Below, one piece after another: positions 1 to 64,000 of a stretch of DNA of 64,000 bases. The number at the start of each line of letters is the position of its first letter. The stretch's first letter is position 1. The stretch lies in contig OZ024746.1 of the NCBI GenBank assembly GCA_964016885.1, forward strand, positions 24,366,001 through 24,430,000. Direction: 5' to 3'. This stretch comes from Eledone cirrhosa. Taxonomy: Eukaryota. A program made the translations under genes and the position numbers. A model generated the notes under the pieces. That model was not told the origin of the DNA. It did no database searches and saw nothing but the letters and a program-made list of their open reading frames with translations.

Positions 1-449
1 TGAAATCAGAATGTAAAGGACCGTAACTCTATACCACATGCATGCTATCCGACTCCCTACCGATACTGCCAATCCACCACCCTAAATACCATCTTAATAA
101 TAAGGAAGTTAGTTACGTTACTAAATTCCTCCAAGTTCTTGGTTATTTTGAAAATTATTTGAAAATCATAGACAATGTATTTCTTTAGAAGTACATTAAT
201 TAATTAATGTTTGCAAGTGTTTATATTTATCTAAAAACCTCCATAATATTTTTATGGAAGAACATTTGTAAAGTTACGTTCCAAACACCAGATAAATAAA
301 GAGAAAGTTATATTTCTAAATTCTCTAGCAAAATTCTTGATTATTTTAACAATTATTTGAAGGCCATAAGCAATGTCTTTCATTAGAAATATGGTGATGA
401 GAGGGTTAAACATTCTAACGGTGAATACATTTTATGCGATACCATAATT

Positions 450-481
<32 letters not shown>

Positions 482-879
482 AGTCATATGCTTTGATAAA
501 ATATATTGTGATATTTGATATAGCTGCAAATCACGGAAAGAAAGGTATGTTAGAAAGATTGATATCCAAACATAAAAGCAATATTCACTTATTTGTTAGC
601 TGCAGTGGTATATTCTTTTATTTTTTATTCTTTTATTGGCTTCACCCATTAAATTGCGGTCATGCTGGAGCACCGTCTTAAAGTGCTTATGTATTTTATG
701 TTTGGTAATTCTTTTATTGATTTCTTTTTGATGACCTACTACGTTATGAGACATAAACACAGATACAGACGGACAAACACAGATACACGCATACACACAC
801 ATACACACACATGCACACGCGCACACTCATATCAATGCACACACATACACACATACACACACATGCACACACATACTTA

Positions 880-1325
880 AGCAGTGAAGCATGAATGATC
901 TGAGAGAAAAGCTGGGTATAAGAGGTATCATATGTTGTATGTAAGAGAGAAGACTGCACTGGTATGGACATGTGATGCCCATGGATGATGACCATTGGGT
1001 GAAGAAGTACCAAGAGATCCTAGTGGAAGGAAGTGGCAGTAGAAGAAGACTAAGGAAGACCGGAGCAGAGGTGGTCAGAACTGATCTCACTGAAGAGAGG
1101 ACAGAACGCAACCAGTTGAGGGAAGTTGCGCAAGAAAAAATCCGTCCAGCCCATACAAGCATGGAAAAGTGAACATAAAAGGATGCCGTTGATGATGGTG
1201 ATAATGATGATGATGATTGTAATGATGATGAGGATAATGATGTTGATGACGATGTTGATGATGATGGTGATGATAACTGTGATAATGAGGGTAATGTTGG
1301 TGATGATAATGATGATACGACGTCG
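880..1325 (+). mobile_element. RTE-clade LINE 3' fragment with (GAT)n-rich tail
   Basis: Translates LREKLGIRG..RRLHWYGHVMPMD..VEGSGSRRR. A related fragment lies at about 60360-60570. Confidence 0.7.
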
Positions 1326-1896
1326 ACAACGGCGAGACTAACAAGCTGTAGCAAACATGTCAAAGACATTTCTTTAGAATTGCCAGTGTGTGTTATAGAA
1401 ATACCATTTAGGAACTATTATTGATTAACAACACTCTTCCGATGTGGACAGATTGTGGCACTACGTGACTGTAACATCCTGAAAACTTGCGCTATTTCTG
1501 CTCTCTCCTAATGCTCTCCTTTGCAAGATGTATTTTTAATGTTTATTCAGACAGAAGGAAATTATATATTTGTAATGGATGATTTAAGAGACAAATCCGT
1601 TGTAAGAATTACCATTCCAGCTTATACTTATTATAATATGGATTATTAAGATATATTTAGTGAAGGGGTGTCGCTTAGTAGTTAGGGCATTCGGCTCACG
1701 ATTGTAAGGTTGCGGGTTCGATTGCTGGTGGCGCGTTGTGTCCTTCAGTATGAAACTTTATTTCACATTGCTGCAGTCTATACATTGCGTCAGGCTGAAT
1801 CACCCTGAGAACTACATTGAGGGTGCATATGTTTGTAGAATGCGCTACTAGTTGTACATTATTTTCACAAGCAGACTGTTCCGTTGATCGAACAAC

Positions 1897-2097
1897 TACG
1901 AGAGTGGGCTGAAAGTTCTTAGGCTGACTACGAAGGAGTGATGCTCGAGCTGTGAAATCATGCATACATTAATCTCAACTCTTCTTATTAACAATTGCAT
2001 TATTTCTTTCCAGGGATTATGCTGAAAAATAAACCTCATTTGGTCATTCCAGGAGAGTATCTGGGTCAGCCTATGAACTTTTCAGCTGACCCTCGTA
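1897..2097. mobile_element. Mariner-type MITE, about 200 bp
   Basis: TIR TACGAGGGTCGGCTGAAAAGTTCATAGGCTGAC with TA ends. Confidence 0.85.
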
Positions 2098-2867
2098 GAA
2101 CACTCATCGTCGGCAACGAGGGAGGCCTAACAATAGTTTACAAATAAATTATTCTCTTTCTTGAACCAACACGATCTCTGATTTCAATATGATTTCAGAT
2201 TGAACGCAACACAAACTTAGGTTTCCACAGCACAGCTTAAAATATCGATGAGGCATCGTCAGAGAAAGATGACTGTGTATCGATCTGTAGATAACAGTAT
2301 AAGCTTTTCAGGATCAACATTAATTACATTTATTCTGATTAATGTAATTACACTAAAGTGATTAGTTTTTCCAAGAATTAATTCATCGCAGACAATCTCA
2401 AAACTTTCTTCGTGACTTCAATAATAAGTTCAACGTTCTTCAATTTTAATATATACAATACATTGCTCTTAAATAGCAGTAAATTTATAGCACGACATTT
2501 TGTTCATTGTTAAAATAGCAGCAAAGCGGCGAATAGTCAGAGCTGTTAGCACGTTGGTTAAAATACTTGGCGGTATTCGTTCACGTTCTCTGCGCTCTAA
2601 ATTCAAATCTGACCGTAATCAACTTTGCCTTTCATCCTTTTGGGGCTGATAAATAAAGTACCAATCTAACACTGGGGTCGATTCTTCTTCTGTATCTCTA
2701 TCCCTTCTTCACTATCGCCCTCTTTTTTTCCCTTCTCATGAAGAAATTGGCTCTGGTGAGACTCGGAGAGTATTAGACTCCGCCGTATGTCACTGCGAGG
2801 AATTACGGCTCTATTCACATACATACACACATGCTTGCTTGCATACATACATGCGTACATACATACA

Positions 2868-3107
2868 TGGTGGCTGCCAATTCGTTTTCGAGTACGGCCA
2901 CTACTTTATATCCATGTAGGAGAACCCCTACCGATGCACTGAACGAGTGTGACTTTTTAGTCCAGCCAGCGACTTGAAAACTCTGGTACAAACACTACAC
3001 TTGTGACAATTATTGACACATAGTGCTGGGCCCATGGTAGCATGTGACGACAAGTGCAGAGAGATCTCCAGATATAAAGCAATGCCTGTACCGTGAAGCT
3101 TTTATAG
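2868..3107 (-). mobile_element. 240-bp RTE/BovB-like 3' end (copy 1)
   Basis: Minus strand encodes [23 protein letters not shown], then a short 3' UTR hairpin and a (TGTA)n tail. Confidence 0.65.
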
Positions 3108-3609
3108 ATACATACATACATACATACATACATACATACATACATACATACATACATACATACATACATACATACATACACACATACATACATACATACA
3201 TACATACATACATACATACATACATACAATCAATACAAAATAGCACAATATATGGTCCTGTGACGATTTTTTCAATATTTTCTGTTAATCTTATTATGTT
3301 CGGTTCACTAAAGTTCAATCAGTTTATCAAAATCGAATTCTTTGACTCTTTTGTGTTAGAATTAACTTTGATTGCATCCTTTGGATAATGTAGGCCAATA
3401 TACACTTTGTACCACTACCAATTGACCCTTGGGTGCCTTTGGTGAAGTACACTCCGTTGTAAACATCCAGGTCATGTCTCCGATCTAACTAAGGAAAATG
3501 TCCACACTTCCTCTCACCTGTGAGGGAGGTCCTGAAGAGGTCATGGCCGCTGCCCTTCTTCCTCTCACTAAAACATAAAATAAAAGCACCAAAACAACAA
3601 CAGTCCAAA

Positions 3610-4255
3610 ATATTGATTTTTAATTTAGGCACAAGACCAGTAATTTGAGGGGGGATTTGGTTAAATCGGCCCCAGTGCATTACTGGTACTTTATTTGATC
3701 GACCCCGGAAGGGTGAAAGGCAAAGCTAACCTCAGCGGGATTTGAACTCAGAAAGCAAGAGGCCAAACTATATGCTGCAAAAGCATTTTATCCGGCACTC
3801 TACAACAGCTTATATATTATATTAATAGTGTGTCTATCATAGTCACAAGATCATAAATGTGTCTTAAGTGTCTATCGATCACAGTATTTGATTCGCACGT
3901 TATATTATTGATCCCAGAAGAATGAAAGGTAAATTTTACCACAGCAGTATTTAAACTGAAGACGTAACAGGTCGAAACAAATACCCTAGGCCATGCTGTC
4001 CGGCGCTCTATCGATTCTGCCATTCCACCTCCCTAAACTATAATGGTTTCTGATTTAAGCACAAAACCAACAATTCTGTGGGAGGGGAAAGTCGATTAAC
4101 TCAAACCCATTGTGTTACTGGTACTCTATTTTATCGACCCCCTAAGGATGAAAGGCAAACTTCGACTGGATTTGAACTCAAAACGTAAAGGGCCGTAACT
4201 ATACCGCAAAGCAGGATGACCGACGCTCTACCCATACTGCCAATTCACTGCCCTA
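3610..4255 (-). mobile_element. Three co-oriented SINE family A copies
   Basis: Reverse complement of the family A core and B box repeated three times. Confidence 0.8.
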
Positions 4256-4984
4256 CCTTTTGTGAAACCGAAAAAAGAAAAAGAAAGAAAATCGGTTAAA
4301 ACTGGTGACCCGCATAAATACGAATTATGAAGCCCAGATTACAGCTAATAATACCATTTTCATTGAGTGGAAATTCACCGAACAGCTGAGAATACCTGAG
4401 GCAATGGTTGTTCCCTTTTCAAATGTAACATCGCTTAACACTTTTTCTTCTTCTAGTTGTTTGTACAGCTCAGAAGGGGTGCTTATTCGAGCTCAAATTG
4501 TAGCTAGAAATGTGCAGATCTCTGCAGCAGAAGTATCAGATGCCTCAAGGAGAAAAAATTAAAACGTGGAAACACCATCTCTCTATAAAAATCAGAATTA
4601 AAACTAAACAAACAAACATTTTTTTTTTATTCACGTTTAGTTAACTCTTTCCTAGCAATGAAACTATCGGCGTTCAGGAGACGGAAATCTCCGATTGATA
4701 ATGTTATTTTACATTACCTTAAATCAATTAGAATAATTTTCTTTCATATTTTCTTTAATCATATCAAACATAATTTAATTTAAATTATTATTTTTTTTTA
4801 CTGTTAAATCGTTCTGAATTTGCATAAACAAAATTCCTGCGGATACGTGGAAAAGAGATAAAGTGATTCCCCATGCATGTTACGATATTTCCTTTTCTTT
4901 TATTAATAAATCCTTCGGAATTTACATACACAGATCAATCAACTATCGTTCAATTCCATTTTATTTATATTATTACATACAACG

Positions 4985-5205
4985 GTTAATTGGCAGTTTC
5001 GATAGAGTGTCGGTCAACATGCTTTGTGGCATATAGTTACAGCCCTTTACGTTCTGAATTCAAATCCCACCGAGGTTAGCTTTGCCTTTCATCCTTAAAG
5101 GATCGATAAAATAAAGCAACAGTAATGCGCTGGGGTTGATTTAATCGACTTTCCCCTCACCCTAAAAAATTGTTGACCTTGTGCCTAAATCATAAACCAT
5201 TATTA
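4985..5205 (+). mobile_element. SINE family A, full copy
   Basis: A box, B box, core and ATT tail present. Further dispersed copies at about 1-85, 2525-2690, 8290-8650, 18075-18230, 19535-19700, 20897-21097, 25785-25925, 27125-27270, 28445-28640, 30090-30225, 34690-34870, 43795-44170, 46305-46440, 48770-48965, 51560-51730 and 58925-59067. Confidence 0.85.
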
Positions 5206-5853
5206 CATACAGCGTTTGTCTAATTCAAACGAAAGAACGTCAATTTGAATTCCTTTACAACCTTACTTCTTCAAATGTAATAACTTGGGTCTCATAGCAG
5301 GCGAATTTTGTGGAAAGCTGCTAATAACCTTTGTTTAGGTAATGAAATAGGTGTTCAACAGAAAACGTCATTGGATTTAATAAGCTTTGTCCAAGATATA
5401 AACAGGATTTCCAGTGACACGAGTTTAAATAGAGAGATTTGACATGGCTGTTAAACGTTCGTCACACGCGAATATTTTATTCATGTTCCGCACGGCTAAT
5501 ATATGCATGGTTGATAACAATTTCTTTTTAACATTTTCTATTCCGTTTAATGGCCTGCTTTAAAAAATCTTGCTTTATGAGAGATGACGAATATATTAGT
5601 CGTCTGCTTTTCAATAAGTTGACTGACGCCAGAGCTGTAAAATTTCCCACGAGAGAGCCGAATACTGATCGGGAAAAATGTTCTAATGAACACATACATA
5701 TACTCAGACACACATACATACACGCACAAACACAAACATACTCACAGGCACAGACATACACACCACACACACACACACACACATATATTTCTTTAGTGAT
5801 TACACCCACACATTCATGCAACAATATCTATATATCTATCAATCTATATGTAT

Positions 5854-5922
<69 letters not shown>

Positions 5923-5936
5923 GTGTGTGTGTGTGT

Positions 5937-5984
<48 letters not shown>

Positions 5985-6118
5985 ATATATATGTATCTAC
6001 GTGTGAATAAATGATTGGAGTTTCTATACTAGAATGAAAAAATTCAACTTGCAAAAAGTCTTTCATCTATGTTCCTATTTCGTCTACCAACAATTTCAGA
6101 GTTAAGGCGACTAGCCAC

Positions 6119-6167
<49 letters not shown>

Positions 6168-6644
6168 TGCATACATACATTTACACACACATGCACGAAT
6201 ACGTAAACACATGCACACACGTACGCATACACATACACACATACATACACGACATTTGTGTGTGAGTGTGTATGTGTGCATCTCTCTCCATTTATGTATA
6301 TATATATATGTACATAAATGTATATATATATATATATATATTTGTATATATATATATATTAGTCTTCAAATTTATTATTATTAATATATATATTTATATA
6401 TATTAATATCTCTTTCTCTTTCTTTTCTTTTCTTTTTCTTTCGTTCTTTCTTTTTCCTTTTCCTTTTCTTTTTTCCCTATTCCAACGGCTTAATTTAAAT
6501 GTAGGGGATTTAAACCTTTCCGACACTAATTTGCATAATAGACCAATAATAAAATTAGTAACCCCACTATCCGGGAGCTTCCAACCGATATGGTTGCATT
6601 CTTTAAGGGTATGTCAATATTTGTTTATAAAACTGATCTATATT

Positions 6645-6710
6645 ATATTTTATCTGATGAAAGCGCACCATAATTTGCTTTGGTGTCCTTGAAATATGTA
6701 TAATGAAATA
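6645..6710 (+). ncRNA. Minimal type I hammerhead ribozyme (Penelope-type)
   Basis: ttttat CTGATGA aagcgcacca..tggtgtcctt GAAA TATG TA taatgaaata. Confidence 0.7.
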
Positions 6711-6748
6711 AATATGGTTTTATAAATATAGTTTCCATTTGTTAATAT

Positions 6749-6801
<53 letters not shown>

Positions 6802-6981
6802 AGTGCATATGTATGTGCTCTGAATACAAATGTTCTCAATCAAATTAACGTTTCATATTGCCATCGGAATATCTTTTATTGAGGTTGAGGCTGAGCAAAG
6901 TAGAGAAGATGAAGGCGATGGCGGTAGAGGAAGGAGGTATTTTATTATTTATTTTTATAGCTGTAGTATGTCACCCTGGTG

Positions 6982-7071
<90 letters not shown>

Positions 7072-8726
7072 TCATGTGGTGGTCTGATCTTGTTTCCAGT
7101 AATCCACCAACACACACCATCTCCGAAAGATATTTTTCTAGAAGAAAGAAGACTACTTTACGGACCTAATGGTGGGGGTGGCGGAGCTCCTCACAAACCC
7201 AATAGAGACACACTTTTAGGGGTAGTTGGAAATGACGCGGGTCACAGTTATACACAGGCCCCTTCTTAGAAAGAAAAAAAAGAAAGAGTTAACGTTAGAT
7301 CCGAAACCTAGCCGAAATACTTGCAACAAAAGGGACCTCGTTAAAAGCAGCCATGGACTTGGTGGTAGTGTTAAACCAGACGACAGGAACAGTCTCTCTG
7401 ACGGACTTCCACACAGTTTCCGTCTATCAAAATTTCACCCACAAGGCTGTGGTTGACCACAGCCTTGTGGGTGAATTAAGTCTCTTTCTCAGCGCGCCAT
7501 CCAGTGAAATCGAACTTGAAAACACGTGGTTTCGGAAAGAACTGTTGAACAGATAACCACGGCTATAGTCATATACTGTATATAGGAAGATTTCTGGACA
7601 TGGATGCTGAGAAATTCCTTCGGAGAGGAAAAATAAACGAAAACCGACCTGTTTGTTAATATCTATTATCAGAATTCAATGTGTTGACACTTGAAATCGA
7701 TGTTCAAAATCTATCAATATGTTGTGTGGCTTTCATTAAACTGTCTTTGATGTTGGTATATTAAGCCTTTAGAACATGTTTAAGGCTTCAGTGAAGTTAA
7801 TTTCTTTAAAGAATATTCAGATTATATCCCCATGAGAAGAGATCATTTATCGATTATTTTGGTGACTTCGATGAGTTATAGATACCAACAAAATACTTCA
7901 ATACTAATCTGACTAAACAGCGAAAGATCAGTAAATAAAGTTATTGATTTCTAATTTAGGCACAAGGTCAGGAGGAAGCGCGTGGCCGAGTGGTAAGGGG
8001 TGATGGACTTACAATCATAATCTCTTGGGTTCGATTACTGGACTTGGTTGTGTTCTATGTTCTTGAGAAAAACACTTCATTTTACGTTGCTCCAGTATAC
8101 CCAGCTGAAAATGAGTACCAGCAATAGCTGGGGTTTAACTCTACGATGGACTGGCGTCCTATCCAGGGGGAGTCTTGTACTTTCAGTCGCTTCACACCGT
8201 GAACCCGGGATAAGCACCAAGCTGATGACCCTCCGGGCGGACTCGAGACGGACTTAGACCTTTTGACACAAAGCCAGCGAAGTTGTGGAAAGGGCAAGGT
8301 TGATTAAATCAACCCCAGTACTTGACTGGTCCTTTATTTTACTGAAGCCAAAAGGATGTAAAGCAAAGTTGACCTTGGCAAGATTTGAACATAAAGAGCC
8401 AGAAAAAATACTGTTACACATTTTGTCCAAAGCTTTAATGATTCGAATTATCTACCACTCTCTACTATGGCATATATAATTCTTACCAACATTGACACAA
8501 GGTTAGTAATTTAAAAGAAAAGAACGTTGATTAAATCGACCCCAGTAAATGGCTGATACTATATTTCATCGACTGCGGACGGATGAAACGCAAGGTCGAG
8601 ATTTGAACTCAGAACCTAGAGATTATATACGAGTAAATACCACAGAACATTTCTATGTTAAACATCTTGTGTTGTATGTTATACAGCTTTATGTTATGTT
8701 GTTATACGTTGTTATACGTTATGTTA

Positions 8727-8928
8727 TATGTGGGTCGGCTGAAAAGTTCATAGGCTGACCAAGATACTCTCATGGCATGACCAAATGAAGTTTATTTTTC
8801 ATCATAGTCCCTGGAAAGAAACAATGCAGTTGTTAATAAGAAGAGTTGAAATTAATGCATGCAAGATTTCACAGCTCTAGCATCAATCCTTCATAGTCAG
8901 CCTATGAACGTCACAGCTCACTTTCGTA
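8727..8928. mobile_element. Mariner-type MITE (same family)
   Basis: Same TIRs and interior, inserted into a TTATACG/TTCTATG minisatellite. Confidence 0.85.
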
Positions 8929-8929
8929 C

Positions 8930-9240
8930 TCTATATGCTATATTTTCTGTTATATTTTCTGTTATACGTTCTATGTGATAATTTCTATTGTATACTTATA
9001 TATTATACGTTATGTTGTTATAAGTTCTATCGCTATACGTTATATTTTATACATTCTATTATATACTTTCTGTTATACGTTCTATGCTGTACGTTCTATG
9101 CTATAATTTCTATGTTATACGTTCTATGCTATAATTTCTATGTTATACGTTCTATGCTATAATTTCTATGTTATAAGTTCTATGTTATACGTTCTATGCT
9201 ATAAATTCTATGTTATACTTTCTATGTTATACATTCTATG
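8930..9240. repeat. 7/14/21-mer minisatellite (TTCTATG/TTATACG)
   Basis: Direct inspection. Confidence 0.8.
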
Positions 9241-9954
9241 AAGGAAAATAAATGGAATAATTTCCTGTATTTCCCGTATCACACTGCCGTTTTATATTGC
9301 AGCGATATACAGGATGAATGTGTAACTGAATTTATCAAATGTAAAAGTCGAATGCTACTGAGATACAGTATTATCTCACACTGAATGTTAGTATCGATGA
9401 AGGCTGTCGCTAAAGAAGTGTGATAGGAATCGATTATTCTCACACGACGATCAAATCAATAGATTTACTCTTTCTGATTTCATTCCATTCCATTGCTTCC
9501 AGTCGATGATAAACGTGGACAAAATACCAAGGTACACTCGTTCCTTTTGTTATTTGAATGTTTAATCAGCAAAGCATCGAGTGACATTGTGTGAAGAAAC
9601 CAAAGAGAACAATAGGTTTGAATATGATAATTGTCAGTATTATCTGGTGAGCGTGTTTTGTGGTATCGCTTAATGTTATAACAGTTCTCCGGAGAGAATG
9701 ATTGCTGGGATTATTAAGTGAGAGAAATGAAATCGGTTTTTCCAGCATGCAAACTACGTCATTGAACATGATAACACAAAGGTAAACATATAAAGCAACA
9801 GACGTTATTATTATTATTAGTGGTCAATAAAGAAATAATAATAATGATTATTACTATTACTGTTATTATTAAATCTGTTTACACGCAAAACCTACACGCA
9901 CACATATGCACACCCAAATACACATACACACACATGCATACACACACGCTCAAT

Positions 9955-10031
9955 GTTTTGTCTTGTGTCGTTCTTAATGTTTTTCTTCATGTGAACCCTT
10001 TGTGGTTAATAAAGAAATTATTGTTATTATT
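9955..10031 (+). mobile_element. 5'-truncated Tx1 3' end (a second, tiny remnant lies at about 9820-9845)
   Basis: ttcttaatg..atgtgaaccctttgtggttaataaagaaattattgttatt resembles the LINE 3' terminus. Confidence 0.7.
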
Positions 10032-10034
10032 GCA

Positions 10035-10627
10035 GTGGATTGGCAGTATCGGTATAGCGTCGGTCAACATGCCTCGCGGCATAGAATTACGGCCCTTTAC
10101 GTTCTGAGTTTAAATCCGGCCGAGGTTAGCTTTGCCTTTCATCCTTACGGAGTCGATAAAATATCCCAGATTGTTGGTCTTGTGCCTAAAGTAGAAACAA
10201 TTATTATAAGGGATGGATTAACAGTATCGGTGGAGCGTCGGACAATATTCTTTGTGGCACAGAGTCACGGCCCTTTACGTTATGAGTTCAAATCCCGCCG
10301 AGATTAGCTTTGCCTTCTATTCTTACGATAAAATAAAGTACCAGTAACGTACTGAGGTCGATTTATTCGTCTTTCCCCCTCCCCTTCAAATTGCTGACCT
10401 TGTGCCTAAAGTAGAAACCATTATCATGATAAGGGCGGTGGGTTGGCAGTATTGGTAGAGCATCGGACAACATGCTCTGCAGCTTAGAGTTACGACCCTT
10501 TACGTTATGAGTCCAAATCCCGTCGAGGTTAGCTTTGCCTTCCATTTTTACAGGGTCGATAAAAATGATGTACCAGTAACGTACTGGGGGCCCCAAAAAT
10601 TGCTGGCCTTGTGCCTAAATCAGAAAC

Positions 10628-10670
<43 letters not shown>
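10035..10670 (+). mobile_element. Three head-to-tail copies of tRNA-derived SINE family A, each ending in ATT repeats
   Basis: A box TGGCAGTATCGG, B box GAGTTCAAATCC, core GCCTTTCATCCTTACGGGGTCGATAAAATAAAGTACCAG (Meta-domain-like, from memory), and tail CTTGTGCCTAAAGTAGAAAC-(ATT)n. Confidence 0.88.
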
Positions 10671-10852
10671 GAATGCCATGGTTGACGGAGGCTCGGCTCT
10701 GTAAGGTATAGTAAATTTTAACCGCTATAACAATTGTAAATTGTTTAAAACTTTAACCAAATTGTAGACAAAAACACCCTCCTCCTCGTGAGAGGGGTCT
10801 TTCTGTCCGTTATTTGGCCCTTCAGGGTTAAATAACCGCTTATTGGGGTGTT

Positions 10853-12997
10853 ATGCCCAATATTTATTTTAAACCAAAAAAAAACATGGCTACAAAAAAG
10901 AATTTTCACAAGTCACTCCCACTCATTCCGTTTTCTTCTTCCTCAATCGTCACTACACCAGAGAGAAGATTGTCTCTCTCCCTCCCTTCTCTTTCGCAAG
11001 CGACGCCAGTAAAGAAAAATAGTTTCCAAAATCACGTGCAAAACGTGGAACATTTCTCCACGACGACGACAACGACGAAAAAGGTGTGCGGTAAATACGA
11101 AAACCCATTTCATTCGTCTGACGTCATGAATAATAGCAGTAGCAGCCGTAATAACAACAGCAGCAGCAGCAACAGTGACAAGGAAAACAACAGTAGCAGC
11201 CGCAACAGCATCAGCAGCAGCATAAACAACAACAGCATTAGCAGCGACAGCAACAACAACAACAGCAGCAGCAACAACAACAACAACCACAGCAACAGCG
11301 GCGGCGGCAGTCGTAGTACCAGCAGCAACAACAAAAGTAACAGCAACTCTGACGACGACAACAACAACAACAACAAAGAAAAACCAATCTCGTTTGCAGG
11401 TATCGCAAAGAACCTGGAAACCATCCTTATAACAAATGAGGAATTACAGTAAGCAAAGAAGATGGTGACGAAAACTGGACACCGAGCAATCTGCAAGGCA
11501 GCCGAACATTTTTTCGAAACCCAACAGCACTGTACGGTCACGCACCGTACAGTAAGCACAAAATCCCGTAGGGTTGAAAGGGCCACAGAGGCTCAAATAC
11601 AAAAAGCCTTAGGGTCTGTGTGGCAGCGGAAAACGCATATCACCCGAGGCAAGAAATATGCCACCGTGGACCTGCTTTTTGCCACACTCCAGGAGGCAAA
11701 GGCTCAATCCTTAGTGACCCTAAGGAGCGTGGAAATGGTGTTGGTGCCCTCCTACTGCGGACAAAAAATTGTGAGGGTCAAACTGACCCACGTCCCCCTT
11801 CCCCGGGATGGCCCCTTCTTGGCTGGCCGCGTCTGTCCTCGTCGGAATCGAGGACAAAACAACTGTACTGCAAGTACAGAAAAAAGTACGAGAAGATTGG
11901 GTCGGCACCTCCATTGAGATGTTAATCCAAACCAACCAGGAGTGCATCAAAGCTATACCGGATGTGATAGACTTCGATAACGGCACTCAACTGCCCATAA
12001 GTGTTGAGGGCAAACGCCCGAAATGCTTTCGCTGTGGATCGAAGACTCACCTCAGGGCCTTCTGCAATGAGAACACCCTGAGAAAGGAGAAAACCCCCCT
12101 CCTTCCGAAACCGGCTCCACTGCTACCAACAACAGGACAAGCAGCGACCAGGAAGGATAGGTCCGTGGCACCCATACCCACGCCACGGAAATCAAGAACA
12201 GCAGCAGCAGTGGAAGTATTAACAACAACAACAGCAATACCAACTGCAGCTGCAACAGAGATTCCACTGCAAACATCACCAACAACAACAAGTGAAAGAG
12301 TGGAGCTGGTACCCCTCCCCGACCTCACAGAATCGGACATGGAGTGTGATGGCAAAAGGTCGCAAGAAGGCACAAACGCAGAAGCAGCGCATCGTCGCCT
12401 TCGAAAAGGGAGGAAAGAAACGAAAAAAGGGTAAAGGCTACTGCAAAAAGATTTACAGCAGCAATACCACCAACACCATCACCACCCACACTAGCACCAC
12501 CATCACCACCGACGGCAACCCCACCGCCAACAACAATAACACCTTCAACACCACCACCACAAGCACCAACATCGCAAACACAACAAAACACACACACCCA
12601 GCAACAACGACAAGAAAATAGCAGAACCACACCCCACCCCCAGAAAAACAAATGCACAGCAATAAATACACATAACAATAAATTAATGACTTACATAATT
12701 GAACACACAGACATTTCACAGCACGACTACATAATACCAGCACCAATCAAAACACCAACGAACATAAGACTGGTAAAAATAGCACAGAAACAATACACAA
12801 ACATTAAAACGAAATTCCCCAACGCAGTTGGTGATTTCAGAGACCTAGGAGGGACGCTCAACCGGAGGGTATATTCAGATATACTCACAGAAGAGCCGAC
12901 GACCAGCCGAAGGGGCGATTCAACGGTCCCTTCATCAGACGATCACGTGAAAAGGGATGGTGAAACCATCCTTCCTCTGCGAGAAGAAGTAAGGTAA
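10853..12997 (+). pseudogene. LINE ORF1 (gag-like) with nonsense and frameshift lesions
   Basis: In-frame TAA at 11450-11452, frameshift near 11800, and CFRCGSKTHLRAFC zinc knuckle. AAC/AGC/ACC expansions. The 3' boundary is approximate. Confidence 0.75.
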
Positions 12998-13031
12998 GTG
13001 GTCTTTCCCATCTTTTCCACTCCATTTCAAC

Positions 13032-16000
13032 ATGACCTCATTCAGAATAGGCAGCATAAATGCGTCATGGAAGCAGGGCCACCTGCTCAACGACCTCAGG
13101 TGACTAAACATAGATGTAGTGGCCATCAGCGAGACCAGAATCTCCGAAGCACGGGCCTTCGCACCGATCTTCGGCGGCTACGATGTGTACGCATCTACCA
13201 GCCGTACGGGATCGGGGGGGGGGGAGTTGCTGTGCTTTTTCGGAGAGGTTTGGATCTTGCCATACGGGCCATCTTCCTGGACCCAGAAGGTAAGTTGGTG
13301 GTGATGGACGTGACCAGCGGAGACGGGCAAGCTTTCAGGTTAGTGGCCGTCTATGCCCCGACAGGAGCAGGGCGGCCTGATTTCTTCCGGCGTCTGGAGA
13401 CCTTTCTTGGAACGTCCCGCTCTTTAGTGTTAGTGGGCGACTGGAACGGGATCTTAGATGCACGCTGGGATTGTGTGGGATTAGTGGATAGGGGAGGAGG
13501 GTGCAAGAGTCTCACCAACCTGCTCAGGCGTTTTGAACTGTCTGACAGGTACCGATTGGATTTCCCGAATGTACCAATGTGGACTTGGACAAATCGCATA
13601 GGGTCATCCAGATCATATCTAGATAGAGTATTTTGTAGGGAAATAGATAGGTCTAGCATAGGCTGTCCACAATTCAAGATAGTCAGCTACACGGACCACA
13701 AATTCGTGATCTGTGTGCTTGACTTAGATAGGCTTCATAGACGAGGACCCGGCTACTGGAAGCTAAACGCGTCCTTACCAGCGCGCAAGGCCTACAGAGA
13801 CCGGATTAGCGAACTAGTTAAGCGGGCGTTGACGGGGGCCATCGTCAACAACAAGTGGTGGTTTGCTCTGAAAAGAGCAATTAGAATAGAGTCCATTAGC
13901 TTTAGTAAGGCTTTAGCAATAGAGAAAAATAGAGCAGAGGGAGAATTAGTTAGAAAATTAGACGAGGCGCTTTGCAAAGGCATCGCGACCGACGTACTTG
14001 CGGTGAAATTGGCCCTTGACCAATTCTTCAATGCAAAGCACGAAGGCTGCGTTGTCAGAGCTAGGATGCGTGCTCTCAGACACGAGGGGACGAAAGCCGT
14101 TCAATGGGCCCGAGTGGCGGAGGCGCGTCGTGGCAACAAAGCCACGATCCGGTCTTTGGTGGACCGCGACGGGCGCATGCTACTCGATCCCGAGCAAATG
14201 TGTGAAGCTTTTCAGCGACACTTCGCTTAACTGTTCGGGGGCAGCGGCGGGCCGGATTGAGGGATGGACTTTAGTGTCTACCTCGACGGACTGCCGCGGC
14301 TCTCGGCCACTGAGGCGGAGTGTTGCGAAAAGCCGATAACAGCCGCTGAAGTACGGGAGGCAATGACTGGCTGCACAAGGGGTAAATCGCCTGGTTTGGA
14401 TGGTCTGCCCTATGAACTTTACGTACAAATGCCAGACTTGTTCGGAGGCCTCTTGGCAGACGTCTACTGCAACTGGCAACAGAACGGGAGAATTCCCAGC
14501 TCTGTGAGCCGAGGAGCGGTGGCGCTGCTGAGAAAGGATCCAAACAAGGGGGATAACATAGATAATTTTAGGCCCATAACTCTGCTAAACACAGAGTTCA
14601 AGATTTTGGCCAAGGTGCTAGCAAAGAGGTTGGCGCTTGTCATTGGTTGTCTGGTGGGAGAGGCGCAGATATGCGCCATTCACAACAGATCCATCCACGA
14701 CAACCTCCACCTCATGCGATACATCGTAGAGGGTGTAGCTAGGGAACCTGGCACGGGTGGGTCTTTGATAAATTTAGATCAGTCGAAAGCCTTCGATAGG
14801 GTCGACCATCGTTACCTAGCGGCAGTCCTGAGGGCGGCTGGCTTTGGGTCCGTCTTCAGAGGCTGGATCGCTGCCATGCACAGCGACATCTGCTCTGTGG
14901 TGAGAGTGAACGGTCACCTTTCGGAACCGTTCAACATCATGCGCTCGGTCCGCCAAGGATGTCCCCTCTCGTCTCTCTTGTACGTATTGACTCTCGAGCC
15001 ATTACTGCACAAACTGGAGACGTTGAGGGGGGTCCCGCGCGAACTAGGATGCGGAAGATCTGTGTCAGCATATGCGGACGATGTCACCGTAGTGGTGTCG
15101 AACGCCAAACACATCGAGGCGATCGGCACTACACTAAGAGAATACGAAGCGGTGACAGGAGCAATGATCAACCAGGAAAAGTCATTGGGCCTACAGCTCG
15201 GCACCTGGAGAGGCAGGTCCATGCCGTCCAACAGCGTCGTCGGGCGCTGGACGGACGGACCGGTTGAATTGCTAGGGGTCTGGTTCGGTCCGGACATCCA
15301 GACGGACAAAAACTGGGACGAGGTGACGAGCAGGGTGGCCTCTCTCACCCAGAAATGGGCCGAGAGGAAGCTATCCCTAAAAGGTCGAGCGGAGGTGGCT
15401 AACGCGTACATCGCGTCCGTCATCTACTACCGCCTGACCGTCGTACCTTGTCCTAAGCCCCGCCTGACTGCGCTGGAGCGTTTGCTCTTTCGCTTTTTGT
15501 GGAAGGGACGCGCTCCGATGGTCAGGCGGTCCATCTGCTGACAACACCCGCTACGTGGAGGGCTGGGCATGCCGTGGCTGATGATGCGCAGACACGCGCT
15601 CAGGCTACGACATCTCCACCTCTTCCTCGACGGTGATCAGGTGTGGTCGCCGTTTGCTAGACACGTCTTTCCCCAGCTCGTCTCCTTGACGGAGCTGCAG
15701 TCCTGGGTCAAGAGAAGACCGAGAGGGAGCGCTTGGAGACTGGAATGTTTTCAGGCGCTCACAGCCCTCGACCAATCGGGAAATGTGATCGGTGGAAACT
15801 CCACCTTGGCGTTCTATAGAGGATTAGTGGAGGGGAAGAGCGACGACGTACTTGGAGAAACTCTAGGCGTCGACGAAAATCAACTAGCCAATCTCTTCGG
15901 AAGGACTTTCGGGCCGGGGCCTATGGACAACTTCCAGAAATCCCTGGCCTGGCAGTGCTACCGGGGAGCTTTGCCAGTTCGAGATAAACTCTACAGGCAT

Positions 16001-16438
16001 GGAGGTGCCGTCAGCCGGGCATGTCCGAGATGCGCGCAGGACGACGAAACCGTCCTGCACGCACTCGTCCAGTGTCCGAGCATTGCTGACTTGTGGGTTT
16101 ATATCGAACACCTGCTGTCACGTGTAGGACGGATCCAGTTATCAGCTGAGTCCATCGTGAGGATTGCCCCGCCCTCTTCCTTTAGCCGGGAAGGGAAGGC
16201 AGTTTTTATCCGTCTGGTGGACATGGCGAAAGAGATAGTATGGTGGACACGTTTGAAAGGGTTGAAGACGAGCACTTACCTCTTCGGTGATGCTCTGATT
16301 GACTTTTTCAAATTTCATTTGAAAAGGAAAATCAGAGTAGAGAGGGAAGTGCTCTCTTCCCAGCATTTTGTTGAAAGATGGGTGAGAGAAGCAAGTATGG
16401 CCCGAATGAATGGGCCTTCTCTGAGTATGTGTCTGTAA
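13032..16438 (+). pseudogene. LINE ORF2: AP endonuclease, reverse transcriptase and C-terminal zinc motif
   Basis: Motifs MTSFRIGSIN.., VAISET, VYAP, GDWN, YLDR, TDH, GPGYWKLN, KSPGLDG, FRPITLLN, LDQSKAFDRV, QGCPLS, YADD and CPRC..ETVLHALVQC. Frameshift at poly-G near 13215 and in-frame stops near 13101, 14228 and 15539. Confidence 0.92.
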
Positions 16439-16680
16439 ATTAAAGGTGGAAAACTGGGAGAGGGCACTTGCCCTGGTGGTCAGGGCCACTGTGGTCTTTT
16501 AATGGGCTTTCTCCACAAATGTCCCTTGGAAGTCTCCCCCCTATTGGGGAATTTTTCTTTGTTATTTTATTTCAACCTCTGTTTTTTTACACGCAGAAAT
16601 GCCCATTTGTACCGTCCTGTATTGTCCTGTACTGTCCTTAATGTCTACTTTATGTGAACCCTTGTGGTTAATAAAGAAAA

Positions 16681-16719
<39 letters not shown>

Positions 16720-17257
16720 CATTATTATTCATTTATGTATTTATTTATTCATTCATTTAGAATTGCTAACACGTTAACATTCAACAAGGACCAATCAATA
16801 TTTTAGATCACAGAAACTATTCTTACTGGAATAATACTCGCTCTCGTGCCTAATAATTTTATCAGAGTAGATTCAGAAAAGCTCCCGACTTGGTAAAATT
16901 ACACAGCAATATAATTCAACATTGCGGAAGAGAAGTTTTGGTTCGTGCTGATATTATAGTTGAGAAATAGCCAACTTCTTCAGATAACATATTGATTTCT
17001 ATACATACCATATCGTTATCGTTACTATTTTCATCAAATGTACAAGACGGTTTATAGGATACTAAAGTTTCATCTGTAAAGTCACTGTGGAAGTATTCAT
17101 CGTTAAAGTTCTCTCACGACTTTGAAGTGAAGAGATATTATCTTTTGCAAAAGATACCAAATTAAAATGCTTAGTTAATTACATCCTGGTCTCGTACGCT
17201 ATTAATAGCTGAAGTGTTAAGTGTCTTCGACAGGTCTCTTCGAAAGTGGTACGTACT

Positions 17258-17753
<496 letters not shown>

Positions 17754-18240
17754 CAGTAATTACATAAATTTCACGCAATACAATTGTTCAATGAATCATG
17801 CAAATAGTTGAGTAAGTCAGCGATAGCATTATGTAATTAGTTAGTATTATTGTTAATGCAATTATCTCTGATTACGCCATTAAGTTGATCCATTAATCTA
17901 TTTATAATTACCTCCTCTTCTAACGGTAATTTCAATTGATCTCTGAGTTACTACACACTTGAGTTACTACACTCAAGCTACCTTACTGGATTAAAGAGTT
18001 CCACAAGCTTTCTTCTGGAGAAAAACAAACCCCTTTAATATATCCACTTGGTATTTAGATCTGTTGTGCAGCAGCGAAATGGCAGAGTCGTTAGAACATC
18101 GAATAGTTATTTGTTGCATTCGTTCCGGCTCATTGTGCTCTCCGGGTCCAAATCCTGATGAGGTCAACTTTGCCTTACATCCTTTCGAGGTCAATAAAAA
18201 AAAGTACCCGTCAAGTACTGGGGTCAATTCTTCCTCATTA

Positions 18241-18345
<105 letters not shown>

Positions 18346-18574
18346 CTCTGGAAGAAGAAGAAGAAGAAGAAGAAGAAGAAGAAATCGGCTGGGTTTAAGC
18401 CTGGAGAGGTGATGGGCTCCACCAGATTTAAAGTGCCCATAACACGATGGCGCGCCTCCGACTCCATGCATCCATGCATCCATCCATCTATCTATCCGTC
18501 AGCCCGTCCATTCTTTATGGAGGGCACACTAACCTAACACAGTTTTTTTGGTGGGATAATCGGAAAATGTATCA

Positions 18575-18810
18575 CAAGAATATAGATACTATGACATTCT
18601 CGGAAGAGAAGAGTGGAGTTTGGTCAGTATAAATGTTTCTATATGATTGTAAAGCTAGGGAAAATTACAAGCCAGTCTAAGAACAACTCTATCAAATACC
18701 TGATTGTTTCGTCAGCATCTGACGAAGAATGTTACAGATACTTAGGGATTGGTGAAATATAGCCGATGGTGGAATTTGTAACAGACGATGAAGTACAAGA
18801 AGATATATAT
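18575..18810 (+). mobile_element. Decayed RT fragment, probably R4/Dong-like non-LTR
   Basis: Broken frames give TFS..VEFGQYKCFYMIVKLGKI..EECYRYLGIGE. Confidence 0.45.
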
Positions 18811-18837
18811 TAGTTTAACGTTTAATATAGTAAGAAA

Positions 18838-18880
18838 CGTCTTAACGTTTCGGACACTAGTCCTTCATCAGAAAATAGAA
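18838..18880 (-). ncRNA. Minimal hammerhead ribozyme
   Basis: CTGATGA a GGAC tagt GTCC GAAACGTTA. Decayed family members at about 40700-40737(+) and 59178-59210(-). Confidence 0.65.
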
Positions 18881-19457
18881 AGAGAACTTAAAGAAGAAAT
18901 AGAAAGATAGAGAATGAGCAGGGGCAGAAACGAAAAAGTTTCTTCGAGAAAAGGCAGGTCTATTAATTTCACCATTTTTATGTATGTATGTGAGAAACAT
19001 GTAATAACGGGTTTACATATGGAATAGGTGGTTACAGCACAGGGTCACATAGTCCAGGAGATCCTGTCCCCTTTTAAATATATATATTAAAATATAGCTA
19101 TAAAACATGTCATTGTATTAAACTGTTACTAAATGAATTTCTTTTTTTTTTTTGCGGGGGGGGGGGGGGGCTACCTGCGTGGTGTAACTTCTGTTTTAAA
19201 GATTGGCATGAATCGATACTGGAATATCAGCATTGATCTACATTTAGACATACATTCAAGTAGTTTTAATTTCCATCAAGTTTCTTGCAAATACGTCCAT
19301 GGATCCCTAAACGTTCTCTAACACAGGGCCTCCATTTGCTTTAATCTAGTCGTGGATGTCATCTCTGTTTTAGAGGCTGGCATAGATCGAAACTGGAATC
19401 ACAACATCGATCTAATTGTAAGGCTTACATTCGTGTACTTTCTCTCTCTCCCGGGAT

Positions 19458-19500
<43 letters not shown>

Positions 19501-20071
19501 TTTGTCAAACCCCTCCAGATCTACAAGAAATTTAATTGTTTCTACTTTTGGCACAAGGCCAGCAATTAATCCAGTGTATTACTGGTATTTTATTTTATCG
19601 ACCCCGTAAGGATGAAAGGCAAAGTCAACCTCGGCGCGATTTGAACTCAGTCTGTAAAGGGACGTAACTGTGCTGAAAAGCATGGCGTCCGACCCTCTAA
19701 ATTTAATGGAGATTAAAAGTATATGAATATACATAGATCGATATTGGTGGTTTTAATCCGACCCCGTTCATAAACAATGCAATACACGTGTCTATTAATG
19801 AAGAGTTATTTTTCCTACCTCAGCGATAAAACAGTAAAATTTAGTTGAAAATTTCTCTATTAAACATTTATCTAGAGTTATTAAAAACAGCTGTGAGTTA
19901 AGCTGGCCATATTACTGCTAGGTTTACTGTTTACTTTACTGCTAAACATATCATTTTTTTTATCGACGTAAACAAGGAAAATCTGGCGTCCTTGAAAAAG
20001 TAAGTTTAATAATTTTATTTACCAAGACGTTAATCGCTTTTACTTATCTTGGAATTACGGTCTATGATATA

Positions 20072-20274
20072 TACGAGGGTCGGCTTAAAAGTTCATAGGC
20101 TGACCAAGACACTCTCATGAAATGACCAAATGAGGTTTATTTTTCAACATGGTCCCTGGAAAGGAAACAATGCAGTTATTAATAAGAAGAGTTGAAATTA
20201 ATGCATGCAAGATTTCATAGCTCTAGCATCACTCCTTCATAGCCAGCCTATGAACATTTCAGCCTATCCTCGTA
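20072..20274. mobile_element. Mariner-type MITE (same family)
   Basis: TACGAGGGTCGGC...CCTCGTA. Confidence 0.88.
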
Positions 20275-20336
20275 TATATGAGAGAGATAGAGAGAAGGAG
20301 AGAGAGAGAGAGAGAGAGAGCGCGCGCGCGCGCGCG

Positions 20337-20413
<77 letters not shown>

Positions 20414-21756
20414 TATTCAGAATCTTATGCAATAACCATCGGTACTTCTAATCAAAGATACATTAAGATATAAGAGAGAACAAGACAAAGAATTCTTTAT
20501 AACAATGTAGTGAATAAACAGCTTAACCAGATGTTAGTGGTTCTGAAGATGTTAAGAATAAGATTGTAATAATGTTGAATACATTGTAGAGAATATAATA
20601 TTGTGAAGGTACGTAGCTTAGTGGTTACAGTGTTCGTAAGTTCAGTTCCCAGTGGTGAGTTGTATCCTTGAGCAAGACACAGCTAGTCCGCCCGGTTAGA
20701 ATAAATAAGGTGCACCTGTAATTCAAAAGAGCTGCCGTCACACGCTGAATCTCCCCGAGAAATGTGTTAAGGGAGCACATGTTGTGGAATGTTCAGCCAC
20801 ACGTTATTTTCATGAGAATTATTTCAAACAGAATCTCTGTGACAAGGGTGAACTTTCGAATTATAGATACAGTCTATCTTGTATTATTGTGTAAATGGTG
20901 GTGGTTTGGCAGTATCGGTAGAGGGTAGAGGGTCAGACACTATTCTTTGCAGCATAGAGTTATGGCCCTTTAAGTTCTGAGTTCAAATCCGCCGAGGTTA
21001 ACTTTGCCTTTCATCCTTACGGGGTCGATAAAATAAAGTACCAGTAATGCACTGGAGTAATTGCTGGCCTTGTGCCAAAAAAAACAAAACAATTATTGTG
21101 TAAATGGTTCAATATTCCACAAACACACATAACTTAATGTAATCCCTAGATAGAATCAATGACACAATATACAACAAAATTGGACGTTTGTATTACTGGT
21201 ACTGTCCATCAAACGATCTCCCATACAATTACTGTCAATCTAATTTTACTCACAAGGTTTCAGATAACCAATTAAAAAGCATTGGTCCAAGATACCATGA
21301 ACCTCTTAACGCCACATCGACGCCTGTCTCTACACTAACGAGATAAATACGATAATAAGAAATCGATAATCATACAGTGGAAACATCTCAATGGCTTTCG
21401 GTGATCACCTCTATCTAAAGTTTGTCTCGAGGGCAGGAGCTCATCTGACTGCTACTTATCCCGGTTTCCGTGGCGGGAAGTAACTGTGAGTATAAGATTC
21501 CTCCATAGACAGGACACCAGTCCATCGCTGAGTTAAAGCCCCAGTTATTACTGCTGGTACTCGTTTTCAGTTAAGCATACTGGAACAATGTGAAATGTAG
21601 TGTTTTGATCAAGAACAACAGACAACCCAGTCCAGGAATCGAACCCACGACATTAGATATATCTATGCCAGCATTCATTTCAATCCATTATTATTATCGC
21701 CCTTTATTTGGCAAACTACTACGTTACAGGACAAAAACAAGAACACACACACACAC

Positions 21757-21819
<63 letters not shown>

Positions 21820-21984
21820 ATATACGTGTTTTAAATAAGATTTTTATGCAGGCCTGAGTCACCCTTTCCCCTGTCGGGTACTATATATTTAAAAACCAAT
21901 AAAACGTCAATTGCCATAATTTGATGTGTATTAATCCTTTTCACTCCGATCCGGCTGAAATCGCCTCTGGTTTTGCAGCACAAG

Positions 21985-22530
21985 TGTTACTAAACGCGAA
22001 GATATTTGTCAACCAAAGATCCCGACGCGATCCTGAGGTGTGGGTTTGATTCCCGAGGTGAGGGGAATCTAACCAGCCCTCACAGTAGGTCCAACAGCGC
22101 AGCCTTGTGGAGTGTCAGGTTGTGTATCCCGGATAAGTGATTGGAATGCATGTAGTGAGGCAAGGCGTGTAGTGAGGTTAGGGTGACTCTGGGATATAGT
22201 TAGAGATTTATAGAGACAAAAAAAGGATAGAAACAAGAGGCGGGGTAGTCAATCTAGAATCCTATGAGGGAGGGTTACTAACCATATAGCTTGAGGAAAG
22301 TTCCCGTCCACTGATGTAGACAATCACCAAAGCATTCAGTCCTTCTGTTAATTATTTGCGTTGCCCCTCTGAGTATCTTAAGGGTCTATCTCATACAGAG
22401 GCTGCAAATGCACAAGCCACCTCCGTCTGGGGGTACCGACCGAAACCTGGAATGATGTGACCCTAAGCTATAGCTTATAGATAAATCCAGCACTAGTAGG
22501 AGGACCGATGGGGTAAGTGAGGTTACAACA
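21985..22530. mobile_element. Possible solo LTR
   Basis: GC-richer 546-bp block bounded by TGTT...AACA, with imperfect flanks caag/caaa. Confidence 0.3.
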
Positions 22531-22707
22531 CAAACACAATTCTACGATGTAATAAATTATGTCAATATTTTCAAATATATCACAGAATTTCCTATCATTT
22601 GGAAATCTATATGTTCTTCAGTTCCTGTATTGTAAACATTTTTTTCGATACAGCAAACTTCAAACAACTTTCTGTTTTATCAAAAGAATTGCCTGTATAT
22701 ATGCATG

Positions 22708-23545
<838 letters not shown>

Positions 23546-23548
<3 letters not shown>

Positions 23549-23785
23549 TGGCTGCCAACTCGTTTTCGAGTACGGCCACTACTTTATATCCATGTAGGAG
23601 AACCCCTACCAATGCGCTGAACGAGTGTGACTTTTTAGTCCAGCCAGCGACTTGAAAACTCTGGTACAAACACTACACATGTGACAATTATTGACACATA
23701 GTGCTGGGCCCATGGTACCATGTGACGACAAGTGCAGAGAGATATCCAGATATAAAGCAATGCCTGTGCCGTGAAGCTTTTATAG
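23546..23785 (-). mobile_element. 240-bp RTE/BovB-like 3' end (copy 2)
   Basis: Near-identical to 2868-3107 with the same two boundaries, and a (TA)n tail. Confidence 0.65.
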
Positions 23786-24114
23786 TGAGCAAAGGCATTG
23801 CACAAAGCCAGTCACACTCTCTTAACCAAGATGATATTTACCAAAAAGAAGAACATCATTGGATACCATCAGGGTTGCAGGTGTTATATCAGTTTTCCTT
23901 CTCCTAGAATTCTGCTTTGACAAAGGTTAAGGGGTCGTCTCTCCCGGTGATTTTGGATGGCTATTGACTCTTAAGAGCTCCTTTTCCCTTTGACAGATTT
24001 TGATTTTAGTCCTGCAGGATGTCCAAAGTCACCCTCCTCACCAAGAAACCTTGGTGGGGTTGCCAGTTTATCGCCAACGACCCGACCATGGGACATGTTG
24101 TACACATATATATA

Positions 24115-24180
<66 letters not shown>

Positions 24181-24218
24181 CATATATAAATGTGTGTGTG
24201 CGTATATATGTATATATG

Positions 24219-24297
<79 letters not shown>

Positions 24298-24300
<3 letters not shown>

Positions 24301-24510
24301 GGCGTGTGGCTGAGTGGTTAGAGAATTGGATTCACGTTGTTGTGAGTTCGATTCCTGGACCGGGCGATCGTTATGTCCTTGAGCAAGACACTTTATTTCA
24401 CGTTGCTCCTTCTACCTGGAGTTGCGACCGATAGATAGTATTAGCAACTGGAAAGACCGACGGAAACATTGTTTCCTTGGTCCGATTTCACGAAAGTCGT
24501 TGGACTGTCG
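24298..24510 (+). mobile_element. tRNA-derived CORE-like SINE family B
   Basis: GGCGTGTGGCTGAGTGGTTAG..GAGTTCGATTCC..TGTCCTTGAGCAAGACACTTTATTTCACGTTGCTCC. Relatives at about 1665-1895, 7975-8250, 20605-20830, 21425-21655(-), 28255-28420(-), 29358-29490 and 49580-49785(-). Confidence 0.75.
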
Positions 24511-24640
24511 ATATATATATATATATATACCAAAGAGGGTGTGGAAACATACGAAATGACTAGCTGTCGAAACGGCCGGAGCTCAGCCGTCGGGGTCCTG
24601 AAACTTTTCATATTTATATATATATATGTATATATATATA

Positions 24641-24701
<61 letters not shown>

Positions 24702-25167
24702 TGGTAGACGTAGATGATAGAATAGAACTTGTTGCTGCTGTAGTAGTAAACGACAGATGTCGTGGCTACTGTTGTTGTTGCAGATACCAGATAGGCATGC
24801 TGTTAGCTGCAATAACGACAACAATAATAACAACAATAACAGCAACAGTTATAGGTGCATTTTGTTATCAACAATAACAACAACAACAGTTATAGGTGCA
24901 TTTTGTTATCAACAACAGCTACAACAACAATAGTTATAGATATGGTATTTACAATAACAACAACAACAGTAACAACAGTCATATATACAAGTACGTAAAT
25001 GCTGGCATTTGCTTAGTTAAGCTGGAAAACAACATAATGGAACTATAATTATATTTCATATACATACATTGTCGGGAAAAAAAACTAACAATTCACAGAA
25101 AGAAAACCAAGGGCGAAATAAAGGTGAGAGAAGACATACAACCTAATCACATATCACAACAGGGGAG

Positions 25168-25465
25168 GCTGGTGATCACGAGGCTAAGGCATTGGAACAA
25201 CCAAGTACCCTCATTCAGAACATCAGCCGATATTTCATTAACACTAGATGATAGCGTGGTTAAGTTGCCGGAATAACCAGACACCCTCATCAGGATTGCC
25301 GCATGATATTTTAGTAAGGCCAGGTGATGGCGAGGCTAAGTTGCCGGGACAATCAAGCACCCTCATCAGGATTGCCGCATGATATTTTAGTATGGCCAAG
25401 TGATGGCGAGGCTAAGGTGCTGGAACAACCAAGCAGCCTCGTCAGGAGCATCACCTGATATTTCA
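25168..25465. repeat. Four tandem about 76-bp units with internal self-complementarity
   Basis: Consensus approximately CAGGTGATGGCGAGGCTAAGGTGCTGGAACAACCAAGCACCCTCRTCAGGA..TGATATTTYAGTAAGGC. Confidence 0.85.
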
Positions 25466-26001
25466 AATCGAATGTCAGACTATCGTTGTTGTATATGCTA
25501 TACCACCATAACAACAACAACAACAACACTTGTTGCATTACATTCTGTTATCTGTTAGCTAAACTAAGGAAATGCCAGTGTATAAGTCTAACAAACTAAA
25601 AACCCGGCCGTCATTCACAATCGAGTGTGACTTGGTAGTATTACCATGCTTTCACTAAGGAGTTCAGATGCCTATGCAATCACACGAACAGACATGGAAA
25701 CCCTCTCGACCTTCCTTCCTTCCTTCCTTTGACCAAGCGCAACATCCAAGATGCAACATGTGGAAGGAGAGAGAGCTACACCAGCATATGACTGGTACTT
25801 TCTTTATCGATCCTGAAAGGGGGAATGGCAAAGTTAACCTCGGTGAGATTTGAACTCATAACGCAAAAATAACTCGGAATAAATACCCAACGCTCAAGCG
25901 ACTCTAACCAAACACCTTAACGTGTAAGTATTTCTGTCTATAACTCTTGTTTTTGTGACAGCAAATAACATGTAGCAACTGTGGTGGTGGTGGTTGTGGT
26001 G

Positions 26002-26083
<82 letters not shown>

Positions 26084-26302
26084 CAACAGCAGCAGATGAA
26101 AAAAAAAAGCAACTGTAACACGATGTTTCGGTTCTAAGTGTTAGTTTAATCAAGCAGAGTTTCCACGGCGGCCATGATAAAGTGTAATGGTGTACGAAGA
26201 ACAAACATCAGATTTATTCTTATAACCCATTGCTACAGTCATTGGATTTCCGCAATTCTTTCCCGCCAACACTGATTTCTATAGAAGTAATAATAATAAT
26301 AT

Positions 26303-26360
<58 letters not shown>

Positions 26361-26362
<2 letters not shown>

Positions 26363-27100
26363 CTTTATTAACCGCAAGTGCTCACATAAAGGAAAACGTT
26401 TAGGACGCTACAGGACGGTACAAATATGGGTTTCTGCGTATTTAAAAAGAAAACACAATAACAATAACAAAAGATGTAACAAGAAAAGGGAAACAAATAT
26501 ACCCCAATAGGGGCCTGAACGCGTCCCTTGTTAACCCGCACGAAGGACGATGCGGTATGGTTCTTTTTCGTTCCTCTGACCACATTGCAGTTTCGGTGGT
26601 CTTATTCGCGCCAGTCACAAATCTGGTACTTTCTCAAAGCCACGAAGATTAGGCTTTTGTAGAGGCGGCCTTTACTCGCCTCGTCATATCTATGTCACTG
26701 GGTTGTGAGAGTTTTCTTGGGAGCTACAAGTGTCACCCATTGCTCCATTTCCCCTAGTAGTTTACCGCTGTTGGTCCGGGGTTGCTTATTCGTCCGACAG
26801 CTGCCCGCTTACATCGCAACTAACCACCAACATATCTGGTGGCCGTGTTGTTATCCACCACCTGCGACCTGTTCTCTAGCAGAACAGCTCCTATTCCTTT
26901 CTATATTAATTTTCTCAATTTTTAAAAAAGTTATTTACCTGTCAACTTTTGTGATGTGACTTGTTAAGTGAGGGCGGAATAATATGAAAAATAAAAATTA
27001 AAAAAGCTTTGGAAAACTGTCAAAGCCAACGATGCTTGCTCTAAGTATTTGGTTGGTACTCGGTAGCCATTGTGTATAAAGCGAAATCAAAGGAAAATCT
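26361..27100 (-). mobile_element. About 740-bp non-autonomous element carrying the Tx1 3' UTR
   Basis: Minus-strand 3' end cccatatttgtaccgtcctgta...tttatgtgagcacttgcggttaataaagaaa-(ATC)n matches LINE 16601-16680. It also shares CCCCTATTGGGG. No RT coding sequence recognised. Confidence 0.75.
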
Positions 27101-28689
27101 AATGATAATAATAATAATGAATATAATAATGATAATGGTTTCTGATTTAGGCACAAGGCCAGCAATTTTGGGGGAAGGGAAAGTCGATTAAATCGACTCC
27201 AGTGCGTTACTGGTACTTTATTTTATCGACCCCGTAAGGATGAAAGGCAATTTGAACTCGAACGTAAATAATAATAATAATAATAAAAGAAATTGCTTAG
27301 GTCAACAACAACAATATTTACCTCTATCTAGGTAATCATCTCTACTCATGCTTCTGGTATCACTAGGGGGTTAGAGAGAAATTACTTTAGGTAAGTAGAT
27401 GGACAGTAGGAATGATTTAGACATGCAATAAACCTATTCTTCTTTATTTTTCTTCGTTAACAATGATTACTAGAATCTTCCGTGCAGCAGTGGTGAACGT
27501 ATCAGGTCACTATGGACTGATTATTTCAATTCTGTTCCAAGTAATTGTAATTTTCTGTTAACTTCTACGACAATCTCACTAATGACGTCACGTCTTTGAA
27601 CAATGACCACATGAAAGTCAGTAATATTGGCGAAACTTTGAAGTAAAACAATCAGCATTAATGGTTTCTAATTTAAGTATAAAGAAAGACTGGCGAATTG
27701 GCAGAATTGGTAGAGCATCGGACAAAATATTTTGTGGCATTCTGCCAATATTAAAAACAGTTATTTCGTCTATTTCCCAGAACAATAATGAAATGTTTAG
27801 TTCCCTAAGTGAAATACAGTAGGAAACCTCCTATACAGAAAGTGAGTAATACTGGCGAAACTTTGAAATAAACAATCAGTATTAAGGCCTGCAATTTTGA
27901 GGAGAGGGAATAATCGAATAGATTGAGCACAGCACTTGACTGGTACTTTATTTTACCGGCTCCAGAAGGATGAACAATAGAATAACGTTGGGGGGATTTA
28001 ATCTCGGAACGTAAAAGGCAGAAATAATACGACGAGGTGTTTTGTCCAAGGCTCTATATAAAGTATATGAATCCTTCATTCAGTGCATGTTAGGTTTTTA
28101 CCATAAAGACCTCCTTTGGTCACGAATAACCATGGGTTTTGCACCTAAAAACTTTCCCTCTGTGGCATAAGCCCGGGCAAGGTGTTTTTTTCTGTCGTCC
28201 ATGCATACCAGTCTCCATTTTCCGTGCCATCGGAAAAAAATAAAAGCCGATTCAGCTTTGTGTCAGTGACGTCGCAACTCATTTTCTCCAGTTGAGTGAA
28301 CTGGAGCAACGTGAAATAAAGTGTCTTGCTCAAGGACACAATTCATTGCCCGGTCCAGAAATGGAATTCACAACCTGACGATTGTGAGTCCAAGAACCTT
28401 ACCCTTGCCACTAAGCCATAAAACAAACATTTATATAGAGATAATATAATTGTTTCTACTTTTAGCACAAGGCCAGCAAATTACCAGTGTATTACTGGTA
28501 CTTTATTTTATCGACCCCGTAAGGATGAAAGGCAAAGTTAACCTCGGCGGGATTTGAACTCAGATCATAAAGGGAGGTAACTCTATGCTTCAAAGCATGG
28601 CGCCCGACCCTCTACCGATACTGCCAATCCACCGCCCTTTTATATAGAGATAATATTTATATAGAGATAATATAATAAAATAACGGTTG

Positions 28690-28848
28690 CAACGTAGCCG
28701 AATGGTTAATAAGTTCGCTTCACAATCACGAGGTTTCAGATTCAGTCCTTCAATGTGGCACCTTGGCCAACTGTCTTTTACTATAGCCTTAGATTGAATA
28801 GGGCTCTCTGGGTAGAATTTGGTAAACGGAAACTTTGCGGAACTATGT

Positions 28849-28850
<2 letters not shown>
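28690..28850 (+). mobile_element. tRNA-derived SINE family C
   Basis: GGTTAATAAGTTCGCTTC..GGCACCTTGGCCAACTGTCTT..TTTGGTAAACGGAAACT. Relatives at about 7375-7565(-), 21220-21320(-), 48975-49120 and 52320-52480. Confidence 0.65.
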
Positions 28851-28940
<90 letters not shown>

Positions 28941-29279
28941 AATACAATAATAGAGATAGTTTAAAGCTAAACTCTGACTGGTAACCATCTCACTCAACAA
29001 ACATTAGGTTATATTTTAATATGAACCCAATTTAAGTGTTTGGGGTGCTAACTATATGTATTATGTGGAAAAGCCAGTTGTATTATTTTATGAGATATAA
29101 TTAAAGTTAAAATATATATATATATATAGTATCGTCTTCCTGTCTTCCTGTCTTCCTCCGGTTGCAACGTTTTTTGAAATATCCACTTCTGCGTTTGCAG
29201 ATTGACTTTGTTAGTTTCAGAAGATCCCGTTAAGCATGAAAGCAGCGATTCTTTGCTTAAACTTTAATCTGTTATTTTA

Positions 29280-29337
<58 letters not shown>

Positions 29338-29484
29338 TTATATATATATATATATATCGATTCCTGGACCGGGCGATGCGTTGTGTCTTTGAGCAAGACA
29401 CTTTATTTCACGTTGCTCCTTCTACCTGGAGTTGCGACCGATAGATAGTATTAGCAACTGGAAAGACCGACGAAAACATTGTTT

Positions 29485-29574
<90 letters not shown>

Positions 29575-30334
29575 ATATTTACTGTCTCTCTACGTCCCTT
29601 AACTAAGCTTTTCGACAAAAAGTGATGAAAAATAAATATCTACCAAACTTGATGTATCTACATTTAAACAGTTAATCACAAGTTAAATTTTATCCCGAAT
29701 TCTTCTTGAAATATGATTTGATAATTAAGAAATGCCATCTACAGCAGATTCATTTGAAGAATTAATCCAATTTCAAATTTAATATCATTCACTTTCAAAG
29801 CTTCTGGCACCTAGAAAACTGTCATTTCTGCACGCTTAGACAATATTTGTGCCTACGTGCTAACGACGAAGTTTCTTCGTCGCTTCACACCCTGCTAGAA
29901 ATGACAACTTAATTTCCTCAAAAATGACATCATAGACCATAAAAATACACATATTTTCTTTAATTCTAGATGTATTTCGGTAGTGCATATGCTTCGAATA
30001 TAACTTAAATTACATATAGGAGACAAAAGCATTTCTATAAAATAAAGTTAACCGCTACTCTTGTTTTCTATTGCATTATTTAATATAAGACTGAGTTCAA
30101 ATCTGAGTTCAAATCCCGCCGAGGTTGACTTTGCCTTTCATCCTTACGGGGTCGATAAAATAAAGTACCAGTAATGCATTGGGTAATTGCTGGCCTTGTG
30201 CCTAAAGTAGAAATAATTATTTAATATAAGACTGGTTTACTTAATCCTGAGATTTTAGTAATAAGTGAGCTGTAAACCTATCATCCATTACTGGCCGTCT
30301 GCTGCCCCACGGTGCAATGTGTCCAACAATTTGC

Positions 30335-30539
30335 CCGAGTGATGGTTGACTGAAAAGTTCATAGGCTGACCAAGATACTCTCATGGTATGACCAAATGAG
30401 GTTTATTTTTCAACATAGTCCCTGGAAAGAAATAATGCAGTTATTGTAAGAAGACTTGAAATTAAGGCCTGAAAGATTTCACAGCACTAGCATCATTCCT
30501 TCATAGTTAATCTATTAACTTTTTCAGCCGACCCTCGTA
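30335..30539. mobile_element. Mariner-type MITE (same family)
   Basis: Same interior, right TIR intact. Confidence 0.83.
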
Positions 30540-31154
30540 AATCGCAAGAAGTATTTGTGGTTCTCATCATATAGATGTCTGGCAGACACATGGGAGACGT
30601 CAGAGAGACGCCAGTATCGATTGATTCGACCCAAAACTATTATAGTATATTTTAATTTAACCGTCATAAAGAACATTTTCTGTGACAGAGACTGGGATTT
30701 TTGATAAATGCTCTTAGTTTGACTAAATATCTATTTAGTGAATAGTCAACCAAATAACTATACAACATCTTGCATATATATTCCGCTACTAAAAGATACG
30801 CATGATATGGTATAGATTGAAGTGAATTTACGTTCTCTTATCTATATAGTAGAATTTGTTTATATGGGACCGAAGCTATCAGCTTCAAACAGTAATGAGG
30901 TTTCTGTCAACCGCAGAATTCCATTACCATGGGCAGCTTGGTCTAAAAATCTAGAACACCTTTTGATATCTAATAGAATACCAATTAAAATCAAAGCTAA
31001 GATATATAACATTTACATTGCCCCTGTAATTATGTGTGAATTAAATTGTGACACTAATCTGAATAAATGTAAAAATTAATTAAAAAAATTGAAGTATTTC
31101 AAAGCCGTGTCGTGAGGTTTATTATTATTGGTAAAAACTTGCCTCTGAAATAAA

Positions 31155-31480
31155 TGACATCACCACCACCATCATCACCGCTACTACCACCATCACCACC
31201 AGCATCACCACCACCATCACTATCACCAACACCACCATCACTACCACTATCACCACCACCATCACCACTACCATCACCCCTATCATCACCACCAGCACTA
31301 TCACCACCATCATCACCACCACCATCGTCACCAGCTCCACCACCACCACCACTACTACTACCACCCACCCTCACCACCACCATCATCACAACCACCCCCA
31401 CCTCCATCGTCTGTACCACGACCATCACCACCACTACAGCAACAACAACAACGACGACAACGCCGACGACGACAACAACA
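31155..31480. repeat. (CAC/CAT)n to (CAA/CGA)n trinucleotide tract
   Basis: Direct inspection. Confidence 0.9.
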
Positions 31481-31806
31481 CTGGTGGGTTTATAAAGCCA
31501 TTAGTTACTTATTTCTCTGTAGACAGAGAAAGGTTTATACAAAACTCGAGACAGGTGGTTCAGTCTTTTTCGTTCCACAGAGACACAAAACAGACACATG
31601 TTTATAATATGTCAGTGTATTTATTTAGACATGTATACAGCTTTGGTTAAACCTTGTGCTGTTATATACAGATATGTATTTATAGTATATCTCAGCAGCT
31701 TAGTACGCAATTTAATATTTAACAGTAATTATTATCTATTTGGCATTTCTGGAGATATAGCTTATAGCGATTTCATCGGTTGATTCGTGTTGTTAGTGTT
31801 TGTCAC

Positions 31807-31890
<84 letters not shown>

Positions 31891-31894
31891 CATT

Positions 31895-32590
31895 AAAACA
31901 ACAACAGAAGACCGGGTTTGAAAATTTACTTTAGAATCTTTATTCCGCGAAAACACTATACATATTTCGATGGCCCTTCCCTCTCATCCAATTATGATGC
32001 AAGACTAGGCGATTTCATCAGGTGTTATTTGTGGAATTATATAACAGGATTACGTTGAACCCAAACAGAGAATAGAAAATTGAAAATAGAGGACCGATTC
32101 AGGGACAGCCTGCCAATTCTGTGTTATATCGCTGGCAGACGGTCCCGTCAGTGTGTCTGTATCGTGTGTATGTGTGTGTTTTCCTATGTATAAATTACAT
32201 GGATTATTCTCCTATATGTGTTTTTATTACGCGTAGGGAATTGTTAAATATTTATATGCTGTATATTTGTTTTCTTACGTGTGAGTGTATTTATGTGATT
32301 GTTATCCATATAGGTGGAGTGTGCTGTGTTTTGTTAAAGGTGTATATGTTATTTATGTATATATTATTTATAGAGCTTATTGCATTTAACCGTATTTGGG
32401 TTCAGTGTGATTGTATGGTGTTGGTTTGAGACCAATTTAGTGGACTAAGGCGATGTTAGACAGTGGTGTTTTGTGTGCTTGGGGGTGTTTTCTTCCCTGC
32501 TACGAGTAGATTTGATTTTCTATGCGGGCATCTTCTAAATAATTCATCTTTAGGGTTTAGGTATTTATCCGAAGAGGTATATATAAGTGT
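31895..32590 (-). mobile_element. Penelope-like element 3' fragment: ORF C-terminus, 3' UTR and hammerhead
   Basis: YTSSDKYLNPKDELFRRCPHRKSNLL resembles the LNxxxELxxxCxH tail after PLE GIY-YIG domains. A hammerhead lies downstream on the same strand, and microsatellites flank the fragment. Confidence 0.65.
31952..32026 (-). ncRNA. Minimal hammerhead ribozyme
   Basis: AACAC CTGATGA aatcgcc...ggccatc GAAA TATG TA ta GTGTT. Confidence 0.65.
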
Positions 32591-32602
32591 GTGTGTATGG
32601 AC

Positions 32603-32639
<37 letters not shown>

Positions 32640-32702
32640 ATCACATTTATTCATACATTATTCATATATACATACATATACAATATATATATATATATAT
32701 AT

Positions 32703-32896
32703 ATAGGAAAATGTTTAACCCCGACGGCAGAGCTCAAGCCGTTTCGACGGCTATTTCAGTCCAGAATTACTCGTCGAAACGGCTTGAGCTCTGCCGTCGG
32801 GGTTAAACATTTTCCTATTACCCACTCTACTACCCTAAGTATTGAGTACTCTGGTGCGTTATGGTCCATCTGATTCCTTACCACATTTCCTTCGTT
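32703..32896 (+). mobile_element. Fold-back palindrome plus about 80-bp tail in (TA)n, probable Penelope inverted pLTR relic (family P1)
   Basis: About 50-bp inverted arms followed by tacccactctactaccctaagtattgagtac...ccttcgtta. Confidence 0.65.
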
Positions 32897-33627
32897 ATAT
32901 ATATTTAAATTATGAGATGACAAACTAAACGATTTACTCAATTTAGTTTCGATAATCGATGTTATGTGTTCAATATTCGGCCCGGGTCCATAAAATAACT
33001 GCGAGTATTGTATAGTGTTGGAGATTAACTGATTCTGAAACCCCCCACCTGCATCCCAACCGACCCAAACAGAAATTGGCCAAGTACTGAATAGAAATGG
33101 AATCGATATTAATATTGCCTATAGATCTCCTTAATTTTAGAAGAATTCTTCTTCTTCTTCTTCTTCTTCTTCTTCTTCTTCTTCTTCTTCTTCTTCTTCT
33201 TCTTCTTCTTTTACTGGTACCATGCTTGGATAATGTTCTTTCTGTATGTAAGAAAAACAAAATATTTTCTGCACTAGCTTTTCCAAAGTCACGTAGAAGT
33301 GAGTGTAAAGAATTCGATTCCATTGTAAATTTTTTTGGATCGAAAGTCTTTTTTTCCTGTTTTCGATTTATGAAAGCTTAATGGCATTGTGTAACATAAT
33401 AACTAGATTTCGTTTTGGAGCGTGTTCAAGTATTAAAGAAAAGTACTGTACAAGCTGCTACGTTGCACATATCAACGAGCTGGTTATATCTGACAAAAAG
33501 TGTTTCAGTGACCACGGAGTTGTTGGACTACGGGACCTTTTAGACACCTCTAATGATGATACTGCGATAGAATGTAAAACAATATTTCGGTATTTTAGCG
33601 CCTCTTCTGTATGTATTGTGTGAATAA

Positions 33628-33661
<34 letters not shown>

Positions 33662-33667
<6 letters not shown>

Positions 33668-33851
33668 AAGTTTAACTACGACGGCAGAGCTCAAGCCGTT
33701 TCGACGGCTATTTCTGGACAGAAATAGCCGTCGAAACGGCTTGAGCTCTGTCGTCGGGGTTAAACTTTTTCCTATTACCCACTCTACTACCCTAAGTATT
33801 GAGTACTTTGGTGCGTTATGATCCACCTGGTTCCTTACCACATTTCCTTCG

Positions 33852-33854
<3 letters not shown>
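33662..33854 (+). mobile_element. Family P1 fold-back element
   Basis: Same arms and tail with a different loop. Confidence 0.65.
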
Positions 33855-33939
<85 letters not shown>

Positions 33940-34153
33940 ATAATAATAAATTTGAAGACTAAAATCCAAAGAGGGCTCGATAAGGATAAATATATATCAA
34001 ATATATAAGAACCGTAGAGCAAATATTTATTAAAATAACAGATTAAAGTTTAAGCAAAGAATCGCTGCTTTCACCCTTAACGGGATCTTCTGAAACAAAC
34101 CCGTTAAGGGTGAAAGCAGCGATTCTTTGCTTAAACTTTAATCTGTTATTTTA

Positions 34154-34160
<7 letters not shown>
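33940..34160 (-). mobile_element. Second fold-back family (P2): 61-bp arms plus tail
   Basis: 34024-34084 is inverted at 34100-34160. Single-arm relatives at about 29130-29285, 35275-35425 and 38040-38245. Confidence 0.6.
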
Positions 34161-34225
<65 letters not shown>

Positions 34226-36222
34226 GACATTCTCGCTCTACATGGCTCAATACAATAAATGTAATCTGAGTTTTTCGAATATTAATAATTGTTTCTACGT
34301 TAGGCACAAGGCCAGCAATTACCTAGTGTATTACTGGTACTTTATTTTATCGACCCCGTAAGGATGAAAGGCAAAGTTAACCTCGGTTATTAAGTTATTA
34401 ATAATAACATTTGATTCGTTTGCAATTATACAAACAAGCCTCATTTTTATAACCATGTCAGTAGAATGAACCCTTCATTCTTGCTCTTTTGTTGGCATGT
34501 AAACAGAATTGCAAACGAATTGAATGTTATTATTAATATTCGGGGTCGATGAAGTAAAGTACCAGTAATGTACTGAGTAATTGCTGGCCTTGTGCCTAAA
34601 ATAGAAACAATTATTAATATTCGAAAAACTCAGATTACATTTATACATATACATATATATATATATGCATATGTCTTTACATTTATTATGCAGTATCGGT
34701 AGAGGGTCGGACGCCGTGCTTTCCAGCATAGTTACGTCCCTTTATGATCTGAGTTCAAATCCCGCCGAGGTTGACTTTGCCTTTCATCCTCACGGGGTCG
34801 ATAAAATAAAGTACCAGTAATGCACTGGGTAATTGCTGGCCTTGTGCCTAAAGTAGAAACAATTATTACTATATAATAATAAATGTGAAGACTAAAATCC
34901 GAAGAGGACTTGATAAGGATAAAATTTTCAATAGAATCGAATTCATTACACTCACTTCTACGTGACTTTGGAAAAGCTAGTGCAGAAAATATTTTCGTTC
35001 AACAAATTTATTTACATTATTCTTAAAATAAAGTACCAGTAATGTACTGAGTAATTGCTGGCCTTGTGCCAATAGTAGAAACAATTATTCTTAACTCTGG
35101 AGCTGAGAATTATTCGGTTTCCTAAATAGAATATTAGTCTAATGACTCCATTTATACCATAAACGTGGTTTTGGTTTTTTGTCTTTGCGTGAAATTGTTC
35201 TCATTGTTCCACATAACGACGTATTATCTTCGCTTTTTTCCGTTCATTGCCAGGGAACGTCTTCACGAACCGAAGTATCGTCTTCCTGTTTTCCTTCGGT
35301 TGCAACGTTTTTCGAAATATTTACTTCTGCGTCCACAGATTGTTTTTTGTTTTTTTTTTGTTTCAGAAAATCCCGTTAAGGGAGAAAACAGCGTCTTTGC
35401 TTAAACTTTAATCTGTCATTTTAATATAGCTATATCAAGCGTTAACCTAATATATCCCTTCCATATACTGTACCGATTGTGTTGTTATTTCTGTTTACCT
35501 TTTACATACATATATATATATATATATCAGGATTACCAGTTTTAAACTAGTAAGAACTTTGTTCAACAGAGTACTCGATACTTGGGATAGTAGAGTGTCG
35601 GGGCTTGACAGCTGAGCTCTTACCGTTTCGACAGCAAATTCCACATTGAGTGAGTAATTGACATTAGAGTGAATATATTTCCTATGACTTCGTCACTATA
35701 ATATATATATATAAAAAATTTAATATAGAAATTGCTTCTCCAGGACTAAACTTTCCAGGTGATTTCCTTTGAATGAAACAGTTCTAGTCCTGTAGAAGCA
35801 ATTTCTATATCAAATTTGTTGTATACACTCTACTAATATATTGACTACCTTACTTACCGTGATTACCTCCGATTGGACTCATATATATCTATATATATCT
35901 ATCTATCTAAGGCGGGTAAAATTCCCGAGATCCATGGACGAGTTCTCTCCAGCGGTCTCTGTCCCTCATTATCGCTGCCATGTCCTGCGTCTCCAACAGA
36001 CCAGTGTCTGTCCTTGGGGCATCAACATACGTTAACCTTATATATATATATATACATTTTGAGGATATGTTGGTTGTTTACCGATACCTCAGTATGGAGG
36101 TTGGAGCACTCGACGAAGTACGCAGGTTGGTTTGTTTACTCCGGAGTAATGTAAAATAAGTAAGTCATGTTACATTTGTAACATGTAACATGTTAAATTT
36201 GGCTTCATTTATTATAAATTCT

Positions 36223-36275
36223 CTGCTATATATATTTCAGTGACAGCTATTATTGGCTGTGACCTCATCAGGCAG
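36223..36275 (-). ncRNA. Minimal hammerhead ribozyme
   Basis: CTGC CTGATGA ggtcacagc caataata gctgtcact GAAA TATA TA ta GCAG. A paralogue with GAAA>AAAA lies at 40888-40941(+). Confidence 0.75.
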
Positions 36276-36420
36276 TACGAATTAATGTAGAAAAAACAGG
36301 TAAACATGGTGTTGAAATGTGTTCCCCTCTGTCAATTCATCGATATGTCCAGCTCCTGGGTGTGTCATTAGTTCCCCGAGGAACTGAAATCATATTATAT
36401 ACAGTGAATCATATTACATA

Positions 36421-36490
36421 CAGTGACTGATCGGCCTGATTTGCATATTAGCAGACTGGCTAATATGCAAATCAGGCCGATCAGTGACTG
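36421..36490. repeat. 70-bp near-perfect hairpin, Tc1/mariner-like mini-MITE
   Basis: TA-CAGTGACTGATCGGCCTGATTTGCATATTAGC-agactg-GCTAATATGCAAATCAGGCCGATCAGTGACTG-TA. Confidence 0.65.
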
Positions 36491-36758
36491 TATATTTTAG
36501 AAAATAGCATATATTTTCGCTAGCTCTGACAGTTGGCAGGTGAACAGTGAGCTGTACTGATGAAGGGTGATACCCAGAAACATTAGTGTCTGCAGTTCTG
36601 TTTACATGCCAACACAAGAGCAAGAATGAAGGGTACATTCTACTGACATGGCTTTAAAAATGAGGCTTGTTTGTATAATTGCAAACGAATCGAATGTTAT
36701 TAATATAAAAAAAAATCAGATTATATTTATTGTATTCAGCCATGTAGAGCGAAAATTT

Positions 36759-36800
<42 letters not shown>

Positions 36801-36894
36801 GGAAAAGCCAGGATTTGAACTCAGAACGCAGAGAACAGGAACCAATACCACAATGCATTCTATCTGAGGTTCTAATGTCTCTGCCAAGTTGCTG

Positions 36895-36959
36895 TATATA
36901 TATACATACATACATACATACATACATACATACATACATACATACATACATACATACAT

Positions 36960-36990
<31 letters not shown>

Positions 36991-37015
36991 TACATACATA
37001 CATACATACATACAT

Positions 37016-37055
<40 letters not shown>

Positions 37056-37173
37056 ACACACACACACACACACACATACATACATACATACATACATACA
37101 TACATACATACATACATACATACATACATACATACATACATACATACATTCATACATACATACATACATACAT

Positions 37174-37206
<33 letters not shown>

Positions 37207-37290
37207 TACATACATACATACATACATACATACATACATACATACATACACACATACATACATACACACATACATACATACATACATACA

Positions 37291-37321
<31 letters not shown>

Positions 37322-37336
37322 CATACATACATACAT

Positions 37337-37391
<55 letters not shown>

Positions 37392-37395
37392 CACA
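36895..37395. repeat. (TACA)n/(CA)n compound microsatellite
   Basis: Direct inspection. Confidence 0.95.
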
Positions 37396-37699
37396 CCTAT
37401 TTATCTATTAAATCTTTATAATTATTGCTAACACTACAGATGTTCACCCGTTTCTTAAGAATACAGATTTTACTCTAATCCACTTCTAGATCGATATTTT
37501 AATCATTCAGAAGAAGTGTTCTTAAGTCTACACAGCCGCTCCTTCATTACAGCAACGGTAAATGTCGTCTGCTTAACGAATTGGTCGTACAATCACGGAA
37601 GTACAATGTTTACTTTAATTAATTTGAATGAAAGACGTGGAAATTACGTGAATACTTATTTAGTGTGTGACAAGGCTCTCCTGCTGTCTCTCTCTTTCT

Positions 37700-37738
<39 letters not shown>

Positions 37739-37819
37739 CAAGGGAGTGTAAACACAGAAAATATCTTAAAAAATAATAAATAATTAAATTGCAAAAAATT
37801 CACTGTACTTACTATATGT

Positions 37820-37900
37820 GCCCTTACCGCGGTTTCAGATCCCAAACAAATAGATAATCCAAGTGGATTTCCATTGAGAAAGAGATCATCGTCGGAAGGC
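37820..37900 (-). ncRNA. Hammerhead-like motif with one core substitution
   Basis: GCCTT CCGACGA tgatctc...gggatct GAAA CCGCGG TA AGGGC. Confidence 0.55.
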
Positions 37901-38242
37901 TTTTCTCTCTCGGAGAATATAAAATTCCCGAGTTCAAATTACAAACTGGTGCCATTCAGAACTGCCTCACAATGAGAGTAAATGAATGATGAAACAATTT
38001 CTTTATGGTACCGTGTGCAAAGTAAATATTTCGAAAAACGTTTTTAGAAATATTTACTTCTGCGTTCACAGATTGATTTTTTTTAGTTTCAGAAGATCCT
38101 GTTAAGGGTGAAAGCAGCGATTCTTGGCTTAAATTTTAATCTGTTATTTTAATAAATATTTGCTCTACGGTTCTTATATATTTTATATATATTTATCCTT
38201 ATCGAGCCCTCTTTGGATTTTAGTCTTCAAATTTATTATTAT

Positions 38243-38297
<55 letters not shown>

Positions 38298-38375
38298 GTA
38301 ACACAACAGTTAGTTCAGCTCGTACTCTCGTCCGATGGACTGAGTGGTCTGCCACTACCGATATTACCTTCCAGT

Positions 38376-38495
<120 letters not shown>

Positions 38496-39143
38496 TTTAT
38501 ACGTATATATGTATATATGTATATATAATTTCAGCGAGATCGTATTTCGGCGGGGGCCAAAAACAAAACGAAACGCAATCTTCAAGATATGCAGCAAGCG
38601 CTCAACGGACTAAAAGAAGACTAGAACAATTAACATACATTATAAAGGCCAGATAAAATGAAAACAGTGGTCATGAAGCCATCAGCCACCGGAGCCAAAA
38701 AAAAACGAAGCAAGCTAAACAGGTTAACAAAAGAATTTACCTGGACCTCCTGGAAAGTGTTGGTAAAATCCAGTGGGAGGTTTCTGTGACCCCTAAATAA
38801 TTATACTGTCTGTTTTCGTTGTAAGCTTTTGGTATAACGATCGAACAAGGTAGCCATTTCGTCAACAGTATTTTGTTCTCAGCTACCGGGTTCCAACGCA
38901 GTAGTAGTGAAATGACTACCCCCACGTGTTTACCCTGCAGGGAGGTAACCCCGGTTTTAAAGAGAGTGAGAAGGGGAGAAAGGATTGACTTAGATACTTA
39001 TTTAGTGTACATTTAATGAATGATTTTAGCATGATCGATTACAACTAAATACAACTCTTAAAGATTCATTAGAAATCTTGTCTCACTTTGAGTAGCTTTT
39101 AAATGCCTATATGTCGACAAGAAGCATGGCTTGGTGGTTAGAG

Positions 39144-39459
39144 TAGCGTTTCTCAACCGGTGTTCCCCCAGAAACCTGGCGTTCCGTTAGAGGTCGCTAG
39201 GGGTTCCCGAGAAACTGATAAATAAGCTAATGGATTTTTGAGTAATTTTTGTTTAAATTTATATTCATAATTTTACTATACATATACGGCATATTGTTGG
39301 AAAATCCTTGGTTATTATAATAAAGACTTTCAAACTACGATAAAAATATAAAAGAGATAGATATTAATAATAGTATATAATAATTCTTATGCGGGGATTT
39401 CCCGAGACATGAAAACTATTTCAAATGTCTCACATGGGTAAACAGGTTGAGGAACGTTG
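39144..39459. mobile_element. hAT (Charlie-like) MITE nested in a SINE head
   Basis: Termini TAGCGTTTCTCAACC / GGTTGAGGAACGTTG, with 8-bp TSD-like GGTTAGAG / GTTTAGAG. Confidence 0.7.
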
Positions 39460-40586
39460 GTTTAGAGTGATCTGCTCACCATCGTGAGTTCGATTCCCCG
39501 CATAGAGTCAATTGAGATATTTACATTTGCTCAACCATATAAACTCAGACCATATGGTCAGGTCAGGCCAGTACAACCTGCTTCACGGTTGAGTGGTCGG
39601 CGACTAAATCAGCTCCCCCGCCAGACCCTGGTCTGGTTTGGTCAGGCTTCTGTCTGTTACTGGTACCATGTAACCCAGTACAACCTGCTTTGAGATCGAA
39701 TGGTCGGCGACTAAACTGGCTCCACCACCAGACCCTGATCTGGTGAGGAGGGTAAGTGAATCCCAGCACTACAAAAAACAAGAGCTGTTAAAATGGTGGA
39801 TGAACTTCTCAGAGTCAACGGCCATCCACCCCAACAGTGGATTAAATAGCCTCACCACCACGCAATTATCCAATTATAGTGAGTATGGCTACACCCCTTA
39901 CATGACCAAAACCAAACGGAAAGCAGTGGAGGTCAACAAGAGAAGGATTCCTCCAACAAGACTGAAAAGGCCCTATATTGGATAGACTCAGACTCCTTAG
40001 ACAACTTTTCTGCTGGTTCCATCTTAACGTCTGGTGTTGGTAAAATATTAACTCGCCTTTCTTTCCACAATTGCATGTGGGTAGATTCTTTGGACAGTCT
40101 ATTTTATCAACCTCCAGAAGGATGAAAGGCAAAGTTTACTATGATGGGATGTGAACTGAGAACGGAAAGGGTTGTAGCAAATACTGCAAGGTCTAACACT
40201 CTAACGACTCATGCTGCATGAGACAGCTTAATATCTAGCAATCCAAATAGCGACAGAGGAACAACTAAATGCTGAAGAAATATAGTATAGTATATAGCAT
40301 AGTATATAGTATAGTATATAATATATTATACAGTATAGTACAGCATATAGTATATTATACTGTATAGTATATAGTATAGTATATAGCACAGTACATAGCA
40401 TGGTATATAGTCTAATATATAACATAGTGTATAATATAGGATATTGCATAATATATAATATAGTATATCTCTCTTTTATCAGAGAGACGTTTACTTGATT
40501 CAGATCAACACAAAATTAATCTCCCGTAAAGTAGGTTCCTCTAACTTTAGTGGACTTGTTGTAGCGCTCCACCCAGCTTCTTTTAC

Positions 40587-40652
<66 letters not shown>

Positions 40653-41006
40653 CTGATTCCGCCCTGCCCGTCCCTTCAATGTTTCTAATTTCTCATTCTT
40701 TCTCCTGATGTAGGACTAGCGCCCGAAACGTTAAGACCCTCTTCTTGCTATTTCAAGCATTAAACTAATATATTCCTTCCTTATACTGTACCGATTGTGT
40801 TGTTATTTCTGTTATATATATATGTCCCAAGGCTCTGATACCATCAACACTATAAACACAGAGCTGGCATATCTAAGAACTGTCTAACTGCCTGATGAGG
40901 TCATAGCCATTCAATGGCTATCATCAAAATATATATAGCAGTAAATAAAGGATTATGAGTTCATGCAATTGACTTATGTTTCGTCACTATATATATATAT
41001 AAATAT

Positions 41007-41225
41007 ATAGGAACCAGTAAGACCCCGACGGCTGAGCTCAAGCTGTTTCGACGGCTAATTCTGGACTAAATGAAAATTTTCATTTAGTCCAGAATTAGCC
41101 GTCGAAACGGCTTGAGCTCAGCCGTCGGGGTCTTACTGGTTCCTATTACCCACTCTACTACCCTAAGTATTGAGTACTTTGGTGCGTTATGGTCCACCTG
41201 GTTCCTTACCACATTTCCTTCGTTA
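41007..41225 (+). mobile_element. Family P1 fold-back element
   Basis: About 70-bp arms meeting at gaaaattttc, with the same tail. Confidence 0.65.
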
Positions 41226-41367
41226 TATATATATATGCAAAAGTTCTATTTAAATTGTTGGGATACAACAAGCAAATATTTTTATAACTGATATAAAGTA
41301 CTCGACAAGTATTTGGAGTAGATATACGATATTAACAAATGGGAACTATATTTATAAAACCATATTT

Positions 41368-41432
41368 ATTTCATTATACATATTTCAAGGATACCAAGTT
41401 AAATTATGGTATGCCTTCATCAGACAAAATAC
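41368..41432 (-). ncRNA. Minimal hammerhead ribozyme (family of 6645)
   Basis: CTGATGA aggcatacca..tggtatcctt GAAA TATG TA. Confidence 0.72.
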
Positions 41433-41654
41433 AATATATACCAGTTTTATAAATAAACATTGACGTACCGTTACTTTTGGAAGACATCAGGATAGTGGTT
41501 TGTTATTTGTTTTGTAAGATTTTTTATCTGAAAAGGTATGTTGAAACAAATATTGTTATACTTTGGGAAGGTCATGTTGCCAATAAAAACACACGTACCT
41601 GTCGGTTTTCACTTTAATATTATAATTTTCCATCAGTTAGTTGAATAACCGTTG

Positions 41655-42115
41655 AATAATAATTGTTTCTACTTTTGGCACAAGGCCAGCAATTATTCCA
41701 GTGTATTACAGGTACTTTATTTTATCGACCCCGTAAGGATGAAAGGCAAAGTTAACCTCGGCGGGATTTGAACTCAGACCACAAAGGGCCGTAACTCTAT
41801 GCATCAAAGCATGGTGTCCGACCCCTGAATAATAATTGTTTCTACGTTAGGCACAAGGCCAGCAATTACCTAGTACATTACTGGTACTTTATTTTACCGA
41901 CCCTGTAAGGATAAAAGGCAAATAATAATTGTTTCTATTTTAGGCACAAGGCCAGCAATTACTCAGTACATTACTGGTACTTTATTTTATCGACCCCCGT
42001 AAGGGTGAAAGGCAAAGTTAACCTCGGCGGGATTTGAACTCAGATCATAAAGGGACGTAACTCTGTGCTTCAAAGCATGGTGTCCGACTCTCTACCGATA
42101 CTGCCAATCCACCAA
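41655..42115 (-). mobile_element. Head-to-tail trimer of SINE family A
   Basis: Three aataattgtttcta..ggcacaaggccagc units, two of them truncated. Confidence 0.85.
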
Positions 42116-42343
42116 TAGTTGTTGATTGTCAAAGCTCATTTGTCCCGCATTCTGTGACCTACTCAGTGATTACCTCTGTGTCTCTTTGATCGGTTTTACA
42201 CCATTTTGTCTTTGTGAACTGTGCATGTGGACAGCGCATGCGTTACATCCGGGTGTGTGTTTTATATTTTTATTTTATTCTTTCTTTATTTATTCTCTCT
42301 TCTCTTTCCTACATGTTACAAGTTGGTTACTTGTTCTATCTGT

Positions 42344-42761
<418 letters not shown>

Positions 42762-42941
42762 TGGAAAACGTAATAGAAACGCAAACTAAGGACAATTCCA
42801 ACTTTTTTTCCTGTCTGCAGTGTCTGTGTGTGATACTATTTTAATCTTCATATTTTTTGCCATTTATATATGGTGTTGATGTGAGTGTTGTCAGTGGTGA
42901 AAGTGTTGGTAGTGGTGTTGGTTATGGTGATTTTGTTTTAA

Positions 42942-42973
<32 letters not shown>

Positions 42974-43046
42974 CTAGTAGTAGTAGTAGTAGTAGACGTC
43001 TATTACGTGACAAGACAAATAAGAATTACCATATAATCACACACAG

Positions 43047-43085
<39 letters not shown>

Positions 43086-43132
43086 GAATACTGTTAGCTT
43101 CTCGCTAAAACAATTTCTATACCTTTCATTTA

Positions 43133-43209
<77 letters not shown>

Positions 43210-44194
43210 TTTTTTTTTGTCTTGACACGATTCCTGAAGTTGTTGTCTTGAAAGTAATAACAGAAGAATATTTTATCGCTTCACCATTTATTTATTTATT
43301 AGTTATAGTGATGGTAGGAATACCAGAATACCAGAATACCAGAACTCCAGCTCTAACAACAAAGAAATGGTTTTCCCATAAAATGTTAAAATGTTTCAAA
43401 AATTTAAGTGAAATGAATTCAGATCAATATATGAGCAATTAAGAATTTTCTTGAAACAGAAAAAAAGATTTTTCTTATATAAATCTACATAAATTAAAGA
43501 AGAAAAAGAAGGAACGTAGTAGCAGGCATGCCTGGCTGGTTAAGATGTTTATTTCGCAATCACATGTTTCTGGGTTCGATCCTCCATTGAGATGATCACG
43601 GCTAGAATGACTTGACTATAGATCTGCCCAATAAATGTTGATATTCGGCTAAACAACAACAATGGCAACAACAAAAATAACAGCAGCAACACTAACAGCA
43701 ACAACAACAACTATAACAGCAACAGTAGCAACAACAGCAACAATAACATCAACAATAGCACTAGTAGCAACAGAAACAACAACAATAGCAGCAACCCTGT
43801 AGGATGAAAAGGGCAAAGTTGACCTCCGCGAGATTTGAACTCAGAAAGTTAAAGGTCAGAACAAATACCGCAATGGTATTTTATCCGACGATCTACTGAT
43901 TCTGTCAATCCACCACTCTCAATAATGGTTTTTGACGAGGGGGCAATCGATTAAATCGATCTCAATACTTAACTGGTACTTTATCTTACTGAAAAGGTGA
44001 AAGACAAAGGTGACCGTGGTAGGATTTGAACTCAAGATGTAAAGAGCTGAAAGAAATACGGTTACGTAATCCAGTCCTAAAAATAATAGTTTCCATACTA
44101 AGCAAAATGCCAGCAATTTGTGGAGAGGGGAAAAGACGAGTATTTGACGGGTACTTTATTTTACGATAAAATAAAGAATGAAGAATCCAGTCAT

Positions 44195-44560
44195 TGGAGC
44201 ACAAATGTTTCAGAAGGTCGCTTCACATCCCATACACAGAACACAAAACAGTTTTGTCAGGCAGCAAGTTAGTAAATATGCTGACAGACAGCAACCACTC
44301 CCTGTGATGGTGAAAAGACGGAAGCTTGCCTGGTATGGCCATGTATCCTGCCACAACTCCTTGTTTAAAACCATCGGGACACAGTCGTGGGAAAAGGCAG
44401 ACTAAGAAAATCCTGGTCTGACAACATCAAAAGCTGGAGGACAGGTCACAACACTGAGACCATTCTATGTATGACAGAGGATAGATACTAATGGTGACGA
44501 CTGACTGCAAAAGGGTCTAGAGTGGCACCCCAATGACTGGCTGTACCGGGAACATCATGA
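44195..44560 (+). mobile_element. RTE LINE 3' fragment
   Basis: VKRRKLAWYGHVSCHNSLFKTI motif. Other RTE pieces lie at about 30840-31130 and 53600-53830. Confidence 0.6.
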
Positions 44561-45526
44561 TCTCTAGCTTTATTCTATAAGACTATCTATAACAAAATAT
44601 ATTACACACACTGACGTTATATTTAAAAACAATATCTATAATTTCATTTCATAAAAGTATCTCTAGCTTTATTCTACAAGACTATCTATAACGAAATATA
44701 TTACACACTACTTATGACTTTGAGATTGTAATATAGAAGAGCGGGAAACTGATTGATTTAGCTGATCTCTGCTATACGAAAACTAACTTCATATGAATAC
44801 CAAGACATGTGACAGGGGCTAGATTAATGAGTTATTGAGATTCCTAGCTCTGCATCAGTGGATATTCTGGGGTTGGATATTGGTTATGACATTTAAAGTA
44901 GGCACTTAAGGGAATTGAAGAAACTGAAGTGCTATGAAAGCGCAATATCACACAATATGTACAATACTTGATCAAATTTAGATGAAATGGATGTCGAAAA
45001 CAATGAGCAGTAATAGATTTCTCGCTTTTTCTCTCTCTTTTATCAGTTTGTCGATACAAAATTAAATTTTTTTTTCAGAGTTTATAATCATCTATTTAAT
45101 ATTGGAATGTTTTAACGATTTGGCTGTCATAAAATCATAGAAGTTTACTACGTTCTTATATAAGAGAATATCTCTCATCTTCAATGGTTCTGCCAAATAA
45201 ATTACAGTCGGCTTTTGGTGTGTAATATTTGACGAATATTCTATAAAATTAGTCTGCTAAGTTGATAATGTTTCTTTATTACATGAAGAAAACGCTTCAT
45301 TCACTGCCAAATCGAAACTAATTACACACGTTATTTTCCCCGTAGATTGAAAAATTATTAGAAAAAAGGAAATAAAGAGGAATATTCCATTCTATCGAGA
45401 TATTTCACAGAAACGAATAACCAATTTATTGATCTTTGTTTTGAATATCATAAATATGAAGGAATGGCAGAATCGTTTACTCTTTTCATACCAACCCAGA
45501 TAAAACTGTCCATTGTAAACAGTTCC

Positions 45527-45727
45527 TACGAGGGTCGGCTGAAAAGTTCATAGGCTGACTATGAAGGAGTGATGCTAGAGATATGAAATTTTGCATGCAT
45601 TAATTTCAACTCTTCTTAATAATAACTACATTGTTTCTTTCCAGGGACTCTATTGAAAAGTAAACTTCATTTGGTCATGCCATGAGAGTATTTTGGTCAG
45701 CCTATGAACTTTTCAGCCGATCCTGAT
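45527..45727. mobile_element. Mariner-type MITE (same family)
   Basis: Left TIR intact, same interior. Confidence 0.85.
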
Positions 45728-46582
45728 GAAAGAAAACCACCCATTTTAAACGGTTTTTATTGAAATAAAAATCTTCCAGTCCGAATCGATGCTACCATTA
45801 AGGGTAACAAGGTAACACCTAAGACGCAGGCCTCAGAGAGGAACATTACTGAACCTTAAAGGATCACAGTTTTATTAAATATATTATAATTTGCTGTGAT
45901 CAATAAATAAATCACTAAACATTTTTGCCTTATAGCAGTGTTGTGGAAATATCCAAAGTGGTGGAAAGATTCATGTCATGATGTGTCACATAATGTGGCG
46001 TGGGTGTGTGTGGACTGTGTAATGGAAAATGCAGGCTTAGCAATTTTGTTAGTTTCGTCAGAGCAAGAAATGTTAATAACATGGTTTATTAGATCACAAA
46101 ACTAAGTTGAATGTCACGAGAAAAACACCCAGTCCAACATGTAAGGTGGTCGTGTTGGTGTGATAATCTAATCTGGCACGTGATTTGGCATGGGTGAGTG
46201 TGGACTGTGTAGTGGAAATGCAGGCGTAATAATTTTCTAAGTATGACCAGAGCAAGAAGTGTCACAAACTAGGTATATTCTTGTTTTGTTTTAGGTTCGT
46301 CACTGATACTTTATTTATCGACTTCGAGAGGCTGAAAGGCAAAGTTTGCCTCGGCGGGATTTAAACTTAGAACGTAGTGAGCCGGAAGAAACACCGACGC
46401 ATTTTCAATCCGTTCTAATGACTCCGCCAATTCCCCGTCTTTTAAATCACACTCTACTCTCTTTTTAAAAAAAACATCGCACTGAACAACATTCTCTGAT
46501 GCACAAAATACTGTTAGAGTGTTGTATTTAATTACACACCTTTATAGTCTGTGTTCTAATCCTCTCTCTCTCTCTCTCTCTC

Positions 46583-46622
<40 letters not shown>

Positions 46623-49600
46623 CATACAAGCGCTGCCATGTCTTCCATGATTTCAGCAGTGTTGAGTTCACAAAAAGCTAGGAACCGACTTCGCGTTCTT
46701 TAAACTTCAGGTGGGAAAATCACACCAGCTATAAAAGTAACCAACATACTAACACAACCAGAGAGGGCTCTTGTCATTCAGCAAAACTTAAACCAACGGC
46801 TTCCTCCTCTGCAACAACGACACTACTTTAGCTTATCTATTACAACTCGAACAATAAGACATAGCAAACACGAATTCTTAAATATTCAATGACGCAACTA
46901 ATTGTGTTAATGATTCAACTATATCTTATCACGAATAGGTTTTACAGAAATCACATCTGTGTTCTTGTGGAGACTACTCAGAAACTCTGACATTAATTGT
47001 TTTAATGTAAATTAAATATCATTCTGAGAGAGAGGCTATCTTAAAGTTCGTCTTTAAAAAAGATCACCAATGTTGGAGGCGACGCCATATATTGTCAGCC
47101 ATTAACAAGGTTTTTCCTGCACATTGCAGCTACGAAAAAATTCAATAACAGAAATTTTAACTGCTATATAGCTGCTCTTATTTTTACCCTTTCTTCCCTT
47201 ATTTCTGTTTCTTTTACCCCCGTTTTCTTTCTTGATTTTAAAGGGAATTATATATCTATCCCAGTCTGTCATAGCTTACTGACTCTACGGACTTTTGAAT
47301 TGATTAATTGAACAGACAATAAAAAATACTCTTCGTGTTGATATTTCTTGTATGTAATCTGCAATCAGTAACTTTTAGTTCTTTAAGTGGAACATTTCAC
47401 CATGTTCTCACAGTGAAACAACTCCTATATCGATTCGTCAAAATCGATTGATTTTATCAGAAGAAAATATATGAATTGTAATTCGTAACACTGACGATGA
47501 CTTCTTTACTTCTTGTCTTTCACGGACAATATTTGTATTACAATTTCTATGGAGACTTCCGGAATTCTTGGTCCACCGACTACATCCCTACTATCGGAAT
47601 GCCGCTGGTTACCCGCAAGTGTAAGCTCCGCGATGTGGAGTGGCTGTTCCAGCGCGTCTCTCTCGCCATCCTCTGAAGCAATGTTTTCTCTATCCTGTCT
47701 GCCGGGAACACGACACACCCGACATAGAGCAGAAGTAATGTGACAGTCTTCAAACGAAGGGGTTAATACTGCTCACACACACGACAATTTATAAGATATG
47801 TACACATATGACATATAAAATATATACAAATATACCATATATAGAATATATATATATACCTGTAATTCAATGGGTCAGCCTTGTTGTCGCATACTTTGTC
47901 ACACTAAATTTGCTTGAGAATTATATTAAGGGTGCACCTGTCTGTGGAATTTTCAGCCACTTAGACGTTAATTTCATTGATCGAACGACTAAACATTCAT
48001 CGTCGAAACTGATGGAGGTCCTTTCCAGATCTATATGCCATCCCCACCCACCCCGTTATTTATAAGACGTGTATATGTATCATTGTTCCATACTGTCCAG
48101 CCAAAGGAGGAGAGGTCCCCTTCTTTTTTCCCCCCACTTCCCGTTTGTAAATATGTATGGGTAATAGAAGTAGGCTTCAACCAAGTGACGTGACATTGGC
48201 TCTGGCTGTCCCCTTCAATAAAAATAACATACCTTTAACTACAACAAACACACGCAAATAAAGTAACCACCGCCAGGTGCGGTCCCCTCACTAGTTTTAA
48301 TTCCTTTTTAAAATCAAATGTATTTTTTATAAAGATAACGAATTGGTAGAGTTGTTAGTACGTAGAACTAAATATCTTTCCGTGTCTATTCCGCCGGTCT
48401 TTGATCTGAGTTCAAATGTCTCCGTGCAGAATTATGATCAAAAACATTCTCTCCGTGACCATTACATAGTGTATGTTTATTACTATATTATCCAACGCGT
48501 CCTGCCTCTTCTAAGTCAGTATGATGTAATTTGAAGGAGTATTTGACTACTATTTCTAACAGATTAAATGACCACATAATAACCTTTTACCAGACATGGC
48601 TTTATAGTTAAGACGCTCAATATCTGAAGTAAAAGAATAAGGAATTCATTTCTCAATACTGATGAAGATTTAGCAGAGTTCATCCTACTTAGTAATTTAG
48701 TTCCCAAGAGTTGTTCCCCTTAGATCGTATAGAAATATGAAATTGTGATTTATAGAGTCGTTACAATTTATAATAATTGTTTCTACTTTTGACATAAGGC
48801 CAGCAATAACTCAGTGCATTACTGGTACTTTATTTTATCGACCCCGTAAGGATGAAAGGCAAAGCAAAGTTAACTTCGGCGGGATTTGAACTCAGAATGG
48901 AAATGGCCGTAACTCTATGCATCAAAGCATGGCGTCCGACCCTCTGCCGATACTGCCAATCCAATGAGTGGAGGTAGAATGAACGAATGGTTGAGGAGTT
49001 TTCTTCTCAATCATAAGGTCCCAGGATCGATTTCATAGCGTGTAATCTTGGACACCTACAGACAACCAATGTCTTGTAAGTGAAATTGGGTAGACAGAAA
49101 CAGTTGAGAAACCCGTTGGAAAGTAAGTGCATCTATTTTCCATGTTTGCAGTGGATCCCAACCTTTTATGTACCATAGCCCAACTTAACATCTGCCTCCT
49201 TGATATGAAAACAGCGATGATCAACTGCAAAGTGTAAACAAATTGGCGTATAGGTGGTGACAGAAGCACAGTAACATCTGTAGACGTGAGACAGATGTTT
49301 CCGACAATAATGTGTACCAAAGTTGTTTTGGTGTAAAAGTAATAAGGTAAAACTTGAAGTTTGTTCTCATTAAAATAATTTTCAAATTGGCCAGATTCCC
49401 CCTAAAATATCAAAATTGTCAGCCTTATCATACGGTGTCACGTTGAATCTTCCTGAGAATTACGTTATGGGTACATGCTTAGACGTTAATTTCCCGTTAA
49501 ACCGACATTTATTTCTACAACAATGTGGAAAAAATGAAAAAGAAAAATTCCACAAAATCCCAGACATCATTCACTTATCGATTTGGGTAGAGCCCGTCAA

Positions 49601-49899
49601 AAAGGACCAAGGAAACAATGTTTCCATTGGTGATACTGTCTACCGATCACAACTCCTGGCAGAATGAGCAACGTGATACAAAGTGTTTTGCTCAGACATA
49701 ACGCACCGCCTGGTCAGGGAATCGAACTCACAACCTCACGATTGCGAATCCAATTCTATAACCACTAAGCCACGTGCCTTCCCACATACATATATATAAC
49801 AAAAAAAAAAAATTATTTCTCGTTCTAGCATAGCAGATACATAACTAAGTATGTATACGTACATTTTATTTATATATTTAGAGAGAGAGAGATTTTCCT

Positions 49900-51225
49900 A
49901 ATAATGGTTATGGTTTCTAATCTAGGCACAAGGCCAGCAATTTGAAGGAAAGACGAAAATCGATATGAACCCAAGAAGGATGACAAAGTTGACACATGGG
50001 ATTCGAACTCAGAATGTAAACAGTCAGAACAAATACCAGAAAGCATTTGTCGGATGCTCTAACAATTCTGCCAATCCAGCGTCCTTTCTGGTTAATAATG
50101 GTTTTTACTATAAGGCACAAGGCCAACGATTTGGTGGGGAGGGGAAAGTCGATTAAATCGACCTCGTAAGGCAAGGCTAACCTCGGCGGGACGTACCTCA
50201 ATGCCACAAAGCATGTCCTACGCTCTACTGATATTACCAATCCACTGCCCTCTTTCTGGTTAATAATAATTGTTTCTACTTGTTTGCACAAGGCCAACAA
50301 TTATCCCAGTGTATTACTGGTACTTTATTTTATCGGCCCCGTTAGGATGAAAGGCAAAGTTAACCTCGGCGGGATTTGAACTCAGTCCGTAAAGGGACGT
50401 AACCGTGCTGCAAAAATAATAATTGTTTCTACTTTTGGCACAAGGCCAGCAAATTAATCAGTACATTACTGGTACTTTATTTTATCGATCCCGTAAGGAT
50501 GAAAGGCAAAGTTAACCTCGGCGGGATTTGAACTCAGATCGTAAAGGGACGTAACTACGCTGGAAAGCATGTCTGGCCCTCTATCAATTCACCGCCAAAA
50601 AATAATAATTGTTTCTACGTTTGGCACAAGGCCAGCAATTACCCAGTGCATTACTGGTACTTTATTTTATCGACCCTGTAAGCATGAAAGGCAAAGTTAA
50701 CCTCGGCGGAATTTGAACTCAGAATGGCAAGGGTCGTAACTCTATACGTCAAAGCATGGTGTCCGACACTGCCAAAAAATAATAATGATTTCTACTATAG
50801 AGACAAAGCCAGCAATTTTGGAGAGGGGAAAGTCGATTAAATCAAACCCAATGCATTACTGAAACTTTATTTTATGGACATCGCAAGGATAAAAGGCAAA
50901 GCTAACCATAATAATAATAGTTTCTACTTTTGGCACAAGGTCAGCAATTATCACAGTGTATTACTGGTACTTTATTTTATCGAACCCGTAAGGATGAAAG
51001 GCAAAGTTCACCTCGGCGAGATATGAACTGACCATAAAGGGCTGTAACTCTTTGCTGCAAAGCATGGCGTCCATCCCTCTACCGATACTGCCAATCCACC
51101 GCCCCTCAAATAATTTGTTTCTACTTTTGGCACAAGGCCAGCAAATTATCCAATACATTACTGGTACTTTATTTTATTTTATAGACCCCGTAAGGATGAA
51201 AGGCAAAGTTGACCTTGGCGGGAAA
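49900..51225 (-). mobile_element. Head-to-tail chain of about 8 SINE family A copies
   Basis: Unit tails at about 49900, 50093, 50260, 50415, 50600, 50778, 50908 and 51108, with variable 5' truncation. Confidence 0.88.
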
Positions 51226-54200
51226 TACTGATGAAAAGTTCTGATACTAACCAGACCGAGATGTTTCTAGTTGAAGAGACAGGAACATATACTCTTCTAC
51301 CACTGATGTAGGTGCCCTGGAAGTTAATCTGTTGTCCTAGATAGATACCGTGAGTAGCTATAGTCTACTGTTGTAAGCAATCATTGCAGTTTCATTAGCC
51401 CATAGTATTAAATTTCAACAGCAAGCCACTTCGTGTCTCCTCCCGAAGTTGGGTCACCAAAACATTAAAACAGGAATAAATTGAGTTAAAGGGAGGAAAC
51501 TTAGATAATTCCAATACGTGGCATAGGAAATGTTTAGTATTTTATTTTATTGTAAATCTTTTGATTTAGGCACAAGACCAACAATTTTTATGGAGGGAAA
51601 GTCGATTAAAACAACCCCGTAAGGATGAAAGACAAAGCTAATGTCGGCGGGATTTGAACTCAGAACTACAACTAAACGCCACAAGCATATTGTCCAACGC
51701 TCTACTGATATTGCCAGTCCACCACCCTTACTATAGAACTATAATAATAATTTTTAAAAAATAACCATCTTTTAGGCACATTACTTAATAGGCTCTTCCT
51801 TTTTCAAGGCTGTGGTGTGAGGAGGAAGATTTGGATGGTGGTGGTGAAAGCAGACCTCAGGAGGCTGAACCTCACAAAAATGACAAAGGAAAGAAACAAG
51901 GAGGGATGCTGTAATGGAAAAGGCTCATCTAAGCCATGCAAACATTGGAAGACATAACACTACCACAGTGGCAACTGTAATAAGAACACAAAGTTATAGA
52001 TGAAATATGTTTTATAATAAACAAAAAATAAGAGGAATAGGCAATAAAAATGTTTCATATATTACAATTGACAATTAACACGTTTGTTCCCAATTAACAG
52101 GATACTTAACCTGTTTATATAATGATGTCATAACTCAGTCTTTATAGCACACACACATATACACACCATAAGTTATTGTCTTTATATAATTACACATATA
52201 TCATAACCCGTTGTCTTTATATAATAACTTATGTCATAACACCCACACACCTCATAACCCATTGTCATTTCAGCAGCAAAGAAATACAAACGAAAAAGAA
52301 TCATGGTTAATGGGAACAGAAATGGCTGCTTGGTTAAGAAGTTTGCTTCACAATTACATGGTTTAGGGTTCAACTGCTGGCACCCTTGGTCAAATGTCTT
52401 TTAACCAGAGCTTCAGGTCAACTGAAAACTCATGAGCGATATTTGGTGGTGGATGGAAACTGTGTGGAAGCCCATTGGAAGGCCTGTTTCTGTTTGGTGA
52501 TATGGTAGACTTAATGTGTTACTGATTTAACACTACCATCACCTAGCATTTGGGAACCTTTAGCAGAACCCACAGTTGCATTTGGACAAGGATTTTTGTC
52601 TGTGAATACCTTTATCACACCTGTCATGGAGGCCCTTAAAGGGATCATGAGTATGGCCCAAACCCTTCACACTGATTAAGCTATATATACAAATGATATA
52701 ACAGTCACTAGCCACAAGAGAAATGTGTTTTGTACAGCAATGGTTTGAAGAAAATATGTTGAATTTTAAATATCAGAAACAACTGAATATTACAATAATT
52801 TACTAATAATCCCATATCATTGAAGGAAAGGAAAGGAGTGGATCACTAAATTGGACCAAAGAAACTGTTTCTTTTGGTCTTTCCATAGCTGCTACTATCT
52901 GCCTGTCACAACTCATGGCAGGAGCAGATGGGATTTGAAATCAGGATGTTCAGAGCTGGATCAGATACTTTAAAATATAACGTCACACTTTAACAATTCC
53001 ACCAATCCACTAGCTCTAAATTGGAAATTTATTTATAAACCCTGGAACAAATGCCAATGTTCAATTCATTGCTAATTCACTGTCAAATATAACACTGAAA
53101 TGTTTTCAAAAACTTGGGAATTGATTCAGGTCCAAAGAATATTCCAGAATTATATTTCTTTTAGTCAGAAACCCAAGTTATAAAAAGTAATAAAAACCAC
53201 ATACTAAGTACCCTTCAGTTAAACAACTAGTTTGTACTAGGACAATTAGTGTTGTTATAGCACACACCTATGTAGATTTAGCTGACTTCCTCAAGGTGTT
53301 TTAATGATAGGGGTTCTAGTTCTGTCATGTTACAGCTCACAGCTATAAGTCAAGCTGGCCATGTACGAGTTGTTATAAAGATAGGGGTCCCTGATCTATT
53401 GTTGTTGTTGCTACAGCTCACTTTCGTAGGTTTAGCTAGCTTCCCACATGGGCTCCAGTCACTCTTCCCTGGACTGGCTGCTTCTGGTACTCATGTTTTA
53501 GGATCTGCAGGCCTTCAACAAAGTCCCAGCAATGTGGACCACTTTGTGTCCATGATGGAATGGAAGGTTGGGTGAACCATCAGGGCACCTTCTCGGATCA
53601 TTTTCCACTCACCAGTGGTCTCAAGCAGGGCTGTGAGTTGGCTCTCATACTTTTCTCCCTATACCACTCCCATGATTAACACGATACCCCTTGACAGCAC
53701 TGGCATTGACATCAGATATAGATTCAATGGCAGACTCTTCATCCTCGCTCTCATACAAGGAGTACCATCGCCCACGTGCAAGACTTCAGTATGCCGACTA
53801 TAATGTGACTGCGGACCAGACTACTATCAACTTGTACAACAAGGCTTACAAACGTTCAAGGCAATTCTGAAATTAGGTGTGCCATTCAGAAAGCATGTGG
53901 CTTGTGGACCGCAGCTTGCCCATGGCTGGTATATACCATTAAAAACTGACAGTTTTGTTTTGGGACATTTGTATTTCGTTAAAGAACCCCCCACCCCTCC
54001 TAATGAACCATAATTGAAATAGGAATGAAACTTAGTGTCAATGAATGTTATGTACACTGTTTATATTATTGTCAATTTCTACTGTTCTCACTCTACATTA
54101 CTATAAAGAAACAGCAGCTAGTATTGTTTCTAATATATGTCACATTTAACCCTTTCATTACCATTTTTCTAATGAAATATACTATTTCTAACATTAATAT

Positions 54201-55058
54201 TTTCATTACTAAGAAAGTAATTTAATGGGTTTTTTTTTTATATATAACATTATGCTGGAAGATTTTAATTTTAACAAGAGCCCTTTAACCCTTTACTCTA
54301 TATTTTCTTGGTAAAGGCTTTATCTCACATAATATCAAATCTATGAGATTTTGATATTTATTTTAAGAACAATACCATATCAGTATGAGCAGCTGGTTTG
54401 AACAGAAAGAGGTGAAAGAATTCTGGCAGGATATGGCCAGTTTAAAATGCTTGTTTCTGTTTCATAAAACCAGAACTGGTAACAAAAAAGTTAAAACATC
54501 TACAATAAAATTTTCACTGTAATCATGTTAAAACTAATTTGACATTGAAATCTTCAGTAGCTGATGTAAGCTAGGGCAGAGAAATCCAAAACCCAGGTTT
54601 ATCCACCTCACTGTATTCTTATTTTTTCACAAATATTCCAACATTCATTAAACATTTTTTTCCTCTTTTTCAGTATCAAAAATTTTTCACCATATCATTA
54701 TCCTTTTCAACAGAGAAAAACGTAAAAATAAATTTCATCTTTGATTCTTCCGTATGAAAGAAACGCAGGCTTATCTATATTTTTAATGATTTGGCTAGGT
54801 TAAACCTAGCTGTAAATTTACCTGTACCAGTGGCAGATATTTCATTTGTGCCCCTATACTCAGTTTACAGTGTATATATACAATTTAGAATAAGTACACC
54901 ATTATCCCCACATGTCATGATAGGTGACTAAATGGAATTAGCATCAGGAGGAGCACCCTGTCATGTCATAAGACATTATTTCAAAAAGGAGCTCCCATAA
55001 TAAGCATGTAACCTTTGATGAGACCCACATGGCTAATCCTTGCTGCTGACCTCGATAC

Positions 55059-57230
55059 TCAGTCACTATCTGAGTCATCCGACAAGTTGACAACATTAGA
55101 AGAGGCCTTCAGTTTATCCTTACAGATTATTTGACTAGTTACATAAATACACTTTGACTTTCCAGGATGTTTTACTTGAATATGTTTCAAAATTACCCGC
55201 CTCTGGCTGTTTTTCGCCTCGCAGTGTGGACAATGGACATACTTCAGTAAGTTCAACTGCAAGTGCTGCAACAACTCGCTGCTGCATTGAAATAGGAGAC
55301 CACAGTAAGCACAGCAGAATTCTGGCTCTTCAGAATGAACGGATTCATTATGTTGTACAAACATCTTGACAAGGTTAGTGTTGAAACCACACATGGAACA
55401 AGAATAAAGAAGGAACATGTCTGTAGAAATATGAGTAGATAAGTGTTTTAGAAAGCAGTCAATAACAGGAAATGCTTGGCCACAATGTGCACAAACATAA
55501 TCAGCTTTGTTTTGACTATGTAGGTTACGCATGTGGTCTTTAAATTCCTCTAGAGTAAGGCTAGAGAAAGAACAGTTTGAAAAGCCACATATATAAAAGT
55601 TACCTCCATAGAGTTCATTTTTCTCTTTAGGATAAAGATTTGCATTGTTATTGGAGGTCATTGAAGCAGTCATCCCTGACTTAACTAGAGTAACATTTTC
55701 ACTGTTAATGTTTGAAGAAACTGTTAAACTAGATTCCTCAGTAACAGATCCTTCGTTGGGTATCACATTAGAAGGGAGAGATTTTTTAGTAGGCATCCTA
55801 ATTTCACATTTAGTTGCTCCAGATAATTGATTACTTGACAACGTATTTATGGCAATGTCATCAACTCCTTTAGTATCTGACCCGAATTTATTCTTAAGTG
55901 AGGGAGGAGGAGGTTGTGTTTGTTCCTCATCATCATCATACATCAGATCTAAATCAATAATCTTGGAACCAGGAATGTCACTATTGGTGTCTCTAACCGA
56001 CCAAACTTCTCCCACCTTGATGTCGTTGCAGCTATCAGATTCTTCAGACACTGCATCCTGTTCGGCTAGCTTTGCTGAAACATGAGATAATGTGTCCTCG
56101 TCAACTGGTTTAGCTGGAATATCAGATTGATGAGCAAGTAATTTAGAAATGGTTTTTTTATCAATGAGTGACCGGCTGAAGGAAGTTGTAGGCAAATGGT
56201 TATATGATTCAGTGGGGTTATGTTTCTGGATATTTATGCCCATTACTTTTGGATTTGATGCAGGAGGGTTTGGATTTGATGCAGGAGGGTTTGGATTTGA
56301 TGCAGGAGGGTTTTCATTTGATGCATCTGTCAATGTTTTACATGTATAAATATTTTTCGAGAGTATATTAGGAACATTTACATTAGGAACTACATTTGAG
56401 AGAGCCGAGTTAGACTGAACAATGAATGGTGAGATATTTCCTGGAGCATATATGTTGGAGAATGGTGTAGTTGCAATGAGATTCATTACATTAGGTTCAA
56501 GAGAGTTGGCAAAATTTGGGCTATATGGTATTATTTTGTATTTGCTAGTATTAATTGGTGAGACAACAGGTAGAGAAGGTGATACCAATTTAGGAGGGAG
56601 TAGAACTGTCACAAAGTCTTTATTTTGGTTATCAACACTTTGGTTAGCCTGAATGTTACTTGCAAGTGCATAGGGAGTAAGAGTTGTGGTGGTTGCTGAC
56701 TGTACATTAGAAGACAATACTGATGGTTGAGTCATTGATGTGTTTTGAATAGAGCCCACAGATATTGGTTTAGCTGAAGGTGTAAGAATGAGTGGTTGAT
56801 AGCTAAAGGATTTACTTGTGCCTGGGATATTAATAATAATCGGTTGCATAGCATCAGTAGATTTCACTGAAACTTGAGATGTCTGTACTTCAGATGGAGC
56901 ACTAACAATAGGGATATTCTGTTTTGAAGGGGGCGTTGAATGGCCTTTTGGTAATATATTTGGTAATATAGTAGGTAATACAACAGTATGCTTCTTTGTA
57001 GGAGTATTAGTTTTTTTCTGTTTAGTGAAGAAAGATGCGTGCTTATGTGAGGAATTAACACGTGCAGTTGTTGGTGGATTTATAGGCGAGTCTCTACGTG
57101 AAGAGTCAGTGTAGGTTTGTTCTTTGTTTTTTGGGGTCAACTCTTGAGACCCGGAGTCAGTCGAGGCGTCACTGATAATTAGAGAATTAGATTGTTCCTG
57201 TAATCCATCTAATTTCAGTTGGCTGTCTAG
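55059..57230 (-). CDS. Zinc-finger protein, C-terminal segment (about 723 codons): S/T/P/N-rich region plus about 5 spaced C2H2 fingers, in frame with the upstream ORF
   Basis: Stop-free frame from 57230 (LDSQLKLDGLQEQSNSLIISDASTDSGSQELTPKN...) to TGA at 55061-55059. Fingers CGFSNC..H..H, CAHC..H..H, CSMC..H..H, CAYC..H and CPHC..H..H. No TGEKP linkers. Confidence 0.85.
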   Translation of the reverse strand, partial: LDSQLKLDGLQEQSNSLIISDASTDSGSQELTPKNKEQTYTDSSRRDSPINPPTTARVNSSHKHASFFTKQKKTNTPTKKHTVVLPTILPNILPKGHSTPPSKQNIPIVSAPSEVQTSQVSVKSTDAMQPIIINIPGTSKSFSYQPLILTPSAKPISVGSIQNTSMTQPSVLSSNVQSATTTTLTPYALASNIQANQSVDNQNKDFVTVLLPPKLVSPSLPVVSPINTSKYKIIPYSPNFANSLEPNVMNLIATTPFSNIYAPGNISPFIVQSNSALSNVVPNVNVPNILSKNIYTCKTLTDASNENPPASNPNPPASNPNPPASNPKVMGINIQKHNPTESYNHLPTTSFSRSLIDKKTISKLLAHQSDIPAKPVDEDTLSHVSAKLAEQDAVSEESDSCNDIKVGEVWSVRDTNSDIPGSKIIDLDLMYDDDEEQTQPPPPSLKNKFGSDTKGVDDIAINTLSSNQLSGATKCEIRMPTKKSLPSNVIPNEGSVTEESSLTVSSNINSENVTLVKSGMTASMTSNNNANLYPKEKNELYGGNFYICGFSNCSFSSLTLEEFKDHMRNLHSQNKADYVCAHCGQAFPVIDCFLKHLSTHISTDMFLLYSCSMCGFNTNLVKMFVQHNESVHSEEPEFCCAYCGLLFQCSSELLQHLQLNLLKYVHCPHCEAKNSQRRVILKHIQVKHPGKSKCIYVTSQIICKDKLKASSNVVNLSDDSDSD

Positions 57231-57902
57231 TCACTTGACTGGTGGAACACACTGTTCCCTATATAAGTTATCCTTCAAATTATTGTTCCTCGGCTTACAT
57301 ACATCTGAACATAGCCTCACAGCAGACATGTTTTTCAGCATTGACAGAGATGACTGAGGGATTTTAGAATCTGTAACAGTTACAGTATCTGGCTGGGTAA
57401 CTGATGTTGAAGAGAGAATCATATTTTGTTGATCCACATGGAAATCAGTGACAGGAACTGCGGTTGCCTTTTCAGGGTTTACTATATCCTCAAAAGGAAC
57501 AAGACTAAACATTAAATTCTTGGATGCATGTTTTACAGAATGGTGGACTTTGATAGAACTGACTTTAGAGAAATATCCACGACAATGGTAGCAGCGCAGT
57601 AGGAAAGTAGTTGTGGTGGGTGTCTTGCCTTCCAGGTATGGTTCTTCAAGCTGAAGCAGAAACTTTTTATGTTTCTTCTTTTCACTCTCAGATTGATTTG
57701 TGGTAGAAATCCTTTTTCTGTTGAACGATCGACACAAAGAGATATGTGCCTCGTATAACGCTCCATCATCTGTCGTAAACTTACAGCCAGGACATCGCTG
57801 AACACCATACTTTGACCAGTCAACAGAACCAGCTGGCTTCTCTTTAGGGATATTTCCAGAATTTTCCACCGTTTTTGACTTTTCTTTCTCACTGATATTC
57901 AT
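57231..57902 (-). CDS. Zinc-finger protein, N-terminal segment (223 aa) ending at an in-frame TGA in readthrough context
   Basis: ATG at 57902 in good context (ccaaaATG) with an upstream in-frame stop. Fingers CPGC-x12-H-x3-C and CYHC-x12-H-x4-H. Ends AAG TGA CTA G. Confidence 0.8.
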   Translation of the reverse strand: MNISEKEKSKTVENSGNIPKEKPAGSVDWSKYGVQRCPGCKFTTDDGALYEAHISLCRSFNRKRISTTNQSESEKKKHKKFLLQLEEPYLEGKTPTTTTFLLRCYHCRGYFSKVSSIKVHHSVKHASKNLMFSLVPFEDIVNPEKATAVPVTDFHVDQQNMILSSTSVTQPDTVTVTDSKIPQSSLSMLKNMSAVRLCSDVCKPRNNNLKDNLYREQCVPPVK

Positions 57903-58094
57903 TTTGGTTTGTTTATTATCTTTTCCCCGTGGTTTCCACAGTTCACCTTCGTATCAGAGGAAGTTTCTAGATATTCAGCACATGAGAAACTCTAACAAAC
58001 CATTTTCCCCATTCCAATGTCTGAGGAACAGAATAATGTATTTTGTATGGTAACAAATAAACTGCCAAATAACATTCAGACTTTAAGATGGTTC
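57903..58094 (-). other. 5' UTR part of the large exon, preceded by a splice acceptor
   Basis: Minus strand reads ttttcttattttcttatttttcctctattttcAG|GAACC, with the AG at 58096-58095. Confidence 0.7.
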
Positions 58095-59287
58095 CTGAAA
58101 ATAGAGGAAAAATAAGAAAATAAGAAAATCATCATTTAATGTCCATTCTCCTTGCTAGCAAGGGTTGGACAGGACATCAATATCAAACCAGTACTCAGGC
58201 AGAGCAACTGACCACTCAAATAATTCCTATTCTGTTTTCTTTAACTTTAAACCTGTTGATATCAAAGCATCTGAAACCACCCTTGATTCTACAAAACATC
58301 TAGGTCATTGTTGGATAAATTTTTGTAACAAACAGGTAAGTCATATAAAGTTTAAATATTTCTGTTTATCCATAAAGTCATTACTTTTACACCTGTTAAT
58401 TTCACCTGCCCATAAAAAAAAAAAAAAATCAGGTAAAGATAGATAATTGTAAATCATTGATATTTAAACATCTGACAAAATTTCAAGTCTGCACATAAAA
58501 AATTTAACAAAATTACAAACAAATATAGTTGATAACCCTCTTGAATATGATTAACTCAAAATTATGTGAATAGATAAACATGACATTTGACAGTAATGTA
58601 AATGCTTATGGGTTTAAGTATAAGCCTAGTAGTAGAAAACTAGACCTAGGGGTACTATTTGGTACAAAAATAATATGGAAGTGACCACCCCAATAGCAAA
58701 AATATTCCTCACAATAATTAGGAGGCCTTTCCCTTCAAAACAGAAATACTGATAAAATATCTTAAACCAACACACCTAACCATGCACATCATATAATCAC
58801 ATTCAACATAGCTAAATTATAGCAATAATTGCATAAAGACAATTGCTCTTAGCAGGTACATGCTTATCTAGTAACAATACAAAAATGTATGGTCAGTACC
58901 CCTTTCACTAGCAGCCTATATAGGGTCAGTTACGGCCCTTTACGGTCAGAGTTCAAATCCTGCCGGGGTTAACTTTGCCTTTCATCCTTATGGAGTTGAT
59001 AAAAAAAGTTATCAGTAATGCACTGGGATAATTGCTGGCCTTATGCCAAACAAGATACAATTATTACTACTACAAGTATTTTCTCATTTTCTTTCCTCAC
59101 CTTTTATTTTTATCAAGTATAACAATTATATTTTATTACTATATATTAGTTTTACGTTTGATATAGTAGGAAAAGAGTCTTAACGTTTCAGACGCTAATC
59201 CATCAGAAAATAGAATGAGAAATTAAAGAAATAGAAAGATAGAGGAGAATGAGCAGTGGCATATATATATATAAAAGTAAAAGTTTG

Positions 59288-59350
59288 TATTTTATCTGAA
59301 GAAAGCGTACCAAAGTGTTTTGGTACCCTTGAAATATATATATAATAAAA
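59288..59350 (+). ncRNA. Minimal hammerhead ribozyme (family of 6645)
   Basis: CTGAAGA aagcgtaccaaa gtgt tttggtaccctt GAAA TATA TA. Confidence 0.7.
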
Positions 59351-59392
59351 TAAACATGTTTTTATAAATATAGTTTCCATTTATTTAATATC

Positions 59393-59441
<49 letters not shown>

Positions 59442-59624
59442 AGATCAAAAGATGGTTAAAGGAGTTCCATGTATTTTATTATGCGCATTTCAAAAACAAA
59501 CATCATCATGCAATAATATTTGTGTTTTCATCAGATAAAACAGGAGAACATGATATGAAGGCTAAAAAACACTTGTGGATAGTGCAGTTTTAAATCTACA
59601 TATATATATATATATATATATATA

Positions 59625-59814
59625 TAACGAAGGAAATGTGGTAAGGAACCAGGTGGACCATAACGCACCAAAGTACTCAATACTTAGGGTAGTAGAGCGG
59701 GTAATAGGAACGAGTAGGGCCCCGACGGCTGAGCTCAAGCCGTTTCGACGGCTAATTCAGTCCAGAATTAGCCGTCGAAACGGCTTGAGCTCAGCCGTCG
59801 GGGTCCTACTCGTT

Positions 59815-59819
<5 letters not shown>
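59625..59819 (-). mobile_element. Family P1 fold-back element
   Basis: Same structure in the opposite orientation. Confidence 0.65.
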
Positions 59820-59886
<67 letters not shown>

Positions 59887-59925
59887 ATGATATTAAATAA
59901 ATGGAAACTATATTTATAAAACCAT

Positions 59926-59988
59926 ATTTTATTATATATATTTCAAGGGTACCAAAACACTTTGGTACGCTTTCTTCAGATAAAATAC
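59926..59988 (-). ncRNA. Minimal hammerhead ribozyme, inverted copy of 59288-59350
   Basis: Reverse complement of the same core. A further variant lies at about 59475-59540(-) (CTGATGA...GAAATGCGCA). Confidence 0.7.
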
Positions 59989-60006
59989 AAAGTTTTACTC
60001 AAATAC

Positions 60007-60056
<50 letters not shown>

Positions 60057-61111
60057 GCCACTGCTCACTCTCGTCTATCTTTCTACATACATCCAACTTC
60101 CCTAATGTTCTACTCGATAAACACACCCAGTTGCATGGTGTAAAGTGGATGATGGCAAGAAAGGGCATCTAGCCATAGAAAGCTTAACAAACAAAGGGTT
60201 GGGAGAATCCTTCAGTTGTGTCAAAGACGTGACAACCTCTAGTGCTGGTGCCACAAGACGCACTCAGTAGAACGTGGGAGAGCCAGTCAGGGAGTAGTAG
60301 CCCCGCTTTAGAATTGATTCGGTCTTTGAAGACCTGTCCAACTTTATGGGTGAACTGAGGGAGAAACTGGTATGGGCATGTGATGTGCATGGATGATGAT
60401 CGCTGAGTGAAGTGCCAAGTAATCCCAGTGGAAGGAAGCCGCATTAGAGGAAGACCGAGGACGACCTGAATGGAAGTGGTGAAAGTTGATCTCAGGTCGT
60501 TAAAGCTCACAGAGCAGATAACAAAGGAACGCAACAAGTGGAGAGATGCTAAAATTATGATGATGGTATAACACAAACATAGCTTTGTTAAAGTTTGGAG
60601 AAGAAATCAAATAAAACTTATTCCATCCATAAAACATTGGATTATACACTACTATTAAAAATAAACATCGATTGTCGGTCTAATAAAAGTGTACTCTGGT
60701 CATTCAAGTGGAACATTTCAACTTCTTGACATCAAAATTATCTCAACCATTACTTCTCTAACTACAAAGTTATCTCTTTTGCACGCCACAATGTCTACAC
60801 GTTATTTGAGAAACAGCTAACGAGGAATCATCTTACTAGAAATAACAGGCATATATCTCTAACTGAATCTCTTGAAGAAAAAAAAATGGAAGACCAAATT
60901 GATGATTATGATGATAAATCCTATAGCGGTTTCGACGATAAGCATCCAGTCATTGGATCAACTGGACTAAGTACATGGCAGAGTGTTCCACAGACACGTG
61001 TATCCTTAACATAATTCCAAGTCAAATCAACGTGACCATTGAATTCCAGGGTACATACAATACACAGAATGATAAACAAAATGAAATGACACATTGGATA
61101 ATGACGTATAG

Positions 61112-61160
<49 letters not shown>

Positions 61161-61790
61161 GAAAAGTGTGCTTATGCGCCGAGATGCTATAAAATAGCTT
61201 ATAAAATAGGTTGAAGACCCTTTAATGACGGAAAAAGAAGTTGCCATCGGCCGCTGTGAGAAATGGAACCTCATATCTCCAAGATATCATTTAGTTGGTG
61301 GGATTGATCATACGGTTGTTTGTTGGTGATAGGTAAGATTTGAGAATAAAACAAGTGTAAAATTATGGATGCCCAGTTCACTAAAGGAGCACTGTTTAGA
61401 TAGAAGCAGAGGTGAGTTTATTTAGCCCTTTCCCCCCACTCCATGTCATAAAACGACGATACTTCATGTTTGGTTGTTAATATATGTAATATTTAGGAAA
61501 ATTTATCCGACCCCCTAATGTAGAGCATGTCCCCACGTTCATAATTACAGGTTTTACAATGTCAGTTAATCATATTAAGCAGACCATCAAATTTTGTTTA
61601 CTAACTGCTAAGAATTCATGAAAAAAAAACAACACATTTATCACAACCAGAACACATTTGTAGAATTAATTACATATAAATTATATATGTCTATATACAT
61701 ATATTGCTCACGAGGTCTTCTTAAAATTTTCATTATAAAATCCGAACATCTCCAAGTGGAAACAAACGCCTCACCCGATCGATTAAAATA

Positions 61791-62155
61791 TTTAACCCCT
61801 TTTTCATGCCCAATCGCCTGAAACTATGATATTAAGTTGTTTATTTTAAATGTTTATATTTATCTAAAACCCTTATATTTGATGCAAGAATCTTCGTTCC
61901 AAACACCAGATAATGAGAAAATTACTAAATCTCTCCAAATTCATAGAAAATCTTAGGCAGTGTATTTCATTAAAAACATGGTAACGAAAAGACTTTATAT
62001 TTATGTTAAAAGAAAACTCCATCATAATTCATTGTAAAACCTTTATGTTCCAAACACCAGATAAATCAAAAGTTGGTTATATTACTAAATCCCTCTGAAT
62101 TCTTGAAAAACAGGTAATGTCTTTCAATAGAAATATGGTAACGAATGGATTTAAT
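61791..62155. mobile_element. Decayed TTAA-type (piggyBac-like) non-autonomous repeat
   Basis: TTAACCC start and internal gttccaaacaccagata duplicated. A relative at about 100-407 ends in AGGGTTAA. Confidence 0.4.
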
Positions 62156-62651
62156 AAAAATCAAATCAACAATTGTTGTAAAAGTAACTTTATCGACAAT
62201 GGTTAAAACCTTTAGTATTTCTGTCTACGTTATAGTGGGGCCGTTTTAGTAACACCTTCTTTATAAATAGGAAGTGGAAGGATATACTTTTACATGGTCA
62301 ACAGTCCTACTACTACAACAGTCAGGCAACTAAATAACCCTTAAATCACATTGGAAAGAAGGAAAGAAAACATTCAATGTACACCCACATACACACAACG
62401 AAATCTCGAACGATATGTGGGAACTGCAGCGAGACAGCAAATTCGAAATACAAAAAAAAAAAGGAAAAAAACATTATAAATTTATCAGAAACGACGCATG
62501 TTCTGTTGTATAAAATATATTTTTGTCCTTTAATAAACTACTGAATGTATTTAAATATAACCAATGTTTCTAGGGTAAGAAATCAATAAGGTCGCTTAGA
62601 AACATCAATATGTTTAATAATTAATGTTATCAAAGTGATAAACATACTCAC

Positions 62652-62700
62652 AGGAAATGACTGGCGTCAGTGTAACGAAGAAATGACAACACACAATGAA
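62652..62700 (-). other. Probable non-coding first exon of the zinc-finger gene
   Basis: Minus strand ...cagtcatttcct|GTGAGTatg donor at 62651, just downstream of TATA-like and Inr-like (TCATT) motifs. Pairing with the 58095 acceptor is inferred. Confidence 0.55.
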
Positions 62701-62800
62701 AACAGCTTTATATCACTCGCTCTATATATATAGCGAGAACAACGTGATGACGTTTAATTCATTGATTGGTCACATCTTTTCCTAGTAGCCGGAAGTTTAT
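62701..62800 (-). promoter_or_regulatory. Pol II core promoter cluster: ETS (CCGGAAGT), CCAAT box (GACCAATCA), CRE half-site (ACGTCA), TATA (TATATATA/TATAAA)
   Basis: Motifs occur in canonical order on the minus strand within 100 bp upstream of a GTGAGT donor. Confidence 0.55.
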
Positions 62801-63118
62801 TCTTTAAAAATACAGTGTTAGTTTCGTATAATCTTTTTTATGAAAATGTATTTCACTACTAAATTATATATTATTTTGGTATTAATGTATTTTTACTGAA
62901 GATATATTTTTTATTATTAGTTTTGAATGAAATATCATACAAAACGATGTTGTTTATTCAAGTTCACCATGACCGAGTAGAATTCTGTTTAAAAGTGTTC
63001 CAAACCGCGACAATCCCGTTATTTGTGCATCTAGAACTGAACTGTTGGTAGAACAGCGTCTCTATCTCGGCCTTTCTACTATATATATATATAACCAGTG
63101 TATTCTTCTCACCCATAT

Positions 63119-63208
<90 letters not shown>

Positions 63209-64000
63209 TAGTAGAGAGGCTGAGGTAGAGACGCTGTTCTACCAACAGGATATTTCATTTCAATTTGTTATAAACTCCCTGTCGGTTAGTTTAATAACTG
63301 GATGACTGTTAAGTTGTTGATTGTCAAAGTTCTTTCGTCTCACATTCTGCGACCTCCTTAGTGAAGACACATGGTTACCGCTACCGCACTTCTTAATCTA
63401 TCTTAATTAACTACTTACATGAGCACTAATTATATGGAAATTAGTATGAACGTGTTTCCATGTGGTTGTTTGGATGATATACACGCAATTAGGTCCGAAA
63501 ATGGATTAAAAGTGCTTATCATTTTTTTTTCAATTTTCAGGGAAATTCGTATTTTCTGGCATATTAACTGCATGTCTGCATATCAAAAATTGGTGCCTGT
63601 GCGAGTGAATGGCTATTGCAACATCTTAACATCGCTGTCATCTAGCCTTACTGAAGTATCATGTAATGGTCGAGAGTGTGCTTGACTATTTCAGCGTTTT
63701 GGTTTGTTATCACTCCTGCAATTGAGTGTATATCTTCTGTTTGATTTACCTTATTTGAAAATCATATTCATTATATATATTGTATTTATCTTAAATACAA
63801 GCCGTAACTGAGGATAACTAATGTATTGTTCTTATAAAACATAAAGGCGTTACGGTTAAGCTTAAACTGTTTTGATGGCGTGACGCGCTTTCCGTCTCCA
63901 ACTTAGTCATTTCGGACACAAACCCCGGTACCACGGCCCGCCATGCAGGGGAAAGGAAGATAAACGAATACCGAGGATTGTCCTGTCGCCGTCGAGATCG

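What the first reader, a model, noticed from the sequence alone, without database searches (positions are those of the whole stretch)
9805..16730. (ATT)n-targeted Tx1 LINE, SINE and non-autonomous derivative that use each other's tails as landing pads
Seen: 9.8-16.7 kb is a co-oriented chain of (ATT)n, two Tx1 3' stubs, three SINE copies, (ATT)n, the full Tx1, then (ATT)n. The LINE sits in the SINE's ATT tail. The 3' ends align without gaps: LINE CCTTGTGGTTAATAAAGAAAACATTATT versus SINE CCTTGTGCCTAAAGTAGAAACAATTATT. Established: several Tx1-clade families are microsatellite-specific (Kibi TC, Koshi TTC), and SINEs commonly borrow a partner LINE's 3' end. Inference: an ATT/ATC-specific Tx1 family mobilises this tRNA SINE, and each insertion creates a new target. 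I do not know of this being described, but could not search.
Basis: partly seen in the sequence, partly recalled or inferred. Interest (0 to 1): 0.72.

Follow-up and report, generated by a model that had tools for sequence, protein, structure and literature searches.

The report
SINE–LINE pair stacking at ATT sites
In what appears to be an octopus-type genome, a very abundant short jumping element lands at short ATTATT sites and duplicates them, so its copies pile up head to tail, and it probably borrows its copying enzyme from a Tx1-type long jumping element that ends in the same small RNA hairpin, a partnership of a known kind that I did not find described for this group.

Summary
The chain is real: two Tx1-type 3' stubs, three SINEs, (ATT)14, a full-length but dead Tx1-like LINE (10671-16681), and an ATT tail. 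The closest named relatives point to an octopod host.

SINE targeting is well supported. There are 45 SINE hits in 64 kb. All 14 adjacent pairs are co-oriented. Clean 11-19 bp target-site duplications (TSDs) start with ATTAT. The target is a short ATTAT(T) motif, not a microsatellite. The TSD itself regenerates it, and a simple model of this predicts 13 adjacent pairs against 14 seen.

The Tx1 partnership is plausible, not proven. The match is 15/22 nt (1 of 265 ATTAT sites), with a shared CUUGU loop closed by different, compensating stems. The hairpin is weak, and no other LINE family's 3' end could be compared. Dong-R4, a TAA-targeting clade active in octopus, is the main rival. LINE targeting rests on four pieces in two clusters. 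The 'non-autonomous derivative' is a single copy.

Precedents are Kibi/Koshi, SINEU/Tx1-Mar and the maize L1/SINE hairpins. The scan noted similar stacking in other genomes. Verdict: new variant of a known kind.

The parts
9805..9819 (+). (TTA)5 run, 5' flank of stub 1
9820..9835 (+). Stub 1: last 16 nt of a Tx1-type 3' end (15/16 match to the LINE end), followed by (AAT)4 in the opposite orientation and then degenerate ATT units
9856..9870 (+). 5' copy of a candidate 15-bp target-site duplication of stub 2 (14/15 identical to 10017-10031; low complexity)
9871..10016 (+). Stub 2: 5'-truncated Tx1-type 3' UTR with an AC-rich insert; last 64 aligned nt 83% identical to the LINE end
10017..10031 (+). 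Tail / 3' copy of the stub 2 duplication; SINE 1 follows directly
10030..10208 (+). SINE copy 1 (A- and B-box-like motifs at 10041 and 10107), 88% to the window majority sequence
10211..10431 (+). SINE copy 2 (long variant), 85% to majority, 81% to copy 1
10432..10628 (+). SINE copy 3, 88% to majority, 83% to copy 2; ends in the CUUGU-loop hairpin
10629..10670 (+). (ATT)14: tail of SINE 3 and 5' flank of the LINE
10671..16681 (+). Full-length but inactivated Tx1-like non-LTR retrotransposon; member of a high-copy, 3'-biased family
10886..12997 (+). ORF1 region, broken by a stop and frameshifts; CX2CX4HX4C zinc knuckle at 12024-12065 (read from the translation, no Pfam hit)
13032..16438 (+). 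ORF2 region: APE endonuclease (PF03372, E 1.5e-9), reverse transcriptase (PF00078, E 6e-29), zf-RVT (PF13966, E 7e-9); broken near its start and by three in-frame stops
16649..16677 (+). Predicted 3' stem-loop; upper stem AACC/GGUU closing loop CUUGU (16661-16665)
16682..16729 (+). (ATT)12-16 tail / 3' flank of the LINE
26358..27099 (-). About 740-bp element directly behind a SINE tail; last 134 aligned nt 81% identical to the LINE 3' UTR; rest non-coding and single-copy in the window; 5' boundary inferred
26289..26360 (-). (ATC)19 tail followed by (ATT)4 of the 26-27 kb element
27100..27284 (-). ATT run, 5'-truncated SINE (27262-27126) and its ATT/ATC tail, upstream of the 26-27 kb element
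49901..51223 (-). Chain of eight co-oriented SINE copies; copy 50251-50093 is flanked by a 16-bp duplication
41653..42113 (-). Chain of three SINE copies; the last is flanked by an 11-bp duplication that matches the downstream flank
4982..5212 (+). Solitary SINE with a 13-bp duplication starting ATTATT (likewise 20896, 28638, 30101, 34540, 35024)

Best explanation
A Tx1-clade LINE lineage of an octopod supplies the endonuclease and reverse transcriptase for its own RNA and, in trans, for an abundant tRNA-type SINE. Shown: the SINE integrates with 11-19 bp duplications whose first bases are ATTAT(T), in the same orientation as its own ATT end. Each insertion therefore turns one target into two, one on each side, and later copies land there to form head-to-tail chains. 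Shown: SINE and LINE end in the same CUUGU loop at the same distance from AGAAA and the ATT repeat, closed by different but pairing stems. Inferred: by target-primed reverse transcription the bottom strand is nicked 3' of AATAAT and the RNA's (AUU)n end anneals to the freed 3' end. The LINE protein recognises the loop (stringent-type 3' recognition). The LINE uses the same kind of site, here a long ATT run behind SINE 3. Inferred: the LINE came after SINE 3, because it is closer to its family than the SINE is to its own.
For: 14 of 14 adjacent SINE pairs are co-oriented, against 15 of 30 other neighbours; 0.87 adjacent pairs are expected at random. 11 of 31 copies not behind another SINE have ATTAT in the 5' 28 nt, against 2 of 31 for the reverse motif and 5.5% background. 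14 of 32 copies have a duplication score of 11 or more, against 55 of 992 mismatched pairs. A model in which each insertion duplicates an ATTATT site predicts 13.2 adjacent pairs. The 3' match is 15/22 and unique among 265 ATTAT sites. Three of four stem pairs change on both sides between LINE-type and SINE rows; slid controls give 0-1. Only 3 of 103 non-SINE CTTGT words are closed by 3 or more pairs, and only the LINE's also has AGAAA and an ATT tail. All 7 runs of 4 or more ATT/AAT units in the window lie in the two clusters that hold Tx1-type ends. Stub 2 has a 14/15 duplication starting ATTA. Older Tx1-type ends (81-83% identical) show that the lineage overlapped the SINE's age range. The family is high-copy.
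Against: The shared tail is only about 22 nt, and similarity stops upstream of the stem. The hairpin is not thermodynamically unusual: z -1.71 for the LINE and -0.75 to +0.84 for the five SINE ends folded. The fourth stem pair holds in only 12 of 30 SINE copies, and the 26-kb element breaks the closing pair. The covariation is in effect one contrast (2 LINE-type rows), on a structure I derived from these sequences. 20 of 31 solitary copies lack ATTAT at the 5' side, and 18 of 32 have no duplication scoring 11. With the 5-mer ATTAT as target the model under-predicts chains (6.6 expected, P 0.002). Stub 1 is followed by opposite-orientation AAT units, and the 26-kb element by ATC. Dong-R4 elements target TAA repeats, the same duplex, and outnumber L1-Tx1 among recent O. 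vulgaris insertions, 1129 to 421.
Confidence: 0.58

Rival explanations
1. Another LINE (Dong-R4, CR1, L2 or RTE) drives the SINE. The Tx1 resemblance is chance or a tail exchanged in the past, and the Tx1 copy merely fell into an AT-rich run.
For: Dong elements target TAA microsatellites, including one in a snail (PMC3812793). Dong-R4 and CR1 have more recent insertions than L1-Tx1 in O. vulgaris (1129 and 787 against 421). Most listed animal SINE partners are L2, CR1 or RTE, and none is Tx1 (Table 1 of PMC3747384). The match is short.
Against: The anchored match and the shared loop are unlikely by chance in this window. For the active O. bimaculoides RTE, ATTAT occurs once and ATAAT three times in a file of 211 insertion calls (weak, since many duplications are unresolved and the host may be another species). 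That Dong's sense-strand repeat is TAA rather than ATT, and that CR1/L2 rarely leave 11-19 bp duplications, is recalled and was not checked.
Confidence: 0.22
2. Tx1 is the partner but its endonuclease is not ATT-specific. It nicks AT-rich DNA loosely, and only nicks whose 3' end can pair with the RNA's (AUU)n tail are extended, so the site preference is set by annealing.
For: The duplications begin exactly with the tail sequence, and the shared part is often only 5-6 nt. Tails vary among Tx1-type ends (ATT, ATC, ATA). An unchecked scan note reached this reading for a shark SINE.
Against: Known Tx1 families are commonly sequence-specific, and target choice is attributed mainly to the endonuclease (PMC4494074). 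The two longer Tx1-type pieces lie at some of the few long ATT runs in the window. The sequence cannot separate the two steps, and both may contribute. This rival overlaps the best explanation in partner identity.
Confidence: 0.3
3. The chains are tandem duplications or single-event multimers made by reverse-transcriptase template jumping, not repeated targeting.
For: Many chain junctions show only ATT units with no unique duplication, including all three in 10.0-10.6 kb. Template jumping by non-LTR enzymes is cited in PMC4494074.
Against: Neighbours in chains are 62-92% identical (13 pairs), no more alike than other pairs (median 74%, maximum 97%). Individual copies inside chains carry their own duplications (50251-50093, 41824-41653). 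Solitary copies show the same target motif.
Confidence: 0.08

Closest known systems
Kibi (TC)n, Koshi (TTC)n and crocodilian Tx1 families in (TTCC)n/(TTTC)n (Kojima 2015, PMC4494074; passages and parts 3-4 of 5 read)
   Same: Tx1-type APE-RT element sitting in a simple repeat; the reverse transcriptase is 40% identical to an alligator protein named 'transposon TX1 149 kDa'
   Different: Here the unit is ATT (A/T only) rather than a C/T-rich repeat, the host is an octopod, and specificity is shown only for the SINE and suggested for four LINE pieces
SINEU with Tx1-Mar in crocodilians (PMC4494074)
   Same: A SINE inferred to be trans-mobilised by Tx1, sharing its target and often inserted in tandem
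   Different: SINEU has snRNA heads and targets a Mariner element; the paper found no LINE sharing the SINEU-1 3' end. Here a tRNA-type SINE shares a 3' hairpin with the LINE and regenerates its own target
Maize/sorghum SINE2 with LINE1-1_ZM, and stringent pairs such as UnaSINE/UnaL2 (Ohshima 2013, PMC3747384; passages and Table 1 read)
   Same: Shared 3' stem-loop with conserved loop and compensating stems between a SINE and an L1-group LINE
   Different: That shared region is about 50 nt and in plant L1; here it is about 22 nt and Tx1-like, in an animal. No Tx1 partner is in that table
Dong (R4 clade; Dong, DongAg, DongBg) targeting TAA repeats (PMC3812793; passages read)
   Same: Same duplex repeat as target; the clade is abundant and recently active in octopus
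   Different: The element here has an N-terminal APE domain and zf-RVT; R4-clade elements have a restriction-like endonuclease (PMC4640811)
Octopus SINEs OK, OR1, OR2 (Ohshima and Okada 1994; paper not seen, names and library lengths only)
   Same: tRNA-type SINEs abundant in octopus; this SINE may be one of them or part of one

Membership tests
Tx1 clade | ORF2 with N-terminal APE endonuclease, RT and C-terminal zinc-binding domain (L1-group architecture) | tested here: met
   PF03372, PF00078 and PF13966 in order; best solved relative is human L1 ORF2p, E 1e-39, ahead of R2, E 2e-22
Tx1 clade | RT groups with Tx1 families rather than L1 proper in a phylogeny | tested here: inconclusive
   The tree of 29 rows (28 chosen from the homologue lists) puts the RT with Argonauta (100/99) in a cephalopod-containing clade joined to a vertebrate group holding the alligator 'TX1' protein (96/97). 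No curated Tx1 families or L1 outgroup were available, and the name is an automatic annotation
Tx1 clade | Separate ORF1 with a gag-like CCHC knuckle (recalled feature) | tested here: met
   CX2CX4HX4C at 12024-12065 in the translation; no Pfam hit
Microsatellite-specific Tx1 (Kibi/Koshi type) | More than 20% of family flanks are one repeat type (criterion in PMC4494074) | not testable with these tools
   No genome held; junctions skipped in the read layout; collection scans gave no host DNA. Locally, 4 of 4 pieces touch ATT-type runs
Dong/R4 clade | Restriction-like endonuclease, no APE | tested here: not met
   APE domain present at the N-terminus
tRNA-derived SINE | Internal Pol III A and B boxes | tested here: met
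   Box-like motifs in copies 1 and 3, B box only at the expected place in copy 2 (the consensus patterns were recalled)
tRNA-derived SINE | Head traceable to a tRNA | tested here: inconclusive
   ARAGORN found 0 genes and Rfam gave no tRNA match at E <= 1 over 9700-11000; decayed heads often fail these tests
tRNA-derived SINE | Short, non-coding, dispersed, 5'-truncated copies with tail and target-site duplications | tested here: met
   45 hits, many truncated at the 5' end, with duplications
SINE superfamilies (CORE, Deu/Nin, Meta, V, Ceph) and OK/OR1/OR2 | Central conserved domain sequence | not testable with these tools
   Motif searches in the held supplements of two papers found no match for the central motifs, and one file in each was not searchable; Repbase, Dfam and SINEBase were not available
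Stringent SINE/LINE pair | Shared 3'-terminal sequence with a conserved stem-loop | tested here: met
   15/22 identity, shared loop, compensating stems; short, and weak in energy
Stringent SINE/LINE pair | Best match among all LINE families of the genome; trans-mobilisation | not testable with these tools
   No other LINE ORF was found among 121 filtered window ORFs; no genome; no assay
Non-autonomous LINE derivative | Multi-copy family with LINE 5' and 3' ends and internal deletion | tested here: inconclusive
   3' end 81% identical; no coding match to 323 relatives, no 5' UTR match, one copy in the window

The most novel reading that the evidence does not exclude
One of the most abundant repeats of octopus genomes is driven by a cephalopod Tx1 lineage that has both an ATT-specific endonuclease and stringent recognition of a 5-nt RNA loop. 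It would be an animal tRNA-SINE/Tx1 pair with a shared 3' hairpin, of which I found no description. LINE, SINE and a short derivative would form a self-seeding system in which every insertion doubles its own target, so that element chains and long ATT runs grow together and insertions are steered into earlier insertions.
Probability: 0.35. Interest if true: 0.68.

Novelty: new variant of a known kind. Interest (0 to 1): 0.47.

Why it matters
SINEs make up 11.6% of the O. vulgaris assembly and most recently active families are unclassified. None of the passages I read names their partner LINE. If the Tx1 link holds, it names the engine of an octopus-specific SINE expansion. It extends stringent 3'-hairpin recognition, known from L2/CR1/RTE pairs and one plant L1 lineage, to the Tx1 clade. 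It also adds ATT to the Tx1 target list. The two testable handles are small: a 5-nt loop and a 6-nt target. The stacking itself follows from ordinary target-site duplication and is not a new mechanism.

Tried and rejected
No whole genome is held, so the decisive flank census could not be done. Laying four runs on 10600-16760 showed a high-copy family, but the tool skipped both repeat junctions. The 25,337 loose ends at 14022 in the RAD run were set aside as a probable library artefact, because reads start at GCATGC sites and the loose ends sit at an AATT site (inference). No RNA holder was listed. The metagenome scan for the LINE end gave 2 matches, neither with an ATT tail or LINE context, and I treated them as chance. 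Viral and prokaryote collections gave nothing. The first pair count used an alignment with a misplaced gap and was discarded; it was redone without stub 2. Rfam gave only sub-threshold hits on the SINEs and the 26-kb element. The Atlas named only the RT domain. Pfam found no other retroelement ORF among 121 filtered ORFs. Literature searches listed no paper whose listing, or passages I read, describes an ATT-targeting Tx1 or an octopus SINE/Tx1 pair. However, Repbase Reports, Kojima and Fujiwara 2004, Ohshima and Okada 1994/2005 and Akasaki 2010 were not seen, and they could already hold this. Rejected: tandem duplication as the origin of the chains; reading the SINE target as a microsatellite; Dong/R4 membership of the LINE.


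Full report
Observation. The LINE end motif occurs four times in the window with at most one mismatch, against 0.01 expected. The fourth copy ends a minus-strand element near 26.36 kb whose tail is (ATC)19. Stub 1 is followed by four AAT units, the opposite orientation, so the chain is not perfectly regular.

The LINE. ORF2 carries APE endonuclease, reverse transcriptase and zf-RVT domains. The ORF1 region has a CCHC knuckle read from the translation (no Pfam hit). Both ORFs are broken. Most reads from other copies differ from this copy at two of the stop codons (23,493 of 24,245 at 14228 and 22,748 of 25,388 at 14258, first mates on + in run X24), so those lesions are copy-specific. The family is high-copy: 54,152 contigs were laid in X1, 339,214 reads in X24, 56,049 contigs in X4 and only 116 in X10. 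Depth rises about tenfold from the 5' end to ORF2, as 5' truncation predicts. The best named relatives are from Argonauta hians (71%) and Sepia pharaonis (49%), which points to an octopod host (inference). An alligator protein named 'transposon TX1 149 kDa' is 40% identical. A tree of 29 rows joins the cephalopod-containing clade to the vertebrate group holding it, but lacks curated references and an L1 outgroup. Tx1 membership is likely, not formally tested.

The SINE and its target. A profile built from eight window copies found 45 hits, seeds included. All 14 pairs within 25 nt of each other are on the same strand, against 15 of 30 other consecutive pairs. Random placement gives 0.87 such pairs, at most 6 in 20,000 trials. 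Of 31 copies not directly behind another SINE, 11 have ATTAT in the 28 nt at their 5' edge and 2 have the reverse motif; background is 5.5% (P 5e-7). Thirty-two of the 45 copies had a usable 3' end. Fourteen of these scored 11 or more for a flanking duplication, against 55 of 992 mismatched pairs. That count is inflated inside chains by the shared SINE end. The clean cases with unique sequence are at 4982 (13 bp), 20896 (17), 28638 (16-18), 30101 (19), 34540 (14), 35024 (11), 41824 (11) and 50251 (16), and all start with ATTAT or within two bases of it. Eighteen of 32 show no such duplication. The target is therefore a short motif in unique DNA, and the tail is often no longer than the duplicated target. 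A model in which every insertion doubles an ATTATT site (75 free sites) predicts 13.2 adjacent pairs, against 14 seen. With ATTAT (225 sites) it predicts 6.6, and with ATTATTA (23 sites) 20.2. Chain neighbours are 62-92% identical (13 pairs), which excludes recent tandem duplication.

The shared end. The last 22 nt before the tail match at 15 positions (LINE 16660-16681; the SINE majority end occurs verbatim at 34840-34861). Four of 109,959 non-SINE positions reach that score, the LINE included. Of 265 ATTAT sites only the LINE reaches 14 or more, even allowing shifts. The LINE has AACC-CUUGU-GGUU and the SINE has (U)GGC-CUUGU-GCC(A/U). Among 30 copies anchored on the loop (5 more lacked it), the three inner pairs hold in 30, 25 and 28 copies and the fourth in 12. 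On 12 distinct rows, three pairs change on both sides, and slid controls give 0-1. This is in effect one evolutionary contrast, on a structure I drew from these sequences. Only 3 of 103 other CTTGT words are closed by three pairs. Against this, folding energies are unremarkable, the 26-kb element breaks the closing pair, and similarity ends at the stem.

LINE targeting. The evidence is local. All seven runs of four or more ATT/AAT units in the window fall in the two clusters that contain Tx1-type ends. Stub 2 is flanked by a 14/15 duplication starting ATTA. Both longer Tx1-type elements lie directly behind a SINE tail, if the 26-kb element starts at 27099 (inferred). That is four pieces in two clusters, not a family census. 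The read layout skipped both junctions and collection scans returned no host DNA. Order of insertion is inferred from divergence: 57% of X1 contigs laid are at least 95% alike to this LINE copy, whereas SINE 3 is 88% to the window majority. The 26-kb element has 134 aligned nt at 81% to the 3' UTR, no coding match to 323 relatives and no second copy. It could equally be the truncated end of a sister family with a long UTR.

Mechanism. By the established model of target-primed reverse transcription, a duplication that begins with ATTATT on the sense strand means a bottom-strand nick 3' of AATAAT and pairing of the RNA's (AUU)n end with the primer (inference). Whether the endonuclease or the pairing selects the site cannot be told from sequence. 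Either way the duplication leaves a site on both sides of each new copy, which accounts for co-oriented chains without any special landing-pad property of the tails.

Comparison with what is known. I read passages and parts 3-4 of 5 of Kojima 2015 (PMC4494074). Tx1 families target TC, TTC, TTCC and TTTC repeats, snRNA genes and transposons. SINEU is inferred to use Tx1-Mar from shared targets, inserts in tandem, and for SINEU-1 has no LINE with the same 3' end. In Ohshima 2013 (PMC3747384; passages and part 1 of 2 of the tables), Table 1 lists no Tx1 partner, and maize/sorghum L1-SINE pairs share a hairpin with conserved loop and compensating stem. PMC3812793 (passages) gives TAA repeats as the Dong target. 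PMC13282606 (parts 1-2 of 3) lists Dong-R4 and CR1 above L1-Tx1 among recent O. vulgaris insertions; its supplement and Zenodo library were not seen and may bear on naming. For Petrosino 2022 (PMC9115989) I read passages and searched two supplements. The RTE file has ATTAT once and ATAAT three times in 211 calls, many unresolved. I saw passages of PMC4824008 (plus section 9 and a supplement search), PMC4758252, PMC5804259, PMC8967140, PMC10294476 and PMC4640811. Ten searches turned up no description of this pair, but Repbase, Dfam and the subscription papers on octopus SINEs were out of reach. Scan notes on other genomes report similar stacking; they are unchecked and were not used as support.

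Verdict. A Tx1 partnership through a small conserved loop is more likely than not (about 0.6), and an ATT-specific endonuclease is open. New variant of a known kind; interest 0.47.

Noticed in passing
window 55059-57953 (-): A 965-codon reading frame resembling a host zinc-finger exon (weak C2H2-type Pfam hits), interrupted by one in-frame stop at 57231-57233; this may be a sequence error, a pseudogene or an exon boundary.
   Followed up: partly
window 34283-34386 (-) and 34540-34616 (+): Two SINE 3' halves in opposite orientation share the same 30-nt downstream flank, suggesting a small inverted duplication; they are not independent insertions.
   Followed up: no
window 28639-28673: The target-site sequence of SINE 28638-28441 is present twice in tandem on its 5' side (17-bp unit), as if left by an earlier event at the same site.
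   Followed up: no
whole window: 32 of 45 SINE hits are on the minus strand, the strand of the putative host exon; chains account for part of the bias.
   Followed up: no
window about 27070-27040 (-): Near its inferred 5' end the 26-27 kb element has ATGGCTAC, the same eight bases that start ORF1 of the LINE (10886); a weak hint of an internally deleted sister element.
   Followed up: partly
SINE copies, e.g. 10211-10431 versus 34689-34871: Two length variants differ by an internal block of about 20-30 nt just before the 3' hairpin, and both occur within the same chains.
   Followed up: no
window 9890-9950: An AC-rich microsatellite has grown inside stub 2 from an ACACGCA seed in the Tx1 3' UTR.
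   Followed up: no
window 8960-9240 and 25171-25463: Tandem arrays with 14-bp (20 copies) and 76-bp (about 4 copies) units.
   Followed up: no
window 10772-10870: The LINE 5' UTR contains two apparent hairpins, seen only through sub-threshold Rfam alignments.
   Followed up: no

What the first reader, a model, noticed from the sequence alone, without database searches (positions are those of the whole stretch)
55059..57902. Zinc-finger gene split by one in-frame UGA in the readthrough context UGA-CUAG: candidate stop-codon recoding switch
Seen: the 223-aa ORF (57902-57231) and the 693-aa ORF (57140-55059) are in the same frame. The 90 nt between them are stop-free, and the junction reads CCA GTC AAG TGA CTA GAC AGC. 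No other lesion is visible in about 950 codons, and there is no polypyrimidine tract or sensible intron around the stop. Established: UGA-CUAG is the best-known animal readthrough signal (AQP4, OPRK1, OPRL1, MAPK10, MDH1, LDHB, and enriched among Drosophila readthrough genes). Coleoid cephalopods also have extensive A-to-I editing, which could convert UGA to UGG. Inference: the locus makes a short 2-finger protein and, by recoding, a 947-aa isoform with five more fingers. That extension is three times longer than the base protein, as in Drosophila kelch and headcase.
Basis: partly seen in the sequence, partly recalled or inferred. Interest (0 to 1): 0.9.

Follow-up and report, generated by a model that had tools for sequence, protein, structure and literature searches.

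The report
Conserved stop-codon readthrough in octopod gene
An octopus zinc-finger gene is interrupted by a stop codon at the same place in several octopod species, while outgroup relatives encode it as one unbroken protein, and the leaky UGA-CUAG context and predicted hairpin after the stop suggest ribosomes likely read through part of the time to rebuild the long protein.

Summary
A 223-codon ORF (2 zinc fingers) ends in TGA-CTAG and continues in frame for 723 codons (5 fingers). Contigs of four runs of the same species carry the TGA, and so does a second species about 7-10% diverged. In that species an 84-nt block around the stop shows no listed difference; it contains a predicted 17-bp hairpin starting 11 nt after the stop. 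Homologous first ORFs from Octopus vulgaris, Argonauta hians and an unnamed assembly end at the same alignment column, and the second ORF is annotated as a separate protein. An outgroup orthologue (2053 aa) carries both finger sets in one chain, so octopods fixed a stop inside an old gene. Artefact and private nonsense allele are rejected. Best reading: programmed UGA readthrough (about 0.62). Main rival (0.2): separate initiation at an ATG 90 nt downstream, present in 6 of 7 sources but TTG here. Minor splicing around the stop (0.1) is not excluded. Editing and selenocysteine are unlikely. No translation data were available. The mechanism is a known kind; my searches found no mollusc case in print.

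The parts
58094..58120 (-). Splice acceptor in front of the coding exon (exon begins at 58094)
   Evidence: Best pyrimidine tract of 170 AG sites scored; the X3 contig fits from exactly 58094 with 15 unmatched letters before it
57231..57902 (-). ORF1, 223 aa, ends in TGA
   Evidence: homologues of 244, 244 and 248 aa end at the same column
57732..57794 (-). Zinc finger 1 (C2HC type); also found near the N terminus of long family members
57528..57593 (-). Zinc finger 2 (C2H2)
57227..57233 (-). TGA-CTAG: in-frame stop in a leaky context
   Evidence: no difference in X2, X3, X4 or organism B; motif as in PMC4132726
57169..57252 (-). 84-nt block with no listed difference from organism B (6 codons before the stop, the stop, 20 codons after)
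57171..57219 (-). Predicted hairpin, 17 bp with small bulges (arms 57219-57202 and 57188-57171), 11-nt spacer after the stop
   Evidence: z -3.4; second of 186 windows; pair probabilities 0.84-1.0
57138..57140 (-). TTG at the codon where organism B has ATG and where five annotated homologues start with Met
55059..57230 (-). ORF2, 723 codons in frame with ORF1: long low-complexity linker and five fingers
56248..56325 (-). 21-nt in-frame tandem repeat (3.7 copies) in the linker
55167..55589 (-). Five-finger cluster, under purifying selection
   Evidence: (pN/pS about 0.16 on a partial list)
54398..55058 (-). Likely 3' UTR; covered without a gap by the X3 contig; no SECIS-like core in this stretch

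Best explanation
An old zinc-finger gene acquired a TGA inside its long linker in the octopod lineage, and ribosomes likely read through that UGA part of the time, which would give a 223-aa two-finger protein and a 947-aa seven-finger protein from one unspliced exon. Shown: the stop is real, its position is shared across octopods, the outgroup orthologue is one ORF, and the region around the stop is invariant in a second species. Inferred: CUAG weakens termination, the hairpin 11 nt downstream stimulates it further, a near-cognate tRNA inserts Trp, Arg or Cys (recalled for UGA), and the short-to-long ratio sets how much full-length DNA-binding protein is made, possibly by tissue as in Drosophila neurons.
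For: (1) Stop is real: 0 differences in contigs of X1-X4. (2) Position is old: 3 of 3 ORF1 homologues found at 122-391 aa end at the same column in VPPxx; O. vulgaris and A. hians have the two halves as consecutive accessions; the Argonauta-Octopus split has a fossil lower bound of about 29 Ma (PMC12682272, passage). (3) Ancestor was one ORF: P0010 (2053 aa) matches both finger sets in order (E 2e-35, 1e-52) and is sister to the octopod clade (97/85); 12 further long proteins among the 50 scored carry finger 1 and the cluster in one chain. (4) Organism B: no listed difference in 84 nt around the stop against 41-46 in 472 nt overall; P 0.003-0.009 for a clean run that long anywhere. No indel between stop and 57140; the 30 inserted letters in ORF1 keep the frame. 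(5) UGA-CUAG is the tested readthrough motif (PMC4132726, PMC5868278; passages). (6) Hairpin placement resembles the 7-9 nt spacers of alphavirus, furovirus and kelch stimulators (PMC3159437, passages). (7) This species has no in-frame ATG for 127 codons after the stop, yet that stretch aligns with the homologues. (8) No joined octopod protein was found, so major splicing around the stop is unlikely.
Against: No ribosome, proteomic or reporter data. A Met sits at the same codon 90 nt after the stop in 6 of 7 sources. The stop's identity and the spacer sequence are known in only two species; for the others only the protein end was seen. The linker on both sides of the block has pN/pS about 1.0. 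The hairpin is modest (-15 kcal/mol), is not significant in a 100-nt window (z -1.4), and shows no covariation because it does not vary. Synonymous sites alone do not make the block significant (2.1 expected, 0 seen, P 0.12). One of 41 differences was not listed, and 5 more lie in the contig's count only. Abundant readthrough was reported only for Pancrustacea (PMC5100048, passages), so the prior is low.
Confidence: 0.62

Rival explanations
1. Gene fission: ORF2 is made as its own protein from the ATG 90 nt after the stop, by re-initiation on a two-ORF mRNA or from a minor mRNA that uses an acceptor near 57171 or an internal start; this species would use UUG or a later AUG.
For: Met at the same codon in O. 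bimaculoides, O. sinensis, O. vulgaris, the unnamed assembly, A. hians and organism B. RefSeq lists three accessions with one 691-aa product in O. bimaculoides. The invariant block ends 2-3 nt past a CAG at 57172.
Against: The window species has TTG there. Fifteen ATGs lie between the ORF1 start and that codon, so leaky scanning is implausible, and an out-of-frame ATG at 57208 comes first after the stop. Re-initiation after a 223-codon ORF is inefficient (recalled). The 57171 acceptor ranks 40 of 170 by pyrimidine count. X3 shows one contig with no loose end there. This model does not explain TGA-CTAG or the invariant codons before the stop.
Confidence: 0.2
2. A retained in-frame intron inside the exon (for example 57234-57172, 63 nt, GT-AG) is spliced out in some tissues and removes the stop.
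For: The 63-nt pair is in frame and its ends lie close to the ends of the invariant block. Contigs drop rare variants, so minor splicing would be missed.
Against: The donor lacks G at both -1 and +5 and ranks 16 of 158 GT sites; the pair ranks 12 of 101 chance pairs on a recalled consensus matrix. The X3 contig is unbroken across it. No joined protein exists in any octopod annotation found. The hairpin would bury the acceptor.
Confidence: 0.1
3. A-to-I editing turns UGA into UGG in part of the mRNA.
For: Coleoids edit heavily (cited in PMC5868278, passage). The stop's A is paired with probability 0.28-0.88 depending on the window folded.
Against: The X3 contig reads A. G 5' of the target A is the least favoured ADAR context (recalled). 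The stable hairpin does not include the stop. CUAG would need no conservation.
Confidence: 0.03
4. UGA encodes selenocysteine.
For: In-frame UGA with a nearby 3' stem, as in SEPN1 (PMC3159437, passage).
Against: No SECIS family match in 51000-63000. A loose recalled pattern gives 5 hits downstream of the stop, none in 55058-54398. The UGA lies in a linker, not a redox motif. Caveat: a genome-wide SECIS_1 search rang nowhere, controls included, so the Rfam negative is weak.
Confidence: 0.01
5. Assembly error, private nonsense allele, or a decaying second half.
For: Linker pN/pS about 1.0.
Against: Stop seen in four runs and a second species; same end point in three other octopod sources; finger cluster nearly identical across octopods, pN/pS about 0.16.
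Confidence: 0.04

Closest known systems
Vertebrate UGA-CUAG readthrough genes (AQP4, OPRK1, OPRL1, MAPK10, MDH1, VDR; PMC4132726, PMC5868278, passages read)
   Same: Identical seven-base context; a purine just before the stop.
   Different: Their extensions are short (13 aa for MAPK10, 67 aa for VDR) and 12 nt 3' of the stop suffice. Here the extension is 724 aa, holds five of seven fingers, and a hairpin is predicted.
Drosophila kelch and headcase; alphavirus nsP3-nsP4 (PMC3159437 and bioRxiv 10.1101/2020.06.22.165522, passages read)
   Same: Long second ORF (kelch 782 aa); stem-loop a short spacer after the stop; enhanced nucleotide conservation 3' of the stop.
   Different: Kelch has UGA-AUG and a long loop. 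Here the spacer is 11 nt, the hairpin compact, and the second ORF is the ancestral C-terminal part of the same protein.
Pseudo-pseudogenes such as Drosophila sechellia Ir75a (recalled; one search gave only a listing of papers using the term)
   Same: A premature stop inside an ancestral ORF that is likely suppressed in translation.
   Different: That case is recent and species-limited. This stop position is shared by two octopod superfamilies and sits in a conserved signal-like block.
Mollusc family of giant multi-cluster C2H2 proteins (Argopecten XP_069136052.1; five paralogues on contig C22)
   Same: Same five-finger cluster; finger 1 is shared with 12 long members.
   Different: The five paralogues are unbroken frames of 1886-3833 codons. 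The octopod gene is shorter, lacks about 700 C-terminal residues of P0010, and is split.

Membership tests
Programmed stop-codon readthrough | In-frame stop is real in DNA and in the transcript | tested here: met
   0 differences in X1-X4. X3 is taken as RNA-derived by inference from its fit at the acceptor; it is not on record as RNA.
Programmed stop-codon readthrough | Stop conserved beyond close relatives (not a recent nonsense change) | tested here: met
   Same end column in O. vulgaris, A. hians and an unnamed assembly; TGA itself seen in two species.
Programmed stop-codon readthrough | Leaky context (UGA-CUAG) | tested here: met
Programmed stop-codon readthrough | Second ORF in frame and under coding constraint, including the part right after the stop | tested here: inconclusive
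   Fingers pN/pS about 0.16; 20 codons after the stop unchanged; rest of linker about 1.0; one species pair only.
Programmed stop-codon readthrough | Conserved 3' stimulatory structure | tested here: inconclusive
   Hairpin predicted and invariant in two species; no covariation available.
Programmed stop-codon readthrough | Not explained by a fully conserved downstream ATG (criterion of PMC5100048) | tested here: inconclusive
   ATG or Met in 6 of 7 sources, TTG in the window.
Programmed stop-codon readthrough | Not explained by alternative splicing | tested here: inconclusive
   Weak sites, unbroken X3 contig, no joined protein; rare forms cannot be excluded.
Programmed stop-codon readthrough | Read-through product detected (footprints, peptide, reporter) | not testable with these tools
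   No such data or tool.
Selenoprotein | SECIS in the 3' UTR | tested here: inconclusive
   None found, but the genome-wide control rang nowhere.
ADAR stop-loss recoding | A-to-G difference between RNA and DNA at the stop | tested here: inconclusive
   X3 contig keeps A; contigs hide minor edited fractions.
C2H2 zinc-finger proteins | Cys2-His2 spaced motifs | tested here: met
   Seven motifs, two atypical; profile matches PRDM9 and CTCF finger arrays; Pfam under cut-off.

The most novel reading that the evidence does not exclude
Octopods turned a nonsense mutation in an ancestral transcription-factor gene into a regulated translational switch (UGA-CUAG plus hairpin) kept for at least 29 million years, making it the first mollusc case of programmed readthrough and a sign that coleoids have a hidden, possibly neuron-biased readthrough repertoire beside RNA editing, mis-annotated as split genes.
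Probability: 0.3. Interest if true: 0.82.

Novelty: new variant of a known kind. Interest (0 to 1): 0.64.

Why it matters
Functional readthrough is described mainly in viruses, insects and a few vertebrate genes. My paper searches (accession search) listed no mollusc case, though the library lacks most subscription journals. This locus has a clear polarity: outgroups are unbroken and octopods are split, so it shows readthrough likely being born by fixing a nonsense codon inside an old gene. Five of seven fingers depend on passing the stop, so the switch would control the protein's main DNA-binding part. Four public annotations list only half the gene or two genes, so similar cases may be hidden in cephalopod genomes. 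If the rival holds, it is a conserved two-ORF animal mRNA, which is also unusual.

Tried and rejected
Metagenome scan with the ORF1 alignment: 264 pattern matches, 0 relatives. Junction motif scan: 7 loci, all chance (best tblastn E 4.0). No RNA holder is listed on record for the stretch. RAD-seq run X6 did not cover the junction. Search for longer fused forms returned 1 protein (P0143) among 7999 scored, weak evidence. Own genome: one copy of ORF1's finger region and of the junction DNA; five paralogues of the cluster are unbroken and lack the ORF1 fingers. A second readthrough at the final TGA was considered and dropped: context is TGA-G and the next frame is short. Rfam found only repeat-driven sub-threshold matches. 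The protein atlas gave generic C2H2 clusters and no family name. Earlier scan findings: none. Two papers asked for by id were not held, and one five-term paper search found nothing. The tree left out 5 of 50 rows with short or no cluster match. Supplements were not opened; octopus transcript or editing tables could bear on the editing and splicing rivals.

Full report
Observation. On the minus strand a 223-codon ORF (57902-57231) ends in TGA, followed by CTAG and 723 open codons in the same frame to 55059. Reading TGA as X gives 947 aa with two finger motifs before the stop and five near the C terminus. The coding part lies in one exon: a strong acceptor sits at 58094 (best of 170 AG sites). 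The genome is 3.0 Gb and the locus is single-copy by DNA and by the ORF1 fingers. The closest named proteins are from Octopus and Argonauta; I did not determine the species.

The stop is real. Contigs from runs X1, X2 and X4 (one sample, possibly the assembly's source) and X3 (another sample, same study) match the junction with no difference or gap. X3 is not on record as RNA. I infer it is RNA-derived because its contig fits from exactly 58094 with 15 unmatched letters before it, while the X1 contig runs on to 58157. If so, the main transcript is unspliced and unedited at the stop. Contigs hide rare forms.

The stop is old. A search with ORF1 at 122-391 aa gave 3 hits among 61 candidates: O. 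vulgaris (244 aa), an unnamed assembly (244 aa) and A. hians (248 aa). All three end in VPPxx at the same alignment column as the window's ORF1. A search with the 947-aa product gave 3 hits among 7575 candidates, each covering only ORF2 (O. bimaculoides, O. sinensis, unnamed). O. vulgaris holds the halves as CAI9724056.1 and CAI9724055.1, A. hians as GAB1609816.1 and GAB1609817.1. The Argonauta-Octopus split has a fossil lower bound near 29 Ma (PMC12682272, passage). For these species I saw only protein ends, not codons.

The ancestor was one protein. A profile search of 1.84 billion representatives found P0010, an unnamed 2053-aa protein matching both the ORF1 fingers (E 2e-35) and the C-terminal cluster (E 1e-52) in order. 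In a tree of the cluster (45 of 50 rows) it is sister to the octopod clade with support 97/85, on a long branch. P0143 and P0158 (919 and 1181 aa) run far past the ORF1 fingers without a stop. Twelve further long proteins among the 50 scored, including a scallop protein, carry finger 1 and the cluster in one chain. Five paralogues in this genome are unbroken frames of 1886-3833 codons. So the stop was gained inside an existing gene (inference from this distribution).

The junction is under constraint. Organism B (run X5, about 7% diverged over the gene) shows no listed difference from 57169 to 57252, against 41 listed places (46 by the contig's count) in 472 nt; a clean run that long arises anywhere with P 0.003-0.009. 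One of the 41 was not printed. The block covers six codons before the stop, TGA-CTAG and 20 codons after. It holds a predicted 17-bp hairpin from 57219 to 57171 (pair probabilities 0.84-1.0; z -3.4 in 61 nt but -1.4 in 100 nt; second of 186 windows along the gene). Outside the block the linker has pN/pS about 1.0 yet keeps its frame, including 30 inserted letters in ORF1; the finger cluster has about 0.16 on a partial list. Within the block 7.3 non-synonymous and 2.1 synonymous changes were expected and none was listed, so protein-level and RNA-level constraint cannot be separated.

Mechanism. UGA-CUAG is the experimentally tested readthrough motif, giving 1.3-6.7% in 17 human contexts and up to 31% for OPRL1 (PMC5868278, PMC4132726; passages). 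A stem-loop 7-9 nt after the stop raises readthrough up to about tenfold in alphaviruses and is predicted for kelch (PMC3159437, passages). Kelch readthrough is high in neurons (bioRxiv 10.1101/2020.06.22.165522, passages). The locus has the motif, a hairpin at 11 nt, and an ancestral reason to need the second half. I therefore put programmed readthrough at 0.62. The translation step itself is inferred.

Rivals. The strongest is separate initiation. All annotated ORF2 proteins start at a Met aligned to codon 255, and organism B has ATG there; the window has TTG. The criterion used by Jungreis and colleagues calls a transcript dicistronic when the ATG is fully conserved and the spacer looks non-coding (PMC5100048, passages). 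Neither holds cleanly here: the ATG is lost in this species, whose next in-frame ATG is 127 codons after the stop, and most of the spacer is invariant. I give this 0.2. Splicing around the stop is formally possible in 101 ways; a 63-nt GT-AG pair matches the block's ends but has a weak donor and acceptor on a recalled matrix, and no joined protein was found: 0.1. Editing (0.03) and selenocysteine (0.01) lack support (control caveat). Artefact or decay: 0.04.

Novelty. The mechanism is a known kind. What differs is the phylum, the size and content of the extension, and the origin by a nonsense codon fixed inside an ancestral ORF. Abundant readthrough was reported only for Pancrustacea among the species tested (PMC5100048, passages and Discussion). 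Searches for octopus, cephalopod, mollusc and lophotrochozoan readthrough, and for the accessions, listed no paper on this (listings only). Verdict: real, conserved, likely readthrough; new variant of a known kind; interest 0.64.

Noticed in passing
window 12350-16438 (+): Decayed LINE-type retrotransposon: endonuclease, reverse transcriptase and zf-RVT domains in one frame broken by stops.
   Followed up: partly
window 62651 (-): Candidate donor of a non-coding first exon (GTGAGT) downstream of a TATA-like stretch, about 4.5 kb upstream of the coding exon; not confirmed by reads.
   Followed up: no
window 58075-57983 (-): Four short upstream ORFs (27, 6, 3 and 2 codons) in the leader before the ORF1 ATG.
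   Followed up: no
window 57252-57234 (-): ORF1 ends in VPPxx in 4 of 4 octopod sequences although the preceding 60 residues vary; the two prolines could act as a nascent-peptide signal at the stop.
   Followed up: partly
G000:C22 8.60-8.61, 10.01-10.02 and 20.02-20.09 Mb (L013-L028): Five giant zinc-finger frames of 1886-3833 codons, paralogues of the cluster; three end at GTAA, likely splice donors.
   Followed up: partly
window 55059 (-): The octopod protein ends just after the five-finger cluster, whereas outgroup P0010 continues for about 700 residues, so the gene was also shortened at its C terminus.
   Followed up: partly
window 48700-51700 and 54300-54450: Clusters of dispersed repeat copies, including a 152-nt tandem unit at 50262-50555; very high read depth at 54300-54450.
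   Followed up: no
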